Positions 1 to 32,000 of a stretch of 32,000 bases of DNA are shown here, piece by piece. Made by a program: the position numbers and the translations under genes. Origin of the DNA: Wolbachia endosymbiont of Dirofilaria (Dirofilaria) immitis (lineage in GTDB: Bacteria > Pseudomonadota > Alphaproteobacteria > Rickettsiales > Anaplasmataceae); NCBI RefSeq assembly GCF_013365455.1, contig NZ_CP046578.1, forward strand, positions 180,001 to 212,000, written 5' to 3'. Positions within the stretch are counted from its first letter, which is position 1, and each line of letters begins with the position of its first letter. The notes beneath the pieces are model-generated. The model did no database searches, was not told where the DNA came from, and saw nothing but the letters and a program-made list of their open reading frames with translations.

Positions 1-470
<470 letters not shown>

Positions 471-542
471 TTTGCTTTCTATATGTGTATATGCAGTGTT
501 AAATGTTAATTAAATGTTAAATTGAATTAGAAATTTTTATTG

Positions 543-651
543 ACTTGGTGGCTATGGCAAAAATGAAACACCCGATCTCATCTCGAACTCGGAAGTGAAA
601 CTTTTTAGCGCTGATGGTACTTGAAAAGGGAGAGTAGGTCGCTGCCAAGTT
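543..651 (+). rRNA. rrf: 5S rRNA
   Basis: The terminal helix cttggtggc...gccaagt closes the molecule. Conserved 5S blocks are present: ccgatctcatctcgaactcggaagtgaaac, agcgctgatggta and gagagtagg. It lies about 70 nt downstream of 23S. Confidence 0.95.
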
Positions 652-692
652 TATGAAAATTTCTTTGTTAGCTATAAGTAGTAGATGTACTT

Positions 693-953
693 TTATCTTA
701 ACTTTCTTGTTTTTATGTGCCCTTGACCCTTTTTTATATCATCTAATATTGTTCCTACCTCTTCTAATTTGCTTTCTTTTAAGGGAAAATTGTTCGTTTC
801 TATTAGTGTTATATTATTTACTGCTTTTTTTAATAATTCTTCTTGCTGACGGAATGCTGACCTCCAGTCTGTTCCTGTTCCTTTAGGAAGAAATGAAGAT
901 TGGTACATTTCACCAAAATCTATGTTACTTATCTCTTTTATGTACTCTACCAT
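693..953 (-). CDS. hypothetical small protein (86 aa), no family recognised
   Basis: The ORF has balanced, charged composition, unlike the Leu/Phe-rich antisense ORF 653..886. I recognise no motif. It could be a remnant. Confidence 0.3.
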   Translation of the reverse strand: MVEYIKEISNIDFGEMYQSSFLPKGTGTDWRSAFRQQEELLKKAVNNITLIETNNFPLKESKLEEVGTILDDIKKGQGHIKTRKLR

Positions 954-1035
954 TTACTGTACCTATTAACTGTTTTTTAAAAATTTTACTTATATTATCG
1001 TAAATAATATAGTTGTAAATACCTGAATTGAGTTT

Positions 1036-1395
1036 TTATTTTATTTTTTTGAAGCAAAAAGTTAGATCTTTCTGTAAGTTTTTATAGCTTGCTTGCACAA
1101 TATTTCTATGAGTTATTATTATATAATAGTATCCGGTATTGCTTGCATTTAAGATGTTCATTCTAATAAGCATTCGTAATCGCCTTTTGATTTTATTTCT
1201 TTTTGTTGCTTTCCCAACTTTTTTACTGATAACTAGACCTGCCCTAATAGTATAAATGTACTTTTCTGGTTCTCTTTCTTTTATGGTGTATAGTGATATG
1301 TAGAACCCATGGTAAAAAAAGCTGCTAGGTGCCAGCTTATTTTTAAAAGCAAATGAAAAGTCTTTTTTTTTATACTTGATAGCTTCACTATGCAC
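1036..1395 (-). CDS. rnpA: ribonuclease P protein component
   Basis: Basic RnpA signature [17 protein letters not shown] is present. It lies immediately downstream of rpmH, the conserved rpmH-rnpA pairing. It has a GTG start that overlaps the rpmH stop (GTGCATAG). Confidence 0.9.
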
Positions 1396-1522
1396 ATAAT
1401 TTTTTGCATCCTAATGAGCGACGCCTATTGAGTATTTTTCTTCCAGCTTTTGTTGCTACACGTGAGCGGAAGCCATGTCTACGTTTTCTTATCAGATTTT
1501 TTGGCTGAAATGTTCTTTTCAT
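1388..1522 (-). CDS. rpmH: 50S ribosomal protein L34 (44 aa; absent from the ORF track because it is under 60 aa)
   Basis: Manual translation of the minus strand gives [44 protein letters not shown]. The MKRTFQP...RKRxHGFR motif is canonical for L34. Confidence 0.93.
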
Positions 1523-1566
1523 TATTTTTATAAGTATACTTAATTATTTTAGTTTATTTTACTTTA

Positions 1567-1595
1567 TTGTCAAATAGTGTTTGCATTGGTATATA
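1567..1595 (+). promoter_or_regulatory. candidate sigma-70 promoter for the pstC-like gene
   Basis: TTGTCA (1567-1572), a 17-nt spacer, then TATATA (1590-1595), about 55 nt upstream of the ATG at 1650. In AT-rich DNA such matches arise by chance. Confidence 0.3.
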
Positions 1596-1649
1596 CTAGA
1601 TATTCTTTAAAATTGTATTACTCTTAAAGTAAGGTTCAAGTGTGAGTAG

Positions 1650-2741
1650 ATGAATTCGGTGACAATAATCCTTTTCATACCTGCACTGCTAGTCCTTTTG
1701 TTTTACTTTAGTAAGTTTCAACAAGTAGATAAAGTTAAAGCTTATTTATGTCTTAGTTGTACATGGATATTAACTTGGTTGTTAATATTTTGTAACAGTT
1801 ATTTTGTAACTTCTATCGCTATAGCGTTACTTTTTTTCATGTTTGCTTTTATCTTTAGATGCAATAAGATGATCAAGCTTTTATTGTTTATGGCTCTTAT
1901 CATATCATTTTTTATCGCTTTATTTATAATGCTGTCTATTCTTACCCAATCTGTTAATTTTTTTAGAGAAATAGCTATTTCAGAATTTTTATTTTGTTTG
2001 AAGTGGAGTCATAGTGCAGTGATTATTAATGGAGAAAAAATAGGGTGTTTCGGTATAGCCACACTTTTGGTCGGCACATTGGTTATAACTATTATAGCAA
2101 TGGTAGTTGCTGTTCCTCTTGGTTTGTTTTCTGCGGTATATATTAGTGAGTATGCAAGTGAGAAAGTGCGTTATATTGTTAATACAACTTTGCAAGTTTT
2201 ATCTGCTATTCCTACAGTTGTATATGGATATTTCTCGGTTGTATTTTTATCTTCTTCTGCGAAACAAATAGCGAGTTTTTTTGGTCTGAACATACACTCG
2301 GAGAGTGCACTAGTTGCTGGGTTATCGATAGGAGTAATGGTTCTTCCTTTTATTATTTCTTTGCTAGAAGATGCAATTAGGTCTGTTCCAAAGAGCTTGC
2401 GCTATGGCTTTATGGCATTAGGAGCTACTCCAGCAGAAACTATATGGCACGTAATAATACCTTATGCAATGCCTACAATTTTGAGTGCAATTTTGTTGTC
2501 AATTTCGAGAGTAATAGGTGAAACAATGATAGTATTGATGGCTGTTGGAATTAACTCAAACTTAACTTTTAATCCTCTTAATTCAGTTACTACTATTACT
2601 GTGCAGGTAGCTACACTACTTACTGGAGACCAGGATTTCAGTAGTGTGCAAACACTTGCTGCTTATGCGCTTAGCTTAGTACTATTTATTATTACTTGGC
2701 TATTAAATGCGTTTGCATTATTTATAATAAAACGTGATTAA
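1650..2741 (+). CDS. pstC: phosphate ABC transporter permease, PstC-like
   Basis: Polytopic membrane protein with the binding-protein-dependent permease core (LSAIPTVVYGYF, EAA-like loop LEDAIRSVPKSLRYGFMALGATPAETIW). It has an N-terminal hydrophobic extension. No pstS, pstA or pstB gene is adjacent. Confidence 0.8.
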   Translation: MNSVTIILFIPALLVLLFYFSKFQQVDKVKAYLCLSCTWILTWLLIFCNSYFVTSIAIALLFFMFAFIFRCNKMIKLLLFMALIISFFIALFIMLSILTQSVNFFREIAISEFLFCLKWSHSAVIINGEKIGCFGIATLLVGTLVITIIAMVVAVPLGLFSAVYISEYASEKVRYIVNTTLQVLSAIPTVVYGYFSVVFLSSSAKQIASFFGLNIHSESALVAGLSIGVMVLPFIISLLEDAIRSVPKSLRYGFMALGATPAETIWHVIIPYAMPTILSAILLSISRVIGETMIVLMAVGINSNLTFNPLNSVTTITVQVATLLTGDQDFSSVQTLAAYALSLVLFIITWLLNAFALFIIKRD

Positions 2742-2822
2742 TAAATGTTTTAATGTTGCTGATTTTTTGTTAATAATATAAGATTTGTTTTTTTAGTTTA
2801 GGGATTTGTTATAATATTATAG

Positions 2823-4265
<1,443 letters not shown>

Positions 4266-4295
4266 GTTAAAGTTGGAACTAGGAAATTAGAGATT

Positions 4296-4628
4296 ATGAA
4301 TACCTTTAAAGTGCAATTTTTTTCTCCTGATAATCAAGTTTCATTTGATAAGGTGGTTTCTCTTTTGATGAATGTGCTTGATGGTGAATTGATGATTTTA
4401 GCTCACCATTCTCCTTACTTGATTTATTTGTTACCAGGTGTAGTCACTGTTAGAATAAGTAAACAGAAGGAAGAAAAAATTGTAATTGATAATGGTGTGC
4501 TGGAGGTTGTAAATAATGATTGTAGCATTATTACAAATCAAGTACAGTTTTTTAACTGTGTAGTTCATAATGAGGAGTTGTTTAGAAGTAGAAGAATAAA
4601 TATGCAGTTGAATTATTTTGATCAGTGA
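4296..4628 (+). CDS. atpC: F1 ATP synthase epsilon subunit
   Basis: 110-aa ORF 30 nt downstream of atpD. The N-terminal beta-sandwich pattern (FKVQFFSPDNQV...VLDGELMILAHHSPYL) is typical of epsilon. Confidence 0.85.
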   Translation: MNTFKVQFFSPDNQVSFDKVVSLLMNVLDGELMILAHHSPYLIYLLPGVVTVRISKQKEEKIVIDNGVLEVVNNDCSIITNQVQFFNCVVHNEELFRSRRINMQLNYFDQ

Positions 4629-4654
4629 GTTTTTGTTATATATAATAGAATATT

Positions 4655-5296
4655 ATGGAAGTTTTTCTTGATAGTGTTGATCTAGATGAAATTAAAGAGT
4701 TAAAAGAATTTATAGATGGTATAACAACTAATCCCTCTTTAATAGCGAAGTCTGGGCGTAAAGATAAATACGAGGGTTTAATAAGTGAAATATGCTCTAT
4801 TATAAAAGGGCCTGTTAGTGTTGAAGTTGTTGCAGATACTTATAAAGAGATGGTTGAAGAAGGACTTAAATTAGCCAAAATTGCTAGTAATATTGTAGTA
4901 AAGTTGCCTCTTACGTACGAAGGATTAATTTCTTGTAAAAAGTTATGGACAGAGTATAAAATACCTGTTAATATTACTTTATGTTTTTCTCCTGGACAAG
5001 CACTGCTTGCCGCTAAGGCCGGTGCTTGTTTTGTTTCTCCTTTTGTTGGTCGTCTTGATGATATAAACTACGGTGGTTTGTTGTTGATAAAAGATATATG
5101 TGCTATATACTCTAATTATGGTTTTGATACTAAAGTTCTTGCTGCATCAGTAAGAAACCCGGCGCATGTGATAGAAGCTGCAAAACTTGGTGCTGATTCA
5201 ATTACTATACCAGCGAAAGTGTTTAAGCAGTTGCTTAGCCACCCGCTTACTGATCAGGGACTTGCAATATTTAGAGAAGATTGGAGTGTAAAATAA
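4655..5296 (+). CDS. tal: transaldolase / fructose-6-phosphate aldolase family (short type)
   Basis: About 213 aa with [12 protein letters not shown]...[13 protein letters not shown] and [11 protein letters not shown], which includes the Schiff-base lysine region characteristic of short transaldolases. Confidence 0.88.
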
Positions 5297-5672
5297 TGAG
5301 TAATTATAGAAATTTGCTAAAAGGCGTGAAAAGTCTATAGTAGCCTTAGCTATTTTATGATTTAATGTTAAAAATAAAGTTGTTGTCTAATTTGCGCTAA
5401 GCATATCGTTATGCTTAATTCAAGATTGTGTAAACATGGTGAACCTTCTATAGAAAAGAGTCAGTGAAAGTGTAATACACGGAACAAAAATATACATGTA
5501 CTTAAGTATACTAAAGGGGATGCATCACACTATGCTTTGTACTGAATAAGGCTTGCAAACGAGGGTAAATTTGAGGTTCTTGAATGTCTTTGCTGCTGGT
5601 AGAGTGGAGGTATAAGAATATATCAAGATTTTTTTTTGATCTATGACCCTTATCTTCATATCTTTTTAAAAA

Positions 5673-5718
5673 GCTAGAATCTAGAAAAAAGAAATATGAA
5701 GTAGTTAAGCTACTTCAA
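5673..5718 (+). repeat. intergenic copy of the palindromic repeat family also found inside pccA, ctaA and the NDUFAF7-like gene
   Basis: It shares the exact 12-mer tagaatctagaa (5675-5686) with 23005-23016. About 20 nt later it has gtagttaagctacttca, versus cagtattagctactca in the genic copy, in colinear order. Confidence 0.55.
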
Positions 5719-6146
5719 TAAGAGTTTTTAAGAAGAAAGTGACTTCTGTTTGAAGCTTTTTTATAGAATATGAAAATACTTAAGAACTTGGGCTGTCTGA
5801 TTTGATGGTAGAATTATACTTTTTATTAAAGTTAGAAAATGTTTTGTCCTTAAGTAAATATCTGCTTTTTTATACTATTTGCTTATGCTTGATTAGAAGA
5901 AAAATTAGACCTATATGCTTTGATAGGTTACTCTTAATATTTATAATGTTTTCTTACTATCAAAGCTGATATACTGCAATTATATAAAAGTTTATTTTTT
6001 TAATCTGTTTTTTATAATATCGAGGAAGGGAAATTTGCTAAGGTTACAAAAGAATGTTAACCCTATACAATTTGAAAAATTGTATCTTCTATGTGAGTTG
6101 ATTTTGTTAACAAAGCTAACTAATATCTAAATAAGTTATTACTTAA

Positions 6147-7175
6147 ATGGGAAGCATAGAAACTGACATAGTAGTAATAGGTGCTGGACCTATTGGAATA
6201 TTTACTGCTTTTCAAGCAGGGATGCTAGATATGAAATGTCATATAGTGGATATTTTAAATCAAGTAGGAGGGCAGTGTGCTGCCCTTTACCCAGAAAAAT
6301 CAATATATGATATACCAGGATATCCTGTCATTACTGCACAAAGGTTAATTGAACAATTAACAGAACAAGCCATGCCATTTAGGCCTGTTTACCACTTGAG
6401 TCAAATGGTAGAGAAAATTTCGAGTAATGACAATCGAAGTTTTACTGTAGTAACAAGTATAGGTACAGAGGTAAGATGTAAAGCTATTATTATTGCTGCA
6501 GGTAATGGAATGTTTGAGCCCAACCGCCCACCCCTTAGTGGTATATTAGAATATGAAAATAAGTCTGTGTTTTATAGTGTAAATAAAATTTCTGATTTTC
6601 AAGATAAAACTATAGTTATTGCAGGAGGAGGAAATTCTGCAGCTGATTGGACCATAGAACTCTCTAAAGTTGCAAAGAAAATTTATGTGATACATCGAAG
6701 AAGAGAATTTCGTTGCACTCCTGAAACTAGAAATGAGTTAGACCTACTTAGAAGCAATGGGAAGATAGAACTTGTAACGCCATATCAATTATATGAACTG
6801 GCTGGGAATAATGGACAATTGAGTGCAGTGATAGTAAAAGATATTACCTCTAATGAGAAAAGAGAAATATATGCTGATTTTTTACTACCATTTTTTGGCT
6901 TGTCAATAAATTTGGGTCCAATAAATAATTGGGGTTTAGAGTTGGAACATAGCCGTATAGTTGTTGATCAGACTACACTTAAAACTAATAGGGATAGGAT
7001 ATATGCGGTCGGAGATATAGCTACTTATTCAGGTAAGCTGAAGCTGATACTGAATGGTTTTGCCGAGAGTACTATGGCTTGCTACGACATATACAAAGTG
7101 ATCCATAATTCTCCAATTAATTTTCAATATTCAACTTTAAAGGGGATTCGTGGAAGAAAAAGTAATTTACTTTAA
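6147..7175 (+). CDS. ferredoxin-NADP(+) reductase, thioredoxin-reductase-like type
   Basis: FAD fold DIVVIGAGPIG and a second dinucleotide fold VIAGGGNSAADW. The LNQVGGQCAALYPEKSIYDIPGYP block is typical of TrxB-like FNR. There is no CxxC redox pair. Confidence 0.85.
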   Translation: MGSIETDIVVIGAGPIGIFTAFQAGMLDMKCHIVDILNQVGGQCAALYPEKSIYDIPGYPVITAQRLIEQLTEQAMPFRPVYHLSQMVEKISSNDNRSFTVVTSIGTEVRCKAIIIAAGNGMFEPNRPPLSGILEYENKSVFYSVNKISDFQDKTIVIAGGGNSAADWTIELSKVAKKIYVIHRRREFRCTPETRNELDLLRSNGKIELVTPYQLYELAGNNGQLSAVIVKDITSNEKREIYADFLLPFFGLSINLGPINNWGLELEHSRIVVDQTTLKTNRDRIYAVGDIATYSGKLKLILNGFAESTMACYDIYKVIHNSPINFQYSTLKGIRGRKSNLL

Positions 7176-7215
7176 GTCAAACTGCTATATAGTAACTTTA
7201 TAACTTTAGTTTTAT

Positions 7216-8412
7216 ATGGATATACCTAGCATAGAAAGTTGTAATTTTCAAGATAAGACTGTCTTGCTCAGAGTTGATTTCAATGTCTCTACGAAAAATG
7301 GAAAAGTTTATGATATTACTCGTATTTTGAGAACACTTCCTACTATTCAGTACTTAATAAATGCAGGTGCAAAAATTATTATTATATCCCACTTTGGGCA
7401 TCCAAAAGCCAAAAACAGTAATCTATCGCTAAGAAACATGGTTGAAGTTTTATCACAGTTATTGAAAAAAGAGGTAAAATTTATTGGTAATTGTATTGGT
7501 CAGAGAGTACAGAGAGCAATAAGTTTGATGGATAGAGGAGATGTAATATTGCTGGAAAATCTAAGGTTTTATAGAGGAGAAGAGCGGAATGACTTAAATT
7601 TTGCTAAACAGTTAGCATCTCTAGCGGATATATATGTAAATGATGCATTTTCTTGTTCTCACAGGGCTCATGCTTCTATTTTATGTATTACAGAATTTTT
7701 GCCTTCCTATGCAGGATTTTGTTTTCAAGATGAGCTAAAACATCTTGAAAGAGATGTATTATTTAATGCTAAACCTATTACTGTGATAATTGGGGGAGCT
7801 AAAGTATCAACTAAGATAAAAACGCTTATAAAATTAGCAGAAAAGGTTGATTACCTAATTCTTGGTGGTGCAATTGCTAATAATTTTTTGTTATTTAATG
7901 GAGTGAATGTCGGTAAGTCTTTTTTTCAAAATAATGTTAGTGATCTTCTGTGTGATATTGTTGATACGGCAAATAAAAACAATTGCAAAATAATTGTGCC
8001 TGGGGATGTTCTAGTTGCAATAAACTCTGATTACAGCAATTGCATTTTAAGGAAGACTGAATCCATTTTGGATGATGATATAATTTTAGATATCGGGCCT
8101 CAAACTTTAAGCACAGTAAGCAATATAATAGCAAGCAGTAAGACTCTCCTGTGGAGTGGGCCTATTGGTGTTTTTGAGTATTCAGCTTTTGCGAATGGTA
8201 CAATAGAAGTAATGAGAGTAGTGAGTAATTTGACACGCGAGGGGAAATTAATTAGTATAATAGGGGGAGGTGATAGCCTGTCTGCAATAAATGCTGCGGG
8301 TCTTACTGATAAAAATTTTACATATGTCTCGACCGGTGGAGGGGCGTTTTTAAGTTGGCTAAGTGGTGATGAGATGCCGGGAGTTGCTGCACTGCAGTTA
8401 GCATCAGGTTAA
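7216..8412 (+). CDS. pgk: phosphoglycerate kinase
   Basis: RVDFNV, NDAFSCSHRAHAS, WSGPIGVFE, GGGDS and STGGGA motifs are present. Note SHFGHP where SHLGRP is usual. Confidence 0.95.
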   Translation: MDIPSIESCNFQDKTVLLRVDFNVSTKNGKVYDITRILRTLPTIQYLINAGAKIIIISHFGHPKAKNSNLSLRNMVEVLSQLLKKEVKFIGNCIGQRVQRAISLMDRGDVILLENLRFYRGEERNDLNFAKQLASLADIYVNDAFSCSHRAHASILCITEFLPSYAGFCFQDELKHLERDVLFNAKPITVIIGGAKVSTKIKTLIKLAEKVDYLILGGAIANNFLLFNGVNVGKSFFQNNVSDLLCDIVDTANKNNCKIIVPGDVLVAINSDYSNCILRKTESILDDDIILDIGPQTLSTVSNIIASSKTLLWSGPIGVFEYSAFANGTIEVMRVVSNLTREGKLISIIGGGDSLSAINAAGLTDKNFTYVSTGGGAFLSWLSGDEMPGVAALQLASG

Positions 8413-8924
8413 AGCTTTTTAAAATTGTTGCTTATATTTTAGTTTTTTGTGGAGTTGTATTATAATAAAGAAGGACAGCTAAGTTGATCTTGTACTTTAA
8501 TGCTAGTATAGTAATATTTGTTTTTTCATTTTTAAGAATTATTATCCAGTGATGCAAGTGAACAAATTAGCTTTGAGAAATTCTTTAAAGAGTTAACTAC
8601 TCGTTTTGATAGAGGCTAGTAAGTGAAGAGTAAGCTATGATTAAGAAGATTTTCAGAGCTTTTCTTGAGTCCGAGTATCACAGAGAGGTAGTAAAAAAAG
8701 AGGATATATGGATATATGGATGTAGGACTTGACCATATTTTTTATAGTAAGCCAGATGGTAAACTGGTAAGTATGTTGACTTTTAAAAAGGTTAAATAAG
8801 TTTTGTTTGTTTCTATAAGGATAATTTTAAGGATTTGAAAAAAAAGAATTCACCTTCCTTAAGGAATTTACTGTTTTAAAGTTTGCATCAAATTTAGATT
8901 ATGGTGTAGAGAAAACGAGAAAGT

Positions 8925-8975
8925 ATCGATGGTGTAGTGCTAGTATCTACACTCTGATGTTGAAAGCAAAGGAGG
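8925..8975 (-). repeat. probable degenerate intergenic copy of the same repeat family (reverse orientation)
   Basis: The reverse complement reads ctttcaacat-N14-tagcactacacc. The pccA insert copy at 26643-26690 reads gtttcaacat-N16-tagcactattgg. Confidence 0.4.
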
Positions 8976-9633
8976 TGTGTTCTTTTTTATAAGAATAAGA
9001 GATGCGAGTGAAACTTGTTAGTAAAAATAGCAGTATTACTCTAGTGGTTCTATTAGAAAAATGATCATTACATGCATAATGTATGTTATACCAAGATTTT
9101 GATAGATATAATATGTTGAAGAGTCATAAAAACTAGATAATTGTTCTATGAGCGTGTGAGTTGTAAGCATGACTAACCCTCCCTTAAGAACAGGTGTGAA
9201 GTCCTACTAAAAACCAGTTTTATACCTTATAAGGCACTTTGAAGCAGAAAAGGTTACAGTAATATTTTAGATCATGCCTTGGGTTAAAACTATAATGTGA
9301 ACTTGGTTGTTAGAGTTGTGCAATGTTTAGTCTTTTTCATATATAAGTTGTTTTACTGGAAATTATTAAAGAAAAATAGCATTGTAGACTGTATGTAGGG
9401 AATAGGCTAATCTTTATAGCTGCAGAGCAAAAAATAATTTTGATTTTATATGAGATGAGCTGTAGAAGTAAAGATATTTAAGAGTTTTTTATAAAAAAAT
9501 TGAGAAGGCGTTACTTCTTAGAGTTAAAGTAGGAAGGAAGGTGCTCTTACCTGAACTTTGAAGCAAGTGTAGCAGTAATTATATTTTTGGTCGATTCTTA
9601 TCGAAAAATAAGATGATTGAATCAAGTTTACAA

Positions 9634-9656
9634 CTGCTGTTTTTGTAAAACAGCAG
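9634..9656. other. perfect 10-bp-stem hairpin in the spacer (ctgctgtttt tgt aaaacagcag); function unknown
   Basis: The arms at 9634-9643 and 9647-9656 are perfectly complementary. No adjacent U-tract follows on either strand, so it is not a canonical terminator. Confidence 0.5.
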
Positions 9657-10069
9657 ATTGCAAGTATTTATTATCTCTTGCGAAATGAGAAAATAGCGTT
9701 TCCCTTAATTATATTGTTTGCTATGTTGATGTTTAAGGTTAAGCTTATTACGGTTCTTATCTAAATAGAGTATAAGGTCTTATGCATCTACAAAATTAGA
9801 TGTCTTAAAAATGAAATATCATCTTTAAAGTTTACAAAGCTTTAAAAAGATTATAGAGGTTTTAGGTTTAAGTAGGAAATTTTATTTGATTCCTAAAAAT
9901 TTTGAAAAGCGATGGTGTCAAGAACTTAAGAGTGCTTGGAGATGAGAAATTTATACTTAATGTAGGACAGTAAATGTCCCAGACTACTTTATATGAAGTT
10001 ATACTAAATATTTAGAGAAGGCAAAGGAGGAGGTTATTATGGTGATCAACTCAACTAATTGATGACAGC

Positions 10070-10486
10070 TTATTGAACAGTAATAGTGAGGTATAACAAG
10101 TAGAGAAAATTGGATATGATAGTTAGCAAAGTAAAGGAACTAAAGTTTAATTTAAAATAACCTGATAAAACTTGAATTGCACTCCCAAGTGCCGATACCC
10201 ATGAGAGCAATGTAACTGCACAGATCAGTAAATTTCTTAAGATTTTTGGGATTATGTACTCATTTTCTAATTTATAGTATGCTTTTCTAGCAAAGATTGT
10301 TATCTTACCCAAGTGCCAGTTGACTATTCCACCAATGCTTGAGCCTAATACTCCAAAAAGTAACATAAGTAGTGGGTTATAATGTGACCTAAAGTATAGC
10401 ATAGTATAAAATACAAAACCTTGGTATACAGGTAAAATTAATGACGATACTAGATTATCCGTGAATAATAGAAGATAATTTTCCAT
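10070..10486 (-). CDS. small polytopic inner-membrane protein, YqaA/DedA-related
   Basis: 138 aa with about 4 TM helices and a GxxGGxxNW-like segment (LGSSIGGIVNWHLG). It starts 6 nt after the cysS stop, so it is probably co-transcribed. Confidence 0.55.
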   Translation of the reverse strand: MENYLLLFTDNLVSSLILPVYQGFVFYTMLYFRSHYNPLLMLLFGVLGSSIGGIVNWHLGKITIFARKAYYKLENEYIIPKILRNLLICAVTLLSWVSALGSAIQVLSGYFKLNFSSFTLLTIISNFLYLLYLTITVQ

Positions 10487-10492
10487 ATGAAT

Positions 10493-11866
10493 TCACCAGG
10501 TTGTAGTACCATCTTCGTTGTCGGAAATTGTAACCTTCATTTTTTTTAACTTGTCTCTTATTCTGTCTGCAGTGTCATAATCTTTATTTTTTTTTGCTGC
10601 TTTTCTTAAATTTATTAATCTTTCTATTTCTTGGTGGTCTATGCATGCGGTAAACCACTCTTGATAGCTTGACTCAAGAAGACCAATAAATCGTGCGCTC
10701 TTAACAAAACTTTCGATTAATTTAAGTTTTTTATGTTCATTGTTCATTTTGTTGATTTTTGTAGCCATTTCATGTAATATGACTAAAGCTTCAGGGATAT
10801 TTAGGTCATTTTTCAAAGCCTCTATAAAGTCTTTATACACTTCTGCATCGCTTTTCTCGATGCTTGCTACATTTATGTTACGTAATAATCGATAAAACTT
10901 GTTTAAGGTTTCTTGTGACTCCCAAATAACACCTCCTGTCCAATCAAGTGGTTTTCTGTAATGAGTTTTGAACAGTGCATAACGTATTACTTCGCCCTTT
11001 ATTCCACTGTCAAGCAAATCTCTTACTTTGATTATGTTAAGTAAAGACTTGCTCATTTTTTCTTCTTCTACCGTCAGAAAACCGTTGTGTACCCAATGTC
11101 TTGCGAACATTGACCCAGTAAATGCAGATTTGCTTTGCGCAATTTCATTCTCATGATGGGGAAATTGCAAATCTATACCACCGCCATGGATGTCAAAATC
11201 TCTTCCAAGGTATGCATATGCCATTGCTGAACATTCTATATGCCATCCAGGTCTTCCTTCTCCCCATGGGCTACTCCAGTGACTTGAAAGCTTATAGTCA
11301 ATATCGTTTGCTGGTTTCCACAGCACGAAATCTCCTGGGTGTTTTTTGTTCTTGCCAACTTTTACTCTATTGCCATGATCTAGTTTATCAATTTTTTTCC
11401 CTGATAAAGCACCGTACTCGGGGTAAGATTCAATGCTGAAATATACATGTTTATTGGATTCATAGGCATGGTTAGATAATAGTAAATGTTCAATTAATTT
11501 AATGATGCAACCTATATTTTCCGTTGCTTTTGGCTCATGTGTTGGTTCTACACAGTTTAGACTTTTCATATCTTCATGAAAAGATTTGGTGTAGTATGTG
11601 GTTATGCTTTTTATGCTGCTGTTTTTCTCACTTGCTGTATTGATTATCTTGTCATCAATATCGGTGATGTTACGCACATAAGTAACTTTGCTGTAATAAG
11701 ATTTAAGCAACTGAAATAATACATCGTAAACAACAACAGAGCGTGCATTACCTATATGTGCCATATCATATACGGTTGGTCCACAAACATACATTTTTAC
11801 ATGGCTTTTGTCGATCGGTGTAAAGAACTCCTTTTTTTTTGTTAAAGTGTTATAAAGTTTAACCAT
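10493..11866 (-). CDS. cysS: cysteinyl-tRNA synthetase
   Basis: Class I HIGH variant ([12 protein letters not shown]), KMSKS (EKMSKSL) and zinc/Cys-binding WHIECS are present. Confidence 0.95.
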
Positions 11867-12518
11867 GTATAAAGCTTTTTAGAAAAGAAAATGCTCCAAT
11901 TATGAGCTGTGGTCCTTCAACTATTACAACAAGAGTAAGTAATAAGCCGCATAAAGATATTAGGACCCCTAGTGTAGAAAGAAGTCCGTCCTTGCTCATA
12001 ATGCCAAGTGAAATAAGAGTTGTGCCAATTGCAGGAATAAAATTGGTTAAGGGTAGTGGAATGGCTATCGATAGTGCACAGAGCAACATTATAAAAGCTA
12101 AAATTTTCTCGCCAGGTCCATAGAAAATGAAAGGTATTCTTGGTTTCATGAATTTTTCTATTTTTTTTAATGCAGGTGAGGTTCTCTTTACCACAAAAGC
12201 TAATGTTGAGAATTGGAAGGATTTCCTTTCTAGCCAATGCGGCATCCAGGGAGAATGAAACCCAAATAGAAGCTGCAGTGAAAATAAGATTAAAGGTATG
12301 GAAAGTATAGTTGTGTAACCAGGTGGAACAGGTATAGGTACTGACAGTGGTAAGGAGAAAATAATTATTAAAATACCAAAACCGCGCTCTTGTAGAGCTA
12401 TTTTAATATCAAATAATGTCACTTTGTCACTGTTAACAGTATTGATGTCTACAACCTCTTTTAGGATATCGGAAACCAATTTTTTATTTTTAGTTAGTCT
12501 CTCACTTTTTTTGCACAT
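11859..12518 (-). CDS. exoD: ExoD-family membrane protein (exopolysaccharide synthesis ExoD-like), copy 1
   Basis: ExoD-like pattern (ERGFGILIIIFSLPLSVPIPVPPGYTTILSIPLI...PWMPHWL) in a multi-TM protein. Its stop overlaps the cysS start (ATGGTTAA). Confidence 0.75.
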   Translation of the reverse strand: MCKKSERLTKNKKLVSDILKEVVDINTVNSDKVTLFDIKIALQERGFGILIIIFSLPLSVPIPVPPGYTTILSIPLILFSLQLLFGFHSPWMPHWLERKSFQFSTLAFVVKRTSPALKKIEKFMKPRIPFIFYGPGEKILAFIMLLCALSIAIPLPLTNFIPAIGTTLISLGIMSKDGLLSTLGVLISLCGLLLTLVVIVEGPQLIIGAFSFLKSFIHG

Positions 12519-12608
12519 TTATCCTTGGATAAAATTATTCCTTTTAGCTAGCATAATTATTGTTATATTTCAACATTCATTCTTCATTTGCATTAGGGAT
12601 TTATCTTA

Positions 12609-12635
12609 GCATAAGATGTTATAAAGCTTAACTAC
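12609..12635 (-). pseudogene. dead duplicate of the cysS 5' end (about 8 codons, ATG replaced by GTA)
   Basis: The sense strand reads gta gtt aag ctt tat aac atc tta tgc taa (VVKLYNILC*). Functional cysS reads atg gtt aaa ctt tat aac act tta (MVKLYNTL). It is a by-product of the tandem duplication. Confidence 0.65.
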
Positions 12636-13284
12636 GTATAAAGCTTTTTAGGAAAGAGAGTGTTCCTGTTATAAGTTGTGACCCTTTAGCTATGACAATA
12701 AAGGTGAGTAACAGCGCACACAATGATATGAGAACTCCTAATATAGAGAGAAGCCCATCTTTACCCATAATACCAAGAGAAATAAAAGTTGTGCCAATTG
12801 CAGGAAGGAAGTGGGTAAAGGGTAGTGGAAGAGCTATTATTACTGCACAAAGTAACGTTGTAAGAGCTAAAATTTTTTCGCCAGGTCCATAGAAAATGAA
12901 AGATACTCTTGGCTTCATGGACTTTTCTATTTTTTTTAAAATAGGAGAAATTTTTTCTACTATGAGAATTACTATTGAGCGTTTAAGAGCTTTTTTTTCT
13001 AACCAATAAGGTACCCAAGGAGAATCAAGTCCGAATAAAAACTGCAGTGAAAGTAAGATTAGAGGTATAGAAAGTATAGTTGTATAACCAGGTAGCACAG
13101 GTATAGGTAGCGATAGTGGCAAGGAGAAGATAATCATTAAGATACTAAAACCGCGCTCATGTAAAGCTGTTTTGATGTCAAATAATGTTATTTCATTGCT
13201 GTTGGTGGTGTTGGTATGCACAATCTCTTTTAGAATATCGGAGGCTAATTTTTTATTTCTGATCAGCTTCTTACTTTTTTGCAT
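12628..13284 (-). CDS. exoD: ExoD-family membrane protein, copy 2 (tandem paralogue)
   Basis: By eye it is roughly two-thirds to three-quarters identical to copy 1 over the full length. I place the start at the ATG at 13284 (MQKSKKLIRNKK, aligning with MCKKSERLTKNKK). The ORF-track extension to 13341 covers sequence homologous to the untranslated leader of copy 1. Confidence 0.75.
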   Translation of the reverse strand: MQKSKKLIRNKKLASDILKEIVHTNTTNSNEITLFDIKTALHERGFSILMIIFSLPLSLPIPVLPGYTTILSIPLILLSLQFLFGLDSPWVPYWLEKKALKRSIVILIVEKISPILKKIEKSMKPRVSFIFYGPGEKILALTTLLCAVIIALPLPFTHFLPAIGTTFISLGIMGKDGLLSILGVLISLCALLLTFIVIAKGSQLITGTLSFLKSFIRS

Positions 13285-13375
13285 AGTTGCCCTGGTGAAA
13301 ATTACTAACTTTAAGCTAACATGATTGCTCTTGTGTTTCAATCTATATTTTAGTCTATACTTATTTTTGAATGAA

Positions 13376-13399
13376 TGACACGCACCTTAGTACGTGTCA
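13376..13399 (-). terminator. possible weak terminator hairpin downstream of tatA
   Basis: tgacacg (13376-13382) and cgtgtca (13393-13399) form a 7-bp stem with a 10-nt loop, 16 nt after the tatA stop. Only a short, interrupted T-run follows on the minus strand. Confidence 0.3.
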
Positions 13400-13414
13400 C
13401 AAAGCATAAGGACG

Positions 13415-13582
13415 CTAACGATCTGGTTCGTTAGATGATAACTTCTCTGAATCCTTGAGTTCCTGTTTAAGGTTTTTAATGCCTTTTCCTAAATCACTCA
13501 TAACTTGCGGTAACCTACCTGCACCAAACAGAACTAAGATTATTATTAAGACTAAAAACAATTGCCATGGTCCTAAACTCAT
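13415..13582 (-). CDS. tatA: Sec-independent (Tat) translocase protein TatA (55 aa; absent from the ORF track)
   Basis: Manual translation gives [55 protein letters not shown]. The TatA hallmark hinge LFGAGRLP is followed by an amphipathic helix. A GGAGG RBS lies 5 nt upstream. Confidence 0.87.
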
Positions 13583-13778
13583 TTGTACCTCCATTTAAAA
13601 CGTTAAATTTAAGATATAAGAGCTTGACTTCAGTCAAGTGATGCATGGATTATATCACCTTTATTTAACTATAGGTTAAAATTTTTTGATCTATTTTGTA
13701 ACAGTTTTAGGCTGGATTATTTTTAGTAGCAAATATAGTATGAAAAGAAAACTTCTTGACTAACTATAAAGTAAAAAA

Positions 13779-14489
13779 TTAGCTGAAGAACTTTGCTGAT
13801 GTGTGGTCTTTCAGTTTGTGATATATGTCACTGGAGACTCCTGATTGAATAATTTTGCCATTTTTCATTACATAGATAGAGTCTGCGACTTTTAATGCTT
13901 CTTGTGGGTCATGGGTTACCATTAGCACAGGGATATTTTTGCTTCTAAAAAGAGATAAGACGTGGTGTCTTGTTTGGCATTTAAGCATTATATCTAAATT
14001 AGAAAATGGTTCATCGAGCAACACAACATCAGGATTTTGTGCCATTACTCTTGCTATTGCAACTAATTGTTGCTGACCTCCTGACAAAGCGTTAGAGTAC
14101 ATGTTTTCATATTTTGCTATGTTTAATAGCTTCAAAATTTCTAATGCAGTAAGGTACTTTTCTTTTTTAGAAGCACTACGAATAGCAAAAGTTATATTCT
14201 CTATGACTGTTTTGTGAGGAAATAATGCAGAATGTTGAAAAATCAATCCTACATTCCTGTGCTCTATTGCAATTGATGTATTATTGCTTGCTACTAATCT
14301 GTCATTTATAAAAATGGCACCAGATTTTGGATTTTCTATTCCTGCAATTAACTTCAAAATTGTTGACTTACCACAACCTGAATGTCCTAATAGGCAGGTG
14401 ACATTTCCTCGTTTTACTTCAATGTTTATATTGCTTAACGTAAAATCACCCTGGTTGCTATAAGAATAACTAATGTTGTTAATTAGCAT
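13779..14489 (-). CDS. ABC transporter ATP-binding protein (FbpC/PotA/CysA-like importer ATPase, short form)
   Basis: Walker A GHSGCGKST, Q-loop, signature LSGGQQQ, Walker B VVLLDEPFSNLD and H-loop VTHD are present. No permease or binding-protein gene is adjacent. Confidence 0.85.
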   Translation of the reverse strand: MLINNISYSYSNQGDFTLSNINIEVKRGNVTCLLGHSGCGKSTILKLIAGIENPKSGAIFINDRLVASNNTSIAIEHRNVGLIFQHSALFPHKTVIENITFAIRSASKKEKYLTALEILKLLNIAKYENMYSNALSGGQQQLVAIARVMAQNPDVVLLDEPFSNLDIMLKCQTRHHVLSLFRSKNIPVLMVTHDPQEALKVADSIYVMKNGKIIQSGVSSDIYHKLKDHTSAKFFS

Positions 14490-14631
14490 TAACCTGAAAC
14501 TATTTTATAAAAAATAATAACGTGATATTCAAGGAATGTACAGAAATGTTTTTGTTATAAGTTAGTTATAAAAAGAATCTAGAAAAATAAGGAGTTTTTT
14601 TGTTATGATCATGTGAAATAATAGGAAATAC

Positions 14632-14705
14632 GGGGCTATAGCTCAGTAGGATAGAGCATTGGATTCCTAATCCGAAGGCCGTGCGTTCGAATCGCACTAG
14701 CCCTA
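14632..14705 (+). tRNA. tRNA-Arg (anticodon CCT)
   Basis: Manual cloverleaf: acceptor ggggcta/tagccct, D arm gctc-agtaggata-gagc, anticodon arm ttgga-ttCCTaa-tccga, variable loop aggcc, T arm gtgcg-ttcgaat-cgcac, discriminator A. CCA is not encoded. Confidence 0.92.
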
Positions 14706-15109
14706 CTGTGATGCTCTGTTGACTTATTATGCTATTTTTATGTTTTTGAAGAGAATTATAGTTTAGCTTATAGTTGTATAAACACTACGGTGTTTGTGCA
14801 GGTACGGTAGGTAATATCATCTAAGATCTAAAAAAATAGATTCTAATATCTCACATATTGGAATTATGCCATTTGTTGTAAAAGAAAATTTCTATTTATG
14901 AATTGCTTTAATGTTTAAGAAGCTTACTAGGTAAAAAAGGCAAAAGACCTTATACAGCTAATTATCTGCTATCTATCTTACTTGTGTGTTGGCATTTTTA
15001 GTGCTTTTAAGTATTTAGTAAAGCGCAATTCATAATGCTAGCTATACGTGTTAGATAACATGTAAAAAATATATAGTGCAGGAAGTTAAATATGGCATAT
15101 ATGAAATTT

Positions 15110-15133
15110 TTTTGTAATGGGCCCATTACAAAA
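15110..15133. other. 24-bp perfect palindrome ttttgtaatggg|cccattacaaaa centred on GGGCCC
   Basis: Base-by-base pairing was verified for 15110-15121 against 15122-15133. It forms a GC core in an otherwise very AT-rich spacer. The T-run is 5' and the A-run 3', the opposite of a terminator. Confidence 0.6.
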
Positions 15134-15658
15134 GTAGTACTGAAATTTTGGTATCATATAGGAGGGGTGGCAAAATTTGTCAAGTAGTTTTTGTTATTAT
15201 GAGTCAGGTTGTTTTTAAATATATTGAGAGTTTTATTTATTATTTCACTTGTATTTACCTTAATTTGAGTATACTCTAATTTTGCCACTGTTTTAAATTG
15301 GCTTAATGCCTAGTTCAGGTAATATGTTGACAAATTTGCTAGCAATATTTTACTACTGATTATTAAGGCTAAGCTATCGGCTGACAATTTTATATTTTGC
15401 TTGTATATATCAATCTATAGTGTATGGGTCATTTATTAAATGGTACGCTTAGTTGTGCATACAATATTTATGCTAAAAACCTTATATTATTATCTGCTTC
15501 TATGTCGCTAACACCAGTAAAAAGCTATATATTTTATGGCAATTTTTGCAGCTTTTTTTATCTCAGATAATTTATTAACGGCAAAGCAGGTGAGAAAAAT
15601 GGAGAGACTAGTACAAATAAATTTATCAATGCTTAAAGTATGCTTGATCTTTGTATCC

Positions 15659-15988
15659 TTAATTATTATTAGAATTATTATTAGGCTTCCAGCTCTTATA
15701 GTAGTTTTGTACTTTTTGGTTGGGGTGATATGCATCTTTTTTGATCGTCAAATTAAGAATATGTTTTACTTTCCTTGTTTTATCATTAACTGGCACTGCA
15801 TTATCAGTATAATGAAGCCATACATGCCACTCCGGAGGTACTACTGTAGGTTCAGGAACACTGCTATATATAACCCACCTTTTTCCTGTACTTGACTCGT
15901 AGTAAGAATTTTTGTTTTTGTCTCTTCCTACAAATTTATCTTCTTTTCGTAATAAACATTTTATTACATTAGAAATTTTGGGTAACAT
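15659..15988 (-). CDS. NDUFA12-family protein (NADH:ubiquinone oxidoreductase subunit A12 homologue)
   Basis: GRDKNKNSYYE...KRWVIY...EPTVVPPEWHVWLHYT matches the NDUFA12 core (GxDxxGNxYYE, RRWV, PPEWHxWLH). It ends in an Asn-rich tail. Confidence 0.8.
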   Translation of the reverse strand: MLPKISNVIKCLLRKEDKFVGRDKNKNSYYESSTGKRWVIYSSVPEPTVVPPEWHVWLHYTDNAVPVNDKTRKVKHILNLTIKKDAYHPNQKVQNYYKSWKPNNNSNNN

Positions 15989-16052
15989 AAAGCTATTAAA
16001 ACAAAAAGTATTATATATACTAATGCTTTAACGCTCCGTTAACAATAATTTA

Positions 16053-17519
16053 ATGCAATTGCCAATCTTACAAGTTATTATACCAATAATTGCATCAATG
16101 TTTTGCTCTTTTGTTAGAGAAGATAAAGTGTCGTGGTTTATCTCTTTTACTACAACAGCAGCTACTCTTTTTGTTTCATCGATACTACTTATGAAAACTT
16201 GTGATGGTGAAGTTATAACTTATTACCTTGGGGATTTTGCTCCTGCATACGGGATAGAGTTAAGGATTGATATGTTAAATTCCTTAATTCTAACTCTAGT
16301 AAATTTTATAGCGCTGATAAGTGTTCTTTATAGTTTTCGTGTTAACAAAAAGGAGATTAGCAAAAACAAAATCACTGGTTTTTACTCTTTATTTCTGTTG
16401 TGCTTAAGTGGACTGCTTGGGATTTTGGTAACAAATGATATATTCAATCTTTATGTTTTTTTAGAAATCTCATCTCTTTCTTCTTATGTGCTAGTTTCAA
16501 TGGGAAAGGATAAAAAAGCTTTAGTTGCAGCGTTAGAATATCTGATTAGTGGAACGATAGGTGCAACGTTTTACTTATTTGGTATCGGGCTGTTGTATTC
16601 TATGACTGGTACGCTCAATATGTCTGATATGGCTGAGAGGATAGTGCCGCTATATGATAATAATATTATAAAGCTTGGCACATTGTTTATTTTTGTTGGT
16701 CTCTCAATCAAGATGGCACTGTTTCCATTGAGTAAGTGGCTAGTTAATTCATACAGTGAAGCTCCTAGTTTTATTAGTATATTTTTTTCGGGTACAGTAA
16801 CTAAAGTTATGATATATGTTTTTATTAGAATCTTTTATACTGTTTTTCATCAAAACTTTTTTTTACTCAAACCACCATTAAACAACATAATAGTTACACT
16901 TGCACTTTGTGCTATTGTATTTGGGTCGATATTTGCAATGACTGCAAAAGACATGAAGAGGTTACTTGCTAACTCCAGTATTAGCCAGATTGGCTATATA
17001 GTTTTAATGCTGAGTTTAAACTCAAAAACAGGTTTGTTTGCAGCAGTTCTCCATATAATAAATCACAGTATAATAAAAACGTCTTTATTCATGACTGCAG
17101 GATGTATTTCTTATAAGTTTGACTCAACGAAAGTAGAAAATTTATCAGGACTCGAAAAATCAATGCCTTATATAACATTTGCGTTTACTCTGCTTGGATT
17201 AGCATTGATTGGTATGCCTTTAACTAGTGGTTTTGTAAGTAAGTGGTATATGATGAAAGCAATTATTGAATCTCGTGCATGGATTTCTCTTGTAGTTTTC
17301 GCTACAGGTTCTTTTCTTGCATTAATATATATATGGCAAACGGTGGAAAGAATGTATTTTGGGAATGATGCAACATTACACACTAGAATGACGCTTGGAC
17401 AAGCTAATGAGGTGCCATTGCCTATGCTTTTTTGCTTACTATTTATGGCTGTTTTAACAATAGTAATTGGAATATATACTAATCCAGTTCGTTCAGTAGT
17501 TGAAAAATTGGTTTTTTGA
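16053..17519 (+). CDS. mrpD: Mrp-type monovalent cation/H+ antiporter subunit D (NuoL/M/N family)
   Basis: 488-aa protein with about 14 TM helices and the proton-pumping module pattern (WLVNSYSEAPSFISIFFSG, SQIGYIVL, HSIIKTSLFMTAG). No other mrp genes are adjacent. Confidence 0.85.
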   Translation: MQLPILQVIIPIIASMFCSFVREDKVSWFISFTTTAATLFVSSILLMKTCDGEVITYYLGDFAPAYGIELRIDMLNSLILTLVNFIALISVLYSFRVNKKEISKNKITGFYSLFLLCLSGLLGILVTNDIFNLYVFLEISSLSSYVLVSMGKDKKALVAALEYLISGTIGATFYLFGIGLLYSMTGTLNMSDMAERIVPLYDNNIIKLGTLFIFVGLSIKMALFPLSKWLVNSYSEAPSFISIFFSGTVTKVMIYVFIRIFYTVFHQNFFLLKPPLNNIIVTLALCAIVFGSIFAMTAKDMKRLLANSSISQIGYIVLMLSLNSKTGLFAAVLHIINHSIIKTSLFMTAGCISYKFDSTKVENLSGLEKSMPYITFAFTLLGLALIGMPLTSGFVSKWYMMKAIIESRAWISLVVFATGSFLALIYIWQTVERMYFGNDATLHTRMTLGQANEVPLPMLFCLLFMAVLTIVIGIYTNPVRSVVEKLVF

Positions 17520-17590
17520 TTTTTACCTTTACTTCATGTTTTACTGTGCTATAAGGCATAAGAGCTTTTGCTATAGATAGGAGATAGATT

Positions 17591-18709
17591 GTGAAAAAGG
17601 TTCATTGGTTATTAGTTATTAATGTGATAGCTTTGTTTTGTATTGGTATTGTTATTCAATATTCTTCTGCTGGAGGGAAATGGGTGCCATTTGCAGTTCA
17701 TCAGCTGGCTGTATTCTCTTTTTTTTTTCTACTAGCTATAGCTATGTCATTCATAGAGCTAAGTTTTTACTTAAAATATGCTTATTTTTTTTATATAGCA
17801 GCAATAATTGCACTGTTAGTAGTGAATTTTTTTGGTTTGTCTGTAATGGGTTCAACAAGGTGGATAAAAATCGGGTCAGTTAGTTTACAACCATCAGAAT
17901 TTGCAAAAGTAGGATTGATGCTTGCACTTGCTCGTTATTTTAGTGAGCAAAGCTTGTATAAAATGATGGAATTTCAAAAATTGTTTAAGGCGCTTATAAT
18001 TGTTTTCTTGCCTGTGTTCTTAGTATTAAAGCAACCGAATTTGGGCACAGCTATGATAATGTTATTTATAGGAGCATCAATTATATTTACATCAATAATA
18101 AAAGGGTACCATTTAATAGTTTTTGGGGTGTTTGGTATTCTTATGATACCAGCTATTTGGTCTTTTTTACGTCCCTATCATAAACAAAGGATACTATCGT
18201 TTCTGGATTCATCAACAGATCCGCTTGGAATAGGTTATACTGCACAGCAATCTCAGATAGCTATTGGTTCTGGAGGTTTGCTTGGTAAAGGATTTGTTAG
18301 TGGAAGTCAAACTCAACTTGGATTTTTGCCGGAGAGGTGTACAGATTTCGCTTTTGCAGTACTTGGTGAAGAGTGGGGATTCTTAGGTAGCATGGCTTTG
18401 GTTTTTCTTTATACTATGTTACTTGCAATAATATTCTTTATTGCTTATGGATCAAAAAATTACTTTTCTAAGTTACTATCTATTGGAATTTTTTCTTTTT
18501 TTGGTGCTCATTTTTTTATAAATATTGGGATGACAATAAGCCTTTTACCTATAATAGGGGATCCATTGCCGTTCCTATCTTATGGAGGGAGCACAACTGC
18601 TTCAAGCTTAATATGTATAGGATTACTGTTTAATTGTGTAACTTCTGAAGAGAATTTAAGGCTGAACTCCCGATTTTGCTCAGCAAGAAGATTTATAGTT
18701 AGGATATGA
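17591..18709 (+). CDS. rodA: SEDS-family peptidoglycan glycosyltransferase RodA (FtsW/RodA family)
   Basis: QPSEFAKV, KQPNLGTA, TDFAFAVLGEEWGF and PLPFLSYGGS motifs are present. It has a GTG start with an AGGAG RBS 8 nt upstream. The C-terminal tail of about 25 aa is unusual. Confidence 0.88.
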   Translation: MKKVHWLLVINVIALFCIGIVIQYSSAGGKWVPFAVHQLAVFSFFFLLAIAMSFIELSFYLKYAYFFYIAAIIALLVVNFFGLSVMGSTRWIKIGSVSLQPSEFAKVGLMLALARYFSEQSLYKMMEFQKLFKALIIVFLPVFLVLKQPNLGTAMIMLFIGASIIFTSIIKGYHLIVFGVFGILMIPAIWSFLRPYHKQRILSFLDSSTDPLGIGYTAQQSQIAIGSGGLLGKGFVSGSQTQLGFLPERCTDFAFAVLGEEWGFLGSMALVFLYTMLLAIIFFIAYGSKNYFSKLLSIGIFSFFGAHFFINIGMTISLLPIIGDPLPFLSYGGSTTASSLICIGLLFNCVTSEENLRLNSRFCSARRFIVRI

Positions 18710-19686
18710 TATCAGTACATATTCTTGCTCTATGGGGTACTTTGCCAGCTCTAGCCTTTAATTATTTCTCCTGGGGTAATTTCTTGTATAGTCTTCGACA
18801 GTGTGCCTAGGAACATGTAACTGTTAGAAACCTCTCAATAGACTTTGCTAACTTCTATTATCATAATATGTGAAAGGTGTTCGATTATCTTTGGTCTGTG
18901 TAGATTAAGCGGTAGAGTTATTACCATAATTAATATTTTGTATTTGATTTTTTATATTATGTGTATCTTGCGTTTTTATTACCTTGCCTGGGGGTGGGAA
19001 ACTTGGACTTTTAAGTTTTCAACTGAGATGCGCTTGTAAGTAGTTTGAGGTAGTATGAAATGTTAATTTGCAAGGTTAGAAAGCAAAAAACTGTCTAACC
19101 ACATGAATTCTTTTTCCTTTTTTCTGTCTGGTAAATTTCTTAGCTATTTATAGCTAAGGTAACTTAAAAGTTTCAAAGTGTTTTTCAATTAATGGAGTTA
19201 AAAAATTAAGTCCGGCTTAGCCAGATCTTAGGTTGGATAAAAAAGATGGTCTTGGTAAAATTCCTCTGTAGTGAGTCTTTTTAGTTTGAGCTATCAGTTT
19301 GCTTTTTTTATATTCTGATTTATTTGAATTTTTATATGAACTAATTGTCTTATATACTTTGTTTAACTTCTTTAAAGTTAGCTGCTGCAGTACATAACCC
19401 TATTACTACAGCAAAAGCTAAAGTGGTGAAAATTAAAAATCCCTCTGCCGACTTTTCTTTTTGTGTAATAGCGTGCAACTTGTCTAGCCTTTATGGATTT
19501 CATATAATAACTGCTGCAGTTTGTGCACTTTACTTTCTCTTTCAAACTCACTTATTTACTTTAGAGATACTCTAAGTAAGTTCTAGTGTAATTATTATAT
19601 TTTATTTTTACAGCATTATATGTAAAATAATAACAAGTTTATATTATACGACGCTATGTAAACTTATTATTGTTAATATATAATAA

Positions 19687-20517
19687 ATGGAAAGCTTGCA
19701 GCTAGATAAAATACAGAACGATGTAGAAAATATTTGGAGAAATAGAAATCAGCTTATTAACTGTAGTGTGAAAGTAACAGCAAAAGCTCCAATTAAAGAG
19801 GTAGTTAGGCTTCTCGAGTGTGGTAAAGTTAGAGTAGCAGAAAAGCTATCAAATGGGGAGTGGGTAGTCCATATATGGATAAAGCAAGCAATATTATTAC
19901 ACTTTCTTACTGAAAAAAGTAGAATGATAGGTAACAGTGATTGGTGGTTTGATAAGATCAGTAGTAGGTTTGATGGATGGAGTAAAGAAAGATTTCTCCA
20001 GTCGAAAATTAGAGTGGTTCCTGGATGTTTTGTCCGCCAGTCTGCTTACATAGGTACAAATGTTGTTCTTATGCCAAGCTTTATTAATGTTGGTGCTTAT
20101 ATTGGTTCAGGTACAATGATAGATACCTGGTCGACAGTTGGTAGTTGTGCGCAAATAGGAGAGAGTTGCCATATTTCTGGGGGAGTAGGAATTGGTGGAG
20201 TCTTAGAGCCTATTCAAGCTTCTCCAGTTATTATAGAGGATAATTGTTTTATAGGGGCGCGTAGTGAAGTGACTGAAGGTGTTATAATAAGAGAAGGATC
20301 AGTTTTAGGTATGGGGGTTTTTATTGGAGCATCAACAAAAATTATTGATAGAGAAACCGGTGAGGTACTTTATGGCGAAGTTCCGCCTTACTCTGTAGTA
20401 GTGCCAGGATCTACTTCACCTAAAAATAACATTTCAACCTATTGCGTAGTTATAGTAAAAAAGGTGGATGCAAAGACAAGGTCGAAAACCTCTGTAAATG
20501 AGATATTAAGGAGTTAG
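19687..20517 (+). CDS. dapD: 2,3,4,5-tetrahydropyridine-2,6-dicarboxylate N-succinyltransferase
   Basis: Hexapeptide-repeat left-handed beta-helix region ([40 protein letters not shown]...[14 protein letters not shown]) with a DapD-type N-terminal domain. Confidence 0.93.
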
Positions 20518-21683
20518 GTTATAATAATTATCCTATTAATTAGCTCTGATTTATTGGATTGAGTTTTGTTTCTATTAGAAAAATCTGCAATCTCGAAAAT
20601 TCTGTTTTTGTCCACTTGTGCAAAGCTGTATGCTAGTACAGGGCTTAAAATTAAATAGTTTGGTTAATCTGACTAACTGTAATAGTAAAAAATTTTTTAA
20701 ATAGCTCCAGACTTTACGTTGTTTGGGATCGATTGGATAGATTGGATAATGGATATTCTTCTTTACCTATAGGCTATTGAATATTCTCAAGCGCGATTGC
20801 TATGCCTTTTCTATAAAATAATTAATTTACTCTGAAAAACATCTGTTTCACTCTGTTCTATGTAATATGGTTATATGATAGACATATGCTTATCGCTTTA
20901 TAATGGGCTGCTAGATTTTTTTTAGCGTAATATTCTGAATAAGATTTCTTTTGTGTTGTCTCTTTATCGGGATTTAGAATTAACATGGTTAGCAATCTTG
21001 TAGCATAGTTATCACTGTCATAGCATGTGCGAATTATTACATGTTAGTAGGTGCATCCATGATGCCTACAATAATTGTAGTAGAGCATTTTTTTCAGTTA
21101 AGAATCCAATTCACTGTGCTATTTTACAAGCCTTGTACTTTGGCACGTTTTTTGCCTCCGTGGTATATAAGTAATTATTCGTGTGCGGCTTATAAGTAAC
21201 ATTTTATCCATCATTATATGCTATTAGCTTCGCTTTAAATTTTCTACTTGCCATATTCAGAGTATAAAGTGTTTGAATAGCATTTTTAGTAATAAATATT
21301 CCTTTTGCTGTCCATTATTCAATAACTTAAGTTAAAACTATGTTATATAGTACCCTTTAACCTACTTAGTGCTTGGGAATAAAATTCTTTTCAATCATAG
21401 TGTGGAATGGTATTATAGTATTGAGTATACAGTTTCATAAAGAACTAGGCAGTGGCACTAAGATTAATGACAATGTTTTTTTGTTACTCAATCTTCATAA
21501 GGCAGCTAGCAATTTTAGAAGTAACTGGATAGTTTAGCATAAATTTAATCAAGTATAATATTTATGTTACGTTACTTTTATACTATGTTGATACAATTTA
21601 GATACACAACAGTTATGGATTGGGCATCTATATGATCTTAACGTAAGGTTTAGGTGGTAGAAAATGCTAGAGATGTAACCATA

Positions 21684-21968
21684 CTATTTTTTTCTGGTAT
21701 TTGTTTTATCACTATTGTTAATCACAGTTATAGCATATGTACATAACTCCGGAAGAGAGATTCCATTTTCTTTAGATAATTTGTGCAATTTTTGAAGGCT
21801 TTCTTTTACTTTACTAGGTATATTACCACCACGTTCCTTTGTAAGCCAGGAATCCTGATGGTGAATCGGATGAGTATCATTTTTTGGGTTTCCTATATAT
21901 ATCGCAAAAGGTGAAGTTTGTCCTCTGAAGTCACATTGCACAGTAAATTTTTTTATAGAGTTAGCCAT
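21684..21968 (-). CDS. conserved hypothetical protein (94 aa); resembles the DUF2610 family as I recall it
   Basis: KKFTVQCDFRGQTSPFAIYIGNPKNDTHPIHHQDSWLTKERGGNIP...SLPELC. Its start overlaps the upstream stop (ATGGCTAA). The family assignment is from memory and needs an HMM search. Confidence 0.6.
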   Translation of the reverse strand: MANSIKKFTVQCDFRGQTSPFAIYIGNPKNDTHPIHHQDSWLTKERGGNIPSKVKESLQKLHKLSKENGISLPELCTYAITVINNSDKTNTRKK

Positions 21969-22341
21969 CTAAAAAACCTCTAATTTTCTTCTTGATTGGT
22001 TTTACAGCTGGTGTAGGAGATAGTTTCCTTATAGAGTCTTGTTTACTGACAACATTTTCTTTGTCTATAAGAAATTGAAGAACGTCAGCTCTACTTAGTT
22101 GTGACTCTTTTGCTACTTTCATTCCATATTTTGCCATAATGTTAGCATGTGCTAGCACTTTTTTTGCTAATTCTAGGTCACCGTTCAGCATTTGAACTAG
22201 TGCTTGAAATACCTCCACTAAAGTTAGCCCATCAGTGCTTATAACTTTGTTTTTTGCAAAATTGGTAATTTCCTCGAGTTTATACTCAACACTGTCATCT
22301 GGGTTTATGGAAGTAGTGTGATTAATATCCTGATCATTCAT
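21961..22341 (-). CDS. hypothetical protein (126 aa): acidic N-terminus, helical core, basic C-terminus
   Basis: Clean ORF, translationally coupled to the downstream 94-aa gene. I recognise no motif. Confidence 0.55.
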   Translation of the reverse strand: MNDQDINHTTSINPDDSVEYKLEEITNFAKNKVISTDGLTLVEVFQALVQMLNGDLELAKKVLAHANIMAKYGMKVAKESQLSRADVLQFLIDKENVVSKQDSIRKLSPTPAVKPIKKKIRGFLDG

Positions 22342-22445
22342 AATTAAAGTACTATTGTTAGTAAGCTTTTAAGTTTATACTATACATGTAAATTACTCTA
22401 CTAATTTGTATTGTGGCACATGATAATTAAACATTTATTAATGAT

Positions 22446-23489
22446 ATGCTCTCTTATATATGTAAATTAATTGATAAAAACCGAGGGTCAATACCTATTA
22501 GTGATTTCATGGGTGCTGTTCTATACCATAAAAAATATGGCTATTACATGAGTAGATCACCACTTGGTAAGAATGGTGATTTTATCACGGCGCCTGAAAT
22601 CAGTCAATTATTCGGTGAAATAATTGCAGTTTGGGTAATGTATACATGGGAGAAATTAGGAAAGCCACTAAAATTTTCTCTAGTTGAACTTGGACCAGGT
22701 AAAGGAACACTTATTTATGATATAGTAAGGGTCACTAAAAAACATAGTAGTTTTTTTAGATCAATGGCCATTCACCTGGTTGAAATTAGTCCTACTTTAC
22801 AAAGGATGCAGAAGGAAAAATTAAAAGAGTTAAATATTGATTGGCACATAGATGTTAATAACTTGCCGAGGCAGCCAACTATTTTTTTAGCAAATGAATT
22901 CTTTGATGCCTTTCCTATAGATCAATTTATATATCATAATGGTGGGTGGTATGAGAATAGAGTAACAAGGCAGGATGATAAGGTATCATTTCAGTGTTTG
23001 ATGTTAGAATCTAGAAGGAAAAAATCGTGTATTCCAGTATTAGCTACTCAGGTGACAAATGGGAAACTTTTTGATGGTGCAGTGGTGGAAATATGTTCAG
23101 CTGGAATTAAAATACTAAAGAGACTTGAAGAAAAAATAGTTAATGATGGAGGAGCTGCCATAATTATAGATTATGGCTATGTATATCCTACATATAAAAG
23201 CACTTTACAGTCTATAGGACAACATAAGTATTCCAATTTTCTTGAAAATGTTGGTAATAATGATATTACTGCACTTGTGAATTTTCAAGCATTAAAGAGC
23301 TCATTAAAATATGTAGACTGTGAAATTTTAACTCAAAGAGAATTTTTATATCTTTTTGGTATAAAAGAAAGGGTGCAAGTTTTAATGGGAAATTCAGATA
23401 ATGAACAGAAGAATAGAATCTTTAGTGAGTTTTTAAGGTTAACTGAAAATATGGGCACTCTCTTTAAGGTAATGTTAATTAATAATTAG
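22446..23489 (+). CDS. class I SAM-dependent methyltransferase, NDUFAF7/MidA (DUF185) family
   Basis: FMGAVLYHKKYGYY, GDFITAPEISQLFGE, ELGPGKGTL and ANEFFDAFPI are DUF185/MidA hallmarks. It contains an in-frame repeat insert at about 22983-23062. Confidence 0.82.
   Translation: MLSYICKLIDKNRGSIPISDFMGAVLYHKKYGYYMSRSPLGKNGDFITAPEISQLFGEIIAVWVMYTWEKLGKPLKFSLVELGPGKGTLIYDIVRVTKKHSSFFRSMAIHLVEISPTLQRMQKEKLKELNIDWHIDVNNLPRQPTIFLANEFFDAFPIDQFIYHNGGWYENRVTRQDDKVSFQCLMLESRRKKSCIPVLATQVTNGKLFDGAVVEICSAGIKILKRLEEKIVNDGGAAIIIDYGYVYPTYKSTLQSIGQHKYSNFLENVGNNDITALVNFQALKSSLKYVDCEILTQREFLYLFGIKERVQVLMGNSDNEQKNRIFSEFLRLTENMGTLFKVMLINN
22983..23062 (+). repeat. in-frame palindromic repeat element inside the NDUFAF7-like gene (encodes VSFQCLMLESRRKKSCIPVLATQVTNG)
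   Basis: The ungapped alignment of 22983-23057 with 27090-27164 (pccA) has 52 of 75 identical bases. Both start at codon phase 0. An internal arm gatgttagaat (23000-23010) can pair with attccagtatt (23031-23041). Confidence 0.8.
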
Positions 23490-23522
23490 TTAATATTTTA
23501 TATACTTAAAAAGTGGTGTCAG

Positions 23523-24884
23523 CTACAGTTTCTGTAACCTTTTTATACACTCATCTCTACCAAGAGTTATCATTATATCAATGATTTTAGGTGCATTCAT
23601 TGTTCCGGTTATGGGGGCACGTAATGAGTGGTACACATTACTTATTTTAATATCATATAACTTTGAAAACTCTTTGATCTGAGAGGATAGAAAGTTCTTG
23701 TTCCAGTTTTTATCACTAATGTTCGAAAGGAATGATACAAGTAACTTGATTATATCAAGGTTAGATTTAATGATTTGCTTGGCTTCTTCGTTTAAATTAA
23801 GTGGTGGATCTTGAATATAAAACTGTGCTAAATCCAATAATTCGTTTAGGTAGCTTGCTCTTTTTTTTAGTTCTGTTAATCCATGTAGTAAGTAATTCTT
23901 TTTTTTGTTGGTTAGAGTTTTTTTTCTAAGAATTAGAGCAATAATATCTGTATTACTCATATTATTAATATAATACTTGTTTAAGTACTCTAGCTTTTTA
24001 AAATCGAGGCGCGCAGGTGAACGACCAATGTTTTCCAAATTGAACCACTTTATTGCCTGCTCACTATTGATGATTTCATCGTTCCTATGACTCCAGCCAA
24101 GTCTAAGTAAGTAATTACGCATTGCCTCCGGCAATATTCCCATTTTTTCGTAGTCACAAATACTTATTGCTCCATGCCTTTTGGATAGCTTATTTCCATC
24201 CTCCTGATAAATTAATGGTACATGCGCAAAATGTGGAACATCAAAATCAAGAGCTTGGTATATCAGTAATTGTTTAAAAGTATTAGTGAGATGATCAGAA
24301 CCACGTATTATATCAGTTATTCCAGCATCATGATCATCAACCACTACAGCAAAAATATAAGTTGGAGTGTTGTCAGAGCGTAAAATTACTATGTCATCAA
24401 GTTGGTTGCTATTTACTTTAATTTGACCATATATTCTATCGTTAACAACGATATCTTGTGAATCTGGTACTTTAAATCGGATAACAGGCTTTACATTTGA
24501 TGTTACATTGAAACATCTATGCTTGTATATCTTTCTTTCCTCTCTTGCTTTTGCCTTCTTTTCTGCAACTTTATCCTCGGGGCAATAACAATGATACGCT
24601 TTATCTCTTTTGACTAAAAGATTTGCGACTTCAATGTGCCGCTCTATTCTTTTTGATTGGTATATTATTTCCCCATCGTAACTCATATCGAGCCATTTCA
24701 ATCCGTCTATTATTGTATTAATTGCCTCTTGTGTTGAGCGTTTTCTGTCGGTGTCCTCGATCCTTAATAAAAATTTACCGCCATGATGCTTTGCATAGAG
24801 CCAATTGAATAAAGCAGTGCGAGCTCCACCAATGTGTAAATAACCCGTTGGCGATGGGGCAAATCTAGTGACTATGTTTGGCAT
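23523..24884 (-). CDS. gltX: glutamyl-tRNA synthetase
   Basis: RFAPSPTGYLHIGGARTALFN (HIGH), LRIEDTD and KLSKRHG (KMSKS) are present. Confidence 0.93.
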   Translation of the reverse strand: MPNIVTRFAPSPTGYLHIGGARTALFNWLYAKHHGGKFLLRIEDTDRKRSTQEAINTIIDGLKWLDMSYDGEIIYQSKRIERHIEVANLLVKRDKAYHCYCPEDKVAEKKAKAREERKIYKHRCFNVTSNVKPVIRFKVPDSQDIVVNDRIYGQIKVNSNQLDDIVILRSDNTPTYIFAVVVDDHDAGITDIIRGSDHLTNTFKQLLIYQALDFDVPHFAHVPLIYQEDGNKLSKRHGAISICDYEKMGILPEAMRNYLLRLGWSHRNDEIINSEQAIKWFNLENIGRSPARLDFKKLEYLNKYYINNMSNTDIIALILRKKTLTNKKKNYLLHGLTELKKRASYLNELLDLAQFYIQDPPLNLNEEAKQIIKSNLDIIKLLVSFLSNISDKNWNKNFLSSQIKEFSKLYDIKISNVYHSLRAPITGTMNAPKIIDIMITLGRDECIKRLQKL

Positions 24885-25472
24885 GTTTGTCTATTACAGC
24901 AATGTGAGTGATTGTAGCTAAAGTTCATGATTATAACAATTTAGAATTTATTTATTTTGAAAGGCAAAAGTGTTTTATCTAAAGCTATAGGAAAAGAAGA
25001 TAAAGATTAGGAAGAAGTAGAAAGATTAAAGGGTAAAGGGAGGATATATAAAAAATACTCGTGGGTAAAGGTTATATTAAGAATAATTAGAGAGTAATGG
25101 TAACACCTCTTTGTTTATTAGGTCTTGTAAAGAACGGAAGAAAGTTAGGTGAGCTATGTGAGCTATAGGCGTAGAAAGTAACTTAATATGTGATAAGAAA
25201 TTTTGTTTGTGTTTATCCTTGTGCTTTTTATTTTTTTTGGTTCTCAATCTCTCTTACATTAGCCTTAGTAGCTGTAGTAGCTTCTAGATAATCTACTTAT
25301 CTATTGTTTATGGCATGTAACAAGATATATGGTTTATATTATGAAAATAATATAATATCAGGTTCTAGTATTGTACAATTTTTAAAGAGTGGTTTAGCTA
25401 TGACATAGGTTAGAAATCACTTAAGATGATAATATGGAAATTTGCTTTCTTAATTCAAGGAAGTAAACTTGT

Positions 25473-27755
25473 ATGATGACAGAAAGAAAGTATTGTAAAA
25501 TTTTAATAGCAAATAGGGGAGAAGTTGCCTGTAGGATCATTAAAACTGCCCATAGGGTGGGTATATCTTGTGTGTGCGTGTATTCAGATGCAGATATAAA
25601 TTCTGTACATGTAAGACAAGCAGATGAGTCGAGATACATTGGCCCTTCGCCTTCTTGCTTGAGTTATTTGAACATTAAAAAGATATGTGAAGCAGCAGTT
25701 GAAGTAGGTGCACAGGCAGTTCACCCTGGTTATGGATTTTTGGCAGAAAATCCAGATTTTCCACGTGCTCTGCAAAGACATAATATAGATTTTATTGGCC
25801 CGAGTGCAGAAACAATAGAAGTGATAGCTAATAAAATAACAGCAAAAGAAGCAGCAAAAAGGGCTGGGGTCAATGCTGTACCAGGGTATATAGGCAAGGT
25901 CAATGATGCTGCCCATGCAGCTCGTGTTGCTGAAGAAATTGGATTCCCTGTTATACTAAAAGCTGCTTTAGGTGGTGGTGGTAAAGGCATGCGAGTTGTG
26001 AGCTCCAAGAGGGAAATTGAATTAGCATTTATATCAGCAACAAACGAAGCAGAGAAAAGTTTTAAGGATGGGAGTATTTTCATAGAGAAGTATATAGAGT
26101 TATCGCGGCATATTGAAATACAGATCATAGCAGATAAATATGGGAATGTAATATGTCTTGGAGAAAGAGAGTGTTCGGTACAAAGAAATAATCAGAAAAT
26201 AATAGAAGAGACTCCAAGTCCGTTTATTAGTGAAAGGGTAAGACAGGGAATGTATGCCCAATGTGTTTCTTTGGCAAAGCAAGTAGGTTATTTTTCAGCA
26301 GGTACTGTTGAGTTTATTGTAGATAAAGATCAAAATTTCTATTTTCTTGAAGTAAATACTAGGTTGCAAGTTGAGCACCCAGTAACAGAGTTTGTAACCG
26401 GAGTAGATATAGTAGAAGAAATGATAAGAACTTCCTGTGGGGAAAAATTAAGGTTCAATCAAGATGATATTAAACTTACTGGATCTGCTATAGAAAGCAG
26501 AATTTGTGCTGAAGACCCATCGAAAAAATTTTTCCCTTCTAGCGGAAGAATAAAGTATTATGATAAGCCGGATGAAAATTTTTCTATATGTCCCCCTATT
26601 GTTTCAGTATCAAACACTGCAATCCAGGAAAAAAGTGAGTTAGTTTCAACATTGCATGCTGGAATGGGTAGCACTATTGGCTTTTCATCAAAGCAATTGC
26701 TGTGTAAGGAGTCCAATAACTTTCTAAGGATAGATGATGGAGTTGCTGCAGGCTCAGAGATTAGCATGTTCTATGATTCAATGATTACAAAAGTGATAAC
26801 ATATGGAAAAGATAGAATAGAGGCAATCGGCAGGATGCAAAAAGCGTTGTCTGAATGTTATATAGAAGGAGTAGCAAATAATGTAGAATTTCTGGAATCC
26901 ATCTTTCATCATCCAAATTTTGTTGCAGCAAAACTTCACACAAGATTCATTTCAGACCATTATCCGAATGGGTTTCACGGTGACTTTATTACAGAAGAAT
27001 ATATTAAGATATTTATTTTTGCTGTACTATATGTTCATTTAGAAAATGAGGAAAGGTGCTATTATAGAGCAGTGAATGAAACATCTCTAGTGTCATTTAG
27101 GCATATGATGCTAGAATCTACAAAGAGAGAAGAATTGGTTTCAGCATCGGCTGCTCGGGTGACACCTTGTGGTGTTGGAATGACGCTCAGTAATATTGGG
27201 GCAATATCTAATAGTAGTGGAGTTATAGACAGACGTGCAAGAGATTTATTTATAGTGAAAGTAAATGGCAGCGAGTACTCCATAAATGCGAAGTATCAAA
27301 ATAACATATTAACAACGGTATATAATCACAATATATACTCTGTAATAGGTAAGTGGAAATTAAGTTATAGATTACTATGTATCACAATTAATGATGACAC
27401 TAGTATAACACTTAGAGTAGAAAGACAAGGCAGTAAACACTTTATAAGACATGCTGGAATGCAAGCTGAGTGTTCTGTATTTAAGCCTCATATAGCTAAC
27501 TTAAGTAAATTTATGCTGAGTCATGAAACAGAAATAGTGACAGTAGATGCTGTAAAATCTCCAATATCTGGTTTATTAGTTAAGTTATGCATGAATGTAG
27601 GAGATCGGGTAAGGGTAGGACAACCTTTATTTGTTGTGGAAGCGATGAAAATGGAGAATATTATATGTGCTGAATCAGAAATGGTTATAAAAAATATTCC
27701 CGTTCAGGAAGGAAAGAATGTACAGGTTGGTGATGTGGTCTGCTTTCTTAAATAG
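25473..27755 (+). CDS. pccA: propionyl-CoA (acyl-CoA) carboxylase alpha subunit: biotin carboxylase plus BCCP domains
   Basis: [17 protein letters not shown]-grasp [10 protein letters not shown] and [14 protein letters not shown] are present, with the C-terminal biotinylation motif EAMKMEN. At 760 aa it is about 95 aa longer than the roughly 660-aa proteins I know. The excess lies in two repeat-derived inserts. Confidence 0.93.
26578..26720 (+). repeat. in-frame repeat insert 1 in pccA (about 47 codons: ..[46 protein letters not shown]..)
   Basis: It interrupts the conserved Y-x-x-P...(V/L)R-x-D-x-GV segment of biotin carboxylase. It contains two sub-copies, gtttcagtatcaaacactgcaatccagg and gtttcaacattgcatgctggaatggg, related to gtttcagcatcggctgctcgggtgaca of insert 2. 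The boundaries are approximate. Confidence 0.65.
27084..27230 (+). repeat. in-frame repeat insert 2 in pccA (..[48 protein letters not shown]..)
   Basis: It shares 52 of 75 bases with the NDUFAF7-gene copy in an ungapped alignment. It has hairpin potential: 27090-27095 pairs with 27160-27165, and 27107-27118 pairs with 27137-27148 (9 Watson-Crick pairs, 2 GU pairs, 1 mismatch). The boundaries are approximate. Confidence 0.75.
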
Positions 27756-28975
27756 CATAAAAAATATAAACCTGATCCAAATAAGATAAATGAAAACATT
27801 TGATGGGCAACGGCAACGGCTATTGGTATATACAATAATAAAGTAATTATCCCTAGAATTACCTGAATGATAACGGAGAGTAGCATAATATATACTGATT
27901 TTACACTAGTGTTTTTTATTGCAAGTATTATTGTTAAAACTAATATCAGCAGTGCTAGTGCTCGATGTATAAATTGCATTGTCGCTCTGTTCTCAAAGAT
28001 ATTAAGCCATATTGGTTGCAATGAAAATAAATCTTCTGGGATGATTTGTCCGTTCATTAGTGGAAAGGTATTATAAATTAAACCAGCATTTGATCCTGCA
28101 ACAAAAGCGCCGAAGATTATTTGTATAGTAACTAGAGTTAGAATGAGCATTGTGTAATATATGCTACAATTAGTAAACTGAGATTCTGTCATTCTAGTAC
28201 ATAATACACAACTGTATGGATACTTGCTTTTAAAAGTAAATTGCATAGTAAATGGTGTTATTTCAGTACTTAGTACTGGAGTCCAGCTTTCACTATACGG
28301 CTGCTTGATATGTGCGTTTAAGGTTAAGTTTTCTGGATTCCAGTATCTGGTTATTGAGATGGCATCTTTCTTAGTGAAAATTGCTCTTATATTATAGTGT
28401 TTGTACAAGTGTGTACATAACACTGGGATCCATATTTGGTAATCAAAAAATTGGTATAATAGTAATGCAAAGATAACTAATGCTAACAGCAAGTGAAGTG
28501 CAAGCCTGTAGTGACTAACACATGGTTTAGATACCAAGCCACTTTTAACCATATACCAACCGGCAAGGGCTTGTAACACTCCAAACGATAGTGCTATAGA
28601 TAGCCTTATTACTGCCTTTTTAGATATTCTCTTTTTCAGCAGAAAATATATAAATGGCAGAGCGAAGACTAAACCTATTAGTCTTGCAACCAATCTATGT
28701 ATATATTCTATTAGATATATAGTACGAAACTCTTTCATGCTGATGCCATAGTTAAGTATTTTATATTCAGGTGTGACCTCATATTTTAATTTTTCTTGTA
28801 GCCAATCTTGTTCACTTAGTGGCAGTAATACTCCAGCAAGTGGTTTCCATTCCGTGATTGATAATCCTGCTTTTGAAAGTCTTGTGAACCCACCAATTCC
28901 CACCGTGAAAATCACCATAATAGAGCAGAGCAAGAGCCAAATGATTACGGATTTTGATTGCTTTTGTTCCATCAT
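27704..28975 (-). CDS. ctaA: heme A synthase (COX15/CtaA family)
   Basis: [18 protein letters not shown]...[19 protein letters not shown], HRxxA histidine motifs ([16 protein letters not shown]) and AHQ are present. A central insert of about 91 aa is absent from the CtaA architecture I know. The 3' end overlaps the pccA 3' end by 52 nt. Confidence 0.88.
28163..28435 (-). repeat. composite in-frame repeat insert in ctaA (about 91 codons, at least three core copies)
   Basis: The core peptides are [11 protein letters not shown] (28403-28435), [10 protein letters not shown] (28256-28285) and [11 protein letters not shown] (28181-28213). They parallel SCIPVLATQVT of the NDUFAF7-gene copy. The nucleotide cores tggatcccagtgttatgtacac and tggactccagtactaagtactg resemble tgtattccagtattagctactc. 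Confidence 0.7.
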
Positions 28976-30484
28976 TATTGAAGATGAGTAATAAGTTTCT
29001 GCAAAACGAGGAAATTTGTAATATTATGTGTTTGATTATAGACAGGAGAAAATATCTATACTATATAAAAATATAAGGTATCTTTTATTGATTGACGGTT
29101 ATTATCAAAAGAGTTAAGTTGGTAACTTATGCTATTATAAAATAATACAAAAATAATTTGTTTAAAATATGAGTTAACATTAATAAGAGTAATAAAGATG
29201 GAGTAGTTGGAAGTATAAAAGTGTAGAACTGGTGAAGAGTTTCAATAGCAAAATTCCTTCAAGTTAAGTATGTTTGTAAAGTGGCATTATCATTTTTAAA
29301 TGGATAATGTAAATTTATATATAACCTTTGATTCGGTATATTCTTTGCTTAATTCAAACAAGTACAACAGTTGGTAATTTTCCAATATTTCCAAATTAGT
29401 GATTTTGGTTCTATATCTCATTTGTGTAAGTCTCAAATCTAGATTAGCATATTCAGTAATATTATGAACGTTATAGAAAAGTACTTTCCTTAAAGTTTTC
29501 ACTGCAAAAATGTTTGTTTCTACTGCCTAGAGATAATGATATATTCATTTTCGAATAAGTGAAATGTTGAAACTAGTTTTATATTTTAGGGAAGAGATTT
29601 CATAAGAAAATTGAGGCTATAATTGTAGTAATTTAACCTTACCTGCCGCGCAGGCTGACTTATCCTTTATTAGATTCAATTAGTGTTTTCTCGATTATAA
29701 TGGATCTGGCTTGTTACTTAAGTCGTATATTACCACACACTTTTTTCTGGTAAAGTTCATGTTATAATTGTATAACTTAGTTTCCATTTTAGGTAGTAAT
29801 GAAACACTTTTATTACTTTAGAATATTACGGTAAAGTATATTTTTTCTGTCAAAAACTTTACATCTAATTTTGTTGGATAATTTGAACTTTTAATGTTTC
29901 AATTAATTGTTATATTACTGTACTATTCTTTGAATAATAGTCAACAAAGTGTTGTATGTGTAGAAAAAACCCTTTTCGTTTAATTTATTACAATCTATTT
30001 TGTGGTTGAAAATCACGTATAAGCTAAAAATTATAGTTATGAATTTAGATAATAGTTAGAACATCCAACTGCAAATGAAATATTAAAGCAAAGTATATGT
30101 ACTTCTCTATCATGATTAAAATTGGAGCTGTAACAAAAAAGAAGCGGGAAATATTGCATTTAGTTAATGCTCTTAGGTGAGAGATTATGATTTTTGAATG
30201 TAAATAGTTACCTGTAGATTCTGAAGTGTTAAAGGTATAGGTTAAGGAAATCTCAGACTTGTCTATCACTTATAATGCGCAGGTATATCATAATGAACCT
30301 TAACTCAAGGATTGCTATCTCGACTTTGTGCTTTCAACCATAAAAAATAGCATTGTTTAATTTTTGCTAAGTAACTGTACTTATAATAGAGAAGATTTTT
30401 TTACTCTTGATGTAAGCTGAAATCAAACTCGATTTTTTTCTATATTGCGCTCTATATCGCTGGTAGAAAATCATTGTATTAAAT

Positions 30485-30961
30485 CTAATGCAATTTTTTA
30501 TTTAAGTCACGTGAAAGTGAAGATATAATATCGCTACTGCGCTTATCGTCATGGTGCACTTGTATTATTTTTTTTACAGCATCAGCGGCTATACTTGCTG
30601 TGCTAGCTTGTAAATCTTCAATAGCTTTTTCAACTTGGTCGGTGACTTTCTTTAGATGAAAACGTGCATTCTCATTCAACGTCTGATCCAATTGTTGTCT
30701 ATTATACTTAATGATTCTATTAGCCTTATTAAGGGCTTCACTCATTGTTTTATTAACCTCCGCATCTAATTTTTTGTATTTTTCAGAAGACTTTTTATAA
30801 TATTCTAACATATCTCTTTTAAATTTTTCAACCTCTTCATTTGTAAGTTTGCTCTTGTTACCTTTTTTATTAAGGGCGCTCTTTATTAGTTCTTTCAGCA
30901 GTCTATATGAAAGGATAAAACCTACTAAGAAAGCAAGGCCGATGATCATTGATGTAGACAT
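30485..30961 (-). CDS. atpF: F0 ATP synthase subunit b
   Basis: A single N-terminal TM helix is followed by a long charged coiled-coil. It is the last gene of the atpB-atpE-atpX-atpF cluster typical of alphaproteobacteria. Confidence 0.8.
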   Translation of the reverse strand: MSTSMIIGLAFLVGFILSYRLLKELIKSALNKKGNKSKLTNEEVEKFKRDMLEYYKKSSEKYKKLDAEVNKTMSEALNKANRIIKYNRQQLDQTLNENARFHLKKVTDQVEKAIEDLQASTASIAADAVKKIIQVHHDDKRSSDIISSLSRDLNKKLH

Positions 30962-30969
30962 AAAAACCT

Positions 30970-31449
30970 CTAAAATTCTTTAAATATTAAGTTAGTAACA
31001 AATTCCTCTTCAATTTCAGAATTAGTTAATTTATTGTAATAAATTAAAGCAATACCGGTAGCCATTTGCTTGAGTTCATTAATGTACTTAGATTTAAATT
31101 TTGCTACTTTTTCTTCAACAAGCTTGTTCATTTTTTTGTTTTCCTCTTCTATCGTGTTTTTCATGCTTATTCTCATTTCTTCTACTTGGACAAGTGCATT
31201 GTCTATAGCCTTTTTTGCTTGCATTTTAGCTTCATTTAGAACTAAGTTGTATCTAATAGCCTGATTTTCTATAAGCTTTAGGAGACAAATGGAACTATTA
31301 AAGGAATCTAATACTTTCTTGCTTCTAGTGTTTATTATTTCATCCAATTTTGGTAGAAATAAAAAGTTTACTATGAAAAAAAGCGAAGAAAAAAAAATCA
31401 AGAACCAAAAAACTTGAGAAAAGAAGGTTGAGACATCAAGTTGTGGCAT
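30970..31449 (-). CDS. atpX: F0 ATP synthase subunit b'
   Basis: MPQLDVSTFFSQVFWFLIFF is the canonical b' N-terminus. I prefer the ATG at 31449 over the TTG at 31461 used by the ORF track. Confidence 0.82.
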   Translation of the reverse strand: MPQLDVSTFFSQVFWFLIFFSSLFFIVNFLFLPKLDEIINTRSKKVLDSFNSSICLLKLIENQAIRYNLVLNEAKMQAKKAIDNALVQVEEMRISMKNTIEEENKKMNKLVEEKVAKFKSKYINELKQMATGIALIYYNKLTNSEIEEEFVTNLIFKEF

Positions 31450-31450
31450 A

Positions 31451-31678
31451 TTAAACAACAAATATTAATAGCAATGCAAGTAAAAATGCAAATAATCCCA
31501 TTGCTTCGACTAAAGCTGCTCCTGTATAGATATATTTTTTCATCTTGTCTTCTGACTCAGGGTTTCTTGCAAGTCCACTTAACATGGTAGAAAATATATT
31601 TGCTACACCAACACCGGCCCCGAGCATACCAAGCACACTTAACCCAATTGCTATAAACTTTAAAGCTGCTAAATCCAT
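31451..31678 (-). CDS. atpE: F0 ATP synthase subunit c
   Basis: 75-aa hairpin proteolipid with the GLARNPE loop (MLSGLARNPES) and a conserved carboxylate helix (AALVEAMGLF). Confidence 0.93.
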   Translation of the reverse strand: MDLAALKFIAIGLSVLGMLGAGVGVANIFSTMLSGLARNPESEDKMKKYIYTGAALVEAMGLFAFLLALLLIFVV

Positions 31679-31739
31679 GTATTACCTTTAATCATTTCCT
31701 TATAAGCTTAATTATAAAATGCCTTAAAGGTAAAGTCAA

Positions 31740-32000
31740 TTACTTTACTGTATCTGATAGATATACACATGTTAAGGAGGTGAATATATAGGCTTGTAAG
31801 ATTGCAACAAATACTTCAAATCCTATTAAGGTAATTATAAACAAAAACGGTATAGGAGTTAGAGTTAAATGCATATTTATAATAAACCCTGCTATTACCT
31901 TAATAATTGTATGACCTGCAATCATATTCGCAGCAAGCCTGATTGATAAACTTATAGGTCTTGCGAGGTAAGCAAATAGCTTGATAAAAACCATTATTGG
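31740..32000 (-). CDS. atpB: F0 ATP synthase subunit a, C-terminal part (5' end beyond the window)
   Basis: [13 protein letters not shown] contains the essential Arg motif RLxxNxxAGH. The ORF is open to the window edge. Confidence 0.9.

Follow-up and report, generated by a model that had tools for sequence, protein, structure and literature searches.

The Rickettsia palindromic elements RPE-1 to RPE-8 were described by Ogata et al. (2000, Science; 2002, Genome Res) and have since been reviewed (PMC2229807, PMC1779305). Some RPE insertions are ancient and genus-wide, e.g. that in pheT (PMC1779305), and in the sole case tested, gmk, the effect of the insert was neutral or slightly harmful (PMC2229807, PMC1779305). 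The Wolbachia palindromic element (WPE) family was described by Ogata, Suhre and Claverie (2005, Trends Microbiol 13:253), as cited in PMC4224334 and PMC2229807, and PMC1779305 cites the same work for one family common to Rickettsia and Anaplasmataceae. In addA, addB and priA, WPE-like inserts were reported that are in frame and do not inactivate the gene (PMC4224334). These regions were left out of the analysis in that paper, and their age, frame and constraint were not studied there.

We analyzed a 32,000-nt stretch of DNA (the window) of the Wolbachia endosymbiont of Dirofilaria immitis, which belongs to supergroup C. The repeat found in it consists, with a probability of about 0.9, of decayed copies of the WPE, inserted in frame in three housekeeping genes (Table 1). 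The repeat is of a kind already known (Ogata et al. 2005; NCBIfam TIGR02697). The searchable literature contained no description of the WPE host sites in pccA (two sites) and ctaA of supergroups C and J.

Table 1. Host genes, inserts and repeat copies distinguished in the window.
Feature	Position	Strand	Evidence or remarks
Host gene 1: MidA/NDUFAF7-type SAM-dependent methyltransferase, 347 aa	22446..23489	+	Pfam PF02636, E 4.6e-58
Short-form (76-nt) WPE copy, in frame, residues 180-204 (VSFQCLMLESRRKKSCIPVLATQVT)	22983..23058	+	Identity to the pccA copy, core matrix, stem
Host gene 2: pccA, propionyl-CoA carboxylase alpha subunit, 760 aa	25473..27755	+	Pfam biotin carboxylase, PCC_BT and biotinyl domains
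pccA insert 1, ~47 codons	26580..26720	+	Splits the Biotin_carb_C domain (two Pfam stretches)
Decayed WPE hairpin, first part of pccA insert 1, hybrid frame	26596-26671	+	Covariance model 18.3 bits, E 0.015
Start of pccA insert 2: short-form WPE copy, 25-aa peptide	27090..27165	+	21.1 bits; 26/31 stem pairs
pccA insert 2, second hairpin, 28-aa peptide	27166..27248	+	Folds as hairpin
Host gene 3: ctaA, heme A synthase, 423 aa	27704..28975	-	Pfam PF02628 and NCBIfam NF045570, two stretches each
Lineage-specific segment of ctaA, residues 182-271, between the CtaA halves	28163..28432	-	Net gain of ~77-80 codons
Long-form WPE domain in ctaA, 35-aa peptide	28256..28360	-	TIGR02697 WPE_wolbac 30.6 bits, E 2.4e-7
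Candidate decayed intergenic WPE remnant	5660..5724	+	Covariance model 15.1 bits, E 0.12; repeat D8

Assignment to the WPE family

The model TIGR02697 (WPE_wolbac), curated at NCBI, covers 36 residues of the long form of the element and has a cutoff of 27.55 bits. Matches above this value were found in four places: ctaA of the window (30.6 bits), the orthologous methyltransferase site of the Cantharis Wolbachia (70.7 bits), a second orthologous insert at that site (30.4 bits), and an orthologous pccA insert 2 (29.0 bits). The last of these, L004:11549-11624, is a near-perfect palindrome as DNA. The ctaA orthologue of the Onchocerca ochengi Wolbachia scored 39 bits against the same model, and the centre of the long-form domain in the window's ctaA shares 88-89% identity with WPE copies in two other loci, L007 and L004. 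Neither of the 75-nt copies in the window, nor pccA insert 1, matched TIGR02697, even at E values up to 10. The assignment of the 75-nt copies therefore rests on their orthology to copies that the model does recognise, together with nucleotide models.

These models were applied to loci of Wolbachia (0.5 Mb) and of outgroups (0.76 Mb). Covariance model R1 placed 63 of its 64 matches in the Wolbachia loci, many of them copies outside its training set, and one in the outgroup loci. A 27-nt core matrix, trained solely on loci outside the window, gave 77 matches in Wolbachia DNA versus one in the 0.76 Mb of outgroup DNA, and 33 of the 77 (43%) are intergenic. In these loci, a scan for further copies of the kind proposed in the preliminary description revealed many, almost all of them in Wolbachia. 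The likening of the repeat to RPEs in that description, as a protein-coding palindromic repeat of Wolbachia, is supported, and the peptide motifs named there (SSQC, TLGS and IPVSSTGMT) are encoded by less-decayed orthologous copies.

Not all of the smaller cores proposed at the same time are equally well defined. Within the window, the pccA insert 1 copy gives a weak signal (Table 1); it is clearer in the orthologue of the Onchocerca ochengi Wolbachia, where the core matrix gave 22.9 and 14.6 bits. Among the three cores in ctaA, TPVLSTEIT (28256-28282) is individually significant (18.2 bits) and lies inside the TIGR02697 match, whereas IPVLCTHLY (2.8 bits) and a 10-residue core (6.0 bits) fall within the null range of the matrix. 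It is the position of the latter two within the lineage-specific insert that suggests them as putative copies. The intergenic candidate, which carries an exact copy of the 15-mer CTAGAATCTAGAAAA at 5674, may possibly be a decayed WPE remnant, to judge from its sequence.

Orientation, reading frame and constraint

All genic copies had been thought to share one orientation and one codon phase, and this was taken to imply filtering for a single tolerated translation, or a peptide module with a function of its own. Both 75-nt copies do begin in phase 0, at codon position 1 of ORFs 22446-23489 and 25473-27755, and encode exactly the peptides quoted for them. Some observations agree with such a reading: every recognisable sense-strand 27-nt core in the window is read as IPV..T..T, and although the genomes are very reduced, the inserts have remained in frame since supergroups C and J separated. 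The claim of a common phase in all three genes nevertheless fails, since the first base of CTAGAATCTAGAAAA occupies codon position 1 in pccA (LESTK) and codon position 3 in ctaA (WNPEN), and arm 1 is translated as VSFRH in pccA insert 2 and as IVSVS in pccA insert 1.

Orientation is nearly uninformative, because the peptides encoded by the two strands of the consensus are almost the same. In the best-preserved copy the two strands read VSFQCVTLES...WIPVSRTGMT and MSSQCVTLGS...WIPVSRTGMT, and independent copies received equal covariance-model scores on both strands. Two of the three consensus frames are open, frame 1 being interrupted by two TGA codons. Tabulation of genic copies showed that all open frames are used; copies at other loci are read, for example, as VIPVRDTGIQ...SVTHWDD and SCHPSSRHWDPE.

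The inserts evolve under relaxed constraint. Their codons have a dN/dS of 0.52, compared with 0.15 for host codons, at equal dS (0.42 and 0.41), and dN is ~3.5 times higher in the inserts. Against three relatives the insert dN/dS was 0.52, 0.35 and 0.39; values below 1 (0.35-0.52) count in favour of a functional module, and they leave some constraint on the peptides or the nucleic acid unexplained. At one site, insert length spans ~10 to ~100 residues. In the AlphaFold model of the methyltransferase (mean pLDDT 85.5, otherwise confident), insert residues 189-205 have a pLDDT below 50, so that the insert is predicted to form a low-confidence, disordered loop. A functional or filtered peptide is improbable on this evidence: strand equivalence, the variety of frames, the intergenic share of core matches and the faster evolution largely refute it.

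Distribution of the insertion sites

All four inserts lie inside intact ORFs (347, 760 and 423 aa) without stop codons, and the Pfam and NCBIfam matches of the host domains resume on both sides of them. A protein of the Dirofilaria immitis Wolbachia endosymbiont matches the methyltransferase with 100% identity. At the orthologous site of this gene the WPE is absent from Ehrlichia, Anaplasma, Neoehrlichia, Mesenet and two divergent Wolbachia, and the copy is older than the divergence of supergroups A, B, C, D, F and J. The site is a variable loop, with ~16-20 unrelated residues in outgroups as well.

PccA orthologues have 657-662 aa in most Wolbachia, compared with 760 aa in the window. Insert 1 is confined to supergroups C and J, and its site is empty in 20+ other Wolbachia and in outgroups. 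Insert 2, which as a whole extends over ~27084-27248, is missing from 15 Wolbachia and all outgroups and partially deleted in others; sequences similar to its second hairpin were found solely at orthologous positions. Outgroups without either insert are Anaplasma, a Rickettsiaceae MAG, Lacibacterium and Hyphobacterium. Repeated loss, repeated gain or recombination may account for the patchy distribution of insert 2.

Most Wolbachia have a CtaA of ~330-350 aa, compared with 423 aa here. The additional segment is confined to supergroups C and J, and 14 other Wolbachia have the empty site QIRPKQTKLKISSNT; outgroups lack the segment too. It is a composite of several WPE hairpin modules, with an exact ATCCCAGTG core ending at 28429, and folds with -51 kcal/mol (z -2.57). 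The ctaA insert and pccA insert 1 go back to the ancestor that supergroups C and J share.

As had been proposed, each of the four extra segments is an insertion and does not consist of ancestral residues, as is shown by empty sites in orthologues of pccA (both inserts), ctaA and the methyltransferase gene. The opposite view, that they are ancestral parts of the proteins lost elsewhere and never inserted, could draw on the unrelated residues at the variable methyltransferase site and on pccA insert 2, whose patchiness needs several losses or gains. It is nonetheless very improbable: homologous residues are lacking in Anaplasma, Ehrlichia, Neoehrlichia, Mesenet, Rickettsiaceae and free-living alphaproteobacteria, and the segments are palindromic as DNA and match a dispersed repeat also found in intergenic DNA. 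The empty outgroup sites refute it.

Sequence similarity and palindromic structure

The 75-nt copies at 22983-23057 and 27090-27164 are identical at 52 of 75 positions without gaps. For all 75-mers from both strands of the window the mean is 20.7 (sd 3.9) and the next best value 39, which places the match ~8 sd over the background and upholds the claim of a shared element with identity far above that of AT-rich DNA. The core matrix assigned 21.0 bits to the methyltransferase copy and 21.1 bits to the pccA copy, and both exceed the 99th percentile (16.3 bits) of the best matches per shuffled window. The 15-mer CTAGAATCTAGAAAA has four matches in the window (at most two mismatches), versus 0.29 expected.

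The palindrome of the 75-nt family is real. In 14 copies, 72.4% of the cells of a 31-pair stem are paired, versus 31-44% when the partner column is slid. Columns 10-67 and 15-62 recurrently fail to pair (in 11/14 and 10/14 copies, respectively). With G-U pairs included, 25/31 pairs are formed in the methyltransferase copy and 26/31 in the pccA copy; the best orthologue forms 30/31. The pccA copy folds better than shuffled sequences (-28.1 kcal/mol, z -2.15), and no folding advantage over shuffles was found for the methyltransferase copy (-11.5 kcal/mol, z +1.16). Of the hairpin described for both full copies, the palindrome, the recurrent mismatch columns and the pccA fold are thus retained, but not the fold of the methyltransferase copy.

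That the similarity reflects chance or the composition of AT-rich, low-complexity coding sequence is hardly credible and is refuted for the two full copies and the long-form copy in ctaA, for although the window has only 32.7% G+C, several claimed cores are short, two in ctaA lie inside the null range and the fold of the methyltransferase copy does not surpass that of shuffled sequences, the 52/75 identity, the independent matrix, the curated protein match (E 2.4e-7) and the recurrent 15-mer all speak against it. For ctaA cores 1 and 3 and the intergenic candidates, chance similarity is possible.

Origin and decay of the copies

The WPE is a non-autonomous, selfish, hairpin-forming DNA repeat, built of the 9-nt motif ATCCCAGTG and its complement as nested inverted repeats, with a short form of ~76 nt and a long form of ~110 nt with a conserved loop. 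Its copies would have landed at many sites of an ancestral Wolbachia genome. Those in essential genes would have survived only if the number of added nucleotides was divisible by three, if the frame was free of stop codons (two of three being open, and the orientations equivalent through the palindrome), and if the insertion fell in a tolerant surface loop or a linker between domains. AT-biased substitution and hairpin-associated internal deletions and duplications have since led to their decay, and the encoded peptides would be weakly constrained spacer loops. Among orthologous copies, arm deletions are present in L005, L030, L031 and L003 and a tandem duplication in L004. Alignments of filled and empty sites at the nucleotide level for three inserts revealed no clear target-site duplication or terminal signature, the junctions being blurred by age; for this reason we infer the insertion mechanism itself. 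The neutrality of the insert peptides is likewise inferred. The WPE copies represent selfish, in-frame hairpin DNA that has long been tolerated in loops of three housekeeping genes since its ancient insertion.

Comparison with known palindromic repeats

The MITE-like repeats ERIC, Correia/NEMIS and YPAL (PMC2229807) are likewise small, non-autonomous, hairpin-forming and fusable in frame to genes, but differ in their defined terminal inverted repeats and, in most cases, TA target duplications; no such signature was identified in the window inserts. PARCEL palindromic coding repeats (PMC2996958) are also small, form hairpins and give in-frame fusions; they occur as tandem arrays in surface proteins, whereas single inserts in enzymes are found here.

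RPEs are palindromes of 100-150 bp that occur in intergenic DNA and in frame within housekeeping genes, mostly in surface loops. They belong to another genus, Rickettsia, and on four Rickettsiaceae loci model R1 gave one weak, structure-driven match (25.3 bits) with little shared sequence. We treat RPEs as an apparent analogue of the window copies and not as their family.

The addA, addB and priA regions (PMC4224334) resemble the window inserts in being palindromic, in frame, without premature stops, located in housekeeping genes and poorly alignable between strains; they differ in their host genes and come from supergroups A and B. The closest likeness is to the WPE itself. The window's two 75-nt copies differ from it in being too decayed and short for the curated long-form model. 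As in the WPE, the repeat is Wolbachia-specific, dispersed, palindromic, both genic and intergenic, and in frame in conserved genes that it does not inactivate. It encodes the peptides IPVP.HWDPE and WIPVSSTGMT, and the ctaA copy, like orthologues of the other two sites, passes TIGR02697.

Genomic context

The window has a G+C content of 32.7% and comes from a supergroup C filarial Wolbachia; among species-representative genomes, the nearest one belongs to the Wolbachia of Onchocerca ochengi (87% PccA identity). Its methyltransferase matches one from the Dirofilaria immitis Wolbachia with 100% identity. The genes and segments considered here are listed in the table below. The genes pccA and ctaA are convergent and share a 52-nt overlap at their 3′ ends; a similar arrangement is found in the O. 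ochengi strain (locus L001), while no overlap occurs in Wolbachia with shorter versions of these genes.

The window opens with the 3′ end of a 23S rRNA gene followed by a 5S rRNA gene, with no 16S rRNA gene nearby. Split rRNA genes are the typical arrangement in Rickettsiales. An Rfam scan of the window returned only rRNA and tRNA genes, and no family for the Wolbachia palindromic element (WPE). Two tandem ExoD paralogues (PF06055; E values of 6.8e-50 and 1.1e-47) share a 300-nt stretch of 79% identity with a spacing of 769 nt. Retention of such a duplicate in a reduced genome of 0.92 Mb is unusual.

Coordinates of genes, inserts and candidate repeat remnants in the window
Feature	Position	Strand	Remarks
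23S rRNA 3′ end, 5S rRNA	1-650		
Candidate decayed intergenic WPE remnant	5660-5724		exact 15-mer CTAGAATCTAGAAAA at 5674; covariance model E 0.12
ExoD, first ORF	11859-12518	-	repeated stretch 11843-12142
ExoD, second ORF	12628-13341	-	repeated stretch 12612-12911
Candidate decayed intergenic WPE remnant	14572-14586		CTAGAATCTAGAAAA with 2 mismatches; just upstream of a tRNA gene
MidA/NDUFAF7-type methyltransferase	22446-23489	+	
75-nt copy in the methyltransferase	22983-23057		
gltX	23523-24884	-	without insert in the window
pccA	25473-27755	+	760 aa
pccA insert 1	26580-26720		
pccA insert 2	about 27084-27248		
75-nt copy opening pccA insert 2	27090-27164		
ctaA	27704-28975	-	
pccA/ctaA overlap	27704-27755		
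ctaA insert	28163-28432		

Insertion status of the four segments

The pccA neighbourhoods were taken from 76 genomes and the orthologues were aligned. PccA proteins of most Wolbachia and of Anaplasma capra are 656-668 aa long and thus shorter than the protein encoded in the window. Insert 1 is confined to supergroups C (the window, the O. ochengi strain and WOLB0982) and J (the Dipetalonema caudispina and Cruorifilaria tuberocauda strains), and its site is empty in every other Wolbachia aligned, as well as in Anaplasma, a Rickettsiaceae MAG, Lacibacterium and Hyphobacterium. Insert 2 has a patchy distribution: it is complete in supergroup C and in the Cruorifilaria and Tribolium strains, duplicated in tandem in the Psylliodes strain, partially deleted in three further strains, and missing from 15 Wolbachia and all outgroups aligned. 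Supergroups C and J carry the ctaA segment, in place of which 14 other Wolbachia have the short loop QIRPKQTKLKISSNT.

The methyltransferase site is occupied by a short unrelated loop in Ehrlichia, Anaplasma, Neoehrlichia, Mesenet, a Rickettsiaceae bacterium and two divergent Wolbachia. The 25-residue form seen in the window recurs in supergroup A and B strains (e.g. VSCQCVTLESRKKESWTPVSATQMT), and other strains show nested expansions to at most approximately 100 residues, or deletions. This loop is a hot spot, with nested WPE clusters at the same site in different strains. Orthologues at the expanded site include P0024, P0026, P0027 and P0039 (columns 190-340 of the methyltransferase alignment A2), while about 12 residues of the loop are left in supergroup B strains such as P0033. 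In-frame WPEs also occur in gltX of two arthropod Wolbachia (loci L004:8616-8680 and L005:4319-4383).

The comparison with empty sites bears out the view that these segments are insertions, of different ages, rather than ancestral residues. No clear target-site duplication was found at the junctions of filled versus empty sites, which are blurred by age.

Assignment to the Wolbachia palindromic elements

The NCBI curated WPE protein model TIGR02697 (WPE_wolbac) matches residues 206-240 of the CtaA protein of the window (30.6 bits, E 2.4e-7, cutoff 27.55), and leaves both 75-nt copies and pccA insert 1 of the window unmatched. Elsewhere, this model recognizes orthologous inserts: those in the methyltransferases of the Cantharis strain (full length, 70.7 bits) and wStur (30.4 bits), the Psylliodes pccA insert 2 (29.0 bits) and the O. 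ochengi ctaA insert (39 bits). One methyltransferase orthologue carries the source name "WPE domain-containing protein".

At the nucleotide level, a covariance model trained on 14 copies gave 64 matches, 63 of them in the Wolbachia loci (0.5 Mb) and one in the outgroup loci (0.76 Mb), and it recovered many copies absent from its training set. A 27-nt core matrix (ATCCCAGTGTCACGCACTGGGATGACA), built without the window, gave 77 matches in Wolbachia DNA versus one in outgroups; the methyltransferase, pccA and ctaA copies score 21.0, 21.1 and 18.2 bits, respectively (shuffled 99th percentile, 16.3 bits). The expectation of further family members is thus confirmed, nearly all of them lying in the sampled Wolbachia loci.

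The additional cores proposed within the window fared unevenly. The pccA insert 1 copy is a marginal match of the covariance model there (18.3 bits, E 0.015) and clearer in the O. ochengi strain. Among the three ctaA cores, the one encoding TPVLSTEIT is significant alone, but the one encoding IPVLCTHLY (2.8 bits) and the third (6.0 bits) are within the null range. Both of the latter lie inside the 270-nt lineage-specific segment, and wStur has a clear VIPVSRTGVTGF module that aligns with the third. WPE copies in the methyltransferase of another strain and in intergenic DNA share 88-89% identity with the central part of the ctaA insert. A candidate core at 13191-13217 (10.8 bits, null range) was taken as a chance match. 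No separate repeat family was claimed for the latter halves of the two pccA inserts, as similar sequence was found in the sampled loci at orthologous positions only.

Palindromic structure of the 75-nt copies

The relatedness of the two 75-nt copies holds: they share 52 of 75 bases without gaps, compared with 20.7 ± 3.9 for all 75-mers of the window on either strand (next best, 39). Each begins at the first codon base and encodes the peptide previously assigned to it. Their proposed common hairpin holds in part, since both show the same topology but the methyltransferase copy is no more stable than shuffled sequences (z +1.16). In the pccA copy the hairpin is long, with interruptions (-28.1 kcal/mol, z -2.15 versus shuffles). 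Across 14 paralogous and orthologous copies, 72% of the cells of a 31-pair stem are paired, compared with 31-44% for slid partners, and the unpaired columns recur at the same places, in line with the described mismatch at an equivalent position.

The best-preserved pccA orthologue, that of the Psylliodes chrysocephala Wolbachia, has a tandemly duplicated short WPE in insert 2 (L004:11477-11624). Its second copy (L004:11549-11624) is palindromic almost throughout: the arms are 31 nt long, 30 of 31 positions pair, and the loop is a purine-rich stretch of 14 nt. Such preservation suggests that the element was recently active or homogenised in this strain. The hairpin in the pccA copy of the window is unusually well preserved: it keeps 26 of 31 pairs, and four pairs show compensatory changes when compared with the Psylliodes copy.

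Compensatory changes were rejected as evidence of selection for the hairpin: orthologues of the window and the O. ochengi strain differ by only 0 to 1 compensatory change per copy, which we judged compatible with chance (roughly estimated, rather than computed, at 0.5-0.8 per copy). Neither covariation (score 0.215 versus 0.186, reached by 4 of 500 shuffles; marginal) nor the number of pairs changed on both sides in the 14-copy alignment (9 versus 8.0 in shuffles) was accepted as evidence for hairpin maintenance.

Orientation and reading frame

The preliminary description held that a single orientation and frame in all genic copies implied one tolerated translation or a functional peptide module. 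This argument fails, as both strands of the element are similar and several frames are used. Six-frame translation of the best-preserved copy yields VSFQCVTLESRKEKEWIPVSRTGMT from the plus strand and MSSQCVTLGSTLFLFWIPVSRTGMT from the minus strand; frame 2 is open on both strands (VIPVRDTGIQ...SVTHWDD), and frame 1 contains two TGA codons. Since the peptides from the two strands are near-identical, orientation is marked by the loop only, and for several independent copies the two strands give equal scores (e.g. 57.7 versus 57.4 bits). Genic copies in the sampled loci use all these readings, including a third, SCHPSSRHWDPE...WSRAGMT, in the gltX insert, whose TGA-free loop variant permits it. 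Of the 77 core matches, 33 are intergenic.

Even within the window the frame is not constant. The motif CTAGAATCTAGAAAA, with four matches within 2 mismatches (0.29 expected), is read as LESTK in pccA (codon position 1) and as WNPEN in ctaA (codon position 3). Arm 1 is translated as VSFRH in pccA insert 2 versus IVSVS in pccA insert 1, and a single 75-nt copy contains the 9-nt motif in two frames, giving SFQC in arm 1 and IPV in arm 2. With two open frames and only two independent events, a shared translation of the full copies is expected about half the time. As a caution for palindromic coding repeats, the same orientation and frame are to be expected from symmetry and stop-codon content, and do not count as evidence of peptide function.

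Constraint and evolutionary history

Comparison with the O. ochengi strain gave a dN of 0.215, a dS of 0.416 and a dN/dS of 0.52 for insert codons (n = 210), as opposed to 0.062, 0.405 and 0.15 for host codons (n = 1317). Against two supergroup J strains, dN/dS is 0.35-0.39 for the inserts and 0.15-0.16 for host codons. AlphaFold models the methyltransferase confidently overall (mean pLDDT 85.5), with values under 50 for insert residues 189-205; the first insert residues occupy the place of a beta-strand. Insert 1 of pccA splits the Biotin_carb_C domain, insert 2 directly precedes the BT domain, and the ctaA insert lies between the two halves of the COX15-CtaA domain. The raised dN/dS, the low pLDDT and these positions indicate that the insert peptides behave as weakly constrained loops.

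Most probably, selfish palindromic DNA spread through early Wolbachia, insertions in essential genes were retained only where their length, frame and site did no harm, and the surviving copies decayed afterwards; the insertion mechanism itself is one we infer. The copies in the window are fossils (best paralogous identity, 69%). Orthologous copies differ by deletions of one arm or of the hairpin tip and by one tandem duplication, a pattern that fits slippage at hairpins.

Alternatively, the inserts may be more than neutral fossils: either the linker peptide or the hairpin, at the RNA or DNA level, could have been recruited for a function, e.g. translation pausing between domains or spacing of the CtaA halves. 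This idea draws on their persistence in frame since at least the split of supergroups C and J, despite strong deletion and AT pressure in this small genome, on insert dN/dS values of 0.35-0.5 rather than 1, and on the pairing retained in pccA. We consider such recruitment very improbable.

As rare genomic changes common to supergroups C and J, pccA insert 1 and the ctaA insert are possible clade markers. Heavily decayed filarial WPE copies escape the curated protein model, but are still recognized by orthology and nucleotide models. Outside annotation and method, the significance of these observations is small.

Comparison with known palindromic elements

The description of the repeat is correct and borders on what is already known: an element of a familiar kind was found again, in copies too decayed for the curated model. 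WPEs go back to Ogata, Suhre and Claverie (2005), whose work is cited in the reviews PMC2229807 and PMC2996958 and in PMC4224334, there for WPE-like inserts in addA, addB and priA that are in-frame and non-inactivating. Expression with and without a palindromic insert has been carried out for guanylate kinase of Rickettsia conorii (Abergel et al. 2006).

The only outgroup match of the covariance model (25.3 bits, weak) lies in the Rickettsiaceae MAG (L025:4674-4743). This stretch of about 70 nt is AT-rich, forms a near-perfect palindrome and contains AGAATCTAGAAAA. Matches in Rickettsiaceae loci have the appearance of generic AT-rich palindromes and were not accepted as WPEs. The L025 palindrome might be an element of the type described in Rickettsia (RPE), distantly related to WPEs; one palindromic family common to Rickettsia and Anaplasmataceae is cited in a passage of PMC1779305.
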